DNA of 64,000 bases, taken from positions 1 through 64,000 of IMG/VR virus record IMGVR_UViG_2974508059_000001; one strand, 5' to 3'. Positions within the stretch are counted from its first letter, which is position 1, and each line of letters opens with the position of its first letter. This stretch comes from a virus. Lineage: Duplodnaviria > Caudoviricetes. Shown here in pieces: positions 1-64,000 of this stretch. The position numbers were made by a program, and so were the translations under genes. Under the pieces are notes generated by a model that was given only the letters and a program-made list of their open reading frames with translations, did no database searches and was not told the origin of the DNA.

Positions 1-249
1 ATGAACTTGTATTTGCTGAAACGACTTGATTCCGTTGACTACGATGAGTTTGATTCCATAGTCGTGGCTGCCTCTAACCGGGGTGCCGCGCGGGTAACTC
101 GTCCGGCGTTCGGACATTGGACTAGCTCTGGCTGTTATGAAGACGACTGTGACGGTAGCTGCGAAGAGGGCATTCGCCTGAGCGTTACTTGTATCGGTCG
201 GACTGACTTGCCAGCGGGCGTTATCCATGAGTCATTTTGTGCAGGCTAG
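1..249 (+). CDS. Small hypothetical phage protein (82 aa)
   Basis: ATG-started ORF followed directly by a GC hairpin. Confidence 0.7.
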   Translation: MNLYLLKRLDSVDYDEFDSIVVAASNRGAARVTRPAFGHWTSSGCYEDDCDGSCEEGIRLSVTCIGRTDLPAGVIHESFCAG

Positions 250-254
250 ATAAC

Positions 255-272
255 GGTGGGCTTCGGCCCACC
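255..272 (+). terminator. Hairpin GGTGGGC-TTCG-GCCCACC, probable terminator/processing stem
   Basis: Perfect 7-bp stem with UUCG loop after the stop codon; weak U tract. Confidence 0.55.
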
Positions 273-301
273 AATCTCTTGACTCTCTTTTCGAGACTCG
301 A

Positions 302-472
302 ATGAAATTGAAGACCAAGTTGTATATCGCGGCGGCATTGTTTTTCATGCTGCTCGGTCACTTTGTTGGCCGAATCATGACACTGTTCGGTATCGTCATC
401 GCTATCGGCTTTGTTGTCGTTCTGGCTTGGCCTGTCATCAAACGCTTCTTGCCTAACCGTAAGCGCGTCTGA
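302..472 (+). CDS. Small membrane protein, 56 aa, two predicted TM helices (not in ORF track)
   Basis: Hand translation MKLKTKLYIAAALFFMLLGHFVGRIMTLFGIVIAIGFVVVLAWPVIKRFLPNRKRV; basic ends flank two hydrophobic runs. Confidence 0.7.
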   Translation: MKLKTKLYIAAALFFMLLGHFVGRIMTLFGIVIAIGFVVVLAWPVIKRFLPNRKRV

Positions 473-533
473 TACGTACTGGGGTCGTTCCCTCCGTACG
501 CACTCTCTCAATCATCTAAGGTATAAATCAATC

Positions 534-1364
534 ATGAGAAAGTTACTCATTGGGGTATTGGCATTTTTAAGCTTTTCGGTCATGGCGGGCGAGAACGTCA
601 TCATCACCACAGGCCAGCAGGGTCTGACGTATAACTCCGTGTACGGGGTGAACTTAGCCGGTGCGTTGGCCGAGTTCGGTAACAAGTCGCAGGTCGTCCC
701 GTCCAAAGGGTCGCTGGATAACCTCGACAAAGTCGCGGCGAATGAAGCACAGGTTGGCTTCACGCAGGCAGATGCATTCCAGTTCTGGCGCGCTAAGCAC
801 CCGAACGAAGCGCAGAACGTAGACATCGTTGGCCAGTTAGCCCGCGAATGTGTCTGGGTAGCTGTGAAGCAGGATGGCAAAATTGGTAAAGCCGAAGAGC
901 TGACTAACGGTGCGAAGATTGCGGTCGGTGAACCCGATAGTGGCTCGTACGCCAGTTGGCAGTATCTGCAGCAACTGGTAAAAGAATACGGTAAAGCTGA
1001 GACCTACGCCAAAGGCGGTATCCGTTCACTGGCCAAAGTGGCAACCGGTGAATACGATGCATTCCTGTGGGTGTCGGCTCCGGGCAAACCCAATAAGTTT
1101 CTGGATGCGGTCAACCAAGACGGCTCTGGCTTAAAACTGATTGATATGTCCACGTGGAACGTGAACGACAAACTGCCGAACGGCCAGTCTGTGTACACCA
1201 AAGAGTCTGCTAAGGTGAATAACAACATCTGGAATAGCTCGGTGGATGTTCCGTGCACCACGACGCTCGTTGTTGCCAACAACAACAGTAGCGAAGACCT
1301 GCTTGAAGCGGTGTCGACGATTCTGCTGAAGAATCAGTCCCGTGTCCTCGGCACTGCGAAATAG
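534..1364 (+). CDS. TAXI-family (TRAP) periplasmic solute-binding protein
   Basis: Signal peptide MRKLLIGVLAFLSFSVMA; motifs TG..GLTY, SKGSLDNL, GFTQAD, AVGEPDSGS; start taken at ATG 534. Confidence 0.8.
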   Translation: MRKLLIGVLAFLSFSVMAGENVIITTGQQGLTYNSVYGVNLAGALAEFGNKSQVVPSKGSLDNLDKVAANEAQVGFTQADAFQFWRAKHPNEAQNVDIVGQLARECVWVAVKQDGKIGKAEELTNGAKIAVGEPDSGSYASWQYLQQLVKEYGKAETYAKGGIRSLAKVATGEYDAFLWVSAPGKPNKFLDAVNQDGSGLKLIDMSTWNVNDKLPNGQSVYTKESAKVNNNIWNSSVDVPCTTTLVVANNNSSEDLLEAVSTILLKNQSRVLGTAK

Positions 1365-1955
1365 TTATCTGACAATACGGCCGATGTGGGCTGATATCCC
1401 CATCGCGACGGAACGCGAGATTGCTGTTATCGCGAAGCGTAGACCGCAAGCAGACCCGTAAGCCTTGCGCAGCCGGGACACACAAAGCACTATTGCTCCG
1501 GCGGTAGGTGTCCCGTCCGTTCACAACTTATTCGATGAGCGAAACATGATAAGAGCCTTTGTGCAACATGCTCTTGGCCTTCTTCGGAATGTCATCAGCA
1601 ACCTGCGCATCTGGAGGCTCGATACTTATTGGTTATCAGGCTGTGGGACTGTACGCCATAAACCTTTTTCAGGACGCAAGTCCTCAACTCCGGCGCACGT
1701 CGTGAAGGACGAAGGTCAAGCACCGGCCCATTAAGCCGACTCGCTGACAAAAGCAACCTTCACCCACAATTTGAAAATAACTGATGGGATTGAGTTCCCA
1801 GATGCGAAAGAGTAGCTGTGTGCTACTGAGCACCTCCCCGGGACTGCTAAGCAGCGGGGGAATAGGGCCAACAGGAAAGTAATCGGAGGGGATGGCTCGA
1901 GAGACATTAGCCCGCGGGCACTGTTACTCACGACCTGCATCCCCTCCTGTTTAAA
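1365..1955 (+). ncRNA. Putative structured ncRNA region (several multi-stem modules), unassigned family
   Basis: About 590 nt with no credible ORF; stems CGGGACAC/GTGTCCCG, AAGAGC/GCTCTT, AGGAC-GCAA-GTCCT, AGTAGC/GCTACT, GGAGGGGATG/CATCCCCTCC. Confidence 0.5.
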
Positions 1956-1975
1956 GATGAGTTAGTATATATGTT

Positions 1976-2051
1976 GCAGGCATAGCTCAGTTGGTAGAGC
2001 ATCTGATTTCCAATCAGAGGGTCGTCAGTTCGAACCTGACTGTCTGCTCCA
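1976..2051 (+). tRNA. tRNA-Gly(TCC)
   Basis: Cloverleaf; anticodon arm TCTGA-TTTCCAA-TCAGA; TTCGAA T-loop; encoded CCA. Confidence 0.95.
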
Positions 2052-2150
2052 GAAATGTAATTACAGGTTTACACTGTATTATGTACAAGACATGTGCGCT
2101 TAGCTAAACTGTTGCAAAAATAACAGGTTATCTCAGTACATATGTGCAAT

Positions 2151-2233
2151 GGTTGTGTCACGTTGGCGTGAGTTGGGTTTACGGCAGGCAAACGGACGTA
2201 AGCTCTTCGTGGTTCAATTCCACAGCACAGCCC
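2151..2233 (+). ncRNA. tRNA-like RNA with enlarged anticodon-position arm
   Basis: Acceptor GGTTGTG/CACAGCC, D-like CACG-TTGG-CGTG, 9-bp arm with 13-nt loop, T-arm GTGG-TTCAATT-CCAC; no CCA. Confidence 0.6.
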
Positions 2234-2255
2234 TCTTGTTATGTAAAAGAATTCT

Positions 2256-2340
2256 GGCGGGTTACTCAAGCGGCAACGAGAGCAGACTGTAAATCTGTTG
2301 ACTTCGGTCTTCGGTGGTTCGAGTCCACCACACGCCACCA
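2256..2340 (+). tRNA. tRNA-Tyr(GTA)
   Basis: Anticodon arm GCAGA-CTGTAAA-TCTGT, long variable arm, CCA end. Confidence 0.95.
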
Positions 2341-2345
2341 GTTAT

Positions 2346-2420
2346 ACACCCATCGTCTAGCGGTTAGGACCGCTGCCTTTCGAGCAGTTAACCGGGGTTC
2401 AAATCCCCGTGGGTGTACCA
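2346..2420 (+). tRNA. tRNA-Glu(TTC) copy 1 (loop CTTTCGA)
   Basis: Acceptor ACACCCA/TGGGTGT, T-loop TTCAAAT, CCA end. Confidence 0.9.
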
Positions 2421-2423
2421 AAC

Positions 2424-2499
2424 ATTCCCGTCATCTAGTTGGTAAGGATACGACACTTTCACTGTCGGTACACGAGTTCGAGTCTCGTCGGGAATACCA
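2424..2499 (+). tRNA. tRNA-Glu(TTC) copy 2 (loop CTTTCAC)
   Basis: Acceptor ATTCCCG/CGGGAAT, anticodon arm CGACA/TGTCG, CCA end. Confidence 0.93.
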
Positions 2500-2509
2500 A
2501 ACACAAGAC

Positions 2510-2617
2510 CGTAACCCTGCGGTGTGGTTAGTCGCCACTACTAGCGGTTACGCGATGCCCACTGCTGCGGGGTGTGTGATAGTGAGGTGGTTGACCCCAC
2601 CAAGCGAGCAGCGAGCA
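2510..2617 (+). ncRNA. Putative two-hairpin structured RNA between tRNA-Glu and tRNA-Trp
   Basis: Stems CGTAACC/GGTTACG, GTGG/CCAC, TGCTGC/GCAGCG, GGTGG/CCACC. Confidence 0.4.
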
Positions 2618-2622
2618 ATTTT

Positions 2623-2698
2623 AGGGAAGTAGTTCAATTGGTAGAGCGTCGGTCTCCAAAACCGGTTGTTGGAGGTTCGAGTCCTCTCTTCCCTGCCA
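2623..2698 (+). tRNA. tRNA-Trp(CCA)
   Basis: Anticodon loop CTCCAAA, TTCGAG T-loop, CCA end. Confidence 0.95.
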
Positions 2699-2704
2699 AA
2701 CAGT

Positions 2705-2781
2705 AGGACTGTAGCTCAGACGGTTAGAGTGCCGCCCTGTCACGGCGGAGGTCGCGGGTTCGAAACCCGTCAGTCCTGCCA
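2705..2781 (+). tRNA. tRNA-Asp(GTC)
   Basis: Anticodon arm CCGCC-CTGTCAC-GGCGG, G discriminator, CCA. Confidence 0.95.
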
Positions 2782-2786
2782 TATCT

Positions 2787-2876
2787 GGAGAATTGGATGA
2801 GTGGCTTAAGTCGCTCCCCTGCTAAGGGAGTGTATCCGAAAGGGTACCGTTGGTTCGAATCCAACATTCTCCGCCA
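2787..2876 (+). tRNA. tRNA-Ser(GCT)
   Basis: Anticodon arm CTCCC-CTGCTAA-GGGAG, long variable arm, CCA. Confidence 0.95.
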
Positions 2877-2882
2877 TTACAA

Positions 2883-3038
2883 TGACACCCGCACCTCAAA
2901 ACCCTGGGTATTGCACCCAGAAAAAGAGTGCTGGCAGCCAATAAAGGCATCCGTTAGTAACCGTAGCCTTCGGGCGTAGATGGTGAAGACCGCCAAGTGC
3001 AGCCTTTAGAACTCCGTGGGATTCGGAGGGGTGTCACC
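2883..3038 (+). ncRNA. About 155-nt expanded tRNA-like RNA (acceptor + T-arm geometry with large inserts)
   Basis: GACACCC/GGGTGTC closing stem stacked on CTCCG-TGGGATT-CGGAG, followed by A-CC; internal stems CTGGGT/ACCCAG and TAAAGGC/GCCTTTA. Confidence 0.55.
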
Positions 3039-3049
3039 TACACACGTTA

Positions 3050-3163
3050 AAAGGATCATCCTCCTTGGGCGAAACCAATGGGCGCGCGGGGTGTATAGTC
3101 TGGGGCAAAGCAATCCCAGATGAGTCGTCTGACGTTAACTCGTCAGGGGGCAAGCGGCCACAC
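3050..3163 (+). ncRNA. Putative multibranch structured RNA
   Basis: TTGG-GCGAAA-CCAA, TCTGGG/CCCAGA, CTGACG/CGTCAG, closing TGGGCGC/GCGGCCA. Confidence 0.4.
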
Positions 3164-3169
3164 AATTTC

Positions 3170-3245
3170 TCAACGGTAAGCAAAACTGTGATGCACTGTG
3201 CTCGCGAACAGATTAGGTGGGTTAGAATCCCATAACCGTTGACCC
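3170..3245 (+). ncRNA. Non-canonical/pseudo tRNA with 8-nt anticodon loop (CGC-like)
   Basis: TCAACGGT/ACCGTTGA acceptor, GCA/TGC D stem, CTGT-GCTCGCGA-ACAG, GTGGG-TTAGAAT-CCCAT T-arm. Confidence 0.6.
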
Positions 3246-3251
3246 TTTTAT

Positions 3252-3327
3252 TGGTGATTAGTTCAGTCGGTAGAACAGTGGACTGTTAATCCATATGTCG
3301 CAGGTTCGATTCCTGCATCACCAGCCA
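3252..3327 (+). tRNA. tRNA-Asn(GTT)
   Basis: Anticodon arm GTGGA-CTGTTAA-TCCAT, G discriminator, CCA. Confidence 0.95.
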
Positions 3328-3329
3328 CC

Positions 3330-3750
3330 TTTGCTCTGAGATAACTGTGAATGGCATTCCGGAAAAATTTCATTCAACCTAACACGTGCGGTCGTCTCAG
3401 CGCAAAACCCTTTCGGGATAGTGAACCCTGCAGACCGGTGTGCTTGCATATCGGGTGTCCGCTATCCCGGACCTAATACAGACAGAAGCCGAATAGGTTT
3501 TTCTACTGCACATACGCCCAGAGCCATTACGGGCTTTTGTCTGTACCAAATAGGGCATGGAGAGAGGTTGGTGATAATAGGCCGCCCTGTCTGTGTCCGT
3601 CCCCGTTTGTCGGGTAGGTAGTTCGCTTCCCCCCAAGGATGCTAGCTGTGTCAGCCTGCCCGGCAATCCAAATTAGCGCGCTTGCTAATGAGTGTCTGAA
3701 CCTGACCCGTCGGATACTGCCCAGGTAGTTAGAAAGACTTCGACCACACC
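3330..3750 (+). ncRNA. Tandem series of 55-80-nt closed stem-loop modules, unassigned
   Basis: Closing stems CTGAGA/TCTCAG, CGGGATAG/CTATCCCG, TACAGACAGAAGCC/GGCTTTTGTCTGTA, TTGTCGGGTAGGT/GCCTGCCCGGCAA, with G-U pairs. Confidence 0.5.
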
Positions 3751-3757
3751 AGGGTAC

Positions 3758-3780
3758 CCCCTCTCCGTTTTGGAGAGGGG
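3758..3780 (+). terminator. Strong hairpin ending the RNA island
   Basis: CCCCTCTCC-GTTTT-GGAGAGGGG. Confidence 0.55.
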
Positions 3781-3799
3781 AATACTCTATTTTATTTCG

Positions 3800-3819
3800 G
3801 ATAGATATTATCTCTGTGA
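3800..3819 (+). promoter_or_regulatory. Early (vRNAP-type) promoter motif
   Basis: GATAGATATTAT-N5-TGA; 8 copies in the window. Confidence 0.7.
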
Positions 3820-3866
3820 ACGAAGATGTATTCACTTTAATCGACTGATCACAGAGGCCAGTAAAA

Positions 3867-4922
3867 ATGAAAAATCGTCACTTCAGTAATACCCGCAACG
3901 GTGCACCTAAGATTGATGCACTGAGCAGCTTGCAAGGCTTAGGCTACACAGCACTCCAGGCAAAGAATATTCGCATGTGGCTTCCTCGCCAGTTCGGCAT
4001 GGGTGGTCTGGCATTACCTCGGGCTAACTACGAGTTCTGGAAAGCCTACGAGATTGTCAAGGACATGCAGCAGTACCGCAAGACCAATGCCCTCTCTTTA
4101 CAATTCGCGGGCTACGCAAAGGGCCGTACCGTATTCCAGTTCACGGATAACGAGTTCTTGGAGTACCGCAGTCCGACACTGCACTCAACGGTGTGGTCAT
4201 TGGAGTTTGTGCGTCACTTTGGTAACGGCCTGTGGCGTAGTAGCACGGATGCCTTTGAAGGTGGTCCACGCCAGCTTGAGTACATCGGGGATAACCTGCG
4301 TTTGAAGCGTGGCGAGTTGGCAACCCGTATCGTGGAGATGGAAGCCACACAGACGGTGTACGACCTTAACGCAGACGGCGGCTACTTACCCCGTAACCTC
4401 GAACGCTACACCGAGAACGCGCGTGAGTCCATCGCTACGCTGTTCACCATGGCAGCGGTGTGTCACAGTAACCTGACGCTGAAAAGCGGCTGGAACCTCA
4501 ACCCAGAGCGTCTGTGTTTCACCAAGTACCAGCACTGCGATTCACATCGCTTAGCGTTTGCCATCGGTAAACTCTGTGAGCTTTACCCACAGAAGGAGCA
4601 GTCGATTCGCAGTCACGTGATTCGGATTATGCAGACCCCGAACCACATTCAACTGATGAACGATGACTTTATCCCCGGGGTGTATCATGAAGGTGGAAAC
4701 GTACTCGCGGTGGAACAACCAAATTTCGTTCTCAGTCCCGCCGGGAGTTTTATTCCGAGTGCCTTACAAGGAAGTCTGCCTGCCTTCTTTGTGAACCTAC
4801 CTTTCGCGTACGGGCCAAGCACCACCATCAACAAGCCGATGTTGTTTGTACCGAAAGAGTTGCGGGACGCCCACACCGAAGAAGAGTGGATTCTCGGTGC
4901 TCGCTTGTTCTTTAAACTGTAA
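3867..4922 (+). CDS. Hypothetical early protein (351 aa)
   Basis: GAGG RBS, upstream promoter motif, downstream terminator; no recognised domain. Confidence 0.85.
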   Translation: MKNRHFSNTRNGAPKIDALSSLQGLGYTALQAKNIRMWLPRQFGMGGLALPRANYEFWKAYEIVKDMQQYRKTNALSLQFAGYAKGRTVFQFTDNEFLEYRSPTLHSTVWSLEFVRHFGNGLWRSSTDAFEGGPRQLEYIGDNLRLKRGELATRIVEMEATQTVYDLNADGGYLPRNLERYTENARESIATLFTMAAVCHSNLTLKSGWNLNPERLCFTKYQHCDSHRLAFAIGKLCELYPQKEQSIRSHVIRIMQTPNHIQLMNDDFIPGVYHEGGNVLAVEQPNFVLSPAGSFIPSALQGSLPAFFVNLPFAYGPSTTINKPMLFVPKELRDAHTEEEWILGARLFFKL

Positions 4923-4929
4923 TACGAGA

Positions 4930-4954
4930 AAGAGCCTGCGGGCTCTTTTTTTTT
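4930..4954 (+). terminator. Intrinsic terminator
   Basis: AGAGCC-TGCG-GGCTCT plus long T run. Confidence 0.8.
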
Positions 4955-5004
4955 CTTTTTTTACTTCATGCATGATTTCTTATAGAAGGCGATAGGAGAC
5001 CTCA

Positions 5005-5403
5005 ATGCAAACCACATCTAGCTTTTTCGAATTACTTGAAAAGGGCATCAAGCCAAACGACTTTATCGAACGTTCACGTATCGACGAGATTCACTCTGAC
5101 GTCATGGAAGTCATGGGCAGTCTGCCTATGTTCCAGAGTTGGATTGCAAGCCTAAAGCTCAGCGATGAGATGGCAATGCGTGACGGGGCCGATGTGCCTG
5201 TTTATACCACACAGTACAATATTTCCACCGCCGAAGCCGGTGCAATGCGCAATAACCCGAAAGTGGGTTTACGTTTCTTTGCGTCCATGGCACAGGCGTT
5301 GGTCGATCGTGCGATTCCTTGTGATGAAGTTTTTGCTATCGTAACAGACTGCATCCATTCCTTGGCCTACGCTACGGGTAACCGTATCGAGAACGTCCAC
5401 TAA
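5005..5403 (+). CDS. Hypothetical protein (132 aa)
   Basis: AGGAG RBS; TTAC-N16-TATAG upstream. Confidence 0.8.
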   Translation: MQTTSSFFELLEKGIKPNDFIERSRIDEIHSDVMEVMGSLPMFQSWIASLKLSDEMAMRDGADVPVYTTQYNISTAEAGAMRNNPKVGLRFFASMAQALVDRAIPCDEVFAIVTDCIHSLAYATGNRIENVH

Positions 5404-5471
5404 GTTTTTTACGGCACCCGGTCTCATTATAGGGAAGTGTGTGCTGTAGCTTCTCTCAAGGAGACCTTATC

Positions 5472-5858
5472 ATGAGCATCAAAGTTCGACCGATGGACGT
5501 TATACGCGCCCATCCGGATTCTTTGGCTAATATTGAGCCAACGTCAGAACTGGACAAAGAACTCCTGAATTCTATTCAGTGGGGTTTTGCTTTGCACCCA
5601 GATGAAGCTGACAATACCCATCCAATGGAAATCCCGAAAGGGTCAACCATTGACTGGTCTGAAACAGACAATTGTGAAGACGTTACCCAATTCGTACGTC
5701 AAGCAACTGTGCCCCCGCGGTATCCTATCGCCGGTGCGGCAGAGCACGTTATCTCCCTGCGTCGCGTTATCAACGCGCAGGAGGCAATCGTGCGTGAGGG
5801 CGTGGCGTGGCAGCATGGCACCACTGCACACCTTAAAGATATCTTTCAGCCCGGTTAA
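5472..5858 (+). CDS. Hypothetical protein (128 aa)
   Basis: AAGGAG RBS before ATG 5472; terminator follows. Confidence 0.8.
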   Translation: MSIKVRPMDVIRAHPDSLANIEPTSELDKELLNSIQWGFALHPDEADNTHPMEIPKGSTIDWSETDNCEDVTQFVRQATVPPRYPIAGAAEHVISLRRVINAQEAIVREGVAWQHGTTAHLKDIFQPG

Positions 5859-5914
5859 GTGATACCCTGCTCACTGGGCAGGGTTTTCTTATTTCTACTG
5901 ACCGAGGAGTGTTT

Positions 5915-6127
5915 GTGCGTATCTTCAAAGTGATGTTCGTTTGGGGTCTGTTTAGTTTCTTTCTGACCGCGATAATCACTGTTCCGATTGGCTTTCGGTT
6001 ATTGAATCCAGAGCGACCATTTGCCGCCACCTGTATTGGTGCACTGGTGAGTTTGTTGCTGGCCGATATCTTTCACCGCGTTTATAACTACTACACATTT
6101 GCAATGTTAAAATACACCCGCATGTAA
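5915..6127 (+). CDS. Small membrane protein (two hydrophobic segments)
   Basis: GAGGAG RBS, GTG start, hydrophobic runs. Confidence 0.65.
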   Translation: MRIFKVMFVWGLFSFFLTAIITVPIGFRLLNPERPFAATCIGALVSLLLADIFHRVYNYYTFAMLKYTRM

Positions 6128-6208
6128 GACCTGTCTTCGGACAGGTCAACGTGTTTTTATTTTTTGCATTAAAAAAGAAAAGACTGCCCACCTTTCGGCG
6201 GGCAGTGC

Positions 6209-7021
6209 TTAGGCGGTGAAACGACCACCGGACATGTAGTTGAAACGGTCACCGATGTCATCGTTGTGAACCATACAGCGACGCACTTTCGGTATCAGGT
6301 CATCGAACATTTGACCGGCATCGGAATACGTCTGAATCACATCCGCAAAGGCACCGAACTGCATACCGTTCTGTAACTGCCCGGCATCCATATCGAAGAT
6401 GAGCTTGCTGTGGATATAACCCTTACAGGCATACTCCGCCAGTTCCTCAACAATCGGGAAGAAGGCCGGTTTGATTTCGTTCAGCTCTTCGGTCATGGCG
6501 AACTGCGCCATAATCTTCGTGGCGTAAACAAACATCCCCGGGTCTTTTATCACGATAGCGTTCGGGCCTGCGATGCGCACCTCAGCAGATGAGATGCGGG
6601 GCATTGCAGAGTTACTGTCAACGATTTTGTTAACCGAGGCCAGCACACCCGAAGACACCCCATCCAAATACGACCCTGCCGGGGGGAGCGTGTACGCCTG
6701 TCCAGCGACGGGGGTTACTGCAACGTGGGCGGCAACCAGTTCACGACCACCGGTGATTTGCTCATCGATGAAGTACACACGACTGTACTGGTCAATCGGA
6801 TCGGGTTCGTACGTTGCCGAGGTCAGGTCGATTTCCATGTACTGACCAATTCGGGCTACTTCGGGAATGACAAACTCACGCAACACGCGGTTCATTATCT
6901 CATTGTCGACACTACTCGCAATCCCCAGAAGTTTTAAATTGTCGGGGACAAAAGCCGCCCGCAAGATAGGTTCGGGTATCTTGCGACGGATACGACGTAG
7001 GCAAGCATCTAACACATTCAT
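6209..7021 (-). CDS. Conserved phiKZ-like virion protein (about 270 aa)
   Basis: GAGGAG RBS before ATG 7021; convergent hairpin 6183-6206; N-terminus and position recalled from phiKZ-like structural genes. Confidence 0.7.
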   Translation of the reverse strand: MNVLDACLRRIRRKIPEPILRAAFVPDNLKLLGIASSVDNEIMNRVLREFVIPEVARIGQYMEIDLTSATYEPDPIDQYSRVYFIDEQITGGRELVAAHVAVTPVAGQAYTLPPAGSYLDGVSSGVLASVNKIVDSNSAMPRISSAEVRIAGPNAIVIKDPGMFVYATKIMAQFAMTEELNEIKPAFFPIVEELAEYACKGYIHSKLIFDMDAGQLQNGMQFGAFADVIQTYSDAGQMFDDLIPKVRRCMVHNDDIGDRFNYMSGGRFTA

Positions 7022-7144
7022 TGTACGCTCCTCAGAAACGTTTTGCGGGCACCATAGCAAAAGGCGAAGGGTCAGTACCTACCCATACTAAAATTACATT
7101 ACAGTGCTATTCTGTGCGGCATGACGCAAGGTAAAAAAGATTTA

Positions 7145-7164
7145 GATAGATATTATTACCATGA
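7145..7164 (+). promoter_or_regulatory. Early promoter motif
   Basis: GATAGATATTATTACCATGA. Confidence 0.7.
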
Positions 7165-7186
7165 TTAATCGTAAGGAGTATCTAAT

Positions 7187-7498
7187 GTGACCCATGTCGT
7201 GTTTGAGCTGTACCAACAACAGAATCTCTGCACGCCGCTGATGTTAATCAATGCGATGCAGGAGCTGCTTTATCCGGGAATGCATCCCGATATTCCAAGT
7301 TGTGTCCTTGACCATGCCGAGCGCTATTTCGGCAGTTCTGCATGGTTTATGTTGTACTCACTTGGCCGAAATCATTATCAGCCGTTTTACTTTAGCAATG
7401 GGGTTGTACTAACGTGGTCAAACTACACATCGAACCAATTGATGTCCATAATCAGATCTGGGAACCCATCAGCCTGTCACCGTACGGCCGATGTTTAA
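7187..7498 (+). CDS. Hypothetical early protein
   Basis: AAGGAG RBS, GTG start. Confidence 0.7.
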   Translation: MTHVVFELYQQQNLCTPLMLINAMQELLYPGMHPDIPSCVLDHAERYFGSSAWFMLYSLGRNHYQPFYFSNGVVLTWSNYTSNQLMSIIRSGNPSACHRTADV

Positions 7499-8091
7499 AC
7501 CTGACTGAGAGTGAGCGCCAAAAGTTAACACTCCAATTCTTACACACAGCATTGGAGGATATCTTCCTCTCCATCCCACTGATGCAGCACACGAACTTTG
7601 AAGACCTCCTCGCCCCGTTTGTGAATCAGGAACAGCTTAATGCGTATCTGATGACCTACGGTATGGTCGGGGAACCTGACATTGTTACCACCAAGTCGAC
7701 ACTGACCCAAGAGAGTATTCTGGGTGTCACGCCGACGGGTCAGGTGGAAAAGCAACGGCATGTGTTGATGTCAACCGAGTGTTTAGTACAGCTTGCCTTT
7801 GATGATATGTTCTTGGCATTCCGCGACGGTGTTGAGCAGCTTATCCGCACAGCGTGCCGACGTCTGGAACTTCGATTCAATCCGTACTCAACGGTTACGC
7901 TCAATCCACTGATCAGTCGGAATGGGCGCTTATTAACTCTGGAGTTAATACTCGGTGAAGACATTCGACACATTTACTTCCGTCAGACGTTCCCCGGTGG
8001 ACGATACCGTGAGGGTCACCAGTCTGAAGTTCGTGACCTTTCGGGCTTACGAGAATCTGCTGAAGACGGACATCTTGACAACGGGTTATGA
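7414..8091 (+). CDS. Hypothetical protein (225 aa)
   Basis: Long ORF in the overlapping operon. Confidence 0.75.
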   Translation: MVKLHIEPIDVHNQIWEPISLSPYGRCLNLTESERQKLTLQFLHTALEDIFLSIPLMQHTNFEDLLAPFVNQEQLNAYLMTYGMVGEPDIVTTKSTLTQESILGVTPTGQVEKQRHVLMSTECLVQLAFDDMFLAFRDGVEQLIRTACRRLELRFNPYSTVTLNPLISRNGRLLTLELILGEDIRHIYFRQTFPGGRYREGHQSEVRDLSGLRESAEDGHLDNGL

Positions 8092-8398
8092 TTGCCAGTT
8101 CGCTATCAAACAAACCATCCTCGATGTCCTCGACTACTTGATTGATACCTTTAGCCCCCACGGGATGTGGGACGCGAAACACGTGCTGCTGTTGTGCCGG
8201 GTCTCGCGTCCTCAGACAACCATTGCCCAAGCCTTTCTCATTACCCGCACGGTGCGTGAGGTGTTATGTGAAGAGCTGGCGGTACCACCCAAAGGCTTTC
8301 GGTTATTACTCAAGCGTCAAGGGGAATTCATTTACTACATTCCTGTAGAGGAAAACGGTTATGATTACTATTCTCCTGCACACGCCGGAGCTGTATAA
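7955..8398 (+). CDS. Hypothetical protein (start uncertain, 7955 or 8009)
   Basis: Fills the operon gap; overlaps both neighbours. Confidence 0.65.
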   Translation: MKTFDTFTSVRRSPVDDTVRVTSLKFVTFRAYENLLKTDILTTGYDCQFAIKQTILDVLDYLIDTFSPHGMWDAKHVLLLCRVSRPQTTIAQAFLITRTVREVLCEELAVPPKGFRLLLKRQGEFIYYIPVEENGYDYYSPAHAGAV

Positions 8399-8792
8399 GG
8401 AAATCATGGCCGTCATTCGTCGGTTCACTCGCGTCGAGTATCAAGACGAAGCTGAGTTAATCGACTATTATGCCCAGCAGTTTATCCTGACGGAGATTCG
8501 TCGTCGCCAGTTTCCAATCAGCGACAACCAAGCCCGGACAATGGTTTACTGCCAGATATGGGAGCATCCGCTGGTCACGGATTATCTCATTAACCACTCG
8601 GTCATTCATCACATGGTGGACGAGCCGAAGGTGTGGCAAGCGGTCGAAGAAGAAGTCACCTTCTCTGTCGCCGGTGAACCGTGGATGTGGAGTCTCGGTG
8701 CCGGTGTCTGGAAAATATTAACCCTGGGGTACGTGCCATGTCAGAACAATACTTCCTTATCCACAACTACCAATTCAACGCTGGCCCACTGA
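8361..8792 (+). CDS. Hypothetical protein (143 aa)
   Basis: GAGG RBS. Confidence 0.75.
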   Translation: MITILLHTPELYKEIMAVIRRFTRVEYQDEAELIDYYAQQFILTEIRRRQFPISDNQARTMVYCQIWEHPLVTDYLINHSVIHHMVDEPKVWQAVEEEVTFSVAGEPWMWSLGAGVWKILTLGYVPCQNNTSLSTTTNSTLAH

Positions 8793-9244
8793 CAGAATTC
8801 GATCCTAACTCGATTCTGCGGGAGATTAATACCGATGTGAACAACATCATTAATCAGGCCATCTCGTTTGTTCAAAACGGGACCGTCGGTCAGGTTGACT
8901 ACACCCTGCCGAACGCGATGCAGTTTGTTTCAACTGAACTCAACGCACAGGGCATCACCATTGAAGGTGAAACGCTGATAACGTATGGGCGCGCAATACA
9001 AGATATTGCCAAACTCTACGTCGTGTCCCTGTCGGAGTCGCCGTTCTGGATTACGCGCTTCCCGCAGTTCTGTGGTGCGCGCTACAGTAACCAAGTGCCG
9101 GATGCCGTTGAGATGATGTTGGACTTTAACCAAATCAAATTCCCGGAACTCGAGAACCAACAAACGCTGGATCAGATTGCCCCAATCATGATGAACGTTG
9201 TGATGGAGCTTATCGGGTCACTGGGCGGAGGGTTGAGACCATAA
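8738..9244 (+). CDS. Hypothetical protein
   Basis: GGGG RBS before ATG 8738; stop overlaps next start (TAATG). Confidence 0.75.
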   Translation: MSEQYFLIHNYQFNAGPLTEFDPNSILREINTDVNNIINQAISFVQNGTVGQVDYTLPNAMQFVSTELNAQGITIEGETLITYGRAIQDIAKLYVVSLSESPFWITRFPQFCGARYSNQVPDAVEMMLDFNQIKFPELENQQTLDQIAPIMMNVVMELIGSLGGGLRP

Positions 9245-9813
9245 TGCGCGGTCTTTACGATATGCTCGACATCGTCAAAGGCTACGGGGTAGATAAACTC
9301 TACGAACATGTTCGTGAGCACATCTATAAAATCGTGGAGCGGTCACAGCTTAACTTCGTGGAAACGGATGAAGCGGTTGTTAACCTGTATCAGAAGTACG
9401 CGTTTGCTTATGCGATTGCCACGAAAGCCCGTTGCGTTGACACGCTGGTCGATTTGTTGTTTGAGGACACCCACGACCCGATTGGGAACTGGCAAATCCA
9501 AGAAGACAAAGGCCTGAATGAAATTATCGATAACCTCTCCAAGCCCATGCTCTTCGTTACCCAAGATGAGTTTGCGCTGGAGACGGATTCTTTACAGACA
9601 TTCCCTAACAGTTATGGTTCCGATGAGCAGCATCTTCAAGCGATGCAAGAGGTTCTGGAATTGTTCACGACGGAGATGGAAAGTCAGACTGGGCTGTTCG
9701 CCTTGTTTGACAGTTTACTCCCCGGTGAAATGGAACGCTACTTCGGTGACGATTACTTTAATTTAGTGGTGGTGTGTAATGCGAATGTATCTCAGCTTGG
9801 CGGACATTTATAA
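9244..9813 (+). CDS. Hypothetical acidic protein (189 aa)
   Basis: GGAGG RBS, translational coupling. Confidence 0.8.
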   Translation: MRGLYDMLDIVKGYGVDKLYEHVREHIYKIVERSQLNFVETDEAVVNLYQKYAFAYAIATKARCVDTLVDLLFEDTHDPIGNWQIQEDKGLNEIIDNLSKPMLFVTQDEFALETDSLQTFPNSYGSDEQHLQAMQEVLELFTTEMESQTGLFALFDSLLPGEMERYFGDDYFNLVVVCNANVSQLGGHL

Positions 9814-10234
9814 CCCGGAGCCGATGCGGAACGCACTCGAACGAATGAGTCGCCTGTCGGTGGGCACCGCAGAACTCTTCTACATCTTTGTGAGTGAATA
9901 CGCTCGCGAGTGTTTAGAGTCTGTGGTGAGAAATAAATGCCACGGGATAGGTTTCCTAACCTACACCCGACCGGACATCTCTAAGGTGCTCCAGTTACTG
10001 CGACAGTCGGGTATCCCGACTGATACGTGGATTGAGTTGAAAGACAATATTGATGAGTGGTGGAAGTCAGAAGGGCTAAGCGAGGATAGTTTGATTCGTG
10101 CACAGCACCTGCTGCAACTCGCCGAAGCCGCTCGTGCCAATGCAGGCTTAACCTATGAAGCGTTTGCCGAGTCGGTAAAGGTCAAATTAGAAATGAACGA
10201 GATAAGGACGGCGTATATCCTTGTTGAAGTTTAA
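9779..10234 (+). CDS. Hypothetical protein (151 aa)
   Basis: Operon continuity. Confidence 0.75.
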   Translation: MRMYLSLADIYNPEPMRNALERMSRLSVGTAELFYIFVSEYARECLESVVRNKCHGIGFLTYTRPDISKVLQLLRQSGIPTDTWIELKDNIDEWWKSEGLSEDSLIRAQHLLQLAEAARANAGLTYEAFAESVKVKLEMNEIRTAYILVEV

Positions 10235-10243
10235 GGAGTAAGC

Positions 10244-10858
10244 ATGGTGTACAGAGTGCTCGCCCCGCAGGCCTACTCGATAGATTTAGGCGTTGTGGGA
10301 TATATCGATCACGGTCAGGATTTCTTACAGGCTGTGAACGACGTGATTAAAGGTCTTGCACCTTTCTCGCTTGAAGTGAATCCAATTAACTTCACGCCAG
10401 AGGCTTTGTTCGACTCCGCTTACGACGGCTTGGTGCTGTCTGCCCAGTCCAAAACTCCTGTGCATTGGCCGACCAGTCGTCGGTCACAGCTCAAGGATTT
10501 TCTGGCGAAGGTGTTTCGTGAGCATCGCCAGTGGAAGTTCCGCTCCAAATACGATGAGGGTTCGGTCAACGACCAAGTCTTCTACGAATTGGAACCGGTA
10601 GCGGAAATCTGTCAGGAGATGAACAAAGGCAGCTTCGACGTGGTGGACGGTATCGTGTCATTCACTATCAGCCGCTTTGCGCACGACCTGTCCATGATTA
10701 TCTTCAACGAGTTCGGTGACACCTTGGAGATGTTTACCAAGGCCCACCGTGCACGCATTAAAGCGGTTCGTGTGAAGGTGGATGCGGGCAGGTTGGACAG
10801 CGCAATGCTGGACATGAAAATGCTCATTGAAGTTGAAGAGGGCGAAAATGACCGTTGA
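10244..10858 (+). CDS. Hypothetical protein (204 aa)
   Basis: AAGGAG RBS. Confidence 0.8.
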   Translation: MVYRVLAPQAYSIDLGVVGYIDHGQDFLQAVNDVIKGLAPFSLEVNPINFTPEALFDSAYDGLVLSAQSKTPVHWPTSRRSQLKDFLAKVFREHRQWKFRSKYDEGSVNDQVFYELEPVAEICQEMNKGSFDVVDGIVSFTISRFAHDLSMIIFNEFGDTLEMFTKAHRARIKAVRVKVDAGRLDSAMLDMKMLIEVEEGENDR

Positions 10859-11258
10859 TGTTAAGCAGTTCGAACCGGGACAAATCGTTAACCTCATCTA
10901 CGACACGGAGGCTCTTGCACAGGAGTCCCGCGTGGTGGTGCAGGGGTACATCGGTTTTGCTCAGGCACAGAAAACAGAAGATGTTCGTGTTAAGCACAGC
11001 AACATCTACTCGACGCTGGTCAGTAAGCCTGAGAATAAAATCGAAAAGAGTTTGTTCCTGCTCTACACCGACAGCAATAACAAGTTGCACGTCGCCGCTG
11101 ATGTGTGGCTACGTGAGGTGAAGATTATCAAGAACCTCCAAGTGAACTTTACCGTGACCTTGGACAATCGCGATGAGCTTGACCTGATGACGAAAGCGCT
11201 GGCAGCCCGTGGGTTCAGTGATGTCAAATACGACATCGTTGATAACACGGCCGGGTGA
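10848..11258 (+). CDS. Conserved hypothetical protein preceding DNA polymerase (phiKZ gp49 position)
   Basis: GAGGG RBS; synteny; terminator follows. Confidence 0.75.
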   Translation: MTVDVKQFEPGQIVNLIYDTEALAQESRVVVQGYIGFAQAQKTEDVRVKHSNIYSTLVSKPENKIEKSLFLLYTDSNNKLHVAADVWLREVKIIKNLQVNFTVTLDNRDELDLMTKALAARGFSDVKYDIVDNTAG

Positions 11259-11264
11259 GAAAGG

Positions 11265-11299
11265 CCTACCGCTTCGGCGGTAGGTTCTTCTTTTTTTTT
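11265..11299 (+). terminator. Intrinsic terminator
   Basis: CCTACCGC-TTCG-GCGGTAGG plus T run. Confidence 0.85.
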
Positions 11300-11347
11300 C
11301 ACAGCAGCGTTATCTATTATAGATGAAGACTTGGACAGGAGTTAGCC

Positions 11348-13636
11348 GTGAGCTACCAAGAACCCTTCCGGCTAACGGAAGATGAGTACGACCGCGATAT
11401 TGATGTTCAAGACGCGTACCTGCAACAAGTTACCCATTATATCTTTACCATGCTCTGCGGTGAGTACACCGAGGAGTACATCCGTGCACAGCTCGAAAGC
11501 ATGTTCGGACCCGAGGGTGAACTGCAACACAGTTACCCGACCTGTAAGATGTGGGTGCGTAATCCACAGACTGGCGATCGTGAAGAGAAACACACCACGG
11601 TCGATAAGCTATTTCGTAAGGTTATCGAAAAGGACATTATCTTTGCCCCGTCGTTAACCTTCTACATGCCGGAGTCTGCTAAGCGTTCCAAGCTTTCGGA
11701 GTTTACTGCCGATAACGTGCGTAAACGTGGCGTGATCAAAGGCGAGATGCAAGATGCATTCGCCGCCGGTAATCCGGTTCTGGGGACCAATAAAAAGAAC
11801 GAGCAGAACGCCGTTAAGACCCTGAACAACGGCATGTCCGGTGCGTTCTCATCGCCGTACACCATTCTCTTTAACCAGTCAGCACACTCCACGTTGACCT
11901 CGACGTGTCGTACGGCCACCTCGTTTGGTAATGCCGGTAACGAACGTCTGCTGGGTGGTCGTCGTCATTACGACAATGCATCGCGTGTTATCGATCACTT
12001 CCTCAGCATCTCGACACTCACCGACTTCGTTGAGTTCAAAGCGTGCATGGACAAATACGGTCTGCATGTACCGACCGTTGATGAAACCATGGAAGTCATC
12101 GAATACTCAGCGAATGACTACTGGCGTTCAACAGACAACATGGCGAAGGTACGCCACTACGTTGAACGGACGCATGACATGGCGCGTGCGGCCTTCGTCT
12201 ACATGGGTGACTTCTTCCATCTGGCGAAGTACAACGACGAATTCATGCGTGGCTTTATCGGTGCCTTGATTGCCAAGGACATGGCCTGTGAAGAAGAAAT
12301 CACAGACTGGAAAGCCGCTGAGAAATCGGTTGACGGGGACATGAAAATCATCATCTCCCAGTTCCGTACCGATATCGTGCCAAAAGGCAAGTCGTTCAAA
12401 GACGTGAAGTTGATTAACGATGAAACCAAGGTGCCGTTGCCGTGGGACGAGCAGGGCAAATACAAAGAGCTGATTCGCTCTGCGTTGTTCCTGCAAAAAA
12501 CCATCGGGCAATACAGCTGCCTTATCAAAAACATCCTGACCACCAAAAACCTGCCAATCAACATTGCGCGTCTGCCGGATGTGATTCGTAATGTGGGGGT
12601 GGTGTCAGATACTGACTCAACCATGATGACCGCACAGTGGTGGGCACAGTGGTACACAGGCAAGCATTACGGTGAAGAGGCTACCCGTGTATCGGATGCC
12701 ATGATCTACATCGCTACGCAGCACCTGCGTCACCTGATGGCGAGTATGTCAGTGAACTTGGGCGTGGCAAAGAAACGTCTGTTCCTGTACGCCATGAAGA
12801 ACGAGTATAAGTTTGACTCGTTTGCTTTGACCACGAAAGCCAAACACTACTTCTCCATTATCACGGGGCAGGAAGGTCAGCTGAAGAAAGAGCCGGAACT
12901 CGAAGTTAAGGGTGTATCCCTGCGTACCTCGAACATCCCGCCTGTCATCATGCGTGAGTTTAAGAAAACCATTAAGCAGTTGTGCATTCAGGTCGCTGCC
13001 GGTGAGAAGATTGAAATTGTGAAGCTGCTGGAGAAGGTCGCCAGTATCGAACACAACGTCATGGACTCCATCAAAGCCGGTAACGGTAACTTCTTGAAGA
13101 CCACGAACATCAAAGACCGTTCTGCGTATACGGGCGACGAGAAGCAATACCATTACCACCGCATGTACAACACTATCTTCGGGCCGAAATACGGCATGCT
13201 GCCAGAACCACCGTACGACTGCGTAAAACTTCCGGTTAACCTCCAGAACAAAACCGCAATCAACGACTGGCTGGAAAGCATCAAAGACCCGATTATCAAA
13301 AACGGCGCGAAGGCTTGGTTTGAAGAAACCAACTATCGCAAATATACCACCTTGGTTATCCCGGGCCACCTGATTGAGAACTTCGGCCTGCCAGAAGATC
13401 TCAGCATCGTTGCCGACGTTCGTCGTTCTGCGTTTGCAACCGTAGAACCTTATTACCACGCACTGGAGTGTTTGGGTGTGTTCATGATTGATAAGAACCG
13501 TACGCGTCTGTTGTCAGACTACTACGGTGCCTCTATCGAAGATGTCATGGCGCAACTGGAAGCTGCAGACGACGGTGAAGAGCTGTGGGAAGACGAGGAA
13601 GAAGAGGACGACGACGATGCTGTCGAAGAAGATTGA
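11348..13636 (+). CDS. Split family-B DNA polymerase, polymerase subunit (phiKZ gp50-like)
   Basis: Motif B QNAVKTLNNGMSG, motif C VSDTDS, KAKHY, EVKGV; acidic tail. Confidence 0.88.
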   Translation: MSYQEPFRLTEDEYDRDIDVQDAYLQQVTHYIFTMLCGEYTEEYIRAQLESMFGPEGELQHSYPTCKMWVRNPQTGDREEKHTTVDKLFRKVIEKDIIFAPSLTFYMPESAKRSKLSEFTADNVRKRGVIKGEMQDAFAAGNPVLGTNKKNEQNAVKTLNNGMSGAFSSPYTILFNQSAHSTLTSTCRTATSFGNAGNERLLGGRRHYDNASRVIDHFLSISTLTDFVEFKACMDKYGLHVPTVDETMEVIEYSANDYWRSTDNMAKVRHYVERTHDMARAAFVYMGDFFHLAKYNDEFMRGFIGALIAKDMACEEEITDWKAAEKSVDGDMKIIISQFRTDIVPKGKSFKDVKLINDETKVPLPWDEQGKYKELIRSALFLQKTIGQYSCLIKNILTTKNLPINIARLPDVIRNVGVVSDTDSTMMTAQWWAQWYTGKHYGEEATRVSDAMIYIATQHLRHLMASMSVNLGVAKKRLFLYAMKNEYKFDSFALTTKAKHYFSIITGQEGQLKKEPELEVKGVSLRTSNIPPVIMREFKKTIKQLCIQVAAGEKIEIVKLLEKVASIEHNVMDSIKAGNGNFLKTTNIKDRSAYTGDEKQYHYHRMYNTIFGPKYGMLPEPPYDCVKLPVNLQNKTAINDWLESIKDPIIKNGAKAWFEETNYRKYTTLVIPGHLIENFGLPEDLSIVADVRRSAFATVEPYYHALECLGVFMIDKNRTRLLSDYYGASIEDVMAQLEAADDGEELWEDEEEEDDDDAVEED

Positions 13637-13982
13637 AACGCACATTCGTAACTCGGTTGAGCAGTATCTGAATAAGCTGCGCAGTTGCCCGGGGATTACC
13701 CGGGTGGATTGTGAGTTCGACGGTAAAGACGGTCTGGTGATGCGGGCGGTGCACGAAGTCAATACGCAGGTGGTTAAACTTACTCCTGCGGAGATGGAGC
13801 ATCTGACCCGCACTGCGTACGAATACGTCGCAGCGAAAGGTTTCCCTCAGTTAGGCGCTGTCTACGAGGAGAAGGTGCGTGTCGCGGCGTTGGAGTACGC
13901 AAGCCAAGGTGTGCAAATCAAGGAAGTCGTCCTGCGGGGCGATGCCCATCCGTTTCGTGTCACGTATTTGGCGAAGCAATGA
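13617..13982 (+). CDS. Hypothetical protein
   Basis: GAGG RBS before ATG 13617; ATGA overlap with next gene. Confidence 0.7.
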   Translation: MLSKKIETHIRNSVEQYLNKLRSCPGITRVDCEFDGKDGLVMRAVHEVNTQVVKLTPAEMEHLTRTAYEYVAAKGFPQLGAVYEEKVRVAALEYASQGVQIKEVVLRGDAHPFRVTYLAKQ

Positions 13983-14176
13983 ACTACAACGATCAGAAGG
14001 CCATTGCCAAAGCCCAAGCGGCGGCGTCAGAGATGCGGCGTGAATTAGAGGAGCGTGGACTCGAACAGGTTATCTGTCACCACGTTTCCCCAACTAACAT
14101 TCGATTTACAGCGTACAACCCCAAGAAGAAAAGAACGATTGAATCTCATGGGGTTGTGCGGGAGGACACAGAATGA
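13979..14176 (+). CDS. Hypothetical protein (65 aa)
   Basis: ATGA overlaps at both ends. Confidence 0.65.
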   Translation: MNYNDQKAIAKAQAAASEMRRELEERGLEQVICHHVSPTNIRFTAYNPKKKRTIESHGVVREDTE

Positions 14177-14472
14177 AGATGTATGCCTTCAGATTTAAAG
14201 ACGGTGGTCAGCACCAACACTTTGCCTACGAGACCGAAGAGGAAGCATTCCTCGAGTTTCTCAAGGGGCATTTGAAACAAGGCGACATCCCGACGTTTGA
14301 ATACGACGAGGGGGTGCCGCACTTCCGCCACTCATCTGATATCCAGTTGCCGGATTTCTTCTACTGGGAAATCGAAGATGGGCACGCCAAAGATCAAGTC
14401 GGGTACACAGGCTACACCCTGCGCAAGTGGCTTGAAAAACGATTCATGAAGTTCACCGAAAACAAAACGTAA
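14173..14472 (+). CDS. Hypothetical protein (99 aa)
   Basis: GGAGG RBS. Confidence 0.75.
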   Translation: MKMYAFRFKDGGQHQHFAYETEEEAFLEFLKGHLKQGDIPTFEYDEGVPHFRHSSDIQLPDFFYWEIEDGHAKDQVGYTGYTLRKWLEKRFMKFTENKT

Positions 14473-14481
14473 GGAGTTGCC

Positions 14482-14859
14482 ATGGGTTCTGTTCGTAAAT
14501 TGCATTACTGTGCCATCCCGGGAGATTCTACTGTGCCTGTTGGTACGCCGCTCTATCGTACCTCGTATGCCGCTGCCCGCGAGTTCCTAAGAGAGCATCC
14601 GGACTTCAGCGAAGACCAAGGTAGCTACTTTGGCAAGCAGGTCTTTATCGGTAACGACACTGACAAAAAGTACAGTGTGGTGATTGGAACGGTTACCGTT
14701 TCATCCGATGAAGCCGATCCGAAGGTATTGCTGGAGGAGCACTGCGTGAACCAGATGGTGTATTGCGATATGGCGTACGACGATTTCGTTTCCGGCTTAC
14801 CGGTGCTGACTGTCCGCAAGGATAATCACGAAAAGCTGATCACGAAAGCTGCAGGCTAA
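14482..14859 (+). CDS. Hypothetical protein (125 aa)
   Basis: AAGGAG RBS; terminator after. Confidence 0.75.
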   Translation: MGSVRKLHYCAIPGDSTVPVGTPLYRTSYAAAREFLREHPDFSEDQGSYFGKQVFIGNDTDKKYSVVIGTVTVSSDEADPKVLLEEHCVNQMVYCDMAYDDFVSGLPVLTVRKDNHEKLITKAAG

Positions 14860-14871
14860 TAAAAAGAAAGC

Positions 14872-14895
14872 CCTGCACCGTGAGGTGCAGGTTTT
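14872..14895. terminator. Terminator between convergent genes
   Basis: CCTGCAC-CGTGAG-GTGCAGG with A- and T-rich flanks. Confidence 0.7.
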
Positions 14896-14950
14896 ATTAC
14901 CCTATTATATGAAGCATCCTAACGGGTGTTTCGTGCAGGGGAAAGAATTG

Positions 14951-16012
14951 CTAATTTTGTTCGAGGATACGATACAGCGGATACAGGAGACTGTGCTTGT
15001 AGTGGTTCTGTACGGGACGCTTGAGTTTATCAAGCACGCGCAGGTCCTCAAAGCGCTCAAGGTCAACCTTTAGGTTAGACTTGTCTTTTTGCATCGCTGG
15101 GTTGTCGTACTGATAACAGAACAGTGCCCATTCCCAATTCACAATCTCCCGTGGCCAGTTTGATTGCAGCGTAGACCCGCTTTCTCTAAAGAGGATACGG
15201 TCCAATGCGGTTGACGGTTCAAAGGTAGAGAAGAACTGGGGGACGTGTCGCAGTACCACACCGGGAAGTGGCGTGCCTTTCTTAAGGGCTTCGTCTATCT
15301 TGGTGGCGTGACGCACTGCAAGGTCGCGTAACGGAGGTACAGGCACAACACGGCTAGGAGCATCTTTCTCAACCTCCAGTCCTGTGGCAACCCGACGGTG
15401 GATATTCAGAAAGGCAATATCCATGTACGAGGGAAGCATACGGTACACGACGTGTTGCTGTGCGTAGACCGGAGACGTTATAGGTGTTTTGGTTCGCTGG
15501 TAGTATTCCACCCCTTTGGCGTATTGCCAGAGCAGGGCCACCAGGTTAATCTCAATGATACTTACACCCTGCGGTTTGTCCGTACCCAGTTGCCAGTTCA
15601 GATTGGTATACTCGTGGTAAAGGTAGACAGCCGGGGTGTAATCCTGAAAAGGCAGATTGGGATCAACCGGGCGTGCAACCAGCGAAATGATCTCATCTTG
15701 GCCGGTGATGAATTTGCCATTGTGTACTTGGCCGAATTCTCCCACCGAGGAAAGTTTTAGCGCGTTACCGATTCCGGCGAGTTTTCTCATGCAGGCCCAT
15801 TCGACATTGTCGTACGTTATCTCTCCTGCGTAGCCTACATTGGTGATTAACTCGAGAATCAAATGGTTCGATACCACTCGGGTACCTGAGCGTTCCAGAA
15901 AGTTGCGGATACGTTGTTGGTTATTTTTTACAGCAGCGGCAATCTGTATAGCGGACGGGTCCGCGTAGATGCCTTTGATTGCGGCCTGATTTAAATCGGC
16001 GTGACTGAACAT
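14951..16012 (-). CDS. Conserved virion-associated protein divergent from chimallin (phiKZ gp52 position)
   Basis: AAGGAG RBS before ATG 16012; synteny. Confidence 0.7.
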   Translation of the reverse strand: MFSHADLNQAAIKGIYADPSAIQIAAAVKNNQQRIRNFLERSGTRVVSNHLILELITNVGYAGEITYDNVEWACMRKLAGIGNALKLSSVGEFGQVHNGKFITGQDEIISLVARPVDPNLPFQDYTPAVYLYHEYTNLNWQLGTDKPQGVSIIEINLVALLWQYAKGVEYYQRTKTPITSPVYAQQHVVYRMLPSYMDIAFLNIHRRVATGLEVEKDAPSRVVPVPPLRDLAVRHATKIDEALKKGTPLPGVVLRHVPQFFSTFEPSTALDRILFRESGSTLQSNWPREIVNWEWALFCYQYDNPAMQKDKSNLKVDLERFEDLRVLDKLKRPVQNHYKHSLLYPLYRILEQN

Positions 16013-16062
16013 GACTGTCTCCTTTGGTTGCACATAGGAAATCCCCAATCTAAATAATTACA

Positions 16063-16082
16063 GATTGATATTATCTATGTGA
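16063..16082 (+). promoter_or_regulatory. Early promoter motif (chimallin P1)
   Basis: GATTGATATTATCTATGTGA. Confidence 0.65.
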
Positions 16083-16149
16083 CAGAACGGTGAAACTGTC
16101 TGTATATGTGTTCATAAGCGACGGCTTACCCACATTGTAAAATATCACA

Positions 16150-16169
16150 GGCAGATATTATTCCCGTGA
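16150..16169 (+). promoter_or_regulatory. Early promoter motif (chimallin P2)
   Basis: GGCAGATATTATTCCCGTGA. Confidence 0.65.
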
Positions 16170-16209
16170 TGCACTACATTACTCTATTAATCCTTAAGGA
16201 ATATATACC

Positions 16210-18021
16210 ATGGTCAAAGAAGTTACTCCTACTCAAACTGCACAGTCTACTACTACTCAGCAGACTACTCAGACTACCCAGTCAGCTCCACTGAACACCG
16301 GCGCAAGCTCGCTGGACTTCGGTTCTCTGGGTGCAGCAGTTACGATGGACCAGGCCTTCGGCTGGCAGTCCGTCTCTTCCATGGCGAATGATTTCGTCAC
16401 CCGTATTGCGAACCACGCCAAAGAAAATCCAAACGCTCGTCTGGACCGTTTCAAAGTTGGCATGGTCGAAGCTATCTCTCAGTCTGACTTTGCCTCCGGT
16501 GCCTACGTTGCGCTGCAGTACAAAGACCAGTGGCTGTACGGCATCATCCTGTTCGAGAAAGGCGACAGCATGCGTGTTGTGGTTAACAACAACGTTGAGT
16601 CGTACTACACCGTTGCCGGTCTGGTAAACAAAGACGTGCTGCGCAGCGTTGAAGCAGCAGCCGGTGAAAAGCATGGCATCGGTAACATGGCCTTCATCTC
16701 CCTGAACGCTGTGCCGGATCTCGGCAAGCAGATGGACGATGCATGGGCACTGCAGCTGATGGGTCAGATGCTGACCGGTATCGCTGGTCGTATCGCCGGT
16801 GCACTGGGCGACGCTAAGCTGTCTAAATCTGACCGCTTTGCCATCAACGTGGCTGGCGTTCCATCTGGTGTTGTGGTTGATACCAATGCGCACCCACAGC
16901 GTGCTGGTTTCGCACTGTCTGTGAACCATCAGCAGCAGACCCAGAACGAAGCAGGCCCAACCCTGCTGAGTAATGGTGGTGACCGTACGCTGCCTAAGAC
17001 CGTTGCAACTGGTTTCGTTAACCTGCGCTACACCGGTCTGAAGCCACAGGTTCAGGGCGTTACTGACCTGAAACAGCTGCAGGGCGAAGTGGTGGTCTCT
17101 CTGGTCGATTCTCAGATGGCCGGTTCTAAAGCACCGTACGAACGTCACCTGCTGGCACTGGCTGCCTTCGCTGACATCGCACAGATCGGTGGATGGCGCA
17201 GTGAGCTGAAGAACTCTCTGAACAACAGCGACCGTAAGTTCTCTGCGGTAGCATCGTACCTGAGCTGGGGCGGTGAGAAAGTTGATGTTAAGAAGTTGGA
17301 CGGCAACCGCGATGCAATCGACATGGCACTGGATACCTTCTGCCCGGCTCAGGCTGCGCTGGTTGTATCACATCGTGCAGGTAACGGTCTGGGTGGTCTG
17401 TCAACTCTGCTGGCAGAAATCGCAGTGGGCAACGTGAACTCTCTGGCACAGCTGCTGAACATCGCAGACGCCATGTTCCCGGGCGACACCAAGTTCCGTA
17501 ACATCCTGGCTACCAATCTCGGCGGCGTGACTGAAATCAAAACCAGCCACATCGTTGCAGCTGCAGTACCGACTATCGCTGGCCTGTACGTAGGTACCGG
17601 TGAGAAGCGTTCTGCTGCTGATATGGATCTGGTATCTGTGCTGACCCACCTCGGCGACAAACAGTCTGATGCGTACCGCTACATGCATGCGCAGTCATTC
17701 TCTAACCGTCAGATGGATCAGAAAGAACAGCGTATCTACCTGCTGAAACTGGCAGCGTCCATGTACGGCGGTCGTGAGTTCCGTCCTACTGGCGAATCAC
17801 TGGATATGGCTATCCATCCGGTGTTCGCTAAGACTGTACTGGATTGCGTACGCGGTTCTGTATCTGCATGGCAGCTGAACGGTGTCGAAGCGCACGACGC
17901 GATGACCAACAGCCTGTTCACCAACAACGGCAACGAAACCTTCGTTCTGTCTGGCGGCGGCAGCAATGGTTCATTCAACAACTTCGACCTGAGCCTGACT
18001 ACCAACTCCTTCACCCTGTAA
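16210..18021 (+). CDS. chmA: Chimallin, major phage nuclear shell protein (phiKZ gp54-like)
   Basis: 603 aa, disordered T/Q N-terminus, strong codon bias, TAAGGA RBS, two early promoters, immediately upstream of nvRNAP beta' gene. Confidence 0.82.
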   Translation: MVKEVTPTQTAQSTTTQQTTQTTQSAPLNTGASSLDFGSLGAAVTMDQAFGWQSVSSMANDFVTRIANHAKENPNARLDRFKVGMVEAISQSDFASGAYVALQYKDQWLYGIILFEKGDSMRVVVNNNVESYYTVAGLVNKDVLRSVEAAAGEKHGIGNMAFISLNAVPDLGKQMDDAWALQLMGQMLTGIAGRIAGALGDAKLSKSDRFAINVAGVPSGVVVDTNAHPQRAGFALSVNHQQQTQNEAGPTLLSNGGDRTLPKTVATGFVNLRYTGLKPQVQGVTDLKQLQGEVVVSLVDSQMAGSKAPYERHLLALAAFADIAQIGGWRSELKNSLNNSDRKFSAVASYLSWGGEKVDVKKLDGNRDAIDMALDTFCPAQAALVVSHRAGNGLGGLSTLLAEIAVGNVNSLAQLLNIADAMFPGDTKFRNILATNLGGVTEIKTSHIVAAAVPTIAGLYVGTGEKRSAADMDLVSVLTHLGDKQSDAYRYMHAQSFSNRQMDQKEQRIYLLKLAASMYGGREFRPTGESLDMAIHPVFAKTVLDCVRGSVSAWQLNGVEAHDAMTNSLFTNNGNETFVLSGGGSNGSFNNFDLSLTTNSFTL

Positions 18022-18050
18022 GGTGCTGTGTAGTTAAACTGTAAGAAAAA

Positions 18051-18078
18051 AAAAGCAGGGGTTAACGCCCCTGCTTTT
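18051..18078 (+). terminator. Intrinsic terminator
   Basis: AAAAGCAGGGG-TTAACG-CCCCTGCTTTT. Confidence 0.8.
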
Positions 18079-18105
18079 CCCTCTTTTTTTGTTAGTGAGG
18101 AATCT

Positions 18106-19695
18106 GTGCATAAAACCCCTAAGTTCTACGGCATCTCGGGCCGACTAGAATGCCAAGATAATTATCTGAAGGATTTGTTCATCGAGGCCGCTGCGAAGAA
18201 CATTAAACCTCCGACAGTTATCAATGATGTGGCACGTTCTGGTGACCCGATTAAAGTCGCTGAAGAAATTGACTTGTTGGTGCAAAACCGCATACGCGAT
18301 GAGCAGCTCAACAGTGCACCGATTTGCAGCATCACCTGTGAGCGTCCGATTGCCCATCGTTATAACTTGGGTGTTGTCTGTCCAACCTGCGGGTACGCTG
18401 TAACCGAACACCGCATTGAGTCCGAAGTCTGGATTCGTGCCCCAGAAGAGATGGAGTTCTTTGTCAGTCCCCGCTTCTGGGCAATGTTCAACGCCTTCTT
18501 CGGCGGTAAGATGAAGAAGTTTGACCGTAACAAAGTCACTGTGCAGCGTGGCTCGGATTTGATGATGTGGATGCTCGACCCGTATTACCGTCCAGAAGAT
18601 TCAGATTCGAAACGTATGCAGGTGGTGAAGCGGATCTTATTGGAACGCGGCTTTGAGCGTGGGATCAGAAACTTCGTTGACCGTCACCAGTCCGTATTTG
18701 CTGTTCTGACGGACCCAGAAGTCTGGAAGGAGATTTATCCGAGCAACCGTAATACGTCGGGTGCCAGTGAGATACTCCGCCAGCAATGGAAGACGTTCTT
18801 TGAATCCCAAGCACACGGCATGTTCACCCGCCATCTCCCGATTATCTCACCAAAGCTGATTGTGTCGGAAGAAGGGCGTCGTGGAATAATGATTGACCCG
18901 GTCTTTACCGGTGCAATTGATGCGGTGAAGAACATCAGCTTACTGTATACCCGCGGTAAGATGATTGAACCTCGCTTCTTAATCAGCCGTGCGATCAAAG
19001 CCAACCAACAGCTGGCGTATTTCCACATGGACTTCCGTCGTGAAGTGCTGGAACAGAAACCCGGTTATTATCGTGGTAAGGTCAGTGCAACACATATCCC
19101 GTTCTCGGGTCGTGCGACTATCTCACCTATCTCTGAACCGCATGATGCATGGAAGCTTAAAGCGCCGTGGCGTTGGATGGTTGGGTTGATGTCGGTTGAC
19201 ATCGAAAACAAACTGATGCGTCGTGGGTATTCACCACGGGAATGTGAACGCGTCATTGCAATGGCCTGCATGCAGTTTATGCCGGAAGTCAAAGAGATTC
19301 TCGATGAGTTGATTCGTGAGTCACCGGGTGGCATTGGTATTCCTGTTGTGCCTCTGCGTAACCCAACGCTTGTGCAGTTGTCAGTGCAGTTGCTGTACAT
19401 TGATGAAGTTGTAACTGATGTGAACCAGTGTTCTATCCGAATCTCCGACCGCGTTATCAAATGTGCGAACGGCGACTTCGATGGTGACCAGTTCATGGTG
19501 TACCGTCCAGTTGACAAACTCGAGATGGATCTTGCCGAAGCGTATCGTCCTGATAACGGCTTCATGTCTTCGACCAATGTGGATAAGGTAGAAGGTGGCA
19601 TGATTTTACATAACGAGCTCATCAGTATGCAGAACCAGTTCCTCATTGAAGCGGATGAGGATGACGAAGTCGGTGTGGCTTTAGAAGATCTTTAG
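18106..19695 (+). CDS. Non-virion RNA polymerase beta' N-terminal subunit (phiKZ gp55-like)
   Basis: Catalytic NGDFDGD, RATISP, LRNPTL, N-terminal Cys zinc site. Confidence 0.92.
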   Translation: MHKTPKFYGISGRLECQDNYLKDLFIEAAAKNIKPPTVINDVARSGDPIKVAEEIDLLVQNRIRDEQLNSAPICSITCERPIAHRYNLGVVCPTCGYAVTEHRIESEVWIRAPEEMEFFVSPRFWAMFNAFFGGKMKKFDRNKVTVQRGSDLMMWMLDPYYRPEDSDSKRMQVVKRILLERGFERGIRNFVDRHQSVFAVLTDPEVWKEIYPSNRNTSGASEILRQQWKTFFESQAHGMFTRHLPIISPKLIVSEEGRRGIMIDPVFTGAIDAVKNISLLYTRGKMIEPRFLISRAIKANQQLAYFHMDFRREVLEQKPGYYRGKVSATHIPFSGRATISPISEPHDAWKLKAPWRWMVGLMSVDIENKLMRRGYSPRECERVIAMACMQFMPEVKEILDELIRESPGGIGIPVVPLRNPTLVQLSVQLLYIDEVVTDVNQCSIRISDRVIKCANGDFDGDQFMVYRPVDKLEMDLAEAYRPDNGFMSSTNVDKVEGGMILHNELISMQNQFLIEADEDDEVGVALEDL

Positions 19696-19722
19696 TAACA
19701 ACTGTAAGGAGTAACCAACGAA

Positions 19723-20313
19723 ATGGGCATGTGGAATCAGGCACTGAGCCCGTGGCATCAGCAAACCGAGGGCGGAGGGTTCTTTGATATCATCAAGGAC
19801 ACTTTCGACTTAAGTAAGTTATCCCCGGGGCTGTTGGAACGAGTGACAGAGCACGATAACGAATTAGTCTCACTGGACACATTCCGTAAGACGAACGCTG
19901 CGGCGCGTAAAGTGCTGTACGATGGTCTGGACGATGTCATCCGGATTCTGGACAACTTGGGCGAGTTCCAGTTTGCACCAGAGTCTGTGCAGGGGTATCT
20001 GGTTGCAATGCCAGAGTACCGCAACCTGTATAACCAGAACATGGCGGCTGGCTTTGAGAATGGATTTGCGAAAGTAGACCCGTACCGTGGTAATGCGTAT
20101 ATGCACACGGATACCAACTACCGAGAAATCACCAGTGACCTCCAGACCGAATACGATGAAGACCGTATTTGGCACTGGGCAGGTGACGAAGCGCGCACCA
20201 AACGACCCACGATGGTTGAGAAGCATATCGTGGTCAACATGAACTGGGCGAAGATGCGTGACATGGATTGGGAAGATGATGACCCACTGTCACAACTTGG
20301 CGCGTCCTGCTAA
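19723..20313 (+). CDS. Conserved core protein (phiKZ gp59/Imp3 position)
   Basis: AAGGAG RBS; identity from synteny only. Confidence 0.6.
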   Translation: MGMWNQALSPWHQQTEGGGFFDIIKDTFDLSKLSPGLLERVTEHDNELVSLDTFRKTNAAARKVLYDGLDDVIRILDNLGEFQFAPESVQGYLVAMPEYRNLYNQNMAAGFENGFAKVDPYRGNAYMHTDTNYREITSDLQTEYDEDRIWHWAGDEARTKRPTMVEKHIVVNMNWAKMRDMDWEDDDPLSQLGASC

Positions 20314-20319
20314 ATAAAG

Positions 20320-20346
20320 AGAGGGGTTGGTCGCCCCTCTTTTTTT
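20320..20346 (+). terminator. Intrinsic terminator
   Basis: AGAGGGG-TTGGTCG-CCCCTCT plus T run. Confidence 0.75.
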
Positions 20347-20359
20347 GCTGGAGTTTGAA

Positions 20360-20734
20360 ATGGGAAAAGCAGTTGGCACCCTATCAGTCCGCGGCTGGGC
20401 GAAAACACCTGAAGACATGATTCGTGAGCTGATGAATCATTATACTGAAGCAGGTGCAAGTCAATCGGTTATCTACCGCGGCAAAATTAAGTCGCTGGCC
20501 TACACCAAAGCAATGCTGGCACAAAGCCCAGATGCGATGGCAGAACAGGTCAAGCAAGATTTGACGGATTTGTACGGCGTGTACTTCGACAGTGTCGAGT
20601 GTAACGTGGATGTCACGTACGAAACCGATTCCGATGTTCGGTTCAATCTCAACATTCAGTTAAGCGTGGTCTATAACGGTGTGCGTATGGATGCGGTGAA
20701 CTACGTTGAGACTGTTGATGGAGAAAGTGCATGA
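20360..20734 (+). CDS. Putative gp25-like baseplate/sheath initiator protein
   Basis: GGAG RBS; helix then three beta-strands pattern (..VKQDLTDLY..VECNVDV..FNLNIQLSV); inference. Confidence 0.5.
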   Translation: MGKAVGTLSVRGWAKTPEDMIRELMNHYTEAGASQSVIYRGKIKSLAYTKAMLAQSPDAMAEQVKQDLTDLYGVYFDSVECNVDVTYETDSDVRFNLNIQLSVVYNGVRMDAVNYVETVDGESA

Positions 20735-21390
20735 GTCACGAATACGATGCAATAAAAGATAAGCTGACCGCCGAAGGTCGCTTTCACGTTGAACGCCTGT
20801 TAGAGATGGAGGAAGAAATGGCACCTGCAATCAGTGGGGCAAGCCGTTTCCCTGAATCCCACTTCCGTCGTCAGGGCTTACCCCTGCTGGCGATGATGTT
20901 GGACGACACCTTCGATCCGCAGTTGTGGGCGCAATACGTGGGCTCGATGTTTGTGCCGTTGGAAGTGGTATCTGACAACGACTACGACGACGTGCTGTTT
21001 ACGTTCCCCCCTGTGCTCTATACCGGGCCGTCACTGCGTCAGGTTGAAGGGCAGGCGTCACTCTCTGAAGAGTCGAACGAAATCTACAACCAAACCCTGA
21101 TCATGTCGAGCACCGGTCACAGCATGATGGCGAGTCTTATCAAAGACACGCTGGGCGGGATTGAAGATTTGTCGTTCCGTGAAAACACGGTACGGGCCTA
21201 CAACACCATCAAGACACTGAACTTCGTGTTCGAGCGCTACGGCTTAACTGGCCGTGTTCCGATGCCGGAAGGATTGGAAGAAACAGCACTGCGCATTGCC
21301 GGTAAAGCAACACCGACAAAAGCAGCAGCCGCAGGCACAAGCGCAGGATCAGAAGGTGGGTATCATGGTGGTGGCGGAGAAGATCTTTAG
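20731..21390 (+). CDS. Conserved hypothetical core protein (219 aa)
   Basis: GGAG RBS, ATGA overlap. Confidence 0.8.
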   Translation: MSHEYDAIKDKLTAEGRFHVERLLEMEEEMAPAISGASRFPESHFRRQGLPLLAMMLDDTFDPQLWAQYVGSMFVPLEVVSDNDYDDVLFTFPPVLYTGPSLRQVEGQASLSEESNEIYNQTLIMSSTGHSMMASLIKDTLGGIEDLSFRENTVRAYNTIKTLNFVFERYGLTGRVPMPEGLEETALRIAGKATPTKAAAAGTSAGSEGGYHGGGGEDL

Positions 21391-22531
21391 TTTTCGGCCA
21401 ATTGCAAAGGCAGCCAGCCTGACGCGTATGTTGGTTTTCAGTGATGTGCATCTATTGCATCGCCGGGTACCGACGTGGCACATGGTGACTTACCTGCGCG
21501 ATATGATTGAAGCCTGTGGTAACACAGTTGACGCCATTTATATAGCAGGGGATCTATTTGACGATTCCCGCTATCTGCGCCAATCTGATTCGCAAGAGTC
21601 CGTTGGCTTTGTGACTTGGCTGTTGTGGTGGTGCAAGTCTACCAACACCGCCCTGCGTATCCTTGAAGGCACACCTTCTCATGACCACGGTCAATCGAAA
21701 ATTGTCGAAACTCTAAACCTCGCGATAGGGGCAGAGTGTCTTTATTTAGACAAAATCGGCATCTTTTACGATGAGGTGATTAACGCCACGGTTGGTTGGG
21801 TGCAAGACGAGTACAAGGCCAATGGTGCAGATAGTATAAATGCGGTTGCTACGGAACAAGAGATGGCCGAACTCATGGCCACCCGGTGTTTGGATAAGGT
21901 TGATTTCTTCTTCATGCACGGTTGTTTCAAGTTTCAACTTCCCATGATTGACTCACCAAGAAGTTTTGATGAGGCTTTCTGGCTGTCCCGTACCCGACAT
22001 GGTATCTATATCGGCCATGACCATCGGCGTAAGACGTTGGATAAAATCACCGTTACCGGTTCTACGGACCGATTAACTGTGGGGGAAGAAGAACCCAAAG
22101 GCATGACCATCGTGGACTTTAATGACACGTTGAGTCGCAACTGGTTCTACGAGAATCCGTACGCATGTCCGCAACGCAAGGTGCGGCATAACGATGACCA
22201 AGACGCGCACTACGAGGCGTGTATTGAAGCATTGCGGTTTATCGATGAACACCCAGCGTCACAAATCGGTTGGCTTGAGATTGAATATCAGGCCGGCTCT
22301 CCGATAGCGGGGCATATCGCCCGCTGGAAGAAGCAATACTCCTTTCACATCGAGGGGAGCAAGGTTGCAACTGCCGAAGAGAAAGAGTTGCTCACGCAGG
22401 CCTTTTCAAACGAGGCAAGTGTGGTCGAAGCGATTACGCCCGAGAATACCGAGCGTATCTTGTTGGAAGAGATGGCTGGGATGAAATACAACCCTACTAT
22501 CGTTTCTGAGATTATCAGGAAGGTCTTATGA
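21365..22531 (+). CDS. SbcD/Mre11-like metallophosphoesterase nuclease
   Basis: Motifs SDVH, GDLFD, GTPSHD, MHG, GHDH. Confidence 0.88.
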   Translation: MVVAEKIFSFRPIAKAASLTRMLVFSDVHLLHRRVPTWHMVTYLRDMIEACGNTVDAIYIAGDLFDDSRYLRQSDSQESVGFVTWLLWWCKSTNTALRILEGTPSHDHGQSKIVETLNLAIGAECLYLDKIGIFYDEVINATVGWVQDEYKANGADSINAVATEQEMAELMATRCLDKVDFFFMHGCFKFQLPMIDSPRSFDEAFWLSRTRHGIYIGHDHRRKTLDKITVTGSTDRLTVGEEEPKGMTIVDFNDTLSRNWFYENPYACPQRKVRHNDDQDAHYEACIEALRFIDEHPASQIGWLEIEYQAGSPIAGHIARWKKQYSFHIEGSKVATAEEKELLTQAFSNEASVVEAITPENTERILLEEMAGMKYNPTIVSEIIRKVL

Positions 22532-23346
22532 CACCCATTAGCACTGACCGTGTTTTTGGGCATTATCCTGTCTCTATCGCCAGTTCGCTGGCGATCGAAG
22601 GTTTAACACACACTGGTGAATTTGCCAGTTGGGGGCCGAAGCCTCCGATTCATGACTATCAGGTATTGTACCTGAACCTCCGGACTCTGTTCCGTAACGC
22701 TTTCTACGCGTTTGAAGATAATCGTGAAAGATTGACACCCGACGTTATACTGACATCGATTGAAGAAGATATTAAAAATATTCTGGCTGCGGCATCGTCC
22801 GCGGCCCCTTCGATGTTATGTGTCCCGTACCTGTGTCAGTACAATTCAGTGAACAAAACGTTCCCTGAAGCGGCGTTTCGCAATGCGAATACCCCGTCAC
22901 AGATTTTCTACAATTCGCTGGAGCAAGACGTTTACAAACAGGTCGTGGGGCAACAGTTGTGGGGTGTTGAATTGTTCGACTGTGCGCCGAAGGGCGAACA
23001 TGACACGGTACTGCTCACCCATATGCCGTCGGACTTATTAGCCCGATCGGAGTTCCCGAAACTCGCCCTGATTGAATCCCATACAGGCAAACTGAAAACC
23101 CATCTGGAATGGTACACCAAGGTAAACGGCAAGTCCGCTCAGATTCCGTTTAACAAGGCATTCCTGACGTTGTTCGGTGACGGGGTAATGTTCCATCCGC
23201 TTGACAGGAAGGTTCGTAGTGTGGTGACAAAGACAGCGGAGAAATACCACTGGACTCAAACCACGACCATGGACCGCATTAACAATTGCCTGAGACTGGT
23301 GAACGAGCCGCACGTGGTGGATTACCTGCGCAAACTCGCTCGCTAG
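22528..23346 (+). CDS. Conserved core protein, possible PIN/5'-3' exonuclease-like fold (phiKZ gp66 position)
   Basis: LYLNLRTLFRN and VLLTHMPSDLL resemble FEN/T4 RNase H strands; synteny. Confidence 0.55.
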   Translation: MTPISTDRVFGHYPVSIASSLAIEGLTHTGEFASWGPKPPIHDYQVLYLNLRTLFRNAFYAFEDNRERLTPDVILTSIEEDIKNILAAASSAAPSMLCVPYLCQYNSVNKTFPEAAFRNANTPSQIFYNSLEQDVYKQVVGQQLWGVELFDCAPKGEHDTVLLTHMPSDLLARSEFPKLALIESHTGKLKTHLEWYTKVNGKSAQIPFNKAFLTLFGDGVMFHPLDRKVRSVVTKTAEKYHWTQTTTMDRINNCLRLVNEPHVVDYLRKLAR

Positions 23347-23409
23347 TTTTTTACATTACCGGGTCTTAATTTGAAGGTAAGACCTAGAGTATTTACGAAG
23401 GATAAAATA

Positions 23410-24114
23410 ATGAACGCACAAATCTTTAACGAACGCACGCTCTTTCCCCTGTCAGAGCCGGATAATCAGGGCAAGCAACGCAAGTTTAACATTGAGCCGA
23501 ACGTCTTCAATGGTGACTGTGAAGGCTTGAAGTTTTCTTACAGCTGGGGCAAAGGCGAAGGCGTGTACTTCGATGCGCCGTATGGCACCTGCCGTCAGAT
23601 TATCGAAGCGTTCCATGACGCACTGAAAAAGCCTGAGAAGTCTACCCTCTCGTTTGAGAACGGTCGTGGTAACAAAGCCCCGAGCGTTGTGCACGTGGGT
23701 CGTGGTGAAGATCTGGTTCCGTTTATGGCACTGTCCGGTGAAGTCAACGGCCAGAAGCGCACCAAGAAGTTCTTCTTCTACCCAGCGAAAGGTTTCCGTA
23801 TCCTGCGTGACGGTCAGCCACTGAGCGATCTGGAAATCCGTGAGCGTTGTGCCCGTTCATTCATCACTGATTTTGAACTGTTCCTGCAACACCTGATTGA
23901 AGTCTATAAACCGCGTGATTTCAATAACGCCGGTGGCTTCGGTAAAGGTGGTGGCGGTGGTTATCAGCGTGGCGGTCAGTCACAGGGTAACGGCAATCAG
24001 GGCGGCGGCTACCAGAACAACCAAGGTGGTGGCCAGCAAGGCGGTTATCAGAACAACAATAACAACAATCGTCAGGCACCGCCTGACCAGTCGTTTGACG
24101 ACATTATGCTTTAA
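23410..24114 (+). CDS. chmC: ChmC-like nucleic-acid-binding protein with G/N/Q-rich disordered tail (phiKZ gp67 position)
   Basis: Folded N-domain plus GGYQ/NNN low-complexity tail; directly upstream of gp68-like gene. Confidence 0.7.
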   Translation: MNAQIFNERTLFPLSEPDNQGKQRKFNIEPNVFNGDCEGLKFSYSWGKGEGVYFDAPYGTCRQIIEAFHDALKKPEKSTLSFENGRGNKAPSVVHVGRGEDLVPFMALSGEVNGQKRTKKFFFYPAKGFRILRDGQPLSDLEIRERCARSFITDFELFLQHLIEVYKPRDFNNAGGFGKGGGGGYQRGGQSQGNGNQGGGYQNNQGGGQQGGYQNNNNNNRQAPPDQSFDDIML

Positions 24115-24123
24115 TAAAGCGAT

Positions 24124-24150
24124 GGGTGTGACCTACGGGTCACACCCCTT
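24124..24150 (+). terminator. Hairpin/terminator
   Basis: GGGTGTGACC-TACG-GGTCACACCC. Confidence 0.7.
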
Positions 24151-24199
24151 TAGCAGTTATGTGTACTGCTAGCATTTAGACCCACTCGATAAGATCTGA

Positions 24200-24219
24200 A
24201 ATAGATATTATCATCGTGA
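24200..24219 (+). promoter_or_regulatory. Early promoter motif
   Basis: AATAGATATTATCATCGTGA. Confidence 0.7.
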
Positions 24220-24246
24220 ACAATCAACTGGTATCGGAGTTTTCGC

Positions 24247-25860
24247 ATGAAAATCAAAAAGGTCAAAGACGAGATTACGATTTCGCGTAATGGTCAGACC
24301 CTCACGTTCGACGGCCTGCCCGCCATTAACCGCAAGCGTAATACGATCCAGACCGATTTGAGTCGCGATGATTTATTGTTCCTCGAACTCGAACGTTACT
24401 GGAGTACGCTGCCGGCAAAAAGTCTCGATGAGCTGTGGGAAGCTTACGAGATGGTTCAGGACTTAACTGCGGTCGATTCTTCTGTATTAGAAGAGCATCT
24501 GCCAAAGGTCATCCGTGTGATTGACCGCTTGCACCCGCCTGAGGTGTTCAAGCAGTTGTACCCCATGAATAAGGTGTGGATTCCTGAGAAGCTCCAAGAG
24601 AACTTTGACGGCCTCCCGCCAAACTACCCGGAGGCGATGACCTATATCCGTCCGGAGTATTACGAACTGCTGATTGAGACCTTGGCCATCAAACCGTTCC
24701 TGCCGGTGTTTAACCTGCTGGGTGCGTATATCGGCGGTAAAGGCCTCTCTCAGGACACCAAGCGTAAAGTGGTGCTGAGTATGGTTCGTTGCTTCAGCGT
24801 CATCTCTGACACCGCTGTGGCGCGCTCTCCGGCCATTGATAAGCTGCGGGTGTTCCTGAACTGTCTGGTTGAGAAGTTCCAGCGGGAATCGAACAAAGGG
24901 ATGGGCGGTACCAGCCTGTCGGTACTGGCGTCGGTTCGGGGTTACGGGTCGGATATGTTAGAAGAGTATCTTCTGGCGTACACCGTGGTCTACGTACTGG
25001 GGCTGCATCCAGTGGGGGCAGACTTCGCCACCGCGGATCTCAACGACAACAACACCATCTCGCAAATCTTCTACGCGATTCGCAGTGAAGTAGACGGTGG
25101 CTTTGCCTCTAAGATTTCTGGACAGTCGGTTATCTTAAAGCAGCACCCAAGCAACACGGTGTTTAATGGTGAGAAGGGTAAGACGAACGCCATTGACTTG
25201 GTGCAGGCACGTAGCCCCGCACCGGTGAAGGAGTTTGTCCGAACGGCGGTTGGGTTCAAAGATTACCGGCGCTTTATCAAGACATTGAACATCGACATCG
25301 CACCGGCTACGGTGAAGACGTTGATTGATTCGATTCTGGTGAACCACACCGGACCTATCTACGAACTGCACGAGTGGTTAGTGGCAGCAGCCCTGCATTC
25401 GAAAGCACATCGTCAGACGTACAAAGATATCGAAGTCGAATTCAAATACGGCATGGGTATCGCACAAGCCGTGTATCTACATTACGGCATGTACGAAGTG
25501 GCGGCCTTGCTTAGCTGTCAGATGTTACCGGGCAATGTCTCGGGTCATCCCATCTACGCAATCGAGCCTGACATCAAAATTAAGATGGATAGATATTATC
25601 CTCATGACTATCGCACAGTTAAAGGCGGTGGCAGCAATGAAAGTCCGGCACGTGAATCGTTGCGTCTTCTGTTAGACCAGCATATCGCGCCGTACTATTT
25701 CAACTTCAACTGTACCGAAGAGGCCAGGGTACATTTGAAAAGCGACTCCACGACGGTGGAACGCATGCGGCTGGGTGGACGCATCCAAACGCAACTGGCC
25801 GAATTCTTGACCATCCAAGCCCGACGTAAGCTGGATGAAGTCGCATTCTTTGTATCGTAA
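24247..25860 (+). CDS. nvRNAP promoter-specificity (sigma-like) subunit (phiKZ gp68-like)
   Basis: 537 aa helical protein; position in the nvRNAP block. Confidence 0.72.
   Translation: MKIKKVKDEITISRNGQTLTFDGLPAINRKRNTIQTDLSRDDLLFLELERYWSTLPAKSLDELWEAYEMVQDLTAVDSSVLEEHLPKVIRVIDRLHPPEVFKQLYPMNKVWIPEKLQENFDGLPPNYPEAMTYIRPEYYELLIETLAIKPFLPVFNLLGAYIGGKGLSQDTKRKVVLSMVRCFSVISDTAVARSPAIDKLRVFLNCLVEKFQRESNKGMGGTSLSVLASVRGYGSDMLEEYLLAYTVVYVLGLHPVGADFATADLNDNNTISQIFYAIRSEVDGGFASKISGQSVILKQHPSNTVFNGEKGKTNAIDLVQARSPAPVKEFVRTAVGFKDYRRFIKTLNIDIAPATVKTLIDSILVNHTGPIYELHEWLVAAALHSKAHRQTYKDIEVEFKYGMGIAQAVYLHYGMYEVAALLSCQMLPGNVSGHPIYAIEPDIKIKMDRYYPHDYRTVKGGGSNESPARESLRLLLDQHIAPYYFNFNCTEEARVHLKSDSTTVERMRLGGRIQTQLAEFLTIQARRKLDEVAFFVS
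25588..25607 (+). promoter_or_regulatory. Intragenic early promoter motif upstream of picA
   Basis: GATAGATATTATCCTCATGA, 20/20 identical to the intergenic copy at 29291. Confidence 0.65.
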
Positions 25861-25874
25861 GGAGTAATTAATAA

Positions 25875-27548
25875 ATGAAATTAGTCAACATGTTGATGTA
25901 CCCGGTCTATGGTATCCCAGAGCAAATCCGTCGTCGTATGGCGTACAGCTCTTCTCTCTCAGCGATGGATGAACTGAAAGAGATTGTTTCGCGTGAAGGC
26001 CGTAACGCGATTGCAACCCCAATGTATCAGCAGGCGCTGTCTGATGTGGTTTCCTTTGACTCAACGCCAAACGGTATTGAGCGTCCACTGGTTAACGTGG
26101 GCGAAGGGAACATGGTCGACCGCTTTAACTACAACAGTGACAGCACCGATGTGTATAACTTCATCGCTGTTCTGGTGGCTGACCCGGTTAACGATACCCG
26201 CAGCCAAGAAACCCAATTCATCATCACCGGTTATACCAGTCGTGCGGAGCAATCATTAACGGGCTTACTGCCTGATGACATGGTGCTTTATATCAACGAC
26301 GTGTTCGGTCTGCAGCAGACCTACGGTGCACCGGATCTGTTCGGTCAGCGTCAGGTTATCCCGGGCAGTGAGCGCATGGTGGACAACTACGTGTTGTCGC
26401 AGGCACTGAGTGTTGACAACTATCAGGAATCGACCATCGATCTTATCTCGATTGCAAAATCGGCAGATATGGTGCGTAAGATTCAACTGGGTGCCAATGA
26501 GCAGTTCGTGCCAGATGCCAACACCATCTTCTCACCGGTGGCGTCAACGCAGGCGCAGCTGATGTCTTCTCGCCTGACCAACCCGGGTGAGTTCGTCAGT
26601 GCCATGTCAACGAGCTATCTGAAGTCGCGTGGTCAGGACGACACACTGACCGCAGTGGATTCCTTCTTTGACTCTGACGGCGCAAACGGCGTACAGCGTG
26701 AACTGAATGGCATGGGTGTGATGCGCAGCTTTGCGTCATTCCCGTTCATCCGTTCTCTGCGTGAATCGCTGCAGCGCAACACCGGGCTGGGCAGTGAAGC
26801 GTGGCGTAATGCCCAGAAGGCAAACTTCCGCCTGATGGATATCCGTGCGGCTATCTCAAACCCTGAGAAGCTGAACGTGGATATCAGCACCTCGCTGCAC
26901 GATGCGTTCATGAACCGTACCGGCATTATCGAGAAGACCGATAACTGGCTGTCCATGAATGATTACTCGACGCCGGGCTCACTGGTTGCGTTCGACATCG
27001 CTATGCAGCTGTCTCAGGTAATGGCCCGCAGTAAAGTGGGTGCCTGTGCTATCACGTTTGACAACATGATGGCTGACTTCGTGACTGAACCGACGCTCAT
27101 GGTGAACCCACGTTCTGTCGAAGGGATCATGAAGACGCAGTTACCTGCCGCGTTAGCACAACAGTTGCTGTCGGATCTGAAGCGTTTGTTCATCACCGTG
27201 AGCAAGCACAACAGTCTGCGCTTTGAAGTGTTTATCGTTGCACGTCTGGGCACGGTTAACCGTATTGAGATCAGAATGGATGGCGACCTCGTAAAAGAGT
27301 TCTTCACCTTCGCCTCCTTTATGTCTAACCGCCTGCACATGGGTAACACCACTGACTTGAAATACGTAGGCCAGCTGGCAAAAGACACCGAACGCCTGTT
27401 CTCCAGCATCGACGAAGCGTACGTGGATAACGAACGTGCTGTTGGTAAGAGCAATCTCCAATTTAACATTCCTGATGCACCGGGTACGGGCAACGCGGGA
27501 CTGGGCGGTCTGGGGTTATCTTCCGACTTCGATAACTTCAAACTCTAA
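25875..27548 (+). CDS. picA: PicA/Imp1 nuclear protein-import factor (phiKZ gp69-like)
   Basis: 557 aa, TAAGGAG RBS, conserved position after gp68-like gene. Confidence 0.7.
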   Translation: MKLVNMLMYPVYGIPEQIRRRMAYSSSLSAMDELKEIVSREGRNAIATPMYQQALSDVVSFDSTPNGIERPLVNVGEGNMVDRFNYNSDSTDVYNFIAVLVADPVNDTRSQETQFIITGYTSRAEQSLTGLLPDDMVLYINDVFGLQQTYGAPDLFGQRQVIPGSERMVDNYVLSQALSVDNYQESTIDLISIAKSADMVRKIQLGANEQFVPDANTIFSPVASTQAQLMSSRLTNPGEFVSAMSTSYLKSRGQDDTLTAVDSFFDSDGANGVQRELNGMGVMRSFASFPFIRSLRESLQRNTGLGSEAWRNAQKANFRLMDIRAAISNPEKLNVDISTSLHDAFMNRTGIIEKTDNWLSMNDYSTPGSLVAFDIAMQLSQVMARSKVGACAITFDNMMADFVTEPTLMVNPRSVEGIMKTQLPAALAQQLLSDLKRLFITVSKHNSLRFEVFIVARLGTVNRIEIRMDGDLVKEFFTFASFMSNRLHMGNTTDLKYVGQLAKDTERLFSSIDEAYVDNERAVGKSNLQFNIPDAPGTGNAGLGGLGLSSDFDNFKL

Positions 27549-27566
27549 GCAAGGATCAATTAACCG

Positions 27567-28904
27567 ATGAACATTTTAGACTTCTATACTGGCCAGATGG
27601 GTTCGTGGGGTTTTGACCGTGATGGCGATAAGTTCGTCTATCGGGATGACAAGACCCCAGCGTATTTCACGTACAATAAAGTGCGTCGTCGTCTGGTGCT
27701 GCCAACCACAGCCATGCTGAAAGCGGGCATGGAAGATGAAGACGGCACCGAGTGCCATGCGTATCACCCGCTGTGCGAATCTGTGATGTACGGCGAATCG
27801 GGTACCAACCGTTTCATGAAGAAAGCCATCATGAACCAACTGTGGCTGCGTTCGATTGAGCTTATCGAGTACGTACTCGATACAGCCGCCGAAGGTAAGA
27901 AGGTGCGTCTGGCAGGTTACACCAACTGGTTAGCCGGCATCTGCGAAGGGATTAAAGACCCGAAGCTTGATAAGGTGCTCCAGCAAAGCTTCACCACGCT
28001 CATGAACTACGTGCGCGATAACATGGATGAAAAGAAACGTCTGCAGCTGTTTATCGCAACGGATCTGGTTATCGATGGGGTGAAGTACGTGCGTGCAGCG
28101 AACTTCCGTCACTGCTTTGAAGAAGAAGGCGAAGACGGAACCGCAACGTACTTTGGTGCAACCCTGCGCCGTAAGCAGGATAAGGTGATTCTGCATCGCC
28201 TGCTGACTGCGGTCTTTGGCTGGTATCCACCGGTCACGGGTTCTAATGATGACCGTCCGTACTTCGGTTGTCTGGCACGTGGTTGGGCGAACTATGTCAT
28301 CAACTACAACCAGATTGTCCGGGGCTTAAAGGATCACACGCCACTGCGTCCTCTGGACGATGCGTGGATCTCAGAGCTGGACTCGCTGGAGAAGTATAAC
28401 GATAAAATCCAAACGCTGCCGTATAACGTCGGTCCGCGTGGGGAGAACGAGCAGGATACGTCTGCCCGTGAATATCGTCTTAAGCCATCACAGGGCCACA
28501 TCGAGAAAGCGGCACCCACTGCATCCAGCAGTGAGGAACCAGCGAAAGATGACCCGATGGCATTCTTCTCACGGCATGGCGTTGCCCGTCGCGGAAACAA
28601 CTCTATCCTCGCGGCACCGGACCCGTCTCGCATGACGCCGGTACAGCAGGCAGAGTACGAACGTACGGGCCGTGTCAATGCACAGGGCGAAACCATCAGC
28701 AGTATGTCACTGGCATCGGCTGTGGGTAACAACACCACGCTGAACACCAACAACGGTGGCAGCTTGCTGAGCAATAACAACAGCGGTGGTTTGTTGGGCG
28801 GTGGTTCATTACTGGGCGGTGGGTCGCTCTTGGGTGGCGATAGCAACAGCGGGTCATTGTTAGGCGGGTCATCTAACAACGGCATCTGGGGCTTGGGCAT
28901 CTAA
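27567..28904 (+). CDS. Conserved nucleus-block protein (phiKZ gp70 position) with GGSLL-repeat tail
   Basis: AAGGA RBS; YHPLCE motif; synteny. Confidence 0.7.
   Translation: MNILDFYTGQMGSWGFDRDGDKFVYRDDKTPAYFTYNKVRRRLVLPTTAMLKAGMEDEDGTECHAYHPLCESVMYGESGTNRFMKKAIMNQLWLRSIELIEYVLDTAAEGKKVRLAGYTNWLAGICEGIKDPKLDKVLQQSFTTLMNYVRDNMDEKKRLQLFIATDLVIDGVKYVRAANFRHCFEEEGEDGTATYFGATLRRKQDKVILHRLLTAVFGWYPPVTGSNDDRPYFGCLARGWANYVINYNQIVRGLKDHTPLRPLDDAWISELDSLEKYNDKIQTLPYNVGPRGENEQDTSAREYRLKPSQGHIEKAAPTASSSEEPAKDDPMAFFSRHGVARRGNNSILAAPDPSRMTPVQQAEYERTGRVNAQGETISSMSLASAVGNNTTLNTNNGGSLLSNNNSGGLLGGGSLLGGGSLLGGDSNSGSLLGGSSNNGIWGLGI
28755..28880 (+). repeat. Protein-level GG(S)LL repeats, 5 copies
   Basis: GGSLL-SNNNS-GGLL-G-GGSLL-G-GGSLL-GGDSN-SGSLL; codons diverge between copies. 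Confidence 0.85.
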
Positions 28905-28917
28905 GCAAAAAAAAATA

Positions 28918-28945
28918 AAGGGGTCGCAGTGGCCCCTTCTTTTTT
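28918..28945. terminator. Bidirectional terminator
   Basis: AAGGGGTCGC-AGT-GGCCCCTT between A and T runs. Confidence 0.7.
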
Positions 28946-29265
28946 TATAGAATGGTGGAGATAATGGAGTTCACCAGTGGGGCACTGGGGACTTTCAGCA
29001 TCGTGTACTTTTCAGGCGTGAAAGCAAGCGGGTTGGTGATACCGTTCAATAACATCGTGGGATAGATTTGAATATCTTCTAAACCAATGGCCTTACAAAA
29101 GGTGTAGAAGGAGTGGACCTCCGGGTAGCTGTGAGCAGGGTCAACCAGCATATCCGCGGTATCTGCGTGATTACGCATAAAGGCGATGTGATCGCGCAGC
29201 ACACGATTCCTATCCGTCTCCGGTGGAGGGATAATATTTCCTAGGGTGATAAACGATTCTAACAC
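28945..29265 (-). CDS. Small LysM/gpX-like baseplate protein (putative)
   Basis: AAGGAG RBS; ..IYPTMLLNGITNP..LKVP pattern typical of gp53/gpX-like domains; inference. Confidence 0.5.
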   Translation of the reverse strand: MLESFITLGNIIPPPETDRNRVLRDHIAFMRNHADTADMLVDPAHSYPEVHSFYTFCKAIGLEDIQIYPTMLLNGITNPLAFTPEKYTMLKVPSAPLVNSIISTIL

Positions 29266-29290
29266 GGGTGTCTCCTTAAAAGAAACTAGA

Positions 29291-29310
29291 GATAGATATT
29301 ATCCTCATGA
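29291..29310 (+). promoter_or_regulatory. Early promoter motif
   Basis: GATAGATATTATCCTCATGA. Confidence 0.72.
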
Positions 29311-29336
29311 TGCTACACGAAAGGAGTAATTCATAA

Positions 29337-31556
29337 ATGCAGTCGAATGTCGAATTTAAGGGCGTATCCGCCGACCGTGAACCGTTAATCGATCACGTTT
29401 CTGGTTCGCGCGCAGCAATGGTTGGTGGTCATATGAAATCGGCGGTACCGATTGACCATCCAACACCCTCCCCCCATTTTACCGGAGCTGATTCCGAGTA
29501 CGCGAAGTACATGTTCAATGACATTATCGAAGACGATGGCGAAGTTGCCACCTTTGACGATAAAGGTCGCCAACGTCGTGCTGTGTTTGCCCGTCATGCC
29601 AAACGCGGTGATCCGAATGTGTTGCAGTATGCCATCTTCTTCCGCCGTAGCGAAAAGGGTGCCGGTACGCAGCACAAGACGATGATTGATTTGGCGATGA
29701 CCAGTAACTATACCCATCACGATCATATCTTCACCTCAGAGTTGCGTCCGACCGATAAACTGCGTGGCATTGCCCGTGGTGAAATCAAAGAGGTGTTGCG
29801 TGATGATGTGCTGACCGAATTCAATGCGGTTCAGGACGGTGAGCTGGTTGACGGTGTGGCACTGCCTACCGTTGCGATGTCACACCCGGACATTATCGAG
29901 GATTCCTACACGATTTCTGAGACCGCGGCACATCTGATGCACGGTTGGGGTTATCGTGAGATAATGTTATCGCTGCGTGAAGATGAGTATCTGCTCGATA
30001 CGTACGGCACCTTTATTAACGGTGTGCGGCGTCCGCAGTATTTCCCGGAATACGGACAGGCGATTCGTGATGACGGTTTGGTGATTGCTGCCCGTCGCCA
30101 TGACCCGCTCTACGCGGCAATTGATTCTCACTTGGGTGAGACCATGCACGCCAGTCCGTTCTTTGACCATTGTGAGTACGTGGATGCGGACCCGGAGCAT
30201 TACATGCGTCCGACCGAATTCAACGGCAGTCGCGTAATTGACATTCAGGTCTGGCGTGATGAGTCGTCGATTAACAACGGACAGAACAACATCCGTTGTA
30301 CCACAGAAAACAAAACGGTGCTGGATCTCTACGCCGGTGCACTGAAAGATTTCTATCGGGAACTGGTGCGGTTCTACTTTACCATGAGCAAAGACGACAA
30401 CATCGTCTGGTCGCCTAAAGCAGCCGAGCTTCTGGATAAAGCGTTCGCCTCGGAAACCTACGAAGTCTATTCGGAGTTCCAGCGTGAGATGCGTCGTGAG
30501 ATTGATGAAGCCGTTAAACGTGGCGAGTACAAACGTGACCAAGCGGACACGCGTATTCTGCAGCGCTTAAAGGAGCCGGTTCAGCGTTCACTGAAAGACC
30601 CTATCAACACGTATACCGTGAAGATTGTGGTACGCTATCCGATTCCGGTTACGGTCTCGTCCAAAATCACCGACCGTTCAGGCACCAAGGGTATCGTGGG
30701 TCGGGTGTTACCTGACGAGCAGATGCCAATTAACAAACTGGGCCAGCGTGTACACGTCATTCGCTCTCAGAACGCCGTGGTACGTCGCTCGACCTATTCC
30801 GGATTATTCCACATCTATTGGTCTGCGGCCAGTGAGCAGTTGAAGCTGCGGCTCAAACCGATGCTGGAACAGGATCAGGTGAATGAAGCGTTTGATATTC
30901 TTATCGACTATCTCGCGCGCTTCAACATCGATTGGGCGAACTACATGCAGGAGGAGCACACAACGGAAGTGCAGCGCGTAGAACTCTTCAAAGAGATCTT
31001 CGACTTCACCATCCGTATTTGGCTTCCGCATGAACTCGACACCACACCGATGGACATCGTACACAAGCTGGGTGAGTATGCACCACAGAAATCGGAGCTG
31101 CTTATTACCAACTACGACGGTGTGCAGGAGTGGACGAAGAACAAGTTCTACGTGGGTCACGTGGAAACCCTTCGTCTGGATAAGACCGGTCGTGAGTTCT
31201 CGTGTATCTCCTCGATGCACTTGAACTACCTCGGTACCATCGATGCGTCCCACGCAGGCCGTGGCGGTTACCCGATTAACTTCTCTGCGAAGAAGTGGAT
31301 GGGGGAATCCGAACGTCGTCTGTTATCCGGTTACGGTAATCTGGCGGATGAGGTGCACAACCGTGCGAACTCAAACGTGGTGCACCGTACGGTCGTGGAG
31401 GCGATGTACGAATCAGACACGCCAACTAACCCGGGGTATATCATCGACAGGAAGAAATTCCCACTCGGTGAATCTCAGGTGGATAAGATGATTCGTAACA
31501 TTCACCGTTGCGAAGGTTTTGAATTGATTAGACCAGTCCGGGAGGATGCAGAATGA
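29337..31556 (+). CDS. nvRNAP beta C-terminal subunit (phiKZ gp71-73-like), uninterrupted
   Basis: SRAAM, IEDS, SKITDRSGTKG (cf. GDK..RHGNKG), WMGESE (cf. RFGEME). Confidence 0.9.
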   Translation: MQSNVEFKGVSADREPLIDHVSGSRAAMVGGHMKSAVPIDHPTPSPHFTGADSEYAKYMFNDIIEDDGEVATFDDKGRQRRAVFARHAKRGDPNVLQYAIFFRRSEKGAGTQHKTMIDLAMTSNYTHHDHIFTSELRPTDKLRGIARGEIKEVLRDDVLTEFNAVQDGELVDGVALPTVAMSHPDIIEDSYTISETAAHLMHGWGYREIMLSLREDEYLLDTYGTFINGVRRPQYFPEYGQAIRDDGLVIAARRHDPLYAAIDSHLGETMHASPFFDHCEYVDADPEHYMRPTEFNGSRVIDIQVWRDESSINNGQNNIRCTTENKTVLDLYAGALKDFYRELVRFYFTMSKDDNIVWSPKAAELLDKAFASETYEVYSEFQREMRREIDEAVKRGEYKRDQADTRILQRLKEPVQRSLKDPINTYTVKIVVRYPIPVTVSSKITDRSGTKGIVGRVLPDEQMPINKLGQRVHVIRSQNAVVRRSTYSGLFHIYWSAASEQLKLRLKPMLEQDQVNEAFDILIDYLARFNIDWANYMQEEHTTEVQRVELFKEIFDFTIRIWLPHELDTTPMDIVHKLGEYAPQKSELLITNYDGVQEWTKNKFYVGHVETLRLDKTGREFSCISSMHLNYLGTIDASHAGRGGYPINFSAKKWMGESERRLLSGYGNLADEVHNRANSNVVHRTVVEAMYESDTPTNPGYIIDRKKFPLGESQVDKMIRNIHRCEGFELIRPVREDAE

Positions 31557-33652
31557 ATGGGTGTCCTGTACACATTCGCGATTTAAGGATGTTACCTGCG
31601 GAGAAAGTCTGGAAGATGCGCGGTCGTTACGACGTGACCTTCGATGATGGCGTGACCTTGCCGGTGTCTTCACGACACGTTAAGTTGAGTTGGCCGTACT
31701 GGGCTCTGTCGCGTTACTATCCGCAAGTCTCGACACCCTCGTCTTTGTGCTTTAAACCGGGTGATGTGTCAACGGATGACCGTCACATTGACTTCATGTC
31801 GATTGCGGCCGTGCTGGCACGTGAAGCCGGTGTTGATCTGGGGGATACGCGTTATATCCTCTCGCAGCATGTGTACGCAGATGCTTTTAACTTAACCGTT
31901 AAGCACCTGCTGCCGTATTGCACCACGATTGACATCGACACCATGCGTGACATCTACGACCACCCGGACTTCCAGATTATTCTGCAGTGGGCAGTTGAGT
32001 ACCCAACGGGTTACGACTCGGAAGGTAACGACAAAGTTGAAGATGCCTATCAGATCATCGAAAAGATACTGCTGCTTGATCCGAACCTCTCCATGAACCC
32101 GTTGGCGATGTCGGTGAAAGACGGTACTATGAAGATGAACCAGATACTGCAAGCGTATGTGCGTGGTAAGACGTCAGAGATTGACTCGCGTGTCTACACT
32201 AATCAGGTTTGGGAAGGTTTCTTCAACGGTCTGCACAAACTGGCTTCACGTCTCAAGGAAGCGGGTGCCACCTCGCGTTCGCATCTGTATAACACGGATA
32301 ACATCGCCGAAGCGGAGTACGGTTCACGTAAGCTGCAGCTGGTAGCCAACGTGCTCATGAACTTCAGCTACGACGACTGTGGTACCACAGAGGCACACGA
32401 GTTCACCTTCACCGAGCTCGAACATCACAAGCAAGCGTTCAAAGCCATGAAAGGCATGCGCTATCGCTTTGAGAACGAGGGCGGGCCATGGCGTCGGTTT
32501 GAACCTGAAGACTTTGAAAAGGTGAAAGACCGTCCGCTGTTGTTCCGCAGTGCGATGACGTGTAAGCATCTGGCCAAGCAAGGGCTCTGTGCGGGTTGTA
32601 TGGGTGATCTCATCTTCAACCTGTCCGAAGACACCTCGCCGGGCCACCTTGCTTCGACCTCTATCTCAGAGAAGGGATCGCAGGGTATTCTCTCGACCAA
32701 GCACTTAGACTTCCTGCGTGCGTTGCTGAAGTTAATTCTGACGCCACCGATGCAGCAGTATCTGGACAAGTTCGAGAAGGATTCCCAGAAAGGCTTGAAG
32801 CTCAAGGGCAAACCGTTGAACGGTGCGTGGAGCGAATACGAGCTGGTGATTTCTGATAAGCTGTATTCTGAGCTGAGTCAGATTGCGTACCACGAGAACA
32901 TGGACGATGTCGATGAAACGGCACTGCCGGAAATCAACGACCTCACGTTCCAGCGGTACGACAAAGAAGGCGAGCTGCAGTTTGAAGAGTCTGTGGATGC
33001 ACGTATGGGTGTGTGCGGTAACTTCTCGAAGGCGTTCTTACGTTTCTTCTTGAAGCATCGCGACAGCCTGCGTTTTGTGAAGAAGCTCGTTCACATTCCA
33101 CTGGCCCAGTGGCACACCGCTCAACCCTTGCTTATCTATACCAACCGTTCTGAATCCATGGCAGAGTTCGTAGCCGGTCTTGAGACCAAGCTGCGTTCTG
33201 TTGCTGCCGATAAGAACGACGAAGCCGATGATGTTATCAGCGTCGACAACTCGGTGAAGATGAACAAGAAAGGCAAGGTGAAAACCTTAACGCTGGTTGA
33301 AATGGGTGGCGCGACTGAACGCCAATGTACGTATGCGTTGTTTGATACCTTCCGTTACATCAGTCGTAAGCTTAACGGCGTCCCGATGTGTCACGTGGGT
33401 ATCATGTTAGCGGTCTCGCGTGTTGAATCCCCAACCGATTCTTTCCCGGCGGTGGGCTTTGACCGTGAAGAAGCTAACGAGGTGAGCGGCAAACGTTTCG
33501 TGGATCACAACACCCTCATCGGGATTCGTAGTGGTGCACCGATGTTGCTGTTCCAAGGTCAACAAGACTACCTCAATAACGTCGGCTTCTGGGTAAATGA
33601 GAAACGTCCTGCCAGTCTTTATGATGGGGCGTTTCCTACGCTACCTAAGTAA
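31553..33652 (+). CDS. nvRNAP beta' C-terminal subunit (phiKZ gp74-like)
   Basis: Bridge helix ..EYGSRKL, DDCGT, RSAMTC..CAGCMG, trigger loop SISEKGSQGILSTKH. Confidence 0.9.
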   Translation: MNGCPVHIRDLRMLPAEKVWKMRGRYDVTFDDGVTLPVSSRHVKLSWPYWALSRYYPQVSTPSSLCFKPGDVSTDDRHIDFMSIAAVLAREAGVDLGDTRYILSQHVYADAFNLTVKHLLPYCTTIDIDTMRDIYDHPDFQIILQWAVEYPTGYDSEGNDKVEDAYQIIEKILLLDPNLSMNPLAMSVKDGTMKMNQILQAYVRGKTSEIDSRVYTNQVWEGFFNGLHKLASRLKEAGATSRSHLYNTDNIAEAEYGSRKLQLVANVLMNFSYDDCGTTEAHEFTFTELEHHKQAFKAMKGMRYRFENEGGPWRRFEPEDFEKVKDRPLLFRSAMTCKHLAKQGLCAGCMGDLIFNLSEDTSPGHLASTSISEKGSQGILSTKHLDFLRALLKLILTPPMQQYLDKFEKDSQKGLKLKGKPLNGAWSEYELVISDKLYSELSQIAYHENMDDVDETALPEINDLTFQRYDKEGELQFEESVDARMGVCGNFSKAFLRFFLKHRDSLRFVKKLVHIPLAQWHTAQPLLIYTNRSESMAEFVAGLETKLRSVAADKNDEADDVISVDNSVKMNKKGKVKTLTLVEMGGATERQCTYALFDTFRYISRKLNGVPMCHVGIMLAVSRVESPTDSFPAVGFDREEANEVSGKRFVDHNTLIGIRSGAPMLLFQGQQDYLNNVGFWVNEKRPASLYDGAFPTLPK

Positions 33653-33658
33653 ATAGAG

Positions 33659-33684
33659 AGAGGGGCACCCGCCCCTCTTTTTTT
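33659..33684 (+). terminator. Intrinsic terminator
   Basis: AGAGGGGC-ACCC-GCCCCTCT plus T run. Confidence 0.8.
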
Positions 33685-33698
33685 CTCAGAGGGGCCTT

Positions 33699-35396
33699 AT
33701 GCGCTATACGATTCACATTACCCACACGAGCATGGGTATACGTGTGGAGGTGCCTGTCCGCCAGATGGAAGTGGCGATACTGGACTGGGCACAGGCGAAT
33801 CTGCACGCCCCGAAGATGGGCAAAGACCATGGAAGGATAGTGACGGAGAAAGGGGATGGCTTTTATGTCCACATGCCAACCATCCACACCTTTATCTTTC
33901 ACAAAACATTCTTGAATCGCATTCAGTCCATCCTCAATCACGTGGGTGTAGAGTATAAGGTTGACTACGAAATCCGGGAACATCATTACCCCCGCGCAGA
34001 ACCGTATCGGTGTGAATTCGCCAACTACGGTTTTGAGATGGTGGTAACGGATGAGACCTCACGTTTCTTTTACCAGAACGAAGTGGTGGAGACAGCCTGT
34101 TCAGACGGGCAGGAACAAACCATCTTCGCGATACAGACCGGAAGGGGCAAGACCAAAACCTTCCAGAAAGTCATGGTGAGAAAAGGTGTCAGGACAGCGT
34201 TGATACACCGAGCCTCTTACGTTGATAAGTGGAAGTTTGACTGTAGCGAAGACCCCACCGGTCTGCAAGAGCCCGCAGAAGGCGTGCACGTTTGTAAAGG
34301 AGTTGAAGGGATATACGAAGCCTACCAGATGGGCCTCAACGGGGAACTGGATGCGAAGGGGATAAAGATAATCATCTTCTCAACCACCTCACTCATGATG
34401 TTCTTGAAAGAGTACATCAATACCGCCCACTCCAACGCCGTGTGCTTAGAGAAGTTCTACGACGTGATGGGTGTCGGGCTGGTTGGGTGTGATGAGGTGC
34501 ACGAACATTTCTATCTGGTGTATCTGGCCGGGATCATGCTGAACCCGCCGGCAACCGTCGAGATGTCCGCAACCTTAACCCCGGGTGCCAGCAAGCAGTT
34601 TATTGGTGAACGCTACTTAGAGCGCTTCCCGATGAATTGTCGTGTGTCGGTGCCGTTTATCCCGGTTGTTGATGTGCGTGCTTTGTACTACAGCATCGAG
34701 AACAAGAAGCTTGTGACATACGGATCGAAGATGACCCCGTATAACCACAAGATGCTTGAGAAGGCGTTTGTTAAGTATAATGCACACGAGTCGTTCGCCG
34801 AGATGGTGTGGGACTTGATGGTTAAAACCTACCTCAAGAACTATGAGGTGGGTCAGAAGGCACTGGTGTTCTTTGCCACTGTTGACATGTGTGCGTTCTT
34901 TACTGAATTCTTGCAACGTAAGCTCGCGGCAACCGAGTGGGACTACTTGCAGGTGTTCAAGTATAATGCGGGGGATTCGTATGATGACTTCATCGCAGCC
35001 GATATCGGAGTGTCGACGCCGGGTAAAGCCGGTACCGCTATCGATATCCCGGGATTAATGCACGCGTACGTGACTATCCCAATTGATGACCAGCAGCTCA
35101 ACGAGCAGATTGCCGGTCGTCCACGCGCAACAACACGCTGGCCGATTGACCCGCGTGTCTGGTTCCTGCACTGCAATGATATCCCTAAACACGGGACGTA
35201 CCTGAGCTCACGCAAGAAGTCGTTGGGTGAGAAAGTCAAGTCGTTCCAAATCGCATTTTCGCCCTACGTTATCAGGAGCAGCAATGCTAGTACCTCCTAC
35301 TCCTTCGCTTCCCAAACCCCCGTACGCCGGATTGAACTTAGCAAGTTTTCTCCAAAACGTTCTAAGGGCGTATCCCGGCGCAGAAGACGTCGCTAA
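33699..35396 (+). CDS. SF2 (DExH) helicase (phiKZ gp75-like)
   Basis: TGRGKT, DEVH, SAT, QIAGR. Confidence 0.9.
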   Translation: MRYTIHITHTSMGIRVEVPVRQMEVAILDWAQANLHAPKMGKDHGRIVTEKGDGFYVHMPTIHTFIFHKTFLNRIQSILNHVGVEYKVDYEIREHHYPRAEPYRCEFANYGFEMVVTDETSRFFYQNEVVETACSDGQEQTIFAIQTGRGKTKTFQKVMVRKGVRTALIHRASYVDKWKFDCSEDPTGLQEPAEGVHVCKGVEGIYEAYQMGLNGELDAKGIKIIIFSTTSLMMFLKEYINTAHSNAVCLEKFYDVMGVGLVGCDEVHEHFYLVYLAGIMLNPPATVEMSATLTPGASKQFIGERYLERFPMNCRVSVPFIPVVDVRALYYSIENKKLVTYGSKMTPYNHKMLEKAFVKYNAHESFAEMVWDLMVKTYLKNYEVGQKALVFFATVDMCAFFTEFLQRKLAATEWDYLQVFKYNAGDSYDDFIAADIGVSTPGKAGTAIDIPGLMHAYVTIPIDDQQLNEQIAGRPRATTRWPIDPRVWFLHCNDIPKHGTYLSSRKKSLGEKVKSFQIAFSPYVIRSSNASTSYSFASQTPVRRIELSKFSPKRSKGVSRRRRRR

Positions 35397-35664
35397 AGCA
35401 TTATGCACCGATCCGGTGATTGGCCCGGCGTTTCATTACTACATGGTGATGGAACACAAAGCCGGGCTGATGATTCAGCAACGGGGCAAGACGTACTACG
35501 TAACGCGCCAGTCCTCCATTCGGGGGACGGCGTCTTACGAGCTGTATAGCTTTGTGATGTACCGTAACGATCCATCAGGTAATGTGGATCAGAACCCAAA
35601 GGTGGCCTATCGTTTGTACGACAACGAATGGAACACGTGGGTAACGGTACCGCACGATATTTAA
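35284..35664 (+). CDS. Hypothetical protein overlapping helicase 3' end
   Basis: AGGAG RBS before ATG 35284. Confidence 0.65.
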   Translation: MLVPPTPSLPKPPYAGLNLASFLQNVLRAYPGAEDVAKALCTDPVIGPAFHYYMVMEHKAGLMIQQRGKTYYVTRQSSIRGTASYELYSFVMYRNDPSGNVDQNPKVAYRLYDNEWNTWVTVPHDI

Positions 35665-35723
35665 TAAAAACGTTACGGGTATATGGTGTGTAAACCACAC
35701 AACCCCTCGGTAAGGAATTAACA

Positions 35724-36326
35724 ATGTCACAGCGCAAAAAGAAACCCGCTTATAATCCACGTAAACTTGCACGTGAGCGTTTAGAGAAGCTGATGGCGAG
35801 CATCTTCTACGTTCAGGATATGTTCACCGCCGAGTCGGGTAAAATCGCAAAACGTTTGGATATGGACTTAGCCGAAATCACCGGCACCACCGAACTGGAT
35901 GCGTATAAGCGTGAACAGACTGAGCGTTCGAAAGCCGCCTACATCGGCCTTATCAGTCAGGTCAGTAAAGACCTGTCAGCCGTCATCGTCGCTGCCGACA
36001 ATGCTGCGGGTCAGGTTGTTGCTGACTTGAAAGTGCGTCCGTGGAAAGAGATGAAGGATGCGGCGTTTATCGCTGAATTGGCATTGGAGCACCACTCCAC
36101 GGAAGCTGCAATCGCCGGTCAGAAATACACCGGTCTGATTCTGGAAATCATGCAGGACTACTTCCGCAACATCGAATTCGTCTGCCGTGAAGTCAAAGCG
36201 GGCCGTTCGGTTGAAGATGCGAAGAAGACCCTGACTGAAAATATCGCGAAAGAAGCAGAAGTTGCTGCGGCAGCCGCTGCTGAAGTTGCGTCTGCTGAAA
36301 AGGAAACTGTCGATGTCGCAGAATGA
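35724..36326 (+). CDS. Hypothetical helical protein with basic N-terminus (200 aa)
   Basis: TAAGGA RBS. Confidence 0.8.
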   Translation: MSQRKKKPAYNPRKLARERLEKLMASIFYVQDMFTAESGKIAKRLDMDLAEITGTTELDAYKREQTERSKAAYIGLISQVSKDLSAVIVAADNAAGQVVADLKVRPWKEMKDAAFIAELALEHHSTEAAIAGQKYTGLILEIMQDYFRNIEFVCREVKAGRSVEDAKKTLTENIAKEAEVAAAAAAEVASAEKETVDVAE

Positions 36327-38331
36327 AGGGCGTCCGGGCTCCGGTCGCGTTGCGCCGTCAGAGAGCAATGATACTGCTCAACTGATGGCCATCATGGAAG
36401 CTAACCCGTCTCTGGGCATTGCTCAGGCCCGGGTGTTGCTTGACGAACAACGTGGGCTCGCTAAGCTGGAAGAGCAAGAGAACGCTCAGCCAGTAGTCGC
36501 CCCTCCTCAACCTACTGTGCGTGAAGATATCGCTCCGGCAAACATCACACACCAACACGTTCACGTGGAGCCGCCTGAACCACTGCAAGCTGCTCCGCTG
36601 GACGTGAAGCCGCAGGAACAAGCGGTGCAGCCGCTTCATCCCCCTATTCGCTCTACAGCGTTTATGGATGCGGCGGTGGCCGCCGCTGCGCCTGCTGCCC
36701 CTTCTTTTTTGCCTCCGGAAGAGCCACAGCCTGCCCCTGAGCCGTTGACTGCCCAACCGGTAGCCCAACCTGCTCAGACCGCAGAGCCACTCTTGCCAGA
36801 GCAGGAAGAAGAACGTGTGCCGGATTATCAAAAAGCGGGTAAGCCGACCATCCGTCTGGGCAAGTCACTGGCCACCAGTGAAATCAACGCTATCGATTCT
36901 GAAGACCAAGAACTCCTGCTACTCGGCATGGGTGATCTGGTGGGGCCGATGCAATCCCTGCCGGAAATGCAAAAGCACGTGAATCAGTTCTTCTCAAGTT
37001 TGGAACGTGACCCGCGCACCAATGCGCCACTGTTCCGTTCTGAGGAAGAAGAAAGCACGTTCTCACGCCTGCAAGCGGCACTGGCAAATACCCCGCCGAC
37101 TGCCCCGGGTACGCGTAGCGCCAGCTTCGACATGGCAATGGGTCGTGAAGACACGGTGTGGAACCAAGGCATTCAGCCTGACGGTCAACCGTACCGTGGT
37201 GTGGTCAGTGTGAACACCGGCGGTAAAGGTGCTATCGCTGCACTGCGCCGTAAACGTAAGTCAGGTTCGCCGTCTACGGTCTTCCTGCCTGCGTCCGGTT
37301 TCTGCATTAGCTTCCGTGCCCCACACGAACGTGACTTCTGTGACTTCGATATTCGCATGGCGCTGGAAACCGCGAAAGTGGGCATGAGTTCCTACGGGTT
37401 GCTGATGTCTGCCTCGTCCGGTATCTACGTGCGTAACATCGTTGAGTTCTGTCTGCTGTTTGTTGAAGGCTGTTCACTGGAACTCGGCGGGGATGACCTG
37501 AAGACCACCCTTATCGATCGTATCGATAAAGATGACTACTGGTTCATTATCGTCGGCATGTTGGCGGCGAAATTCCCATCGGGTATTCCGTGGGGCTTAA
37601 GCTGCCTGAACCCGGCGTGTGACCACGTGCAGGAAGGGCGTCTGAATCTGGCCCGTGCGATTCGCATGGGAACCAGCTTACTGGCTGATGAGCAGCGCCA
37701 GCTGTATTACCGTCAGCGCAGTGAAGATGCCTCTGAAAACACCATCACGTACGAAGAGCAAACGCAGTACCGCCAGCAGCACAAGTCGGTGGCCGCGTCT
37801 ATCTTTGAGAAAGACGGTGTGACGATTGAGTTCGGTCGTTCTTCGCTGGGTGACTTCTTTGATGTTACCGAAGAGTGGGCGGATGAAATCAACGAAACCA
37901 CTACGCGGGCGTTGACTGACTATGCCACCGAAAAAGACCGTGAGACCCATCTGCGTGTGAACGCGGAGTCTCGTCGTCTGACGCGTTACCTGCACATGGT
38001 GAAATCCATTTCGATTGATGAAGGCGAAGGTCGGGTGTCGAAAGCCACCAACCGGGCTGAAATCAAAACCATGCTGGCAGAGATGTCGTCTGACCGTCTG
38101 TACGTGACCGAGTTCGAAGCGGCGGTAACGAAGTTCACCGAGATGTCTCGCTTGGCGGTGTTTGGCTACATGGGCAAGAAGTGTCCACAGTGCCAGCATT
38201 CGCAGGGTGAGGCCGACGGTGACTTCCGCGGTATCGTGACCATCTCACCGGACAGGGTTTTTTTCGCGCTATCTCGTGCGGTGTCCGCAATGCAGAGGCT
38301 TTGGCTCAGTCAATACGCCGATATTGGCTAG
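36313..38331 (+). CDS. Putative tail/baseplate-hub assembly chaperone (T4 gp26/gp51-like; phiKZ gp77 position)
   Basis: Pro/Gln-rich N-terminus; CLNPAC and CPQC Zn pairs; ..DRVFF near the C-terminus. Confidence 0.55.
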   Translation: MSQNEGRPGSGRVAPSESNDTAQLMAIMEANPSLGIAQARVLLDEQRGLAKLEEQENAQPVVAPPQPTVREDIAPANITHQHVHVEPPEPLQAAPLDVKPQEQAVQPLHPPIRSTAFMDAAVAAAAPAAPSFLPPEEPQPAPEPLTAQPVAQPAQTAEPLLPEQEEERVPDYQKAGKPTIRLGKSLATSEINAIDSEDQELLLLGMGDLVGPMQSLPEMQKHVNQFFSSLERDPRTNAPLFRSEEEESTFSRLQAALANTPPTAPGTRSASFDMAMGREDTVWNQGIQPDGQPYRGVVSVNTGGKGAIAALRRKRKSGSPSTVFLPASGFCISFRAPHERDFCDFDIRMALETAKVGMSSYGLLMSASSGIYVRNIVEFCLLFVEGCSLELGGDDLKTTLIDRIDKDDYWFIIVGMLAAKFPSGIPWGLSCLNPACDHVQEGRLNLARAIRMGTSLLADEQRQLYYRQRSEDASENTITYEEQTQYRQQHKSVAASIFEKDGVTIEFGRSSLGDFFDVTEEWADEINETTTRALTDYATEKDRETHLRVNAESRRLTRYLHMVKSISIDEGEGRVSKATNRAEIKTMLAEMSSDRLYVTEFEAAVTKFTEMSRLAVFGYMGKKCPQCQHSQGEADGDFRGIVTISPDRVFFALSRAVSAMQRLWLSQYADIG

Positions 38332-38744
38332 ACAGCGAGCACGTTTCAACCGAGACCATCATCACGACCTTAAAGCTTGATGCCACGTCACTCTTTAAAA
38401 GTCGTAAAGGCAAACCCATCACGTATCAGGAAGCACACGACACGTTGTTGGGGGCGTTCGACGATGCCATTGAACATGACACCGGGCCAAACTCGGTGTT
38501 CTTCTCTGACTTCGACGACCCGCTGACCGGTTCTCTGTTGGACATCTGGTTGGACACGTACATCCGTGAGCGAATCGGTGAACGGTTCAACCTGTCGTTT
38601 GATGAATTCCTTGACCGTCCCCGTTATGAAATCATGCGCATGATAAGTGTCGTTGGGCGTTATAACGCGGTGGTCAATCGGGAAATCAACAAAGCAGGGA
38701 AAGATGTTGACTCGTTGGAACAACAGTTGCACGGGAAAACGTAG
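38301..38744 (+). CDS. Chaperone-associated ORF, possibly the -1 frameshift extension of the upstream gene
   Basis: TTG start with poorly spaced RBS; FNLSFDEFLDRP resembles tail-chaperone GT C-domains; in the -1 frame. Confidence 0.6.
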   Translation: MAQSIRRYWLDSEHVSTETIITTLKLDATSLFKSRKGKPITYQEAHDTLLGAFDDAIEHDTGPNSVFFSDFDDPLTGSLLDIWLDTYIRERIGERFNLSFDEFLDRPRYEIMRMISVVGRYNAVVNREINKAGKDVDSLEQQLHGKT

Positions 38745-38750
38745 CATCGT

Positions 38751-38777
38751 GGGGGCTTCGGCCCCCTTTCTTTTTTT
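38751..38777 (+). terminator. Intrinsic terminator
   Basis: GGGGGC-TTCG-GCCCCC plus T run. Confidence 0.85.
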
Positions 38778-38816
38778 GTCAGGGCGATGTTATGAACCCT
38801 TTGAAGGACACACACC

Positions 38817-39662
38817 ATGAATATCTACGACGATGTCGCTGACCAGCTCATCGCCCATCGGCATGAGACCCGCGCCGCGGCAATGTTAGACCTGACCACT
38901 ATCTTGATTGACAACGGCTATGAGCCGGCGTTGACTGAGATTTACCATCAGCCGATTCCTGACCCTAACGAAGAAACCGTTCGTTACGAAGAGATTATCA
39001 TTCGCTGTGCTAAAAACTTTGGGTCGAAATGCGGCATCGCGTTTAACCCACAGGTAGCATGGCACAAACCCAAAGAGACGGGGTTGATTCTCCATGGTCT
39101 CTTGGAAGGCTTTGAGGCCAACGAAGATGTGGACACCCTGTACGGTATCGTGCTCTCGGGTGAGCCGCCTATCTTTGTACTGGAAAACCTGATTCGCTAC
39201 GTCTTCGGTGATGACAACCTGCATGTTGAGGATTTAATCATCAACGTCGAGAACCGGGTGATGACGGTACTTCAAAACTTCCTCTCTGCGGCGACCATTG
39301 AGAAGAACAATCTCAACACCAACGATCGCATGGCACACATCGCAGCCTACCTGCGCTACTACCCGCAGAACCCCAGTGCATGGGTCTTTATGAACCTGCC
39401 ACCGGAAGTCGAGGAGAAAGTCCTTATTCAGCAGCTTGACTTCGGGGAAGACAACGGGGTAAGTGCCCTGGAATTACTGGCCATCTACAGCGTGGGCTTG
39501 TGTGTTGCCCAGTGTGATGATTTTGACAGCGCTTACACGCAGCTGGAGAAGTCTTTTGAAGCATTGAATACAGATGGGTACCCTGCGACCCCAACGCTTC
39601 AGGAAGGCTTACAGGCGCTTAAAACCATATACGGGGTAACAGTGGAACATGAACAAGCTTGA
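38817..39662 (+). CDS. Conserved hypothetical protein (281 aa)
   Basis: AAGGA RBS; TATG upstream. Confidence 0.8.
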   Translation: MNIYDDVADQLIAHRHETRAAAMLDLTTILIDNGYEPALTEIYHQPIPDPNEETVRYEEIIIRCAKNFGSKCGIAFNPQVAWHKPKETGLILHGLLEGFEANEDVDTLYGIVLSGEPPIFVLENLIRYVFGDDNLHVEDLIINVENRVMTVLQNFLSAATIEKNNLNTNDRMAHIAAYLRYYPQNPSAWVFMNLPPEVEEKVLIQQLDFGEDNGVSALELLAIYSVGLCVAQCDDFDSAYTQLEKSFEALNTDGYPATPTLQEGLQALKTIYGVTVEHEQA

Positions 39663-40953
39663 TTACCTGATTGCCGCCTGTAAAAGTGGGGCGTGGCGCA
39701 GACTGGTCTGGCGGTTGAGTATCTTCAACGTCTGCCAGTTTCCGGCCAATGAAGTACCCGAGCAGTATGACCTGAATTACATCGACGGCTACCCGCATTA
39801 CTGGGAAGCGGCGGATGAAGACAGCCCGGGCGAGTGGATTAAAATCGAGGGAGCGGATAAGGACAAGGAGTTGTTCTACGCAGAAGACCGCTTCACCCTG
39901 ATACCTGACCACTATCCGGGTTTCGAAGGGAAAGTTGAGACGGGTGTGGGACGCTACGTCTTTAACTGGATTGTCATCTATTACGCCTTTGGGACACGCA
40001 TGCCGTATCTGGCTGATGCGCCGACGGCAATGGTTTACCAGTCAGAGATTTACAAACGCTGTCTGGACACCGAAGATGAAGACCCAGAGAACGAAGAGGC
40101 GATTCGTCCGAGCATGGTTGGGAAGTTTATTCAGGGCTTGAGCGAGATTGCCCCGATGACCATTGCCATTGCCCCGACCGGTACGCTGCGTTCGCTCTCG
40201 GTTCACCCTGACACGTACAAAATGCGTGATGCGCTCCTGCTCAAGCACAAAGACGAGCTGGATAACCCGGCGGTTATCGTTGAGATTGAGAAGGCGCTGG
40301 ATGCACTGGATACCGAGTGGTTATCCGGTGACCAATCCATTCAGTTCTACGCCTCCAAGAAATCGCGTATGCGTCGCCGTAAACTGTTCCTGATGTACGG
40401 CATCGAAACCGCCTTTAAAGAAGGTGCGGACTTTACCCTGATTCCAACTTCCCTGATGGAAGTGGATAAAACGGGTATGGAGTATCTGGTTGACAAGTAC
40501 AACTCGACGCGTGAAGGCTCGTTCATGCGCGGTGCAGAAACCGCCAAAGGTGGTGAACAGGTACGTATCATCCAGATGATTTTCCAGAACCACCGTATCG
40601 TCGAAGGTGACTGCGGGACGAAGTTAACCCACGCGGTTCAAATCACACCGGCCAACCAATTCATGTACGTCGGCATGAACTCCGTGGAGAACGGCAAGTA
40701 CGTGCTCCTGAGTAAAGACGCACTGAAAGGCATGATCGGTAAAACTGTTCGTATTCGTCGACCTATTTTATGCCAACGGGGGCACGTGGACTGCTGCGCG
40801 GCTTGTGCGTCTCCTGACAAAGCAAAAGAAGAACGCGCGATTGCCGCCGATATTGCAACCGGGATGTCCAACATCATGTTGAACGCCATGGGTGCGATGC
40901 ACGGCCGTGAAACCGTCGTTGAAGAATACGATCCCCTAATCCACATTACGTAA
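39649..40953 (+). CDS. Virion RNA polymerase beta' middle fragment (phiKZ gp80-like)
   Basis: REGSFMRGAETAKGG bridge helix, GDCGT, RRPILC..CCAAC, AMGAMH. Confidence 0.85.
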   Translation: MNKLDYLIAACKSGAWRRLVWRLSIFNVCQFPANEVPEQYDLNYIDGYPHYWEAADEDSPGEWIKIEGADKDKELFYAEDRFTLIPDHYPGFEGKVETGVGRYVFNWIVIYYAFGTRMPYLADAPTAMVYQSEIYKRCLDTEDEDPENEEAIRPSMVGKFIQGLSEIAPMTIAIAPTGTLRSLSVHPDTYKMRDALLLKHKDELDNPAVIVEIEKALDALDTEWLSGDQSIQFYASKKSRMRRRKLFLMYGIETAFKEGADFTLIPTSLMEVDKTGMEYLVDKYNSTREGSFMRGAETAKGGEQVRIIQMIFQNHRIVEGDCGTKLTHAVQITPANQFMYVGMNSVENGKYVLLSKDALKGMIGKTVRIRRPILCQRGHVDCCAACASPDKAKEERAIAADIATGMSNIMLNAMGAMHGRETVVEEYDPLIHIT

Positions 40954-40963
40954 GGACTGAATC

Positions 40964-41485
40964 ATGGGTTCTGCTACCAACGATACCAATACCAACGCTG
41001 TACGCGTTGATACACCAAAGCGCGACAACGATGTTGTCTCCACTGCGGGTTATACGCAGGATGAAAAGTACGCAGTGAAGTTAATCACTGAGCTGTTGGA
41101 TGAAGCCGGCAAAGCCACTGCGCCGGGCAAACCAACCGGTACGCAGGAAGAGAAGCAAGCTATCGCCAAAGTGCAACAGGCGTGGCGTAAGCTGTGGGAA
41201 CTGCGCGGTGATGCGTTTATGGACGCCTTCGGTGTGTTTGTGACCTCGGCCACGAAATACAGCAAAGGTCTGTTCAGCCTGACCACCATTAACCGCTTTA
41301 TGGAAAGCTTCCCGGACCAGTCTGAGCGTGAAGTGTACCTTATCTTCATTAACAACGTGGCCCGGTTTGCGAAGTCCCAGAACAAAGCGGATTACGGTCA
41401 GCGTAACAACATCGACCGCCTGATTCGCCGTCTGGTGGATAATGACCTGAAGCAGTTGGTTGCCCACGCCTTCAACGTCATTTAA
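40964..41485 (+). CDS. Hypothetical helical protein (173 aa)
   Basis: TAAGGA RBS. Confidence 0.8.
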   Translation: MGSATNDTNTNAVRVDTPKRDNDVVSTAGYTQDEKYAVKLITELLDEAGKATAPGKPTGTQEEKQAIAKVQQAWRKLWELRGDAFMDAFGVFVTSATKYSKGLFSLTTINRFMESFPDQSEREVYLIFINNVARFAKSQNKADYGQRNNIDRLIRRLVDNDLKQLVAHAFNVI

Positions 41486-41495
41486 AAAGTAAAGG

Positions 41496-41528
41496 CCCTA
41501 CTACTCGAAGGAGTAGTAGGGTTTCTTT
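41496..41528. terminator. Bidirectional terminator
   Basis: CCCTACTACTC-GAAG-GAGTAGTAGGG. Confidence 0.8.
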
Positions 41529-41728
41529 TATTTGCGGCTTAGTCGTCCGATGAGGAACGCTGCGGTAAGTTGGACTTCTTGGCTCGGGCCCGTCTCCTCC
41601 TCTTCCTCGCAGACCTCTCTTCGCGTCTCTTCTCGCACATGCGTGCTAGGTCGTGATGGGGTACGCCGCGCCAATTGCGGATTAATTGTCTGAGCCAAGC
41701 CCAGCGTGGTTTCAAAGATAGCAAACAT
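41528..41728 (-). CDS. Small protein after polymerase exo subunit (reading frame ambiguous, see findings)
   Basis: GGGAGGAG RBS upstream of both ATG 41728 and TTG 41724. Confidence 0.5.
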   Translation of the reverse strand: MFAIFETTLGLAQTINPQLARRTPSRPSTHVREETRREVCEEEEETGPSQEVQLTAAFLIGRLSRK

Positions 41729-41740
41729 ATCTCCTCCCGA

Positions 41741-43513
41741 TTAATGGGTTGTGTGTTCAGCGTTGTCGGCCATGCGCTTCATAAAGGTTTCGAGTACAGT
41801 GTCTTTGTCCGGCAGCAAGAAGAAGTCCGTGGCAATCTCCATGGCATTGATACGTCCCGCAGTCAGGTTCACCCCGACACGACGACGCACCTCTTCGGTT
41901 ACCCCGTCAACGTAGATAAGCTCAATCAACGTTGTCTCACGCGATTGGTTTAACATATTCGTTGCCGATGGGTAGGCCTGCGTTAAGTCGGCATCCGCGG
42001 TTTGACCACGGAAGGCAGAATGGAAATCGCTAATCTCTGCCAGTATGTTACGCAAACCGTTCTCTTGGTTCATGTGTGCGGGCAGGGTAACAATCCATCC
42101 GTCGGTGCCGATAACCTCCTCATCCTTCTCGTTACGCATCTCCTTACCGGTTGCTCCGATGACCAGCCCTTGGTCGTACAGGTAAAAGGTGTAGGCATTA
42201 CAGATACGTTTGGGTAGGGAAGGGAAGATATCGAACATCGACACACCGGCCAGCACCGAGAACGCCGAGGCCAAGTCTTTGGTCTTGTGGTCCAACAGGA
42301 TAATCAACAGGTTATCCATGATGTTGTAGACCGCATACTCCGCCGGGAAGTCTCGCTGGGCTTTATCGTGCCAGCTCAGTTTGTCTTCGTAGTCCAGACC
42401 CGGAATGCTTAACTTGCCGACACCGATTTCGGTTTCCAGAATCGAACTGAGTTTGTAGTTCGGACGGTTACCTTCGTGCGTACGGATTTTCTTAAACAAG
42501 CACATGGCATCAACACAATAGAACGACGCCATGCAGTACATCACATGCCACTGGTCAGCTGGGGATTTGGTCAGTGACTTAGACTCGGTCTTTTTGTTGG
42601 CTTGGTCTTCTTTAAACCAGCAACGGCGATACTTAACCGGGACATCAGGATGGCAGTAAACATCCTCAGCAGGAATACCCTCAGCCGCCAACTGATTAAC
42701 GATGCAGTTGTGGTCGAACTGGTGGTTCCATGCCACAACCAAGTCCGGCAGACGTTCGTGAATTTTCTGGAACATCGAGACGATACACGCCCCCGGTGTC
42801 GCACAGGTGTAAACAAAGAGTTGGTAATCGCCGAGCACATCTCTCTCGACCCACTTCTCTTCCCCGGTGGCTTTGTCCTTTTCCAAGAACGGCACCCGGG
42901 TTAAGAGCTCTTTGGCTTTCTTGGCAATAATCTGGTCGGCGTCTTTACCGATGCGATCCATATACGGCTTGTCACCAAAGAAGTGAATCTCATCATCCAG
43001 CACAAAGCTCATGATGTTCGGTTCACGGTCACGTCCTTCCCGCACGTTGGTTTCCACGTCGATAACGCAGATGCGGTTTTCAGAAACGAACTGTGACCAC
43101 TTCTTGAGGTACTGGTTCTTGATATACGTGGGCAGGGTTAAGTCCGCCCAATAAACAAACGGGCTGCTGCACACCTGACGCAGGCTTTTCTTTTTGTCAA
43201 CGAAACGATAACCCAGACCGAGTTGAATGGTCGCTGCCATGTTCACATCGGTGGTCATGAGTTCCTGACACTTGCCGCGCTCTTCGTACTCTTTCTTTTC
43301 TTGGTGATTCCGGTGTTGTGGCAGAGTAATGTAGATGGGGCGTTTAACGTTCTCTGCAATGCGGATAGCCGGTATCTGCCGACCATCATTAGTATGGATG
43401 ACCTCTTTCACGAGGACACAGTCATTCTCTTTTTCTTCGTCTGTGGCGTACGTAATGTTTTTACATTCGCGTCCCGCGATATCAGAGGGACTGTAATACT
43501 GATTCTGTTCCAT
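41741..43513 (-). CDS. Split family-B DNA polymerase, 3'-5' exonuclease + motif A subunit (phiKZ gp82-like)
   Basis: ExoI IDVET, ExoII AWNHQFD, ExoIII YNIMD, motif A DLTQAYPS. Confidence 0.88.
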   Translation of the reverse strand: MEQNQYYSPSDIAGRECKNITYATDEEKENDCVLVKEVIHTNDGRQIPAIRIAENVKRPIYITLPQHRNHQEKKEYEERGKCQELMTTDVNMAATIQLGLGYRFVDKKKSLRQVCSSPFVYWADLTLPTYIKNQYLKKWSQFVSENRICVIDVETNVREGRDREPNIMSFVLDDEIHFFGDKPYMDRIGKDADQIIAKKAKELLTRVPFLEKDKATGEEKWVERDVLGDYQLFVYTCATPGACIVSMFQKIHERLPDLVVAWNHQFDHNCIVNQLAAEGIPAEDVYCHPDVPVKYRRCWFKEDQANKKTESKSLTKSPADQWHVMYCMASFYCVDAMCLFKKIRTHEGNRPNYKLSSILETEIGVGKLSIPGLDYEDKLSWHDKAQRDFPAEYAVYNIMDNLLIILLDHKTKDLASAFSVLAGVSMFDIFPSLPKRICNAYTFYLYDQGLVIGATGKEMRNEKDEEVIGTDGWIVTLPAHMNQENGLRNILAEISDFHSAFRGQTADADLTQAYPSATNMLNQSRETTLIELIYVDGVTEEVRRRVGVNLTAGRINAMEIATDFFLLPDKDTVLETFMKRMADNAEHTTH

Positions 43514-43540
43514 GGGTGTCTCTCAAGCTATATAGGGCTT

Positions 43541-43569
43541 CTATAGTTATCCAGCGGAGACGTAATTTT
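43541..43569 (-). promoter_or_regulatory. Middle-type promoter candidate
   Basis: AAAATTAC-N16-TATAG on the minus strand; similar sites at 2059, 4959, 5407, 11297, 58845. Confidence 0.5.
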
Positions 43570-43585
43570 CTTAGAAGGAAAGATA

Positions 43586-44941
43586 ATGAAAGGTTACTGG
43601 GCTAAACGCGCCAAGACGGTGGCTGAGCATAAGCTCGTTGCCGCGGAGTCAATTCGATTCCAAGATAAAAAGAAGCTTGCGGCATTAGCGGAATTGGTTG
43701 AAGCCTTTCGGCGTGCCGGTGACTTCTCTCCTGCCGGGTATGAAAACTCCGGCATTGAAAAGTGGGTATTAGAAAACTGTGGTATCACCATCTTCTTTCG
43801 CAACGGCTCTGAAATCGGCTTAGCCGCTTATGCCTTTGCCGGTGTTGAGCCACCTAAGCTCGATGCCAACAACCCAATTGTCTCCAACCTCCATCGCCAG
43901 TATTACCGTGGCAACAATGACTTGGATGCCTACACCAAGTTCATTAAAGAGAACGAACTGGCAGGTTCGTTTGATGACAGCAACGCCAAAATCTCCGGTG
44001 ACCTGAGCAAGGTCTCAAGCCCGCTGTATGTGACGCCTGTCCTGATGGACGGTCTGAAGATGACGGACTACGAGATTGCCGCCATCATCCTGCATGAAGT
44101 GGGCCACGTTTATTACTACTTCCGCAGTCTGATGCGTGGGGTGGTGGTGAACCTGATTGCTGACGCCGCCGCGAACCGCATGATGGGCATGGAGTCGGAT
44201 GTGGAGAAGCTGCGCGTTATCAAAGACGTTGAGCGCATGCTGAACACCAAAATCGACCAACCGGAAACCATCTGCAAAGAGTTCAAGAAAGAGAACATCT
44301 ATATCCACTTGGTGACCGCGACCCTCTTAGAGCGTCCGAACATCACCGGGGGTGAAGGGTTTGGTAACCGTTCGTGGGAACGTGCGGCCGATGACTACGC
44401 TGCCCGCTTCGGCGCAGCCCCGCATCTGGCAACCGGTCTGTACAAACTGGAAACCGCGCCGATGTATCTGCTGCGCAGCAGCTCGTACATGAACATGGGT
44501 GTGCACCTGACGCTGGAGCTCGGCCGGGTTTCCCTGTTGGTGTTGTGGTCAACCACCCCAATGGGTCTGCTGCTGGCCACCGCGTCCATCGCCTTTGGCC
44601 TGCTGGCCAATGACCCGTCAGCCACTATCTACGATCCACCGCAAGAGCGCTTTGAAACCATGCGTCGTGCATTGGTTGAAGAACTCAAGACACTGGAAGG
44701 GGCGAACACCAAAGCGGCGAACGCACACCGCCAGCGTATCTTGGAAGGTATCTCGCAGATTGATGATTTGCTCAAAGTCGTGAAAGACAAAGACAATCTC
44801 TATGCGTTTATCTACAAGAACCTCATCCCGTCCGGTCGCCGTGAACGTGATGCGGTGGACTACCAGCGCGATGTGGAATCGTATCTGTCTAACGACCTGA
44901 CTGTTGCCATGAACAAACTGAAGGCGTCTTCCGCAAAGTAG
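43586..44941 (+). CDS. Virion (head/ejection) protein with zincin metalloprotease motif
   Basis: AIILHEVGH plus ERAADDYA (M48-like); AAE-S site; hydrophobic segment. Confidence 0.72.
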   Translation: MKGYWAKRAKTVAEHKLVAAESIRFQDKKKLAALAELVEAFRRAGDFSPAGYENSGIEKWVLENCGITIFFRNGSEIGLAAYAFAGVEPPKLDANNPIVSNLHRQYYRGNNDLDAYTKFIKENELAGSFDDSNAKISGDLSKVSSPLYVTPVLMDGLKMTDYEIAAIILHEVGHVYYYFRSLMRGVVVNLIADAAANRMMGMESDVEKLRVIKDVERMLNTKIDQPETICKEFKKENIYIHLVTATLLERPNITGGEGFGNRSWERAADDYAARFGAAPHLATGLYKLETAPMYLLRSSSYMNMGVHLTLELGRVSLLVLWSTTPMGLLLATASIAFGLLANDPSATIYDPPQERFETMRRALVEELKTLEGANTKAANAHRQRILEGISQIDDLLKVVKDKDNLYAFIYKNLIPSGRRERDAVDYQRDVESYLSNDLTVAMNKLKASSAK

Positions 44942-44952
44942 CAACCGAGTCT

Positions 44953-45420
44953 GTGGGCCGCGGGCAATCCCTCTGGATGGTATTACCCTTCCATTGGAGC
45001 CCGCTCTCACCCGTGCAGATAGACCATGACCTCAACGGTATGCGTTACGGCGTGGAGACTCCGCCGTTAATTGCGTACAGCAGTAAAGTTGAGGCCATCA
45101 AGGCCGGAATTGAATGGGCGTCATTTAAAAATCGGTCAGCTGATTCAGAAAATTCCGTGGGGTCTTCTTCTGCACCAATGAAGGTAGAACAGCGTGGAAA
45201 CACGTTATACTTGAAGGCACTGGGTTCGAGTAACACCCTCGTCAGTCAAGACACCATCTATCTTTATCGGCTTGACCCGAATGCCGCCTCTGAAGCGTGG
45301 CAACAGTCTTACGAAGGGTCCTTGCAATACTTCACGCACGGCGTAACCCCGTACGCGGAAGTCACGCACGACTCACTTCTTAATCTTATCAAAGACGCCG
45401 GTCTCACCGTCGCTTACTGA
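44953..45420 (+). CDS. Hypothetical protein (start uncertain)
   Basis: Fills the operon. Confidence 0.65.
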   Translation: MGRGQSLWMVLPFHWSPLSPVQIDHDLNGMRYGVETPPLIAYSSKVEAIKAGIEWASFKNRSADSENSVGSSSAPMKVEQRGNTLYLKALGSSNTLVSQDTIYLYRLDPNAASEAWQQSYEGSLQYFTHGVTPYAEVTHDSLLNLIKDAGLTVAY

Positions 45421-45431
45421 AAGGTATTATC

Positions 45432-45875
45432 ATGACACACAAAGTTTCTTTAGGCGGACTCGTCTACGATTTCAAACGTGCGAACGAAGGTCAGGGTGTG
45501 CAGGCCACACGTGCCCTGACGGCACTGGTAGCATTCTCCATCGCGTTCTCCACACCGGTTCCGGACAACGGCATCAACGGCTCACTGGAAGCGGCTAACC
45601 AGTTGCTGCGCCCACTGATGAGTTCGGTTATCTCTGATGTCAACGAAATCATGCAGGTTGACTTAGGGTCGATTCAAGACCTGACGTCGGGTCTGTACCT
45701 GAACCGTTACGACTCCGCATGGGGGCGCTACAAAGCACTGGAAGCGTTCACCATCAAACAAATCTTTGATGACGCGGTCGGTAGCGATGTCTGGGCAACC
45801 GTGACCCTGTGGGCAGAGCGCTTCTTGGAAGCGGTTGGTTTCTACATGCAGGAACTGAAAGGACAGGCAGCATGA
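45432..45875 (+). CDS. Putative virion protein (147 aa)
   Basis: AAGG RBS; head-protein block. Confidence 0.7.
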   Translation: MTHKVSLGGLVYDFKRANEGQGVQATRALTALVAFSIAFSTPVPDNGINGSLEAANQLLRPLMSSVISDVNEIMQVDLGSIQDLTSGLYLNRYDSAWGRYKALEAFTIKQIFDDAVGSDVWATVTLWAERFLEAVGFYMQELKGQAA

Positions 45876-47569
45876 CTTCAATGACTGGGCCTTCGGGCAC
45901 CGTCAGTGTTCACCCGAAATGGCGTCTGGGTGAGATTGGCGCTTTGTTAAAAGACCGCATGGACGAGAAGGTTGATTCCGTTGACCAGCTTTCTTTGTAC
46001 ATGCAACGCAACGATGCTGACTTGGTGTACGGTGCGCGTCTGATGACGCAGATTGAAGCCGTTATCGAGCAGGTCAAACGTCAGGGGTTAAGCCGCGACC
46101 AAGCCGTGGCGGTGGAGTCGGTTCGCCCGGGGACTATCCCAAGCAACGTGCAAAAGTTGCTGACCTCCAACTACAGCCGTACGCACCAGAAAGAAACACT
46201 GGTGGCGCTGGAGTCGTGGGCCAAAGCCGGTCGCATGGGACTTATCGTATTGGCCATCACTGCCCTGTTGAAAGTGGTGTCGTGGATTATCGAGAACGGA
46301 AAACCGTTTGGGGGGAAAGGCGATGCGGATGCAAGCGGGTATGCTTCGAAAGTCAAAGAGAAAGTTGATGCGGTTGAAGTGGGCGGACGGAGTGTGCTCG
46401 GTTCTCTGACTGTCACCACGGTGAAAGATGCGTATCTGGCGTATGCCAAAGATGCGTCGTCAGTTGACCACTACAACCTCTCTGTGGCCCAGCTGGACAA
46501 AGTGCTGGCTGACCTCAAAGCTGAAGACTTCCTGAACAAGGTTGCTGCTGCCAATGGCGGTAAGTCCCCGTTCATGGCAATGTTTTCTGAATATGCCAAA
46601 GGTGGCAAGAAAGCTGAAAACGAAGTGCTGTTTGACGCCATCGATGCCCTGCTGGGTCTGTGCGTCACCTCGGCTGTGTTCGATGCCCGTACCTCTAAAG
46701 CGGCGTACGACCGTTTACCAAAAACGGTTCAGGCCACAGGCATGAAGTTTGCGTGTGACTTGGTGTACAAACGCTACGGCGGAACAGTGAAAGACCTTAT
46801 CGACTACTTCAACGTGATGATGCGTGGCTTTGCCGCCATGGATCGTAAAACCCTGTTGGACAACTACCGCGACCCACGCGGGGTGTTCACCAAAGGCCAA
46901 CGTTCAGTATTCCCGGCAGGTGATATCGCCGTAGGGTTGTTTGCAGAAGGTCTGGAGCAGCTGAACAACGCCTCAATGGGGATTGTTGACGACGCCACCC
47001 GTGGCTTCTCGTTTGACATGGGCCCTGCGGTGTTAATCGGTCCTGCGCAGTCCCGTGACTTGGTCGGTTACGACGAAGGGATTGACATGGTGAACGGCAT
47101 TCGCCTGCACACCACGCAAGAAGGCGCGTACTTTACCCGCAGCTCGTTCCAAACCCTGCGTGAGAAAATCAAACTCACCGCAACCGATGCGCGTGGTATC
47201 TTAGCGGCCCTCGTGTGTTTGAATCCAGAAGGCTACACCAAGGATGCGAACCGTGGGGCACTGAGTAACTACACGGCATTGCGTCAGCAGATTGACCAGT
47301 TCATGAAAGTGTTTGAAGCGTGGGCCGAGGGTGTGAATAAACTCGAGCCTGACTTCTTCAAATACCTCGCGGATGCAATCCAGCGTGACGTCGGGCAGGG
47401 TAAACGCGGGAGCGGTGACGGTCGTGAGTTGTCACTGGTGTACATGAAGTCCGATGACTTCGTGACAGGTCTGCGTGCGAACATGGATGTGGTGCGCCGC
47501 ATCTGTATTGCCGGTGCGTCGTTACAAGCGGTGGCGAACACCTCCACGCGTAACAAGATGGCAAAATAA
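45872..47569 (+). CDS. Head/ejection protein with propeptide and hydrophobic helix (SPN3US gp47-like position)
   Basis: AVE-S and ALE-S sites followed by MGLIVLAITALLKVVSWII. Confidence 0.65.
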   Translation: MTSMTGPSGTVSVHPKWRLGEIGALLKDRMDEKVDSVDQLSLYMQRNDADLVYGARLMTQIEAVIEQVKRQGLSRDQAVAVESVRPGTIPSNVQKLLTSNYSRTHQKETLVALESWAKAGRMGLIVLAITALLKVVSWIIENGKPFGGKGDADASGYASKVKEKVDAVEVGGRSVLGSLTVTTVKDAYLAYAKDASSVDHYNLSVAQLDKVLADLKAEDFLNKVAAANGGKSPFMAMFSEYAKGGKKAENEVLFDAIDALLGLCVTSAVFDARTSKAAYDRLPKTVQATGMKFACDLVYKRYGGTVKDLIDYFNVMMRGFAAMDRKTLLDNYRDPRGVFTKGQRSVFPAGDIAVGLFAEGLEQLNNASMGIVDDATRGFSFDMGPAVLIGPAQSRDLVGYDEGIDMVNGIRLHTTQEGAYFTRSSFQTLREKIKLTATDARGILAALVCLNPEGYTKDANRGALSNYTALRQQIDQFMKVFEAWAEGVNKLEPDFFKYLADAIQRDVGQGKRGSGDGRELSLVYMKSDDFVTGLRANMDVVRRICIAGASLQAVANTSTRNKMAK

Positions 47570-47577
47570 AGAAAAGT

Positions 47578-47601
47578 CCCACCTCCCGTAAAGGAGGTGG
47601 G
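47578..47601. terminator. Terminator between convergent genes
   Basis: CCCACCTCC-CGTAAA-GGAGGTGGG. Confidence 0.75.
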
Positions 47602-47610
47602 TACTTCATT

Positions 47611-50565
47611 TTATTTGGCGTCGGTGTCGTGGCGGTTAAAGGCCAAGACGATGTCGTCCTTGAGTTTCATGGTGCCGTCCACGTCGAGCGTCAGTACCTT
47701 ACCAATGGTGGCTTGTGAGGCATCGCCGACCACGGTGAAGATACGCCAGTCGCTGTCTGGTCCCATGCCACCCATCTCAACCGCAATCACGGATTCCAGC
47801 AACTCTGACTTCAGTGCCTCGCCCAGCTTGGTGGCTGAGACGGTTTTGTTGGCAATGAGGTAATCGTTGATGACCTTCGAGGTTTTGGTGCGGATGATTT
47901 TCAGCAGGTCGGTGTTCTGACGGTTTGCTGCGGTCAAGTAGTAACTCACCGTGAAACGGTTCTCTGCCTGAATCGGAGTAACGGTACCGTCCTCGGTACG
48001 GGCTTGGATGTAACCCATGGTGGTGACCGGCACAAAGTACGCTTCGGTCTGGTCTAACAGGCTACCCGCAATCGCAGGAATCTTAACCGTTACCACACCC
48101 ACAATGTAGTCAATCACCGAACGCAGGTACGCCTGCACTGTGGGGTCAGTGGCAAACATGTACCGGGCATCGTAGACTGACATCTCACTGCGGAAGATAA
48201 GGCTACGCGGTTTATCAATAATCGGTTGGTTATTGTTGTCGCGCATCAGGTCACCTTTGGTGTAGCGGATTTCCTGATTGCCGTTCTCATCCAACACCGG
48301 GTCACCTTTGCGGTGCAGGTAGACGAACTCGATGGTGTTGGTGTCTTTGTCGTACGTGTACTCGGGAATGGAGTCCGAGCCTTCCTTGTACTTGATGACA
48401 TCCGATTCGTAGAACGCCAGCACATCCTCTTGGTAGTATTTGTAGTTAATCCCATCCGTCTGAGGACGGGCCTTACGCCAATACGCCGAGAGGGCCTTAC
48501 CGAGTTGCAGGGTATAAATCTCCTGCGTAACACCGATAGCATCACGGGTCGGTGGGACAATAATCGCATCCATGGAGGCACGCTCGTAGTTGCCCGGGTA
48601 GTAACCAGTGACACCAAAGAACACGTTGAACTCCGATTCAAGGGCAACCGGTACTGGTGTGGCATTGGCCGAGGCTAAACGGGTGTTGGTCAGAATCAGC
48701 TCATCGTTACGGTCAACGTCGAGGTTCGTTTCCAGTGGGAACTCCCACACACGTTCATCATCACGGTAGCCAATTAAGGTGCCGTTGATATACGCGTACT
48801 GGTCGGTGTAGCCGCGAGGCACGTACGAGATTTGGGCAAAGCATTGCTCATCCGCGATAGCCTTGTAGGAGGCTTCTGACTTCGTTACAACGCGCAATGC
48901 AAACCCTTTCTCGGTGGCCACCAGTTCGTAGTTACCCGACACCACACTCAACGCGGTTGACACGTTGGTGGAGACAAAGCGTTTGCCGGTAACCTGCGGG
49001 CTGTCCAGCTGATAGATACGCACGTCAATGGCGGTGTTGTTGATGTCCACAACGTAATGGAACGGGGTGAACATGTACGGCACCGCATTGGCGAGGTTAA
49101 TCAGTTGGTCGGGTGCAAGGTTCTTGGCAAGCTCCGTCATCTGCGCATCCACGGTAATCGACCCGTTGGTGTAGCGGTAGATAGTCGAGGGCAGAATGGT
49201 CAGGCGGTTATCGTTAACGCGCACGGTCGACAGGTTCGCCAACTCATCCCAGCTAAACAGCAGCGGGGCCGTCAGGGCACCGATCGGGGAACTCACCCCT
49301 TTCACCGTCGAGGCAGGTAACGGCGAGGACAGGTGGAACGTGCGGCCGGTCACGTAGTCAATCGGTACCGACAGGTCCAAGCCGTAATCGTTCGCGGTTG
49401 ATTTCACCTGTGCCAAGGTCACCGGTAGCTGGCGTTGACCAACGGCGTTGTTCACCACCCGGTCACGCAGCTCTGCAAAGGTCAGTGGCAGTCGACCCCC
49501 GGTGGTTACTGAACCGGACTCCGCGGTGAGCTGACGAATGGAGAAGTCTTTAATCGGGTTCGAGTAAGTCTCATCCACTTCGCCATTGAAATCCCGCAGA
49601 CCAAAGGTAAACTGGTCACCGGTGTACGAGGAGATGTCCACACTCAGCGGGCCTAAGGTGGTGTAGATGTCAAGGCGAATCTCACCCGACACCAATCCCG
49701 TTTGCAGATAGATAGACGGAATCGTCATCCGTACGTTCTGCCCGTTCACCTGAATCAACGCCGTGGCCACCTGTGGGTCGTACACGTCACGGGAGTGGGT
49801 ATGTTTAATCTCAACCCACGTCCGGCTACCTGATGCTTTCATCCACACACGGGCGTAGAAGAAGTTGTTGGTAAACGGACGCTCCATGACGTACTGACTG
49901 TTACCGGCCACGGTGTCGTGGTTGTTATCCGAGGAGACCGAATACTGCAGCATTGGGATACGGATACCCAGCAGCATCGAGGTGGTGTTCGGCGCACTGG
50001 TCAGAATCCAATCCAGTGCATTGGTGGAGACCGGGGTAATCGGTGATTGGTTCTCGGTTAACCACACCACCTGAAACGCCGGTTGGTCCACGGTGCCGTA
50101 GGGCAGCACACGAATCTCAAGTGGGTACTGAATAGCAAACTCGTAACCGGCCACCTTAAACACCGTGTCACGCGGGAAGGTCACGCGGCGCACACCGTCT
50201 GAAATCAGCGGCATGGCTTTTGACATCACCGAGTCCACATCCAAGACCAACAGCATCTGCACACTGGATGGCTGGGCAAACACATCCACGTAATCCACAT
50301 CCGACATGTGACGGAACAGGTCATCGTAGTCGTTGGCCATCGATGGGTACACTTTGGGCAGCATCTCACGCTGGCCTTGGATACTGGCGTGGGCTAACAT
50401 CACCCCCATCTCTGCCACAAACACCACGGGGTCAGTGGGGTCCATCAAAACGACTTGGTTGTTCTCTTCTACCGCCGCCAGCTGGTTTAACATCAACGTC
50501 TGCATGGCAGCCGGATTGTGTGCCATTAGCAGCATGTTCTTTTTAAGCGTGTTGTAAGTATCCAT
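47611..50565 (-). CDS. Baseplate wedge protein (T4 gp6/J-like; phiKZ gp87 position)
   Basis: TGGRLPLTFAELRDR motif; start coupled to upstream stop (TGATG). Confidence 0.65.
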   Translation of the reverse strand: MDTYNTLKKNMLLMAHNPAAMQTLMLNQLAAVEENNQVVLMDPTDPVVFVAEMGVMLAHASIQGQREMLPKVYPSMANDYDDLFRHMSDVDYVDVFAQPSSVQMLLVLDVDSVMSKAMPLISDGVRRVTFPRDTVFKVAGYEFAIQYPLEIRVLPYGTVDQPAFQVVWLTENQSPITPVSTNALDWILTSAPNTTSMLLGIRIPMLQYSVSSDNNHDTVAGNSQYVMERPFTNNFFYARVWMKASGSRTWVEIKHTHSRDVYDPQVATALIQVNGQNVRMTIPSIYLQTGLVSGEIRLDIYTTLGPLSVDISSYTGDQFTFGLRDFNGEVDETYSNPIKDFSIRQLTAESGSVTTGGRLPLTFAELRDRVVNNAVGQRQLPVTLAQVKSTANDYGLDLSVPIDYVTGRTFHLSSPLPASTVKGVSSPIGALTAPLLFSWDELANLSTVRVNDNRLTILPSTIYRYTNGSITVDAQMTELAKNLAPDQLINLANAVPYMFTPFHYVVDINNTAIDVRIYQLDSPQVTGKRFVSTNVSTALSVVSGNYELVATEKGFALRVVTKSEASYKAIADEQCFAQISYVPRGYTDQYAYINGTLIGYRDDERVWEFPLETNLDVDRNDELILTNTRLASANATPVPVALESEFNVFFGVTGYYPGNYERASMDAIIVPPTRDAIGVTQEIYTLQLGKALSAYWRKARPQTDGINYKYYQEDVLAFYESDVIKYKEGSDSIPEYTYDKDTNTIEFVYLHRKGDPVLDENGNQEIRYTKGDLMRDNNNQPIIDKPRSLIFRSEMSVYDARYMFATDPTVQAYLRSVIDYIVGVVTVKIPAIAGSLLDQTEAYFVPVTTMGYIQARTEDGTVTPIQAENRFTVSYYLTAANRQNTDLLKIIRTKTSKVINDYLIANKTVSATKLGEALKSELLESVIAVEMGGMGPDSDWRIFTVVGDASQATIGKVLTLDVDGTMKLKDDIVLAFNRHDTDAK

Positions 50566-51818
50566 CAGCGTAGTATTCCTGCTTTGGTCAGCACAGTACG
50601 GTAGTCGGCTTGGTAAACGTACCAAGTGATGCGACGGCGCACTGAGTCAAGATAAGGATAGCCGTAGTAGTTAAACAGCGGCAGCAGTTCAGCCGGGATA
50701 GGCACCAGTGAGTTGCCCCCCATCGGTGTGAACGTTTCCTGTCGAGGGTCAGGCGTCATGTCCGGGTTAAAGATGGCCACAGTGCGGTTAAACATTTCCA
50801 TGTACAGCGGGTCATTGTAACGCGCCCCAAACATCTGCCAGTTGATGGTCACCGTGGTGTCATCATCCAGTGAGGGTTTGGAGTTGTCGACCTGTGCCAT
50901 GGAACCGGCGTTGTTGTTCGTTGGGAAACCCACACACATCGTCCAGAAACGGGAGATGTTGCCAAGGGCGTCGTAGCGAATCCCGTAGATGCGACTGAAG
51001 TAGTCCATGCGCCGTTGAATGGAGTTGCGAATCTTGGGCTTGAACTTGCCCATCTTTACCCCAGCCATGTATTCCAGCCACACCGACATCATCCTCATGA
51101 TGGGGTCACCGTACGGGTTATTCAACGACGCAGACACCGTGTAGCCGTTGTTGACCTCGTTGGTGGAATCCACCATACCCCACTGTTCACGCATCAAGCC
51201 TTCCTGCGAAGTCCACACGTCCACCGACTCATCTGGCGGGGCGGAGAGGCTCATCAGCTGCGTGCTGAGTAATGGTATGAAAGCCTGTAGGTTATCGAAC
51301 GGAATGTCTGGGTGGAAAGGTGTCCCCAGACGGTTTTTTCGCTGACCATTAGCATTGCGTGGTGAATCCGAAAACCCGAGCTCAAAGTCCGGGTCCAGTG
51401 CCGCCAGAATCGAGTAATCGAGCGACCCCTTCGGTTGTGCCGCCATGTTCGAGAAACGCCGCGAGTTGGCTAAATTGTCGAACTCGAGGTTAAAGTCTGG
51501 ACGGGTAAAGAATGTCAGTCCCCCGTATTCCTTATTAATAGGAACCGGGCTGGAGGCCATTCTATGGTTGAAACCCATGAGGGGGTTTGTCATGCGTTGT
51601 GCAGCCAAACCTTGGCCGCTAAGCAAACGTAAGCGGGACGTCCATGCTGTTAACTCGTCACCGAAATTAAACGCAGTGTTCGGGTTAGCGGTAGACCGGC
51701 GTGCATCAATGTATCCCGCGACTGAGGGCACGGCGTCCGCGTTGTTCGGATTGCTATAGCCGGAGTCCTCCGGGGTATTGGGATCATATCCCGGATCGTT
51801 TTCAGTCTCGTTACTCAT
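50565..51818 (-). CDS. Tail tube-initiator-like baseplate protein (phiKZ gp88 position)
   Basis: GGAG RBS; tube-fold-like pattern; synteny. Confidence 0.55.
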   Translation of the reverse strand: MSNETENDPGYDPNTPEDSGYSNPNNADAVPSVAGYIDARRSTANPNTAFNFGDELTAWTSRLRLLSGQGLAAQRMTNPLMGFNHRMASSPVPINKEYGGLTFFTRPDFNLEFDNLANSRRFSNMAAQPKGSLDYSILAALDPDFELGFSDSPRNANGQRKNRLGTPFHPDIPFDNLQAFIPLLSTQLMSLSAPPDESVDVWTSQEGLMREQWGMVDSTNEVNNGYTVSASLNNPYGDPIMRMMSVWLEYMAGVKMGKFKPKIRNSIQRRMDYFSRIYGIRYDALGNISRFWTMCVGFPTNNNAGSMAQVDNSKPSLDDDTTVTINWQMFGARYNDPLYMEMFNRTVAIFNPDMTPDPRQETFTPMGGNSLVPIPAELLPLFNYYGYPYLDSVRRRITWYVYQADYRTVLTKAGILR

Positions 51819-51843
51819 TATTAACTCCGGAGTTAGAAAAAAG

Positions 51844-53007
51844 ATGATACAGAGAACCGTAGAGTCAAGCGTAATTACGTTCTTAGCTGCCTTCCCCTCG
51901 CTGTTTCGTCAGCGGGCGGACTCGCTGGAGGAGTTCAACTCCGTTCTACAGAATGACTACACTACGCTGGTCGAAGATAGCTTGCTGGGTCTGGACTACC
52001 TGCCCGGCATTATGGAAAAGATGCAGTTACTGTTGGCAGGGCAAACCCTGACCGCCATTTCACTGCTGACCGGTGTTCCAGAAGTTGACGTTATCGGCAC
52101 GCTGGACAAAATCTCCACCAAACGTAGCGCATTGGATGCTGCGGTTCGTACCGGGAGTGCACTGGGTGCATTGGCAATCGGCGAGTCGTCACGTCCGGGT
52201 CGCTTTGCGCTGCCGTCATACGATAACCTCGCTTTGGCAGTTGGTGAATCTTCTCGTCGTAAAGTGGCGCGTGAATCGCGTGATGACAAGAGCAAAGAGC
52301 GCACCGGCGTGGCCCTGCAAAGTGATTTCGCTAAGCGTCTGAGCGAGCAGGAAAGCCTGTCCAGCGGTAAGCAGTTCAGCGTGACCTTTGAGCGTAATGG
52401 TAACAAGCTCGAAGTGCCAATGCGCGTGCGTCTGGAAGTCAGCTCCACCGATACCGGGTCTATCGAAAACATCATCCTGCTGGGCGAAGAGAACCGTAGC
52501 CTGTGGGAACGTTGGATTCGCCGCTCTACCGGTAAAAACGGTGGCTCGTCTGCCGTGGATAAAATCCGCGCGACGAAAGACATCGCCTTCTCCAACGACC
52601 TTATCGATGAGTACCGTAAGAATCGCTTCCGCGACAAATCGGGCTACTACTCGAAGATGATGGAGAAGAGAAACGGCAACTGGCTGTCAGGTATGCTGAC
52701 GCTGTCACCGTCCATCAACAACGCCTCCGCGCTGATGATTGTCTCGCAGGAAACCATCGACGGCTTAGAAGCGCGTCTGGGTGGTGACTTCGATGACTTC
52801 AACGTGCGCAAACGTGTGTTCGAAAACACACTGACCATGTACTACGTCGTGGTTGACCAGACGTGGGGCCGTGTCACTATTTACACTCGCGGTCAGAACG
52901 GTTCACAGCAGCTGGATAAGAACGATTTCAGCAAGGCTAAAGCTGGCTCTGCCGACGTGAACAAAATCATCGAAGCGTATCGCTCCGGTGCTCAACCGGT
53001 GCTTTAA
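51844..53007 (+). CDS. Internal head/inner-body protein (phiKZ gp89 position)
   Basis: Clustered IGE-S, VGE-S, ARE-S sites; synteny. Confidence 0.65.
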   Translation: MIQRTVESSVITFLAAFPSLFRQRADSLEEFNSVLQNDYTTLVEDSLLGLDYLPGIMEKMQLLLAGQTLTAISLLTGVPEVDVIGTLDKISTKRSALDAAVRTGSALGALAIGESSRPGRFALPSYDNLALAVGESSRRKVARESRDDKSKERTGVALQSDFAKRLSEQESLSSGKQFSVTFERNGNKLEVPMRVRLEVSSTDTGSIENIILLGEENRSLWERWIRRSTGKNGGSSAVDKIRATKDIAFSNDLIDEYRKNRFRDKSGYYSKMMEKRNGNWLSGMLTLSPSINNASALMIVSQETIDGLEARLGGDFDDFNVRKRVFENTLTMYYVVVDQTWGRVTIYTRGQNGSQQLDKNDFSKAKAGSADVNKIIEAYRSGAQPVL

Positions 53008-53017
53008 GGGGTCTTTC

Positions 53018-53953
53018 ATGCCTATTCCGAACATGCTGGCAATGTTACTGCCAAGCTTTGAGTCCATTAACCTGAAGAACCAGCTCTCGTCCAACTGTGA
53101 CGCGATTGGGGAAGCCCTGCTGCCGCGTTTCCAAACGTTGCAGGAAGTGGTGGGTACCCAAGAGGGCAAACACTTCAAGAACAGCACCGTGCAAGAGATG
53201 AGCGAAGACATCGTCTCTAGCCTGCGTAGCAGTTCCCTGAACGTGAAAGGCCTGCGTGTTGCCTCGATGCTGGAGTATATCATTCCATCATTAGAGAACG
53301 TGCTGACCCTGCGCAGCTTCTTAGAGCAGCACATCACCAAAGACATCGGTAAGTCACTGGTGACCTCGGCGCTGACCTTTAACAAGCAGACCCTGCTGCA
53401 GATGCTGGACATCATTGACTTCGCCACCAAGTACAGCAGTGTTCTGCTGAACTACGTCACAGCCGTTGAGCTGAACGCGGTGGAAGGGTCAAACATTGAT
53501 GGCGGCGCTATCGCACCAAACGACCTGCAATACCTGAAGACGCAGAGCACGGTCTTCTGTATCGCCCTGCGGGTGCTGGGGACGCCTATCAATAAACTGA
53601 AAGCGGACTACGCTGAGATTCCAGAGGCTATCTTCGATGAAGACACCTACAACGATCTCGTCGCCTCTTTCGGTTCTGGCACCACCGACCCACTCGGCAT
53701 GCGTTCGGTTCCATTCCCACTGACGATTGTCTATCGCGTTCGTCTGAACTTCGCTGAATGGCAGATGGATCGCTACGACGAATGTGTGGCTGCCGGTAAA
53801 GCGGCAGAGCTACGTATTCTGCTGTGGAAAAAGCAGCAGGCAGAAGGCAGTGGTGATGCGGCTATTGAGCGTCTGATTAAAGACCAGGAAAAACGCTTGA
53901 TGGACCTCAAGTACAAGCGTGAAAAACTGGAGAAGAAGTATGGACTTCAATAA
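53018..53953 (+). CDS. Internal head protein (phiKZ gp90 position)
   Basis: AAGGGG RBS; coiled-coil C-terminus; synteny. Confidence 0.65.
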   Translation: MPIPNMLAMLLPSFESINLKNQLSSNCDAIGEALLPRFQTLQEVVGTQEGKHFKNSTVQEMSEDIVSSLRSSSLNVKGLRVASMLEYIIPSLENVLTLRSFLEQHITKDIGKSLVTSALTFNKQTLLQMLDIIDFATKYSSVLLNYVTAVELNAVEGSNIDGGAIAPNDLQYLKTQSTVFCIALRVLGTPINKLKADYAEIPEAIFDEDTYNDLVASFGSGTTDPLGMRSVPFPLTIVYRVRLNFAEWQMDRYDECVAAGKAAELRILLWKKQQAEGSGDAAIERLIKDQEKRLMDLKYKREKLEKKYGLQ

Positions 53954-54482
53954 CGCCGAACAGGCCATCAAAGAGTACATGGACTTGCTCAGCCAAAACG
54001 CTGTGCTGGTTCACGATGACAAAGTCATTCACGGTGTCCTGCCGGCCTGTGCGGTGGTTCTGGCGCGTTTTCGTCTGTGTGCCCTGTCAAGTGTGCAGGA
54101 AGTATTATATGACGAATACCCGCAAATCGGGTTTACTTTCAATACGTTTTATAATGAAACGGTTAAGTTCATTCTCGATGGAAAGCGTCGCGATATCTCA
54201 GTTGGGCAATACTCAGTTCTGATGCAACAGTATATGAACGATGTTCATGGTACTAAGTACGTGCGTCAGACCGGTAGCCTCGGTAGTCGAATGATGGCTG
54301 CTTCGTTCGGAGACTCCGGACAAGTGCGTAATCTGGGCGCTTCGCATCAAACGCAGCAACCGGACACCCGTCTGCTATCTTATGCAGACCACGAACTGCT
54401 GGCGCAGTGGCTTACGCGTGTCAATGGATTGTCAGACATGGTATCCTCGCTTGCAGTATTTTTAAAGATCGCACGTCCCTGA
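53940..54482 (+). CDS. Putative head protein
   Basis: GGAG RBS; head block. Confidence 0.65.
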   Translation: MDFNNAEQAIKEYMDLLSQNAVLVHDDKVIHGVLPACAVVLARFRLCALSSVQEVLYDEYPQIGFTFNTFYNETVKFILDGKRRDISVGQYSVLMQQYMNDVHGTKYVRQTGSLGSRMMAASFGDSGQVRNLGASHQTQQPDTRLLSYADHELLAQWLTRVNGLSDMVSSLAVFLKIARP

Positions 54483-54540
54483 GGGGGCCCCTTAATCAGG
54501 GGCGTGTGGGTATTTGGTTATAACCAATAGGAACTGAAGC

Positions 54541-55809
54541 ATGAACTTTATCCAACAGCGCATCGCGCGTGAGTCAGTTGAATCTGATCCAAGCGCAATT
54601 GACGGCCTGAGCAACGTTGAGACTTCTGAAGATAACCTCGACGTGCAACTGACCGAAGTGGCTTCCATCGATGGTCAGCTGGACCGTCTGGACAATGACC
54701 AGGAAACGCTGGCCATTGACGCCGTTCGTACTGATGATGCAATCGACCAGGCCAGCGAAGCTGTCGAAAACGGCGAAGAGCTGCCTGAAGAAACCATCGC
54801 CAAAACTGAAGTGGCGCAGGAATCTATCCGTCGCCGCTGGGCTCTGGATACACCTAAGCTGGCGCGTGAAAGCTACCGTCGTGGCCGTGGCATGACCATC
54901 GCTGCGCAGGAAGGCTGGAAAGAAACCTTCAAAGACCTGATGAAGCGTTTCATCGACTTCTGCAACATGGTCATTGATAAGATCAAAGATGCCAAGCTGA
55001 AATACCTGAACGTGGGTAAAACCGCACAGGCGCGTGCCAAGAAATATCAGGCTGCGATTAAAACGCTGGGCAAAAAGAACAAAGAGCAGATCTCTGGCGG
55101 CTTCATCAGCAAGCTGGCTATTGAAGGTCAGTTCAATCTGGAACAGTCTATCGCCGCGGCGAAAGAAGTGGCCGGCGGCAAAGCGAAATCTGCCATCAGC
55201 CATCTGCAAGGCCAGGCCTCTGCAGCTGAAACCGTTGTGACCAAAGCGTCTAAGTCCGATGCTGCTGTAGCGACCTCTGGTTTCTACGACACCATCGAGC
55301 TGTTCGGTTCTGCTGCTAAGAAGATGAAGAACCTGCCGCAGTTTGACAACGAAGAAGCACAGCGTCTGTACGCACTGCCGGGCAATGCCTATATCCAGTG
55401 TGGTAAGAAAGCTGTTAACGGCGTTGACTTCACTGCTGTTGGCTTCCTGTCAACTGGCGATCGCAGCGACACCAAAGAAGTCCCAACTCCGGACATCGCG
55501 AAACTGAACTCTTCTGCTCAGGCGCTGGATGCTATCGGTAAAGGCTTCGAAGGCACGCTGAAAGATTTCCGCAGCTACGATGACGAAATCGGCAAACTGC
55601 GTTCAGCAGCACAGGCAGCGGTTCAGGCGATCGATAAAGCAGCGGATAACGCTGAGCACAAAACTCTGAGCGCAGCACGTTCTGCAGCTGACCAAGCGGT
55701 CCGTAACTACCAGACTCTGCATCGCGCAGTGTCTTACGTAGCGAACACCGTTATCAGCGGCCTGAATGGCTACATCGGTGCGGGCATCGGCGCTTACGCT
55801 AAAGGCTAA
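54541..55809 (+). CDS. Abundant internal head/ejection protein, paralog 1 (phiKZ gp93/SPN3US gp53 family)
   Basis: Acidic propeptide with ARE-S, AQE-S, ARE-S, AQE-G; strong codon bias. Confidence 0.8.
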   Translation: MNFIQQRIARESVESDPSAIDGLSNVETSEDNLDVQLTEVASIDGQLDRLDNDQETLAIDAVRTDDAIDQASEAVENGEELPEETIAKTEVAQESIRRRWALDTPKLARESYRRGRGMTIAAQEGWKETFKDLMKRFIDFCNMVIDKIKDAKLKYLNVGKTAQARAKKYQAAIKTLGKKNKEQISGGFISKLAIEGQFNLEQSIAAAKEVAGGKAKSAISHLQGQASAAETVVTKASKSDAAVATSGFYDTIELFGSAAKKMKNLPQFDNEEAQRLYALPGNAYIQCGKKAVNGVDFTAVGFLSTGDRSDTKEVPTPDIAKLNSSAQALDAIGKGFEGTLKDFRSYDDEIGKLRSAAQAAVQAIDKAADNAEHKTLSAARSAADQAVRNYQTLHRAVSYVANTVISGLNGYIGAGIGAYAKG

Positions 55810-55886
55810 TCCCCCTTAGCGTCGCAAGGCTTTCCAGTTTCTAAATTAAAGGGGGTGGCGTTGTCCACCCCAGAGGAAAAGAGAAC

Positions 55887-57158
55887 ATGAACTTTATTCA
55901 ACAGAAACTCGCGCGTGAGTCCATCGAAGGAACCGGCACCGTCGTTCCAGACGGTCTGGAACTGCCAGCTGAGTCGGTAGAGGGTATCCTCGCTGACCTG
56001 GCCCACGACGACCGCGTAATCGACAGTAACGACGCTGATGCTGCTGTACTGGCTGCTGATGCTGACGAAACTGATGCGCAGCTGGACGACGTTGACGCTG
56101 CTGTCGACGCTGCTGACCCGGATAGCGAAACGCCGGCTGACGAAAAGATGGAAGCCGAAGAAGACATGCCTGACTCCGCTGCGGAAGCACTGGACGTTGC
56201 GCAGGAGTCTATCCGTCGTCGTTGGGGTCTGGATGCTCGTCAGTCAGTCGCCCGCGAAAGCTATGGCTCGTCTAACCGCCGTCAGGTTGCTCGTGAATCC
56301 CTGTGGACCGATATCAAAGGTTTCCTGCAGCGTATCCTCGAGTGGCTGCAAGAGCAGGGTCGTAAGCTGAAAGACCGTTGGCTGAAATTCAGCAACGTCG
56401 GCAAGTCCATTCAGGGGCGTGCGGCTAAGTACGAAGCGCAGATCCGTGCACTGGGCAAGCAGAACAAAGACACCATCTCTGGTCCATTCGTTAAGCAACT
56501 GTCTATCAATGGCAAGTTCATCGGTAACGACAGCGCTAAACTGAACGAGCAGCTGGCGGTTTGTACTGGTCTGGTTGACCTGCTGGCGGAAGTGACTGGC
56601 GTGGGTGAAGAGATGGTATCGGCACTGGAAGGCGCAGGCAATCCAGAAACTGCAACCACCGCGAATGCCAAGAAGCTGATTACGATGATCCGTACCCGTG
56701 TGGACGGTGAAGAAGAAATGCTGGGCGGCAACAAAATGGTTATCAAAACCGAAGGCGAAGGCGACGACACCACGGCAACTCTGTCGTATGTTGCTTCCGA
56801 AGCTGAAGGCGAAGCCTCTGTCCCTACTCCTAATGCCGGTCAGCTGGCCTCTGCTAACACCTTCTACAAGAAAGTGGGCGTGGAGCTGGAGAAACAGGTT
56901 CAGAACTACCGCAAAGTCGACGCAGCCCGTAGCAAGTTCGAAAGCGAACTGCAGAAGCTGGTTAAGCGTGTTGACGGCGTTAAGATCGATGAGAAACCGG
57001 GTCTGGCTCGCGCCGTCCGTGTTATCCGTCGTGGCGTAACTGGCATCAATGCGACCGTGTCCTCTTCTGAGCGCGCGATTGCCATGATCCAGAAAAACCT
57101 GACCGCTGGCCTGAACGGCTACATCGCGTCTGGTATTGCTGCACACGCCAAAGGTTAA
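55887..57158 (+). CDS. Abundant internal head/ejection protein, paralog 2 (SPN3US gp54 family)
   Basis: Shares MNFIQQ..ARES, AQESIRRRW, GLNGYI..GI.A.AKG with the neighbour. Confidence 0.8.
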   Translation: MNFIQQKLARESIEGTGTVVPDGLELPAESVEGILADLAHDDRVIDSNDADAAVLAADADETDAQLDDVDAAVDAADPDSETPADEKMEAEEDMPDSAAEALDVAQESIRRRWGLDARQSVARESYGSSNRRQVARESLWTDIKGFLQRILEWLQEQGRKLKDRWLKFSNVGKSIQGRAAKYEAQIRALGKQNKDTISGPFVKQLSINGKFIGNDSAKLNEQLAVCTGLVDLLAEVTGVGEEMVSALEGAGNPETATTANAKKLITMIRTRVDGEEEMLGGNKMVIKTEGEGDDTTATLSYVASEAEGEASVPTPNAGQLASANTFYKKVGVELEKQVQNYRKVDAARSKFESELQKLVKRVDGVKIDEKPGLARAVRVIRRGVTGINATVSSSERAIAMIQKNLTAGLNGYIASGIAAHAKG

Positions 57159-57178
57159 TTCCTTTACGTGTCGGGAAA

Positions 57179-57210
57179 CCCCACTCTTCGGAGTGGGGAT
57201 TCTTTCTTTT
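57179..57210 (+). terminator. Intrinsic terminator
   Basis: CCCCACTC-TTCG-GAGTGGGG plus T-rich tail. Confidence 0.85.
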
Positions 57211-57226
57211 ATTCGACCGAATCTGA

Positions 57227-57246
57227 GATAGATATCATTTAGGTGA
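57227..57246 (+). promoter_or_regulatory. Early promoter motif
   Basis: GATAGATATCATTTAGGTGA. Confidence 0.65.
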
Positions 57247-57311
57247 GGTTACGCTATGACCTTTTTTACACGAGACCCATTCAATTATGTAATCGTAAGG
57301 AGAATTTACCC

Positions 57312-57932
57312 ATGAACTATAACCTGCTCTCTGTAATCGACGTAACGGGCAACACTGCAAACCTGAGTGATGCTAAAGTCTTTGAGTTGCATTTCGAACA
57401 TCAAGCACCATTACGTGTACCGCGTCCGGTTATGCTTGGCATCGCTTCCTTCGTACAAGCCTGCTACGCTCGCAACACGGAGCACGCTACCCTCCACTAC
57501 AACAGCCGTACCTTCACACTGGGCCAGAAGTGTGACTTCGATACATACAAGCGCCTACAGCCGCTTTACAAGTGGGCTATCGCCGCCGGTATGGAATACA
57601 TGCACAAAACCGCCAGCCGTGACTACAGTAAGTTTGAACACTTCTACCGTAAACACGTTGCCCGTGTGCCGGAAGTCATGGACGGTTATCTGACCGTCGT
57701 AACCGAAGTGTGCTTTGATAAAGCCGACATGCAAATGGTGTTGGATATCGAGCAGCGCATGATGAACGAACATCTGCTGGATGATGCCAACGGTGCCGTC
57801 GAGTCTGAGCAGATTACTCATGCGCGGGTTACGCATTTGTCCAGTGCGAAGGAACGACTGATTACGGCTCAACCGCTGACAATGCCACAGCTGGTGATTC
57901 ACCGTAAAAGCTCGGTTCAGTCGCAGTTCTAA
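57312..57932 (+). CDS. Hypothetical early protein (206 aa)
   Basis: TAAGGAG RBS before ATG 57312; terminator 57941-57967. Confidence 0.8.
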   Translation: MNYNLLSVIDVTGNTANLSDAKVFELHFEHQAPLRVPRPVMLGIASFVQACYARNTEHATLHYNSRTFTLGQKCDFDTYKRLQPLYKWAIAAGMEYMHKTASRDYSKFEHFYRKHVARVPEVMDGYLTVVTEVCFDKADMQMVLDIEQRMMNEHLLDDANGAVESEQITHARVTHLSSAKERLITAQPLTMPQLVIHRKSSVQSQF

Positions 57933-57980
57933 TTAACACGCCCCACTTCGGTGGGGTTAGTTTTTTTGTAAGGAGTAATC

Positions 57981-58325
57981 ATGCCACACGTCATGTTAGA
58001 CTTTCCAGATGAAGCTTTGCATCAATCACACGGCTTACTGTTTAGACTCGGGGACATCACCTACGATTTACAAATCGAGTCTGTCAAAGAAGCGATTGAG
58101 CAGCTCGCCGACAAAGATTTCCAGGGTCAGATTACCGTGAAGTTGCACCGTAGTGTTCACGGCCTGGGTCGCCTCATCCACATTGAGGTCCATGCACTGA
58201 GCCTTGAGGTTGAGCCGCGTTATGTTCAACTCATTGATTTTAGCGATACCGTGCAGGTGCACAAATTCGAACGTCGTATTATCCTCGCCGCCTTGCGCGG
58301 TACTTTAGAGAAACTCCGCAAATGA
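57981..58325 (+). CDS. Hypothetical protein (114 aa)
   Basis: TAAGGAG RBS. Confidence 0.75.
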   Translation: MPHVMLDFPDEALHQSHGLLFRLGDITYDLQIESVKEAIEQLADKDFQGQITVKLHRSVHGLGRLIHIEVHALSLEVEPRYVQLIDFSDTVQVHKFERRIILAALRGTLEKLRK

Positions 58326-58840
58326 AAATCACCGTCATCGCTGCTGTAGACAACCAATGGGGTCTGGGCAAAGACAATAAACTGGCATGGCGTTTACCGC
58401 GCGACTTCCAATGGTTTAAAGAACAGACCATGGGTAAGATGGTGGTCATGGGGCGTAAGACCTTTGAGTCTATCGGTTCCAAGCCATTGCCGAATCGCCG
58501 TAACTGGGTGATTACCCGCGACAGCCGTAACGTCGTTCCAGCCCAAGGCACTGAATACGGTGTGGGGATTATCACCAAGCCCGATGAGCTTCTGCTGATT
58601 GCCGATAGCTGGAAAGAGAAAGAGGTGGTTATCATCGGTGGTGCTGAGGTGTACGAGATGTTTCTCGAGCACGCTGACCGTATTCTGATTACCCACGTGG
58701 ATACGGAGATTGAAGGCGGGGCAGATGCGGTCTTCCCGCAGTTCGACCGTAACCTGTACAACCAGCGTAGCCTGCTGCACGTCCCAGCCGACGATAAACA
58801 CGCGCACGACTTCACCGTTGTGGAGTACACCAAGAAGTAG
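58322..58840 (+). CDS. folA: Dihydrofolate reductase
   Basis: LAWRLPRDFQWFK, VMGRKTFESIG, PLPNRRN, IIGGAEVY, DAVFP. Confidence 0.97.
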   Translation: MKITVIAAVDNQWGLGKDNKLAWRLPRDFQWFKEQTMGKMVVMGRKTFESIGSKPLPNRRNWVITRDSRNVVPAQGTEYGVGIITKPDELLLIADSWKEKEVVIIGGAEVYEMFLEHADRILITHVDTEIEGGADAVFPQFDRNLYNQRSLLHVPADDKHAHDFTVVEYTKK

Positions 58841-58892
58841 ACAGTTACGTGCAAAGGGTTGATACTATGTCACTGGTCACGAGGACAAACAC

Positions 58893-59330
58893 ATGTATCG
58901 GCCCGAAGAAGGTTTAGGCACGTCGTTGAATCACCTGATAATCGAGGTGGGGTTGGGTACCGATTTGATTCGGCACTTTAACTCGCTGCCGCAGGTGCAT
59001 TTCTCTGAAGCGCAATACCTGAGCATCGCCCTCTGGTTTCGACTGGTGTACGAGGGCAAGACTGCGAAGCCACTTGCCATTCCCCGTAAAGGGCCAACCG
59101 TCACGGTCGGTGTCCCGATGAACCTCAACAAGTTTATCTGGCTGTACGACTTCGTGAAGGCAGGTACCGTGGTCTCGACCTCGGTAGACCGTCACGCGGA
59201 ATACGGACGGGGCGAGAACTGGCATCTTTTGGATGCACAGGGTGTGAAGTGGCGCAAGCAGAACCAGTTGGTACAGCTTTGGCACTATCCGAATCTGGAC
59301 CACGTGCTGCTGTTGGGTGTTGACAACTAA
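58893..59330 (+). CDS. Hypothetical protein (145 aa)
   Basis: GAGGA RBS; terminator 59335-59356. Confidence 0.75.
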   Translation: MYRPEEGLGTSLNHLIIEVGLGTDLIRHFNSLPQVHFSEAQYLSIALWFRLVYEGKTAKPLAIPRKGPTVTVGVPMNLNKFIWLYDFVKAGTVVSTSVDRHAEYGRGENWHLLDAQGVKWRKQNQLVQLWHYPNLDHVLLLGVDN

Positions 59331-59370
59331 CACGGGGGACTTCGGTCCCCTTTTTTATTTGCAAGGATTA

Positions 59371-59997
59371 ATGATGAAGAAGATGTTAAAGCGTAAAGAC
59401 TTTATTGAACACCTCCGTAAGTTCGAGGGGATTGACCTTGACATTGTGGGCAACCCAGAAGACGAATTCAAAGAGTACGACGGCGGGTGTAACATTGGCA
59501 AGCTCAGCCTGAATGCCCGCGTGGTGAAGCTCCTAGAGCGTTTGCAGCTACACCAAGAGATTAGCCCGTCGACAGTCTACATCGAGATGCCCGGCGGTGC
59601 AACCCGCGGGGATGTGCTGATTACCTGCGAGAGCGATATTCGCATGGGGGCATTGCGTAAACTCCGAGCCGATGCTCAAGAAGTATCGCGCTACAACGTC
59701 AAAGGGCAGGAGATTTATATCTCCCAAGCCGTGCGGGATGAAATGAAAGACATCGCGGCACGCTTTAAATCGATGTTCCTGTTTCCCGATGCCCTCGTCA
59801 TCGTCATGCTAGACCGCCAGACCGACGCTGACGTGTTTGACCTGCAGCGTAATATGATTCCAGTGGTGAGCTCATTAACCTCGGTTAAAGGTGAGATTGT
59901 CTTCTTGGGTGAGGTCGCGGCCAAACTCACCGAGGAGTTGTTCACCATCAATGGGAGCGTCTACAAGCGGACCCGTAGCTTCTTCAAACAGGATTAA
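59371..59997 (+). CDS. Hypothetical protein
   Basis: AAGGA RBS; terminator 60002-60031. Confidence 0.75.
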   Translation: MMKKMLKRKDFIEHLRKFEGIDLDIVGNPEDEFKEYDGGCNIGKLSLNARVVKLLERLQLHQEISPSTVYIEMPGGATRGDVLITCESDIRMGALRKLRADAQEVSRYNVKGQEIYISQAVRDEMKDIAARFKSMFLFPDALVIVMLDRQTDADVFDLQRNMIPVVSSLTSVKGEIVFLGEVAAKLTEELFTINGSVYKRTRSFFKQD

Positions 59998-60073
59998 TAA
60001 GAGAGGGCCTTCGGGCTCTCTGTTTTTTTTTGCGTTACCAGCCAGTTTTATGAGCTAATGAGGAGACACCCCA

Positions 60074-61576
60074 ATGCAACAGTATTTTGAGATTCCTTCA
60101 TTAGACCAGACCATTCGAAAAGCCATCGTGGACGGTATTGTTCATCGAGCGTTAAATGAATCGGGAATCGCGAAAGCAGAAATCATCTATAACGATGAAC
60201 GCTTCAAGACAACCCATCAGGTCGGGTCTACCGAAGGCGAGGAAACCACCGCCGCCTATGCAGGCACCGACCGTGTCTACATCGGTGTGGTGGAAGAGCG
60301 TGACGAGTACGCACGTATCAATCGCCAAATCGGCATGAACGTCAATATCCCGTTCTTTGCAAACGACGATGATCAAGTACACGCGGTGGCCGGTACCTGC
60401 GGTTATGATGTAACCATCACCCTAACGCGCCACAATCAATCAGAAGACGAGTTACACCGTTGGGTGAACCGTCTCAACGCTTTGCAGGATATGGGCCGCT
60501 ACAGCCTGATGGCGGAGTCTGAGGCCTACTACATTATCCCTAAGCCTGCCCTGCAATTGCTGAACGCGTGCTACGTGGCTGCGAATACCCGGGTACCGAA
60601 GCATGAAAGCTTCCCGGAATACCTGCGGGCGTACTTTGGTAAAGAAGTCACCCGCGTCTCGAACGTGGCCGGTGGACAGGAGTCACTGGCGGTGCGCTTT
60701 GCACCAACCCGTGTGGAGCTTGTGTATTCAACTGAACCCCCAACGTGGGATAAGGATGAAAATCACTATGAAGCCGCTTTTAACATCAAGTTCTTTTACC
60801 AGCCGCCAGAAGAGGTGGTGGTCTCGTGCCCGTACATTATTAATCAAACGCCACTACCGGACGAATGGTGGCCGGACATTGACGGACCGTGGGTAAGCAA
60901 CGAGGAGTTCGTGCGTCGCTCCCAGCAGCAACAGAACCTCGATGGAACGTGGTGGGTCAATGAGAAACGCCCCCTGATTCAACTGCCGTACCTGCTGGCA
61001 CCCAAAGAGCAGTTCCTGCGTCTGCACTACCCAGCGAAGCACGCCCCGTTACCTATCTTCGGTACCGATGTCGCCTTTGAAGAAGACAACATGGTTGACC
61101 CGGTTGTCTTCAACGTTGCTGACCTGCCCTACCGGTGGAACGATGCGCTGCTGCCCTACATCGAGCACTGTCGCCGTATTGACCGCACCGGGATGACCGG
61201 GATGTTCCGCTTCCTTGCGTTTGAGGAAGGAGCACTTATCGAGCCGCGTCTCTACCATTGGGATAACGGTAACTTCCAGTTGCTGCGTCGTCAAAACGTC
61301 ACCAAGAACTATTTCGTGCTGGAGACGGTACTCTCTGATTGGCGGGATCTGGACTTGTGGCCGTTGCACCTGTACCCCAAAGCGGCAGAGGTGTTAATCA
61401 AGTGGTTGTTCCCGGATTGGGATACCCCGGATTGGTGGTGGGACTTACCGCGCTTACCGCCGTCAGTGATTGATAAAATCCCACGGGATAAATACAGAGA
61501 CCGGGACTATTACCTGACCATCTTTAACACGGGCATCCTGACTGTCGAAGGAGTAGAAGATGCTGAAGTCGAGTAA
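60074..61576 (+). CDS. Virion structural protein (500 aa; tail/neck block)
   Basis: GAGGAG RBS, TATG late-type start upstream; synteny. Confidence 0.65.
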   Translation: MQQYFEIPSLDQTIRKAIVDGIVHRALNESGIAKAEIIYNDERFKTTHQVGSTEGEETTAAYAGTDRVYIGVVEERDEYARINRQIGMNVNIPFFANDDDQVHAVAGTCGYDVTITLTRHNQSEDELHRWVNRLNALQDMGRYSLMAESEAYYIIPKPALQLLNACYVAANTRVPKHESFPEYLRAYFGKEVTRVSNVAGGQESLAVRFAPTRVELVYSTEPPTWDKDENHYEAAFNIKFFYQPPEEVVVSCPYIINQTPLPDEWWPDIDGPWVSNEEFVRRSQQQQNLDGTWWVNEKRPLIQLPYLLAPKEQFLRLHYPAKHAPLPIFGTDVAFEEDNMVDPVVFNVADLPYRWNDALLPYIEHCRRIDRTGMTGMFRFLAFEEGALIEPRLYHWDNGNFQLLRRQNVTKNYFVLETVLSDWRDLDLWPLHLYPKAAEVLIKWLFPDWDTPDWWWDLPRLPPSVIDKIPRDKYRDRDYYLTIFNTGILTVEGVEDAEVE

Positions 61577-62885
61577 GTCGGGTGCCGAATGGCAACCTAT
61601 CAAACAGCCTACCCCGGAATTGGCACAAGCCCAAGACGGGATAAAGGAAGCCTCGAACATTGTGACCGAGCCATTACGCACCACGGTAATGGACTTGCAG
61701 CGTGTGTCGAAGCAGCACCTGTTACAGTACGTAACCGGTTCCTCGTGGTCGGTGACGTTCTACCACTTCCTGCGGGGCAAGAATGACCCGTTGAAAATTA
61801 TCGACCCCAAGGTTGATAACTCCACCCAACAGCTGGAGAAAATCCACAATCTCGAGCTGCGTGTCACCACCGCTTTGCAGCGTAGTCAGCAGTCCGACAA
61901 CCGCACCTTTGAAATCACCGGGGCTGCGACGGTAGTCAACTCGATTCCGCCGAACGTTACCGACTGCTTTGTGGCAGAGATGGATGGCGGTCGACTGGGC
62001 CTGTTTAACATCACGTCTTCAATCCGTGGGTCCGACAACAAAATCGCCACCTACGAGATTGAGTACGCGATGCTCTACGAGGTCACGCCGGATATTGCGA
62101 ACATCCTGAAAGCGTGTACGGTGCGTGAGTATTACTACGTCCGGGAACGTGCGTGGTGGGGCGAAGACACCCTCTTACAGCCGGACGAGTGGAATGAGTT
62201 TCTGCGGGTAGAACGTTTACTGCTGGATATCGAGCAGACGTATGTCAAACGCTTCTACGATCACGAAACCCAAACGCTGAAGTTCCCCGAGGATGAGTAC
62301 CGGGTGTACGATGTGTTCTTGGCACGGTTTGTTCGGGCAATTGGCTTGACCATGCCGGGGCACGATATCCGTATCTACCCGCACCCACCCAAACAGGTGA
62401 ACGATGTCGAAACCTTCTGGGACGCTATCATTAACCAAAGCGGAACCTTCCTTGAGGACTTCAACCGCCGTTGTGCGTGTTTCTCTGTGAAGACGTTCCG
62501 GGTATTGCAGATGATGAACACCATTGGCTGGTCAAAGTTCCATGCCACGTTGTTCTTCACTGCGGATAACAAGTACGCGACCTACCCGTACAACTTCCCG
62601 GGCTTTGCTGGTTTTGTACCAGAGAGCATTAACTACCGCGGCAACGTAGGGGAAACCTTACCGGCCTTCGGTGTTCCAACTCTCACGCCGTATATCCTGA
62701 GTGAAGAGTTTTACAAGGGCAGTTACACCAACGTGCTTGAGTGGGCGTTGCACCTCTTTATCAAACAGCAGCCGATTTCTCCCCAGCCGATCATTATCTT
62801 GGCTGAGATGTTACGTACGCTGCCGAAGACGGCGCAGTTCTACTACACCCCGCTGGTTTACGTGCTCCTCCGTTACGTGAGGTAG
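61560..62885 (+). CDS. Virion structural protein (441 aa)
   Basis: AAGGAG RBS; operon with neighbours. Confidence 0.65.
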   Translation: MLKSSKSGAEWQPIKQPTPELAQAQDGIKEASNIVTEPLRTTVMDLQRVSKQHLLQYVTGSSWSVTFYHFLRGKNDPLKIIDPKVDNSTQQLEKIHNLELRVTTALQRSQQSDNRTFEITGAATVVNSIPPNVTDCFVAEMDGGRLGLFNITSSIRGSDNKIATYEIEYAMLYEVTPDIANILKACTVREYYYVRERAWWGEDTLLQPDEWNEFLRVERLLLDIEQTYVKRFYDHETQTLKFPEDEYRVYDVFLARFVRAIGLTMPGHDIRIYPHPPKQVNDVETFWDAIINQSGTFLEDFNRRCACFSVKTFRVLQMMNTIGWSKFHATLFFTADNKYATYPYNFPGFAGFVPESINYRGNVGETLPAFGVPTLTPYILSEEFYKGSYTNVLEWALHLFIKQQPISPQPIIILAEMLRTLPKTAQFYYTPLVYVLLRYVR

Positions 62886-62887
62886 TA

Positions 62888-63433
62888 ATGAGCAAGAAGT
62901 TTACCCCCGCCTTCCATTTGTTTCACAGCTGGGTAAGCTGGCGTGTGCCGGCTTATGCAACGTTGACCGAGTACGCCTTGCAAGAGCACGGTGTCTTTTT
63001 GCCGGAAGACAAGAAGAAGGCCAACGCCATCCTGCACGACCGTAAGATGATAATGGCTCGTCCGTTTGAAATTGCGGAGTATCTGTCGCAGGGTATGCCA
63101 CTGGACATCAATGACCCCAACGATGCTATCAAGGTATACGGTTGGATAATGGAACACATGGCCAACTGGTTGAACTTTTCCAGTAACCCGTCCCTTATCA
63201 AACGGCATATCCCGATAGAAGGAATGCGTGAGTTTAATAACCTTGCGAACAAGCTCTTTCCGGTCGCCCACCGTTACGGGTATTTCCGTAAGGCGGAAAT
63301 CACGATGTCAGACTCGTTGCAGTCGTTCTTCGGTCAGGAGGTGAAAGCCACCAAAGACGAACACCGCTTTAACGACACCCTGATACGGCGACTGGAAGTG
63401 GCAGCGCGTTATCAATCCCGAGGAGCGAGATAA
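62888..63433 (+). CDS. Conserved hypothetical protein (181 aa)
   Basis: GAGG RBS; TAATG coupling to next gene. Confidence 0.75.
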   Translation: MSKKFTPAFHLFHSWVSWRVPAYATLTEYALQEHGVFLPEDKKKANAILHDRKMIMARPFEIAEYLSQGMPLDINDPNDAIKVYGWIMEHMANWLNFSSNPSLIKRHIPIEGMREFNNLANKLFPVAHRYGYFRKAEITMSDSLQSFFGQEVKATKDEHRFNDTLIRRLEVAARYQSRGAR

Positions 63434-64000
63434 TGTTCGATAGGTTCCAGACAATTGTCAATAGCCACATCAGCCGGGCAATTGCGGCACCTGCCATCAA
63501 CTACAGCGCTATCGTCACCATCAAGGGCATCACGCTCAAAGTGTTGAAGGTGCGGGACGTTATCCACAGCAGTAACTTCGTGGGGGCGGTCTCAACGATA
63601 ACGCACATCACGATGGCAGTCCCGACCTCCCAGATGCGACTACTGACCACCCGTGCCAACGGAAACATGAATGTCAAACTCCTTACCTTGGCCGGTGAGA
63701 AGATTTTGAACACCGTGAACTACAATGGCGTGGTGGTCGGTACCCGTGACCCGGACATGGAATCCCCGACGATGTTCTTGGGGGAGTCTGATGATAAGTC
63801 GGTGGCCATGGTAACGCTTGAGCTGATGCCAGCCTCACTGTGGTACCAGCGTCTGAAGAACGTGGGCGGGACGTATCACGGGACGGATGGTCTCACGCTA
63901 CTGCGTAAACTGTTGGTTGATACCCTGCCCAATCAGCAGGCCGAAGCCGGCATTGTGCACTCGATTCAGTACGAGACGGAAGAGCAGCAACTTTATCGGG
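63433..64000 (+). CDS. Partial CDS running off the window, putative baseplate hub-like virion protein
   Basis: AGGAG RBS, ATG 63433 (MFDRFQTIVNSH..), open to the window end. Confidence 0.65.
   Translation, partial: MFDRFQTIVNSHISRAIAAPAINYSAIVTIKGITLKVLKVRDVIHSSNFVGAVSTITHITMAVPTSQMRLLTTRANGNMNVKLLTLAGEKILNTVNYNGVVVGTRDPDMESPTMFLGESDDKSVAMVTLELMPASLWYQRLKNVGGTYHGTDGLTLLRKLLVDTLPNQQAEAGIVHSIQYETEEQQLYR

Follow-up and report, generated by a model that had tools for sequence, protein, structure and literature searches.

What fills the space around the tRNA genes at one end of a jumbo phage sequence, where canonical tRNA accounts for a minor part of a 2.4-kb region? The window, i.e. the whole stretch of 64,000 nucleotides analysed here, derives from a phage whose nearest relative is Erwinia phage pEa_SNUABM_11 (Wellingtonvirus). 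The original prediction placed at positions 1365-3780 an island of eight tRNAs, making up about a quarter of the region, with the remainder resolving into more than 10 self-contained folded RNA units and no credible CDS. ARAGORN and Rfam agreed on the eight tRNAs, which occupy 631 of 2416 bases (26%), and each of which has an encoded CCA:

1976-2051, + strand: tRNA-Gly(UCC)
2256-2340, + strand: tRNA-Tyr(GUA)
2346-2420, + strand: tRNA-Glu(UUC)
2424-2499, + strand: tRNA-Glu(UUC)
2623-2698, + strand: tRNA-Trp(CCA)
2705-2781, + strand: tRNA-Asp(GUC)
2787-2876, + strand: tRNA-Ser(GCU)
3252-3327, + strand: tRNA-Asn(GUU)

The Tyr, Glu and Glu genes follow one another with linkers of 3-5 nt. Beside these tRNAs, nearly all the remainder of positions 1365-3800 is structured RNA of the plus strand, in which well over ten closed units were counted and both the UUCG and the GCAA loops announced earlier were found. 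The limits needed slight adjustment, to approximately 1382 and 3781, with the 3' side bounded by a terminator hairpin and a promoter motif (see below). Consistent with the view that the region is neither a CRISPR nor a tandem repeat, no repeat family other than the recurring tRNA T-arms was detected in the island, and an Rfam scan of the island and seven homologous loci (eight loci) gave zero matches at E<=10 to families other than tRNA. About a dozen conserved RNAs with predicted folds are thus found beside the tRNA genes, outside every described family, and the non-tRNA units fall into three kinds: a folded unit of ca. 570 nt, three tRNA look-alikes, and minihelix hairpins.

The first kind, hereafter designated as the A unit, adjoins the tRNA array on its upstream side and is composed of the following elements:

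1382-1950, + strand: folded unit of ca. 570 nt, with structured leader, small ORF and structured trailer
1382-1513, + strand: structured leader 5' of the small ORF (A1), three hairpins with conserved loops
1546-1734, + strand: small ORF with an ATG start, 62 codons (62 aa)
1611-1646 with 1764-1801, + strand: long-range helix, its 5' strand being ORF codons 22-34
1712-1950, + strand: structured trailer RNA (A3), from an alignment of 11 lineages

RNAalifold analysis of nine lineages predicted 27 pairs in the three A1 hairpins (1382-1406, 1445-1469 and 1476-1513), 18 of them compensatory versus 2-8 when partners were slid; 94.1% of the cells were paired versus 32-48%, and the covariation score of 0.665 (at most 0.16 in controls) was reached by none of 500 shuffles. 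The A3 trailer comprises a helix (1712-1716/1756-1760), a hairpin holding the stop codon, another hairpin (1812-1826), a variable, swappable hairpin, and a long 3' hairpin domain (1882-1950) whose window copy retains a 10-bp stem but has diverged from the family consensus within it. In the 11 lineages, A3 displays 48 pairs, of which 19 are compensatory (1-4 when slid), with 95.1% paired (30-46% when slid) and 0/500 shuffles reaching its score. The long-range helix, which encloses the stop-codon hairpin together with the 3' half of the ORF, is in competition with an invariant local hairpin (1786-1801). Its 28 pairs are formed in 90.9% of cells versus 32-48% when slid, and the support for this predicted helix is moderate, coming mostly from wobble-compatible single changes (11 pairs) next to four pairs with double changes. 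Folded at full length, the A unit reaches 105 predicted pairs, 42 of them compensatory, around a poorly conserved, unstructured internal stretch. It is single-copy in the genome, and blastn matches, like the distribution of A3, are confined to SPN3US-like jumbo phages, where the unit is retained even in relatives that lost most tRNAs.

The conserved small ORF sits inside this fold (1382-1950). Intact and ATG-started in all 14 homologous loci readable here, it contradicts the claim that the 2.4 kb lack a credible CDS. In nine lineages, the frame of the ORF has no stop, whereas the two alternative frames have 22 and 20; indels are only multiples of three, and an SD-like AGGTGA precedes the ORF in relatives. 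The product is basic (9 K/R versus 3 D/E) with two conserved Trp, and matches phrog_26199 (E=4.6e-6). Substitutions by codon position were 502/262/513 in the N-terminal half, of which the first ca. 25 codons are devoid of predicted structure, and 394/368/398 in the C-terminal half; the stop codon (1732-1734) sits in the loop of a conserved hairpin. Judging from these signatures, the region does include coding sequence. Annotators of related phages assumed that further small genes occur, and their records list short hypothetical proteins on homologous DNA (Asesino gp20/gp21, Stratton gp19, Moabite gp078). Yet, that the island is a set of hidden protein genes with incidental folds is scarcely credible despite one real-looking ORF: beyond 1546-1734, in no frame do translated comparisons extend past the nucleotide identity, conserved stretches have stops in all frames, no ORF of at least 40 codons in 3328-3900 is common to the window, pEa_SNUABM_11 and L012, and the Moabite CDS overlaps an RNA of the D1 type (see below).

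Large RNAs of a comparable architecture are known: GOLLD and ROOL, encoded by phages and prophages and "often near tRNA islands", have disordered linkers in their interior and an unknown function (PMC12286853). The A unit resembles them as a large, multi-domain covarying RNA with a poorly conserved inner linker, and the suggestion that part of the island forms a large ornate RNA holds to the extent that 1382-1950 behaves as one covarying fold by the tRNAs. It is neither GOLLD nor ROOL, however, with no match at E<=10 to these covariance models or to any large RNA of Rfam in the eight loci. The A unit could still be a new RNA of this kind, an RNA-only or RNA-protein assembly in which the ORF is tolerated as a linker or was added for regulation, and from which the small modules are separate; its domains, its position directly upstream of the tRNA array and its persistence in tRNA-poor relatives are compatible with this reading. 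We nevertheless consider it unlikely, as the supposed linker contains an ORF that is conserved and translatable and terminates within a conserved hairpin, and the predicted pairing density is below that of GOLLD and ROOL. The A unit is also, so far as known, confined to enterobacterial SPN3US-like jumbo phages, and is known here as a predicted fold.

The second kind of unit comprises three RNAs that resemble a tRNA:

2151-2232, + strand: tRNA look-alike (B2), three-lineage alignment
2884-3038, + strand: giant tRNA look-alike of 155 nt (D1), covariation alignment
3170-3245, + strand: cloverleaf-like tRNA look-alike (D3), sub-threshold score on the tRNA model

B2, called as a tRNA by neither ARAGORN nor Rfam, combines a 7-8-bp acceptor stem, a small D hairpin, a 9-bp arm with an invariant 13-nt loop and a T-arm (GUGG/UUCAAUU/CCAC), with no CC tail. 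It is restricted to its own clade, is an insertion relative to pEa_SNUABM_11, and has 30 pairs with 4 compensatory in three lineages. D1 has a U at -1, a 7-bp acceptor stem closed by G1:C72 and a 3' A-C-C, of which the CC is invariant in seven homologs and in Moabite. Its T-arm-like CUCCG/UGGGAUU/CGGAG stacks on the acceptor stem (7+5 bp), while a variable hairpin takes the place of the D-arm and a conserved 74-nt domain that of the anticodon arm. D1 displays 35 pairs, 10 compensatory versus 1-5 when slid (94.2% paired versus 33-55%), and is 94% identical to its Erskinevirus counterpart (93.9% for 2925-3038), against 73.5% for the flanking CDS. A shorter relative follows tRNA-Tyr/Ser in Serratia phage Moabite. 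D3 has a 7-8-bp acceptor stem, a D loop devoid of GG, the invariant anticodon-type loop GCUCGCGA, a T-loop UUAGAAU and an A-C-C tail; its 20.1 bits on the tRNA model fall short of the gathering score (29), and ARAGORN did not call it. Restricted to its clade, it is 98.6% identical in pEa_SNUABM_6, and four lineages revealed three compensatory pairs with every loop invariant.

The remaining modules are hairpins, some of them assembled in twos or threes:

2055-2145, + strand: AT-rich (34% GC) two-hairpin spacer (B1); 31 pairs, 2 compensatory
2510-2601, + strand: three-hairpin module between tRNA-Glu and tRNA-Trp (C); 30 pairs, 8 compensatory, four lineages
3045-3159, + strand: three-hairpin module (D2); 33 pairs, 4 compensatory, three lineages
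3330-3410, + strand: hairpin with 5+7 bp closure and tail ACCC (E1); 26 pairs, 2 compensatory, z -3.1
3412-3473, + strand: hairpin with 12-bp closing stem and tail (A)CC (E2); z -3.6
3477-3548, + strand: hairpin with 13-14-bp closing stem and tail A-CCA (E3); 22 pairs, 3 compensatory, z -5.3
3553-3670, + strand: E4a (3553-3598) and E4b (3607-3666 plus a conserved UCCA tail); E4b with 21 pairs, 4 compensatory, three lineages
3691-3755, + strand: two adjoining hairpins ahead of the terminator (E5a/E5b), from folds and comparison

No conserved ORF was found in the E5 stretch. When compared with dinucleotide shuffles, B2, D1, D2, D3 and E1-E5 fold on the + strand with z from -2.1 to -5.3, real tRNAs giving -0.9 to -4.2 and coding controls -0.6 to +0.5 in five of six cases (-2.8 in the sixth). 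Folding is strand-asymmetric in several segments, including E4 (-3.2 on + versus +0.9 on -), D2 (-2.4 versus -0.8) and B1 (-1.85 versus -0.27). Covariation across homologous islands points in the same direction: the alignments of A1, A3, the long-range helix and D1 exceed all slid and shuffled controls, and smaller ones (B2, C, D2, D3, E1, E3 and E4b), several with just 3-5 lineages, exhibit compensatory pairs and invariant loops. Both results are as expected of the original prediction.

Across SPN3US-like jumbo phages, the non-tRNA RNA is conserved as much as or more than the flanking genes. Positions 1610-1882 are 87.6% identical in Erskinevirus (flanking CDS, 73.5%), C is 93% identical in pEa_SNUABM_11, the first 32 nt of B1 are 91% conserved in Machinavirus, and E3 conservation reaches SPN3US/JN03. 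Between L012 and the window, flanking genes are 75-85% identical while many modules reach 93-100% and others 72-80%. Modules evidently move between phages as cassettes, and some of the conservation could reflect recent transfer.

These data bear on whether the units are merely decaying tRNA genes and neutral debris left by the turnover of a fast-evolving array. The cloverleaf proportions of B2 and D3 and the 20-bit score of D3 would fit such an origin, as would the very different tRNA content of relatives and two unannotated, ARAGORN-negative tRNA-model matches in JN03 (37 and 30.6 bits; gathering 29) at the tRNA sites of its relatives. However, loops stay fixed and substitutions gather in compensatory pairs (paired changes account for 6 of the approximately 8 differences between D3 and its pEa_SNUABM_29 counterpart), modules are more conserved than neighbouring protein genes, and tRNA decay would not create the contiguous 12-14-bp closing stems of the minihelix hairpins. 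With the covariation controls passed, decay is largely refuted for A1, A3, C, D1, D2, D3, E1, E3 and E4b, and very unlikely for the island as a whole; the comparisons support real, selected RNA structures. E2 is absent from every locus compared and E4a is found in this phage alone, which decay would also explain; as neither has a homolog, selection on these two is unproven.

How such RNAs might be released is suggested by their ends. Hairpin models of the acceptor/T stem are substrates of bacterial RNase P, which takes a 12-bp stack as a ruler, pairs the GGU of its P15 loop with N73-C74-C75, and also processes hairpin pre-4.5S RNA; its non-tRNA substrates have in common U at -1 and a closing helix of ca. 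12 bp leading into N-C-C (PMC11143913). Several units carry these determinants: the stem is either a 7+5-bp acceptor/T-like stack or a closing helix of 11-14 bp, preceded by U at -1 and followed by N-C-C. By sequence, D1, D3, E1, E2, E3 and E4b fit such substrates, the last five with 11-14-bp or 7+5-bp helices followed by N-CC(A). In contrast to these substrates, B1, B2, C, D2, E4a and E5 have no CC tail, and most tails are ACC minus the final A. The tails were counted on stems delimited by hand; a genome-wide scan, too noisy to check this count, gave a baseline of 5.8% for NCC. Linkers between such units are tRNA-like in length (3-8 nt, and 5-8 nt between the minihelix hairpins, versus 3-6 nt between tRNAs).

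Phage T4 offers a precedent. Its RNA C and RNA D are matured from tRNA precursors by tRNA-processing enzymes. Also named species 1 and 2 RNAs, they lie in the T4 tRNA gene cluster, and their role is still unknown (PMC3014915). The likeness resides in small non-tRNA RNAs among same-strand phage tRNA genes, but T4 has, by description, two RNAs whose expression is proven, whereas the dozen units here (ca. 1.7 kb, including the 155-nt look-alike and the 570-nt ORF unit) are known from sequence.

Our best explanation, to which as a whole we give about an even chance, is that the island forms the RNA-rich 3' end of a single + strand transcription unit in an SPN3US-like jumbo phage, yielding a polycistronic precursor that host RNase P and 3' trimming would convert into stable tRNA-mimic RNAs. 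The unit would deliver the A unit with leader, translated 62-codon ORF and trailer; eight decoding tRNAs; and about a dozen non-decoding structured RNAs, i.e. three look-alikes and a string of minihelix hairpins. A translating ribosome would have to melt the long-range helix and the stop-codon hairpin, so that translation and the folded A unit should exclude each other. Within the tRNA/module array, transcribed as one precursor, the 12-bp helix, the U at -1 and the N73-C74-C75 tail would direct cuts by RNase P to the 5' foot of every acceptor-like stem, and host exonucleases would trim the 3' ends. The host enzyme is proposed because a CCA-adding enzyme, RtcB and an RNA ligase of family PF09414 (Rnl2-type) are all absent from the phage genome; if the phage transcribes within a protein-walled nucleus, access of host RNase P would require RNA export. 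The common precursor, the cleavages, the RNA stability and every functional role are inferred from sequence.

The same layout could arise if the modules were cis-acting punctuation, serving as spacers for independent pre-tRNA folding, guides for RNase E, III or P, or 3' caps against exonucleases, then degraded after processing with no trans role. We regard this as possible though rather doubtful. Modules do sit exactly between or after same-strand tRNAs with short linkers, their stems covary, their set varies among related phages as expected of replaceable parts, and a strong 10-bp stem (1885-1947), ca. 30 nt 5' of tRNA-Gly, would shield upstream RNA after RNase P cleavage. Yet loops and internal loops stay invariant while stems change (D3, D1, A3, E1), which simple spacers do not need; units of 115-155 nt with several domains far exceed the size required; five tRNA pairs of the island manage with 3-6-nt linkers and no spacer structure; and A3 and E3 are kept in SPN3US/JN03, where the region has one full-scoring tRNA (Trp) and two weak-scoring ones.

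Under the RNase P-release explanation, the products would be tRNA-like at their acceptor/T end yet unable to decode, and the strict conservation of their loops points to a specific binding partner for each. Their likeliest role would be to occupy or titrate tRNA-recognising proteins, such as host tRNA-targeting defence nucleases and tRNA end-modifying toxins, or processing factors. Counter-defence by phage tRNAs is proven: T5 tRNA-Lys acts against PARIS and phage tRNA-Tyr against retron Eco7 and Septu, neutralising tRNA-aimed host nucleases (PMC11464382, PMC11555353, PMC13096335). Both groups of RNAs belong to phage tRNA arrays, but the proven counter-defence RNAs decode and replace cleaved host tRNAs. 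The units described here cannot decode, having a 13-nt loop, a 74-nt domain or plain hairpins for an anticodon arm, and any counter-defence role would therefore have to be as decoys; we found no demonstrated case of decoy action by a phage RNA in the literature.

No promoter was found for the transcription unit of the island, which contains no copy of the early-promoter motif; the nearest upstream copy is at 240030, and a terminator-like hairpin near 241,780 may separate the two. The 3' boundary is marked by two elements:

3758-3799, + strand: terminator-type hairpin CCCCCUCUCC/GGAGAGGGG with U-rich tract (hairpin 3758-3781, -19.5 kcal/mol)
3800-3820, + strand: early-promoter-like motif GATAGATATTATCnnnGTGA, opening the next transcription unit (CDS 3867-4922)

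The motif has 21 genome copies with at most one mismatch, all on the + strand. The terminator hairpin exhibits compensatory changes in pEa_SNUABM_11, and the junction sequence at this site recurs ahead of other early promoters in the genome.

The island is best read, from comparative sequence evidence, as a putative polycistronic array that combines tRNAs with selected RNAs of tRNA-like shape unable to decode, and that host tRNA-processing machinery would mature; a folded mRNA/RNA unit (1382-1950), predicted to be sensitive to translation, precedes it. The virus record measures 244,950 bp, with the window covering bases 1-64000, and its nearest public genome is that of Erwinia phage pEa_SNUABM_11 (Wellingtonvirus). 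The island locus is syntenic in Erskinevirus (phiEaH2, Stratton, Asesino), Agricanvirus, Machinavirus, and Seoulvirus (SPN3US, JN03), a group in which SPN3US serves as a genetic model and Erwinia phages count as candidates for biocontrol. All 8 tRNA genes of the whole record lie inside the island. The eight tRNAs of the original prediction were recovered by both ARAGORN and Rfam, all on the + strand and accounting for 631 of 2416 bases; each gene encodes CCA (8/8), and scores with Rfam RF00005 ranged from 47.6 to 73.5 bits. One of them, tRNA-Trp (2623-2698), was called in each related locus spanning the whole region (among L001-L006, L008, L012, L013, and L016, all homologous loci from related phages), and it is the sole ARAGORN tRNA call in SPN3US and JN03, where one full-scoring tRNA is left in the region. 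The Rfam scan advised at the outset, run on the window at the gathering threshold and at E ≤ 10, returned these tRNAs and otherwise chance sub-threshold matches, and seven homologous loci (E ≤ 5) contained no non-tRNA Rfam family beyond matches of that kind. Y RNA-like hits (YrlA, RF02553) were sub-threshold only (21-26 bits versus a gathering score of 69) and coincide with real tRNAs in relatives. The units had been described as sharing little sequence and as being neither CRISPR nor tandem repeats, and a repeat search indeed found none apart from tRNA T-arms.

Modules of the island and their sequence features (window coordinates, + strand)
1382-1513: A1, leader
1546-1734: small ORF
1712-1950: A3, trailer
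2055-2145: B1, module between tRNAs
2151-2232: B2, tRNA look-alike; acceptor GGUUGUG/CACAGCC; T-arm GUGG-UUCAAUU-CCAC; 9-bp arm with 13-nt loop
2510-2601: C, module between tRNAs
2884-3038: D1, tRNA look-alike; U-1, G1:C72; acceptor GACACCC/GGGUGUC; stacked T-arm-like CUCCG-UGGGAUU-CGGAG, then A-C-C
3045-3159: D2, module between tRNAs
3170-3245: D3, tRNA look-alike, cloverleaf-like; acceptor CAACGGU/ACCGUUG; T-arm GUGGG-UUAGAAU-CCCAU with one bulged A
3330-3410: E1, after tRNA-Asn; 5+7-bp closing helix, tail ACCC
3412-3473: E2, after E1; 11-12-bp closing helix, tail (A)CC
3477-3548: E3, after E2; U-1, 13-14-bp closing helix, tail ACCA
3553-3598: E4a
3607-3670: E4b, after E3; tail UCCA, kept in three lineages
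3691-3755: E5

Comparative analyses indicate that the non-tRNA DNA of the island is under selection as RNA. Folding better than chance had been anticipated, and the + strand folding energy of the inter-tRNA pieces was 2-5 SD lower than that of dinucleotide shuffles, with a clear strand asymmetry in several of them; among the controls, five of six coding segments fell near zero and one at -2.8, while real tRNAs ranged from -0.9 to -4.2. The covariation expected among homologs was likewise found, A3, A1, and D1 clearly exceeding slid-partner and shuffle controls. For the A3 trailer (11 lineages), 95.1% of cells were paired versus 30-46% with slid partners, and 19 of 48 pairs were compensatory versus 1-4. 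Corresponding values were 94.1% versus 32-48% with compensatory changes at 18/27 pairs for the A1 leader (nine lineages), and 94.2% versus 33-55% with 10/35 pairs for D1 (seven lineages). Small alignments of B2, C, D2, D3, E1, E3, E4b, and the terminator each contained 2-8 compensatory pairs, with loops unchanged.

Identity to Erskinevirus reaches 87.6% at 1610-1882 and 93.9% at 2925-3038, compared with 73.5% in the flanking gene. For the 248-kb metagenomic relative carrying L012, identity is 75-85% across the flanking genes, 93-100% for B1, B2, D2, D3, E1, E3, and E5, and no more than 72-80% for A3 and D1; the modules behave as exchangeable cassettes. E2 and E4a have homologs in none of the fetched relatives, one of which is 98-99% identical in both flanking modules, and look like recent insertions or replacements; evidence for these two is confined to fold energy (E2 z -3.6). 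Pattern scans of IMG/VR and a metagenome collection with A3, D1, D3, and B2 motifs returned SPN3US-like jumbo-phage contigs only, plus chance matches in coding DNA.

The upstream A-unit (1382-1950), folded as a single alignment, contains 105 predicted pairs, 42 of them compensatory. Its 5' end consists of three covarying hairpins with conserved loops, followed by a Shine-Dalgarno-like motif and then the ORF, the one place where the initial view that the island has no credible CDS does not hold. This ATG-started frame at 1546-1734 is open in all 14 readable related loci (14/14); across nine lineages, stops numbered 0 in frame versus 22 and 20 in the other two frames, indels were multiples of three, and an AGGTGA-type Shine-Dalgarno motif lies upstream in relatives. 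The second codon position is spared in its N-terminal half (502/262/513 substitutions by codon position). Residues 4-37 of the 62-aa product weakly match phrog_26199 (E=4.6e-6), a small phage protein of unknown function, and the product matched no Pfam family and had no homolog in an index of 5.8 billion proteins. Elsewhere in the island no conserved ORF was detected, six-frame tblastn matches in all frames mirroring DNA identity except at 1546-1734, and no ORF was shared across relatives in 3328-3900. Two Trp codons stand six codons apart in the ORF of all lineages but pEa_SNUABM_29, which has lost the second; together with the ubiquity of tRNA-Trp, this may be a coincidence or may reflect a Trp-sensing leader.

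Over its first ~25 codons the ORF lacks structure and diverges freely as DNA, yet the frame stays open. From codon 22 on, the ORF pairs with 1764-1801 in a long-range helix of 28 pairs, in which 90.9% of cells were paired versus 32-48% with slid partners; variants of the invariant local hairpin 'loop' (UUGAGU/UUAAGU/UUAGGU) change together with the ORF codons CUCGAU/CUUGCC/UUUAGU. Because most changes are one-sided wobble changes, the alignment supports this helix moderately. A conserved hairpin holds the UAA stop codon in its 7-nt loop; despite this arrangement, no tmRNA was found in the window or the whole genome (ARAGORN; Rfam on the window). Given the ORF helix and the stop-codon hairpin, a translating ribosome would have to unwind much of the fold, and in this model translation and folding of the A-unit look mutually exclusive, which suggests a switch.

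The A-unit family comprises ~12 lineages, all of them SPN3US-like jumbo phages, among IMG/VR, GenBank phages, and the metagenome collection, and the unit is kept in SPN3US and JN03 despite the single full-scoring tRNA of the region. The window's own A3 3' domain (1885-1947) departs strongly from an otherwise near-invariant family consensus (GGUGCUUGGAGGCGCUAAGACC...CUCAGAAGAAGAAGUCC) and has preserved no more than the outer 10-bp stem; it differs even from L018, a related locus with ~95% identity immediately upstream. The variable A3 hairpin (window 1833-1866) occurs in two unrelated versions that cut across phylogeny (Stratton versus Asesino; window versus L012), which implies recombination inside the RNA gene. 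A3 was also considered as a mini RNase P RNA on account of a GGAAAGU-like string, yet it has no P4-type pairing and no Rfam match.

The original prediction had alternatively proposed that parts of the island form large ornate RNAs. This was borne out insofar as a covarying, multi-domain RNA of >500 nt lies at 1382-1950, with tRNA-Gly starting at 1976; the families named did not fit, the GOLLD and ROOL covariance models having no match in the window (gathering threshold, E ≤ 10) or in seven homologous loci (E ≤ 5). GOLLD and ROOL RNAs are associated with tRNA islands (PMC12286853), and the likeness consists in such an RNA adjoining a phage tRNA island. With T4 RNA C and RNA D, which are unexplained (PMC3014915), the island shares non-tRNA RNA units, here predicted, that lie among phage tRNA genes in the same orientation. 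The island resembles T4 RNA C/D and GOLLD/ROOL in kind and, by the tests run, belongs to none of them. GOLLD and ROOL show how elaborate RNAs adjoining phage tRNAs can be. That such clusters hold extra stable RNAs has been clear since T4, and to our knowledge these RNAs are still without an explanation. The present locus offers a compact set of at least nine undescribed RNA families, validated by comparative genomics, in a tractable phage group, and its appeal comes from the number, size, and quality of these families and from their being directly testable.

In three modules, D1, D3, and B2, an acceptor stem of 7 bp stacks on a T stem whose T-type loop has 7 nt. Membership among tRNAs was defined as an RF00005 score ≥29 bits (the gathering score) or an ARAGORN call: D1 and B2 had no tRNA-model match at E ≤ 10, D3 scored 20.1 bits, and ARAGORN called none of the three, so that none is a tRNA by these sequence measures. 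Likewise, an anticodon arm (5-bp stem, 7-nt loop with U33 and a purine at 37) is replaced by a 9-bp stem with a 13-nt loop in B2, a 74-nt domain in D1, and a 4-bp stem with the 8-nt loop GCUCGCGA in D3, where a 7-nt loop reading CUCGCGA requires accepting a G31-A39 mismatch. D1 carries a variable hairpin at the D-arm position, and its 74-nt domain at the anticodon-arm position is conserved. D3 has a D loop without GG, the T-loop UUAGAAU, and an invariant GCUCGCGA loop, and 6 of its ~8 differences from pEa_SNUABM_29 are paired changes. A shorter version of D1 follows tRNA-Tyr/Ser in Serratia phage Moabite. An SRP-like nature of the D1 core was discarded, the likeness being a shared GCAGCCAA 8-mer only.

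Hairpins made of an acceptor and a T stem are cut by bacterial RNase P, for which the 12-bp stack serves as a ruler and whose P15 loop base-pairs through its GGU with N73-C74-C75; the hairpin pre-4.5S RNA is another of its substrates (PMC11143913). Given these properties, the island sequence fits a string of putative RNase P substrates. N-C-C lies directly 3' of the closing stem in six units (D1, D3, E1, E2, E3, and E4b), D3 showing U-1, 7+5 bp, and ACC, and the minihelices E1, E2, E3, and E4b are spaced by 5-8 nt. By sequence, these units display a helix of ~12 bp followed by N73-C74-C75, with U-1 in D1, D3, and E3, on stems delimited post hoc; a closing helix with N-C-C is absent from B1, B2, C, D2, and E4a. 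When the whole genome was searched for 8-of-9-bp closing helices, random ones predominated (417 within the island), with a baseline of 5.8% NCC after them, and exterior helices from long-window MFE folds were dominated by spurious long-range pairs; the helix scans yielded no unbiased statistic, and the N-CC tail pattern therefore stays descriptive. No CCA-adding enzyme, RtcB, or PF09414 ligase is encoded in the phage genome, so maturation of the array would depend on the host.

Downstream, the island is bounded at 3758-3799 by a -19.5 kcal/mol hairpin with a U-rich tail, followed by GATAGATATTATCnnnGTGA at 3800. Genome-wide, the motif (A)GATAGATATTATCnnnGTGA has 21 copies (≤1 mismatch), every one on the + strand and most of them directly behind a U-rich terminator; those in the window start at 3800, 7145, 16063, 24200, 25588, 29291, and 57227. 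It fits, by sequence, the published description of jumbo-phage early promoters as conserved AT-rich motifs of ~10 nt (PMC7598289), and probably represents the consensus of this phage's early promoters, those used by the virion RNA polymerase. Inside the island there is no copy of this motif, and sigma-70 promoters did not exceed chance. Upstream, on the same strand, lie genes for a 56-aa TciB-like/DUF3927 membrane peptide (window 302-472; phrog_1470, E=1e-19) and a 317-aa NMT1/TAXI-type solute-binding protein (window 411-1364; PF16868), the latter with no permease gene nearby.

That the modules are punctuation or serve in 3'-end protection is a serious rival explanation. Their loops are invariant, which points to specific partners instead, and we argue for trans-acting RNAs with such partners. 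A hypothetical decoy role of the look-alikes against tRNA-directed immunity is attractive by analogy with phage tRNAs, which have a proven role in counter-defence (PMC11464382, PMC11555353, PMC13096335); if it holds, non-decoding mimics would join phage tRNAs in defeating tRNA-cleaving immunity. The boldest reading, which we consider improbable, makes the island an RNA counter-defence battery with a built-in sensor, tRNA mimics as sponges, and a translation-switched ~570-nt RNA. RNase P would then release CCA-less tRNA mimics and acceptor-type minihelices, which would soak up immune effectors recognising tRNA shape or tRNA 3' ends (anticodon nucleases, Septu/PARIS/retron-type nucleases, MenT/AbiE-type nucleotidyltransferases). 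In the ~570-nt unit, on this reading a new class of large phage RNA, translating the two-Trp ORF would switch the fold, and the state of the host translation apparatus would thereby be coupled to the fate of the array. SPN3US-like phages presumably form a nucleus and keep transcription apart from translation, as we take from the literature on the clade, and in such a phage a 570-nt RNA gated by translation would make for an unusual mode of regulation. As to the shell protein of such a nucleus, Pfam and PDB sequence searches gave no support for 16210-18021, and its phrog_8316 is unnamed.

Several public genomes carry 'hypothetical proteins' annotated over these RNAs, and these annotations are due for revision. 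The Moabite 'hypothetical protein' CPT_Moabite_078 overlies a D1-type tRNA look-alike (L019, the Moabite locus, 2040-2135), and ~80 nt further lies an unannotated tRNA-like unit (2213-2300) whose T-arm is GGUUCGAUCCC and whose acceptor stem pairs ATCGAGA with TCTCGAT. JN03 (L004 2218-3773) has, as in SPN3US, a syntenic 1.5-kb unannotated gap containing the small ORF, the A3 RNA, and an E3-type hairpin; two tRNA-model matches at L004 3300-3369 and 3372-3443 (37 and 30.6 bits), uncalled by ARAGORN, may be degenerate or unusual tRNAs. Public records of Stratton (L002 3790-3909) and Asesino (L003 4378-4498) list a 120-nt 'tRNA-Ile(aat)' that ARAGORN does not reproduce, and these may be further tRNA look-alikes with inserts.

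Follow-up and report, generated by a model that had tools for sequence, protein, structure and literature searches.

We identified a gene for a tRNA-shaped RNA without an anticodon at 2884–3038 (+) of the window, i.e. the 64,000-nt stretch of viral DNA analysed here, and comparison with homologous sequences confirmed that it is a real and previously unannotated gene. The phage record from which the window comes has 244,950 bp, of which the window covers the first 64 kb, and the nearest named relative of the source phage is Erwinia phage pEa_SNUABM_11 (Wellingtonvirus), with ∼81–85% nucleotide identity to the window in the tRNA region and 80% amino acid identity for a 603-aa protein. The gene is 155 bases long, lies within an array of eight co-oriented tRNA genes (1976–3327, +) and begins 7 nt past tRNA-Ser. 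Its fold and the way its helices have evolved indicate that it very probably encodes an expressed structured RNA of expanded-cloverleaf shape. Overall, we favour a reading in which this is a stable, non-decoding RNA that probably undergoes tRNA-type maturation and may act as a tRNA mimic, although several alternatives had to be weighed. The parts of the RNA and its leader are as follows.

2878–2883 (+), 5′ leader UACAAU; the family consensus is AACAAU, with U at −1
2884–2890 (+), 5′ strand of the acceptor stem, GACACCC, pairing with 3029–3035
2891–2931 (+), arm 1 at the D-arm position, 41 nt, with closing stem GCAC(C)UC/GAGUGC and A-rich internal loops
within 2891–2931 (+), arm 1 hairpin CUGGGU-AUUGC-ACCCAG with a 5-nt loop
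2932 (+), single-nucleotide junction U, like tRNA position 26; U in 19/22 members and C in 3/22
2933–3004 (+), arm 2 at the anticodon-arm position, 72 nt
2933–2939 with 2999–3004 (+), predicted closing helix of arm 2, GGCAGCC with GCAGCC around an A-A mismatch
2946–2948 with 2992–2994 (+), arm 2 helix GGC/GCC, preceded by internal loop AAUAAA/AAGU and followed by loop AUCC/C
2966–2975 (+), tip of the distal hairpin of arm 2, GCC-UUCG-GGC
3005–3011 (+), A-rich linker UUUAGAA at the variable-loop position; 6–7 nt and purine-ended in most members
3012–3028 (+), T arm CUCCG-UGGGAUU-CGGAG, with stem 3012–3016/3024–3028 and loop U3017–U3023
3029–3035 (+), 3′ strand of the acceptor stem, GGGUGUC, pairing with 2884–2890
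3036–3038 (+), discriminator A3036 and CC (3037–3038); the next base is U3039

An initial annotation of this DNA, made from the letters alone, had proposed a 7+5 acceptor/T helix with a TGGGATT loop and a following A-C-C. This is exact in the sequence: the 7-bp stem is stacked directly on the 5-bp T stem, giving 12 contiguous pairs. The same annotation placed two inserted domains at the D and anticodon positions. In agreement, RNAalifold, run on a plain, unfitted MAFFT alignment of 11 sequences, returned a four-arm structure consisting of the 7-bp acceptor stem, a 4-bp closure of arm 1, the closing helix of arm 2 and the T arm. The sizes given for the inserts (37 and 65 nt) were close but measure 41 and 72 nt, and the UUCG tip described for the second insert is present. 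Arm 1 is joined to the acceptor stem without a linker, and a 7-nt loop of the anticodon type is absent from the predicted folds of both arms (arm 2 ends in the UUCG tip and arm 1 in a 5-nt loop). Since both inserts sit exactly at the D-arm and anticodon-arm sites, the RNA can be described as an expanded cloverleaf. As ACC is followed by U3039, the CCA is incompletely encoded in this copy; an encoded CCA is present in all eight neighbouring tRNAs.

The minimum free energy (MFE) of 2883–3038 is −60.7 kcal/mol (z = −3.43), and 0/200 shuffled sequences were as stable. An equally good fold is obtained for the reverse strand; in the homologues, the acceptor-stem G-U pairs (14 cells of the alignment) are consistent with the + strand alone, which is the strand of the tRNAs. 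When the window was scanned with a geometric descriptor (7-bp stem, 5-bp stem, U....A.. loop and NCC), 7/8 tRNAs and the tRNA-shaped RNA were recovered, and a shuffled window gave ∼0.7 matches (both strands).

Other identities for the sequence were tried and rejected. It is not a tRNA proper, as RF00005 gave no match at E values up to 10, ARAGORN made no call over the RNA in the window or in 14 homologous loci, and there is no anticodon arm with a 7-nt loop. Indeed, no model in Rfam 15 matched 2884–3038, even at E = 10. An alternative 90-nt tRNA using GGCAUCC (2946–2952) as the 5′ acceptor strand was not conserved in relatives. A coding role was dismissed because the ORF at 2797–2979 has no Pfam match and the arm lengths of homologues differ by non-multiples of 3. 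Pairing between leader and trailer (ACAAU/AUUGU) was found in only a few members.

Homologues were gathered by BLAST against phage records, by pattern scans of IMG/VR and metagenomes, and with a covariance model built here (R1). The 22 distinct homologues obtained are spread over six jumbo-phage genera of enterobacteria (Wellingtonvirus, Erskinevirus, Machinavirus, Seoulvirus, Moabitevirus and Agricanvirus). In total, the family covers about 45 GenBank/RefSeq records, representing ∼33 named phages of Erwinia, Salmonella, Serratia and Pectobacterium. Among them are phiEaH2 and Asesino (Erskinevirus), Huxley, pEa_SNUABM_6/10/43 and pSal-SNUABM-04 (Machinavirus), SPAsTU and pEa_SNUABM_29 (part of Seoulvirus), and Ea35-70, RAY, AH06 and others (Agricanvirus). 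The Moabitevirus members Moabite, 2050HW and Pectobacterium phage ParM-25 carry two diverged copies each. Model R1 found one copy in the source genome and no match in the genomes of SPN3US, CR5 or T4. Its sole match in phiKZ was a true tRNA-Thr (23 bits), which shows how tRNA-like the family model is. Four IMG/VR scans and one metagenome scan added members from phage-type contigs only (viral records and metagenome contigs) and otherwise gave chance T-arm matches within genes, and a search of 185,579 bacterial and archaeal species genomes returned only chance matches of this kind. No GenBank or RefSeq record of the family carries an RNA annotation at the site. In Moabite, the hypothetical proteins CPT_Moabite_078 (1488–1610) and CPT_Moabite_080 (2062–2265) overlap both RNA copies and are probably mis-called ORFs.

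In most phages, the RNA gene lies 5–8 nt downstream of a tRNA in a co-oriented array. The upstream neighbour is a CDS in SNUABM_29 and AH06 and an HNH gene in Special G, and the Agricanvirus phages Deimos-Minion, Special G and AH06 keep the RNA without a nearby tRNA. Some of the Agricanvirus phages that have the RNA contain no tRNA gene at all. Since the RNA is kept without neighbouring tRNAs, it is not tied to tRNA supply. The HNH endonuclease gene of Special G (687–1202), which is also present in MadMel, occupies the exact site of tRNA-Asn in related Agricanvirus phages and, in Special G, ends 4 nt before the leader of the tRNA-shaped RNA. This placement suggests a homing-type event in which the tRNA was replaced and the RNA left intact.

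Covariation analysis, which the initial annotation had put forward as a check on the fold, was carried out on the 22 homologues, and they keep the 7+5 geometry. Across the alignment, 95.3% of cells are standard pairs and 18/24 pairs have changed on both sides; this alignment was fitted to the model, which favours structure, and its acceptor and T stems are unambiguous by eye. None of 500 shuffles reached the observed pairing and covariation (0/500), and sliding the partners against each other reduced pairing to 37–48%. In the acceptor stem, 96.8% of cells are paired, with compensatory variants such as GACACCC/GGGUGUC, GGUACCU/GGGUACC and GACGCCU/GGGCGUC. Pairing of the T stem is complete (100% of cells), all five pairs being kept through different sequences (CUCCG/CGGAG, CUCAG/CUGAG, CCAGG/CCUGG, CCACG/CGUGG and CUACG/CGUAG). 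All 4 pairs of the arm 1 closing stem covary, as does the 3-bp helix RGC/GCY of arm 2 (GGC/GCC to AGC/GCU).

The sequence outside these helices is conserved at sites that are typical of the tRNA frame. The T loop follows the pattern U-G-N-R-A-U/G-U, in which U54, R57 and A58 are invariant, together with G53-C61. Position 55 is always G rather than U55 and position 56 varies rather than being C56; therefore, the canonical elbow contact is not assured. At the 3′ end, NCC is found in 22/22 members, followed by C or U in 21/22 and by A in one (2050HW, ACCA). The discriminator can be A, U or G, and this variation leaves no evident shared aminoacylation identity. At the 5′ end, CAAU or CAAC precedes G+1 in 21/22 members (AAUUAU in AH06), whether a tRNA, a CDS or the HNH gene lies upstream. 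A U at −1 is also found in 6/7 of the neighbouring tRNAs listed by the descriptor scan. Together with the compensatory changes in the minihelix, these conserved positions (G53-C61, U54, R57, A58 and NCC) bear out the part of the initial annotation that described a tRNA-like scaffold.

The inserts are more variable. The interior of arm 1 takes at least four unrelated forms that are replaced between genera, usually with a purine-rich run (GAAGA or AAAAA) ahead of the 3′ closing strand, and in 2050HW the arm is just AUCU-CAAGA-AGAU, a D-arm-sized hairpin with a 5-nt loop. The distal part of arm 2 is 26–127 nt long, depending on the member. At its base, arm 2 keeps GGCAGCC/GCAGCC, AAUAAA, RGC/GCY and AUCC across four to five genera, and in most genera the arm is closed by GGCAGCC and (G)GCAGCC, which pair on either side of an A-A mismatch (in some members C-C or C-A). 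This closing helix, formed by box1 and box2, also appears in the MFE folds of Moabite and 2050HW, and in Machinavirus and close relatives its changes are wobble-preserving or mildly disruptive, with no clean double compensation, so the helix is taken only as likely. The GGCAGCC boxes are missing from the Moabite paralogues and the Agricanvirus forms, which still have the cloverleaf frame, the leader, the T loop and the ACC tail. Because the inserts are the most variable parts, selection acts on the tRNA-like core and the arm 2 base, and not on a displayed cargo. The initial suggestion that the scaffold displays a functional payload thus fits poorly, since the supposed payloads are the least constrained parts of the RNA.

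Bacterial RNase P and the CCA-adding enzyme recognise the 12-bp minihelix, the T loop, U−1 and the 3′ RCC. As the universal features of the family are these same determinants, tRNA-type maturation is the most economical reading, and we regard it as probable for both ends of the RNA. In the proposed pathway, the gene would be transcribed from the + strand, usually within the transcript of the tRNA array. Host RNase P would then cut between U2883 and G2884 by reading the minihelix, U−1 and the 3′ RCC. The 3′ side would be trimmed to ...ACC, with the terminal A supplied by the host CCA-adding enzyme; the phage genome has no PolyA_pol-type CCA-adding enzyme, and no RtcB gene was found in it. The mature RNA of ∼155 nt is predicted to act via its tRNA-like core and the arm 2 base, both of which are conserved. 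Rather than decoding, it may occupy a protein that reads the acceptor/T-arm half of tRNAs, which could be a host tRNA-directed enzyme, a defence toxin or a phage factor. This mimic or decoy role is put forward tentatively. A narrower version, in which the RNA is a decoy or adaptor for an acceptor/T-arm reader that has long been kept in enterobacterial nucleus-forming jumbo phages, including those without tRNAs, is improbable as it stands. If it were true, the target may be a host toxin that attacks the 3′ ends of tRNAs, or the machinery that exports phage tRNAs from the phage nucleus. In this family, Asesino (Erskinevirus) and RAY (Agricanvirus) have been published as nucleus-forming phages (PMC11724907, PMC10299810). 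A protein encoded at about 16.2–18.0 kb of the window, labelled ChmA in the initial annotation, had no naming match in PDB, Pfam or PHROGs and has an orthologue in Asesino.

The same features could instead reflect a cis-acting processing element, whose fold only attracts RNase P (and RNase E) and thereby separates or end-stabilises the neighbouring RNAs, the excised piece being functionless. The location of the RNA between tRNAs, or directly after a CDS (SNUABM_29, AH06) or HNH gene (Special G), would suit such punctuation, and the invariant features are exactly the RNase P determinants (minihelix, U−1 and RCC) while the inserts are free to vary. However, the flanking tRNAs have their own processing signals, and the RNA persists in Agricanvirus members without an adjoining tRNA. 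Moreover, four to five genera share the arm 2 base, for which a simple cleavage signal would have no use, and two diverged copies are kept in Moabite-type phages, so we consider this explanation unlikely. A decaying, functionless tRNA pseudogene with insertions would be in keeping with the degenerate tRNA in the same array (3172–3241, 20.1 bits), but compensatory changes have maintained the helices in six genera. Such covariation contradicts decay, as does retention of the RNA where tRNAs have been lost, which makes a pseudogene extremely improbable. It is also very unlikely that the RNA is charged and works on or off the ribosome, as a reduced tmRNA-like rescuer or an aminoacyl donor. The acceptor/T minihelix with NCC, the full CCA of one member, and a frame AANKGIR-stop-stop that starts at GCA 2935 and has similar counterparts in the closest relatives would all be compatible with charging. 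Against this, G3-U70 is absent (the pair 3:70 is C-G or U-A), both 2:71 and 3:70 show free covariation, and the discriminator is not constant. The candidate tag (GCA GCC AAU AAA GGC AUC CGU UAG UAA) is not in frame in SPAsTU, SNUABM_29 and Machinavirus, where it is shifted or stays open through the T arm and past it. Neither the window nor any of 14 homologous loci received a tmRNA call from ARAGORN, and Rfam tmRNA models gave no match at E values up to 10. Thus, the initial view that the RNA is not a tmRNA holds, but its statement that there is no tag ORF needs amending, as a short, non-conserved frame does begin at 2935.

A further alternative concerns the 5′ end. The conserved CAAU|G resembles the TATG of phiKZ, so the end could be set by transcription initiation instead of RNase P cleavage. 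In phiKZ, late promoters consist of TATG with G as +1, and single substitutions in TATG strongly reduce transcription (PMC4666361). By analogy, CAAU|G would be a TATG variant for the non-virion RNA polymerase and G2884 the start, with the fold serving stability or function and not 5′ processing. Several observations agree with an own promoter of this kind: phiKZ late transcripts start at the G of TATG (PMC4666361), TATG is threefold enriched upstream of ORFs in the source genome (81 versus 27.1 expected), AH06 has UAUG at the leader position, and the leader is conserved regardless of the upstream neighbour. In contrast, most members have AAUG or AACG and not TATG, which matters given that single substitutions are damaging in phiKZ (PMC4666361). 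In addition, the RNA gene lies a few nucleotides after a tRNA in a co-oriented array in most phages. The leader was also rejected as a general promoter, since ACAATG is not enriched upstream of ORFs in the source genome (3 versus 4.0 expected). A primary transcript from its own promoter is accordingly an unlikely account of the 5′ end. Separately from the leader, TATG and its extended forms (TTATG, CTATG, TATGA and TATGT) are 3–4 fold enriched in the 80 nt upstream of ORFs across the whole genome, and ACAATG is depleted in the window (23 versus 41.8 expected).

Other elements were noted around the gene. A second conserved structured element, with no Rfam match, lies at 3039–3165, directly after the tRNA-shaped RNA. 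It is also present in a close relative (L006) and, after an intervening tRNA-Met, in pEa_SNUABM_11 (1805–1925), and its two hairpins show compensatory changes (GUCUGGGG/UCCCAGAU versus GUUCAGGG/UCCUGAAU). The degenerate tRNA-like gene at 3172–3241 scores below the 29-bit cut-off of the Rfam tRNA model and has the T loop UUAGAAU, which is the canonical UUCGAAU in L006. Inside the tRNA array, neither of the gaps at 2052–2255 and 2500–2622, flagged as structured modules in the initial annotation, received a tRNA call or an Rfam match. A 317-aa ORF (411–1364) immediately upstream of the RNA island has matches in the NMT1_3 and phosphonate-binding periplasmic solute-binding families, and such a gene is unusual in a phage. 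In relatives' arrays, an over-long 121-nt 'tRNA-Ile(aat)' annotation (Asesino, 1417–1537), a 94-nt ARAGORN tRNA-Ile(aat) (Huxley, 1880–1973) and a 'tRNA-???' call (L028, 7433–7526) may be further non-canonical tRNA-like genes.

For the annotation of these phages, our results correct about 45 GenBank/RefSeq records (33 named phages) in which the gene is missing or covered by small ORF calls, and they describe an RNA for which Rfam has no model. They also make it possible to look for partners of the tRNA-like core and for an effect of losing the RNA in hosts with tRNA-directed defences.

Several known RNAs share features with this family. It shares with tmRNA (SsrA, including reduced forms from phages and organelles), an RNA processed by RNase P, a tRNA-like acceptor/T-arm domain and a large insert where the anticodon arm would be; it differs from tmRNA in being without G3-U70, a conserved tag frame with resume codon and stop, or a P2 helix around the insert. 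In engineered tRNA scaffolds and mascRNA-type RNAs, a tRNA frame gives a non-decoding RNA RNase P processing, CCA addition and stability. Those RNAs carry a defined cargo or are eukaryotic, whereas the inserts of the jumbo-phage RNA are its least conserved parts. YrlA and other bacterial and phage Y RNAs (RF02553; PMC4201824) are comparable as non-decoding tRNA mimics found in some phages. In YrlA, however, the acceptor-like stem is capped and the RNA ends are located in the Ro-binding stem, whereas the termini of the jumbo-phage RNA form the acceptor stem. A Y RNA identity was rejected on these grounds, together with the lack of an Rfam match and of a TROVE/Ro60 gene (PF05731 was not found in the 245-kb record, and control genomes were positive). 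A 2023 catalogue of 10,006 viral candidate RNAs, in the parts consulted, mentions tRNA-like motifs in general (PMC10690425).

The closest known thing to the jumbo-phage RNA is T4 RNAC (species 1 RNA, gene rnaC), a stable RNA from the T4 tRNA region whose role is unknown according to reviews and a 2022 omics study (PMC3014915, PMC9697503). When folded here, T4 RNAC formed an acceptor-like stem CGAUUCG/CGUUUCG (7 bp, with two U-U mismatches) abutting the T arm CCGGG-UUCGAAU-CCCGG. The genes of both RNAs lie among phage tRNA genes and on the same strand as these (except in the Agricanvirus members without a tRNA), and both RNAs have a 7-bp stem on a 5-bp T arm, two hairpins inserted between the 5′ acceptor strand and the T arm, no anticodon and no linker after the acceptor strand. 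In contrast to the canonical UUCGAAU T loop, mismatched acceptor stem and unencoded CC of T4 RNAC, the jumbo-phage family combines a UGNRAUU loop and an acceptor stem free of mismatches with an invariant NCC and a conserved CAAU leader, and model R1 detected no homology in the T4 genome. The likeness is therefore one of layout and not homology, and the jumbo-phage RNAs form a new family of a known kind. Stable RNAs in phage tRNA clusters (T4 RNAC and RNAD) have been known for decades, and the jumbo-phage family provides a second, unrelated lineage with the same layout. If the decoy or adaptor reading were true, the same logic would explain the 50-year-old puzzle of T4 RNAC. With clear covariation, a defined core and members that are studied in the laboratory (RAY and Asesino), this old question is now testable.

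Follow-up and report, generated by a model that had tools for sequence, protein, structure and literature searches.

Probable programmed frameshifting at a T run near the end of a jumbo-phage gene

The locus examined here raises the question of whether two adjacent reading frames in different registers are expressed as one gene with two products. The window, a stretch of 64,000 nucleotides from a tailed-phage genome (IMGVR_UViG_2974508059_000001), carries an open reading frame (ORF) at 36313 to 38331 on the plus strand and, in the -1 frame, an ORF that ends at 38744. Comparative sequence data strongly support a programmed -1 frameshift that joins the first ORF to the second, with no credible start codon at 38301. 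The gene at 36313 to 38331 is likely to be a jumbo-phage relative of gp26 that is made as two proteins through a -1 ribosomal slip at T_TTT_TTC.

The upstream ORF begins with ATG at 36313 and encodes 672 amino acids (aa). Its codons GTT TTT TTC (38257 to 38265) include a run of seven T residues (38258 to 38264), and T_TTT_TTC at 38259 to 38265 forms a true X_XXY_YYZ heptamer relative to the 0 frame, with TTT in the P site and TTC in the A site. The initial annotation had recognized this heptamer and placed it about 22 codons before the stop; its proximity to the stop was borne out, but the count was corrected, as the TAG (38329 to 38331) lies 21 codons past TTC. The -1 frame is free of stops from 38223 to its own stop codon at 38742 to 38744, and the claimed open passage into the downstream ORF was thus found to be present. 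From the slip site this frame provides an extension of 159 codons plus stop (38265 to 38744). The predicted long form, join(36313..38265, 38265..38744), would comprise 651 + 159 = 810 aa, matching the earlier estimate of about 810.

In the proposed mechanism, the majority of ribosomes would pass TTT TTC in frame and terminate 21 codons on, releasing the 672-aa short form. Some ribosomes would slip back by one base on T_TTT_TTC, where both tRNA-Phe could re-pair with TTT TTT, and would then translate 159 more codons in the -1 frame to give the 810-aa long form, presumably the minor product. Heptamers of the type U_UU.U_UU.Y belong to the most efficient class of -1 heptamers in E. coli and are used by IS elements (PMC4066793).

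Conservation of the slip site among phiKZ-like phages

A locus search with the single protein returned one close relative, and the upstream protein had matches in 242 phage records. An in-register T_TTN tetramer was found at the same conserved Phe-Phe in 20 of 20 lineages of phiKZ-like (Chimalliviridae-type) phages, with the full heptamer T_TTT_TTN in 17 of them; in Noxifer, Phabio, and pVa-21 the heptamer is imperfect and the A-site tetramer alone is kept. The lineages with the site include phiKZ (gp77 plus gp76.4), RAY, SPN3US, Vibrio XC32, Noxifer, AhC3_1, KpLz-2_45, JM-2012, RSL2, Aphroditevirus, an Elvirus, Phabio, BUCTxx100, and Bacillus phage AgentSmith, a set that covers phages of Vibrio, Aeromonas, Ralstonia, and Bacillus. 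The T run is 5 to 8 bases long, most commonly 7, and is restricted to 5 or 6 in Noxifer, pVa-21, XC32, AhC3_1, Aphroditevirus, and Phabio.

A -1 ORF of 152 to 193 codons follows the site in every lineage examined (n = 20), and in several lineages the -1 frame opens just 8 to 15 nucleotides (nt) upstream of the T run. When the -1 frame, taken from the slip codon, served as a tblastn query, alignments began at residue 1 in 58 enterobacterial jumbo phages. The extensions are mutually homologous, with a DRPR-type motif that reaches even the Bacillus phage. The initial annotation had suggested checking whether the T run and the frame relation are conserved in homologs, and had named loss of the slippery site or stops in the -1 bridge as evidence against the frameshift; the same run, register, and frame were recovered in 20 of 20 lineages, as were the tetramer and an open -1 frame. 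The slip site is therefore conserved far beyond close relatives. Because run, register, and frame relation recur in 20 of 20 lineages, and codon statistics (below) show selection at the nucleotide level, the combination of heptamer and open -1 frame is more than a chance occurrence.

Selection on the T run and on both reading frames

The first Phe codon of the pair, in the P site, is TTT in 19 of 19 lineages, compared with 33% TTT among the other Phe codons of the same ORFs; in RSL2, TTT is used at none of 18 other Phe codons. The joint probability of this P-site pattern is approximately 1e-10. The codon preceding Phe-Phe ends in T in 17 of 20 lineages against an expected 30% (P = 6e-7). T4 gp26, which has no extension, writes the same Phe-Phe as TTC TTT. 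On this comparative evidence, selection is acting on the nucleotides of the T run themselves.

The position of variability also changes at the site. Maxima fall on 0-frame third positions upstream of it and on -1-frame third positions past the 0-frame stop, and beyond the slip site purifying selection acts on the -1 frame. Within the 66-nt overlap (38266 to 38331), where the 0 frame specifies the C-terminal helix of the short form and the -1 frame the start of the extension, entropy by codon phase indicates that both frames are constrained; 43 of 93 columns around the overlap are invariant among 16 diverged sequences.

Candidate stimulatory elements

A hairpin about 11 nt downstream of the heptamer had been noted. 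The hairpin is present (TGCGG-TGT-CCGCA, 38277 to 38289, a 5-bp stem with a UGU loop starting 11 nt after the heptamer), but as a stimulator it is a weak candidate: its fold energy is no better than that of shuffled sequence (z = 0.25), and it is not conserved as such. In 11 of 16 sequences a 5-bp stem lies 6 nt past the heptamer, with z-scores near 0 and no covariation, while the group of the window has the different 5-bp hairpin at 11 nt, also without covariation. Fold z-scores of the downstream region ranged from -0.7 to +0.6, and RNAalifold (-1 kcal/mol, no covariation) detected no conserved or unusually stable downstream structure. For this reason the efficiency of frameshifting may be low. 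No Shine-Dalgarno-like stimulator upstream is evident, as AGGG directly precedes the run in some lineages only and is replaced by AGAC in others.

Ribosomal or transcriptional slippage

The best-surviving alternative is programmed transcriptional slippage, in which a phage or host RNA polymerase would stutter on the A-run template and add one U, so that standard translation would give the same long form. A homopolymer of 5 to 8 T is present in every lineage, phiKZ-like phages use their own unusual multisubunit polymerases, and no downstream stimulator of ribosomal shifting was found, all of which are compatible with a polymerase-based shift. So is the depletion of UUUUUUU in all three frames of E. 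coli genes, possibly an effect of slippage (PMC4066793). The runs, however, are short (commonly 7, with 5 or 6 in several lineages) and display no tendency to become longer. Known transcriptional slippage sites usually have 9 or more bases. Furthermore, a polymerase would not need the 0-frame A-site tetramer T_TTN that is kept in 20 of 20 lineages, although the register carries less weight here, since it is already set by the conserved Phe-Phe. We infer slippage by the ribosome and not by RNA polymerase, and regard transcriptional slippage as unlikely.

Absence of a credible start for the downstream ORF

It is far less probable still that the two ORFs are separate genes, in which case the downstream one would start at TTG 38301 or at another internal codon and the T run would be incidental. 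A separate small ORF is present in every public annotation, and in Vibrio phage pVa-21, where the heptamer is imperfect, an ATG is located 62 nt past the upstream stop. In the window, TTG 38301 (38301 to 38303), taken by gene finders as the start of a separate ORF, is the sole ATG, GTG, or TTG of the -1 frame before codon 61. The initial annotation had described ORF 38301 to 38744 as having only this TTG start and a poorly spaced ribosome-binding site; this description holds, as the AGAGG-like stretch ends 2 nt before the TTG, which is too close. The TTG is not kept even at 77 to 90% identity, its position being occupied by CTG in pEa_SNUABM_11 (L001), L013, and L019 and by CTT in SPN3US. Among homologs no conserved start codon or Shine-Dalgarno sequence was found in the -1 frame, and annotated downstream starts vary from phage to phage and lack a Shine-Dalgarno. 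Conservation of the -1-frame protein nevertheless begins directly at the first post-slip codon, as many as 68 codons before any possible start; in L001, L028, and L032 the first 61 to 68 codons of the conserved protein contain no ATG, GTG, or TTG. Two separate genes would also leave the opening of the -1 frame right before the run in distant lineages, and the selection on TTT and the preceding T, without explanation. Independent initiation at 38301, which would have argued against frameshifting, is thus improbable, and the TTG is probably not used as a start.

Database records and apparent fusions

That a single 810-aa gene was split by a homopolymer sequencing error, or has decayed into a pseudogene, is hardly credible and is already contradicted by the comparative data: homopolymer runs are prone to error, but the same frame split occurs in more than 60 independently sequenced genomes and metagenome contigs, with runs of 5 to 8 T and purifying selection on both frames. 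The two sequences that could favor an error are SEGD1, annotated with a single 795-aa ORF (SEGD1_042), and the metagenomic protein P0005, which also reads through. Both were rejected as natural fusions, since each reaches the -1 frame via a scrambled or indel-bearing patch upstream of an intact T7 run, a patch in which the conserved CPxC motif is lost.

A search of 1.84 billion representative proteins yielded no genuine in-frame fusion. Full-length upstream homologs (n = 35) are 633 to 705 aa long, with none of about 810 aa, and relatives of the extension (n = 34) are calls of 66 to 186 aa with varying starts, except for one 312-aa product of an upstream indel. Two ORFs are annotated in all but one of the 58 enterobacterial jumbo phage records, and approximately 30 inspected records have either two ORFs each or, in SEGD1, one misread ORF. 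In the literature on jumbo phages, Chimalliviridae, SPN3US, or gp77, no description of this frameshift site was found, and no mention of a trans-frame protein was encountered in the literature retrieved.

Predicted proteins and relationship to T4 gp26

The product of 36313 to 38331 is a homolog of phiKZ gp77, SPN3US gp227 (locus tag), and Asesino gp56 and matches phrog_8054 (E = 1e-272), while the extension corresponds to phrog_7580 and is homologous to phiKZ gp76.4; both PHROGs families carry unknown function, and no Pfam hit was obtained for either part. The phiKZ homolog is gp77 plus gp76.4. Identity with PicA (phiKZ gp69) was rejected, as 0 of 16 published PicA residues or positions match the phiKZ-type homolog and DHHT is absent from the locus. 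The short form ends in a C-terminal alpha-helix (helix 506-531 in the AF2 model). In the long form, this helix is predicted to be replaced by a linker and a helical domain of approximately 130 aa that ends in a long helix.

T4 gp26, a member of the gp26 family of baseplate hub assembly chaperones (PF12322), is counted as a hub assembly chaperone (PMC3004832). Using Foldseek against BFVD, which holds predicted models only, the window protein matched a "Baseplate hub assembly protein, bacteriophage T4-like" (E = 4.4e-4, TM 0.52 on the target) and a second model of that name (E = 1.6e-2, TM 0.54). Other BFVD matches, with E values of 1e-2 to 6e-2, were to SP-15, ACP17 ("hub assembly chaperone"), VH7D, 2050H1, and phiA8-29 "baseplate hub" proteins; the predicted fold thus resembles several predicted members of the gp26 family. 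An ESM feature match also leads to a cluster bearing PF12322. The C terminus of T4 gp26 reads CPEC, 12 residues, FFELL, and the chimallivirus consensus reads CPxC ... IxPID ... FFxL. The two proteins share the order of a first Cys pair, a beta segment, CPxC, and a C-terminal Phe-Phe-x-Leu.

Profile comparisons gave no significant match. T4 gp26 itself scores 215 bits against PF12322, to which neither the window protein nor nine diverse homologs had a match at E <= 1, and the hhalign probabilities, 17% for T4 gp26 and 1% for an alignment of 17 gp26 sequences, are not significant. Solved structures yielded no match by sequence, and Foldseek and VIA-align searches of the PDB with both models returned generic helical matches only (E >= 0.3; Z <= 5.8 over 45 to 57 residues). 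By hhalign, the extension has no relation to T4 gp51 or gp25. The proteins also differ in architecture: T4 gp26 is 208 aa and ends 3 residues past Phe-Phe with no -1 extension, whereas the jumbo-phage proteins have large insertions and, here, also a low-complexity N terminus of 140 to 290 aa. T4 gene 26 likewise has two products, but by internal initiation (26' CDS). Predicted folds and the shared C-terminal motif, rather than Pfam or hhalign matches, suggest that the window protein is distantly related to T4 gp26, the baseplate-hub assembly chaperone.

Comparison with lambda G/GT

Lambda gpG/gpGT and P2 E/E+E' are frameshifted pairs of short and long proteins, and Xu, Hendrix and Duda reportedly described in 2004 a conserved -1 frameshift in the tail assembly chaperones of long-tailed phages. 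The initial annotation had assigned the present locus to this G/GT type. The analogy of short and long forms stands, but membership of the family does not, given a length of 672 aa rather than about 140, no match to Pfam tail assembly chaperones, and no tail-gene context. As in lambda, the heptamer is placed close to the 3' end of a gene that resembles those for assembly chaperones, a strong stimulatory structure is lacking, and the frameshift is kept across very divergent phages while the sequences diverge; the products predicted here from the sequence alone are likewise a short and a C-terminally extended form with a common N-terminal part. Unlike in lambda, the gene product is unrelated to gpG-type proteins in sequence or fold, the heptamer has the form T_TTT_TTY instead of a G_GGA_AAG-like one, and the short form (530 to 700 aa versus about 140 aa) retains its own conserved tail of 11 to 30 codons, a helix. 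Nor is the gene located between tube and tape-measure genes; its neighbors, as annotated in syntenic homologs, encode a helicase, an RNA polymerase beta subunit, and a DNA polymerase (in phiKZ, gp75 helicase, gp78, gp79, and gp80).

Because the protein resembles T4 gp26, it can fairly be pictured as a tail-assembly chaperone that a -1 shift produces in two lengths, and the two forms may cooperate in tail or baseplate-hub assembly in the manner of lambda gpG and gpGT. It is conceivable, though doubtful at present, that the frameshift is an ancestral, group-wide trait of nucleus-forming jumbo phages with hosts from Bacillus to Pseudomonas and that the gp26-like protein is the contractile-tail counterpart of lambda gpG/gpGT. 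As an equally tentative part of the same reading, the short form might chaperone the hub or tape-measure complex, with the helical extension of the long form recruiting another tail component. Were the contractile-tail counterpart to be real, it would hint at the role of T4 gp26 and at why T4-type phages seemed to be without a G/GT-like pair.

Implications and comparison with bacterial recoding sites

Much work is devoted to the phiKZ-like phages as a model system, both for the phage nucleus and as therapy candidates. If recoding does take place, their annotation lacks a conserved isoform of roughly 700 to 870 aa, small downstream "genes" like phiKZ gp76.4 and SPN3US gp226 are annotation artifacts, and proteomic or genetic screens that score these ORFs as separate genes misread their own data. 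The principle of short and long chaperones produced by a -1 shift would also hold for another protein family and for jumbo myoviruses, and would offer a way into the gp26-type hub chaperones, which are poorly understood.

A natural, deeply conserved U_UUU_UUY site with no obvious stimulator would also be a model for frameshifting, including any contribution of a phage polymerase or factor. With E. coli dnaX (tau/gamma) and the IS3 and IS1 transposase genes it shares a bacterial-type X_XXY_YYZ heptamer and two proteins with a common N-terminal part, and U_UU.U_UU.C is among the heptamers used by IS elements (PMC4066793). Both dnaX and IS3/IS1 have clear upstream Shine-Dalgarno-like and downstream hairpin or pseudoknot stimulators, whereas none is evident at the jumbo-phage site, and frameshifting in dnaX yields the shorter of the two proteins.

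Sequence conservation strongly supports a predicted −1 frameshift in the gp26-like gene

In the window, GTT TTT TTC at positions 38257 to 38265 lies in frame within ORF 36313-38331 (plus strand; homologue of phiKZ gp77), so that the slippery heptamer of the initial annotation, T_TTT_TTC (38259-38265), is a genuine X_XXY_YYZ site, with the T run read at 38258-38264. The 0-frame stop, placed there about 22 codons downstream, is indeed present (TAG, 38329-38331), at a counted distance of 21 codons. The −1 frame is open as described, from 38223 to 38744, and a shift would give 651 + 159 = 810 residues, the size of fusion proposed. The reported hairpin is also present, at 38277-38289.

A −1 frameshift in this gene, predicted from comparison, is strongly supported. 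Queried by tblastn from the slip codon on, the −1 frame aligns from its first residue in 58 enterobacterial jumbo phages; in every one but a single exception, two ORFs are annotated under the match. Conservation of the T run and frame relation had been suggested as a check; the junction was read in 20 lineages, and an in-register site and a −1 ORF were found each time. In 0-frame register, T_TTT_TTC occurs in Wellington-, Seoul-, Erskine-, Machina-, and Derbicusvirus, a 41%-identical metagenomic lineage, Vibrio XC32, Aeromonas AhC3_1, and Aphroditevirus; T_TTT_TTT in phiKZ, RAY, KpLz-2_45, JM-2012, RSL2, an Elvirus, and BUCTxx100; T_TTT_TTA in Bacillus phage AgentSmith; and G_TTT_TTY in Noxifer and Phabio. 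pVa-21 has CTT TTT, in which only the tetramer T_TTT is in register. Past the site, the −1 ORF extends for 152 to 193 codons in all 20 lineages, and the extensions of different lineages are mutually homologous. In phiKZ, AgentSmith, pVa-21, and Aphroditevirus, the −1 frame opens merely 8 to 15 nt 5′ of the T run.

TTT encodes the P-site Phe in 19 of 19 lineages, whereas it makes up 33% of the other Phe codons of these ORFs (138 TTT, 277 TTC); RSL2 is among the 19, although all 18 of its other Phe codons are TTC. With lineages taken as independent, the joint probability is ~1e-10. The codon before the P-site Phe has T as its last base in 17 of 20 lineages, where 30% would be expected (P = 6e-7). 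T4 gp26, which lacks the extension, also has Phe-Phe, written TTC TTT. Across 19 distinct enterobacterial-clade sequences, entropy at 0-frame codon positions 1/2/3 was 0.48/0.37/1.08 upstream of the run, with the maximum at third positions; 0.29/0.60/0.64 in the 66-nt overlap (38266-38331), indicating constraint on both frames; and 0.42/1.41/0.77 after the 0-frame stop, where the maximum falls at position 2, the −1-frame third position. Among sequences with ~50% protein identity elsewhere, 43 of the 93 overlap columns do not vary. The 0-frame tail has a conserved Phe-Phe-x-Leu followed by an amphipathic stretch and forms the terminal helix of the AlphaFold model (residues 506 to 531; pTM 0.77). 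To judge from this conserved tail and modeled helix, the short form seems to be a complete protein rather than a by-product.

Mechanism and alternative explanations

Heptamers of the type U_UU.U_UU.Y belong to the most efficient class in E. coli, and the tetramers U_UU.C and U_UU.U rank directly behind A_AA.G (PMC4066793). No convincing stimulator was found downstream of the heptamer by RNAalifold, a stem survey, or shuffled-sequence folding: the RNAalifold energy past the site is −1 kcal/mol, and folding energies at the site are no better than those of shuffled sequence. Of 16 sequences, 11 have a 5-bp stem 6 nt past the heptamer, the window's group having instead the initially reported hairpin, 11 nt past it; neither shows covariation. 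In this the site is like the stimulator-poor one of lambda G/GT, and its efficiency may be low to moderate. Transcriptional slippage would yield an identical protein, but it is the less likely source of the shift; the runs are short (5 to 8 T) and the in-register tetramer is invariant, which argues for a shift made by the ribosome rather than the polymerase.

Independent initiation at 38301 fares worse. TTG 38301, the poorly spaced start first noted, is the only canonical −1-frame start before codon 61, with an AGAGG-like stretch merely 2 nt upstream, but this codon is not kept, being CTG in three relatives' loci (L001, L013, and L019) and CTT in SPN3US. Candidate −1-frame starts are scattered among relatives and none has a Shine-Dalgarno sequence; accordingly, the start chosen by gene finders and annotators differs between genomes. 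In L001, L028, and L032, the first 61 to 68 codons of the conserved −1 protein contain no ATG, GTG, or TTG.

The ORF split is universal and, judging from database proteins, cannot be a sequencing artifact, since no natural fusion occurs among them and the apparent fusions reflect upstream indels or scrambled patches. Among 1.84 billion representative proteins, the extension has 34 relatives, all of 66 to 186 aa bar one of 312 aa; 35 full-length upstream homologues measure 633 to 705 aa, in a search that took in proteins of up to 1,176 aa. The 312-aa protein and SEGD1_042 were rejected as natural fusions, as in each an indel or scrambled patch 5′ of an intact T7 run leads into the −1 frame, with loss of the CPxC motif.

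Enterobacteria phage SEGD1 (L004:3425-3455) is near-identical to SPN3US (L002:3425-3455) except that a scrambled 29-nt patch replaces 28 nt just 5′ of the T7 run. The patch, probably an assembly error, shifts the upstream ORF early into the −1 frame, so that a single 795-aa protein without the CPxC-to-slip segment is annotated. A similar early shift occurs in the metagenomic protein P0005. The 165-aa database protein P0006 carries SPN3US-type extension blocks in rearranged, roughly reversed order; it seems to be misassembled or artificial, not a variant found in nature.

Gene identity and relation to known systems

The logic of the locus is shared with lambda G/GT and other tail-assembly-chaperone frameshifts. 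The G/GT-type label initially applied does not hold as membership: the locus departs from lambda G/GT in protein family, size, genomic position, and heptamer alike and is therefore an analogue. Its neighbors, by homologue annotation, are non-tail genes (DNA helicase, RNA polymerase beta subunit, and DNA polymerase). The frameshift is unmentioned for this gene in the freely accessible literature searched, and the public records inspected each list two ORFs, except that of SEGD1, with one misread ORF.

Relatives of the upstream protein were identified in 242 phage records, from phiKZ-like phages of Pseudomonas, Erwinia, Salmonella, Serratia, Klebsiella, Ralstonia, Vibrio, Aeromonas, and others; the phiKZ counterpart of the locus is PHIKZ077 plus PHIKZ076.4. 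Both parts fall in PHROGs families without assigned function, and neither gave a Pfam match. The nuclear import factor PicA/Imp1 (phiKZ gp69) was ruled out, as its published residues mismatch.

A relation of the gp26-like product to T4 gp26, a hub assembly chaperone according to PMC3004832, is probable but not proven. T4 gp26 ends in CPEC, 12 residues, and Phe-Phe-Glu-Leu-Leu-stop, paralleling the chimallivirus CPxC ... Phe-Phe-x-Leu. The ESM Atlas gave 0.90 to a cluster with PF12322 in 24% of members, and Foldseek against predicted viral structures returned, behind chimallivirus homologues, gp26-family "baseplate hub assembly" proteins (E 4e-4 to 6e-2; TM ~0.5 on the target, predicted models). 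Neither Pfam nor hhalign confirmed the relation, and no solved structure matched. The extension is predicted to be all helical and to finish in a long helix (pLDDT 83); structure searches matched nothing specific, and comparison rejected a relation to T4 gp51 or gp25. In T4 (L038:7800-7806), a TAATG overlap places the start of gene 25 in the −1 frame of gene 26; as the homologous Phe-Phe lacks a slippery run, this junction has the look of ordinary translational coupling, not of recoding.

Residues ~1 to 290 of the short form (36313-37180) are a Pro/Ala/Gln/Glu-rich low-complexity region, missing from the 533-aa phiKZ gp77; its modeled part is predicted to be disordered (pLDDT < 50 at model residues 1 to 48). 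A 200-aa ORF (35724-36326) overlaps the start of the gp26-like gene by 14 nt, and a small ORF of ~110 to 265 aa immediately precedes this gene in nearly every inspected phage locus (phiKZ gp78, RAY gp268, SPN3US gp228, and others), with an overlap that is variable and missing in some phages. The small ORF may be a conserved partner. Further upstream, the homologue of 33699-35396 in two metagenomic relatives (L020:1-215 and L022:1-292) encodes a helicase-like product of 907 to 909 aa with a LAGLIDADG_3 match, whereas the window's own product and those of other relatives have 565 aa, suggesting an intein or an in-frame homing-endonuclease insertion.
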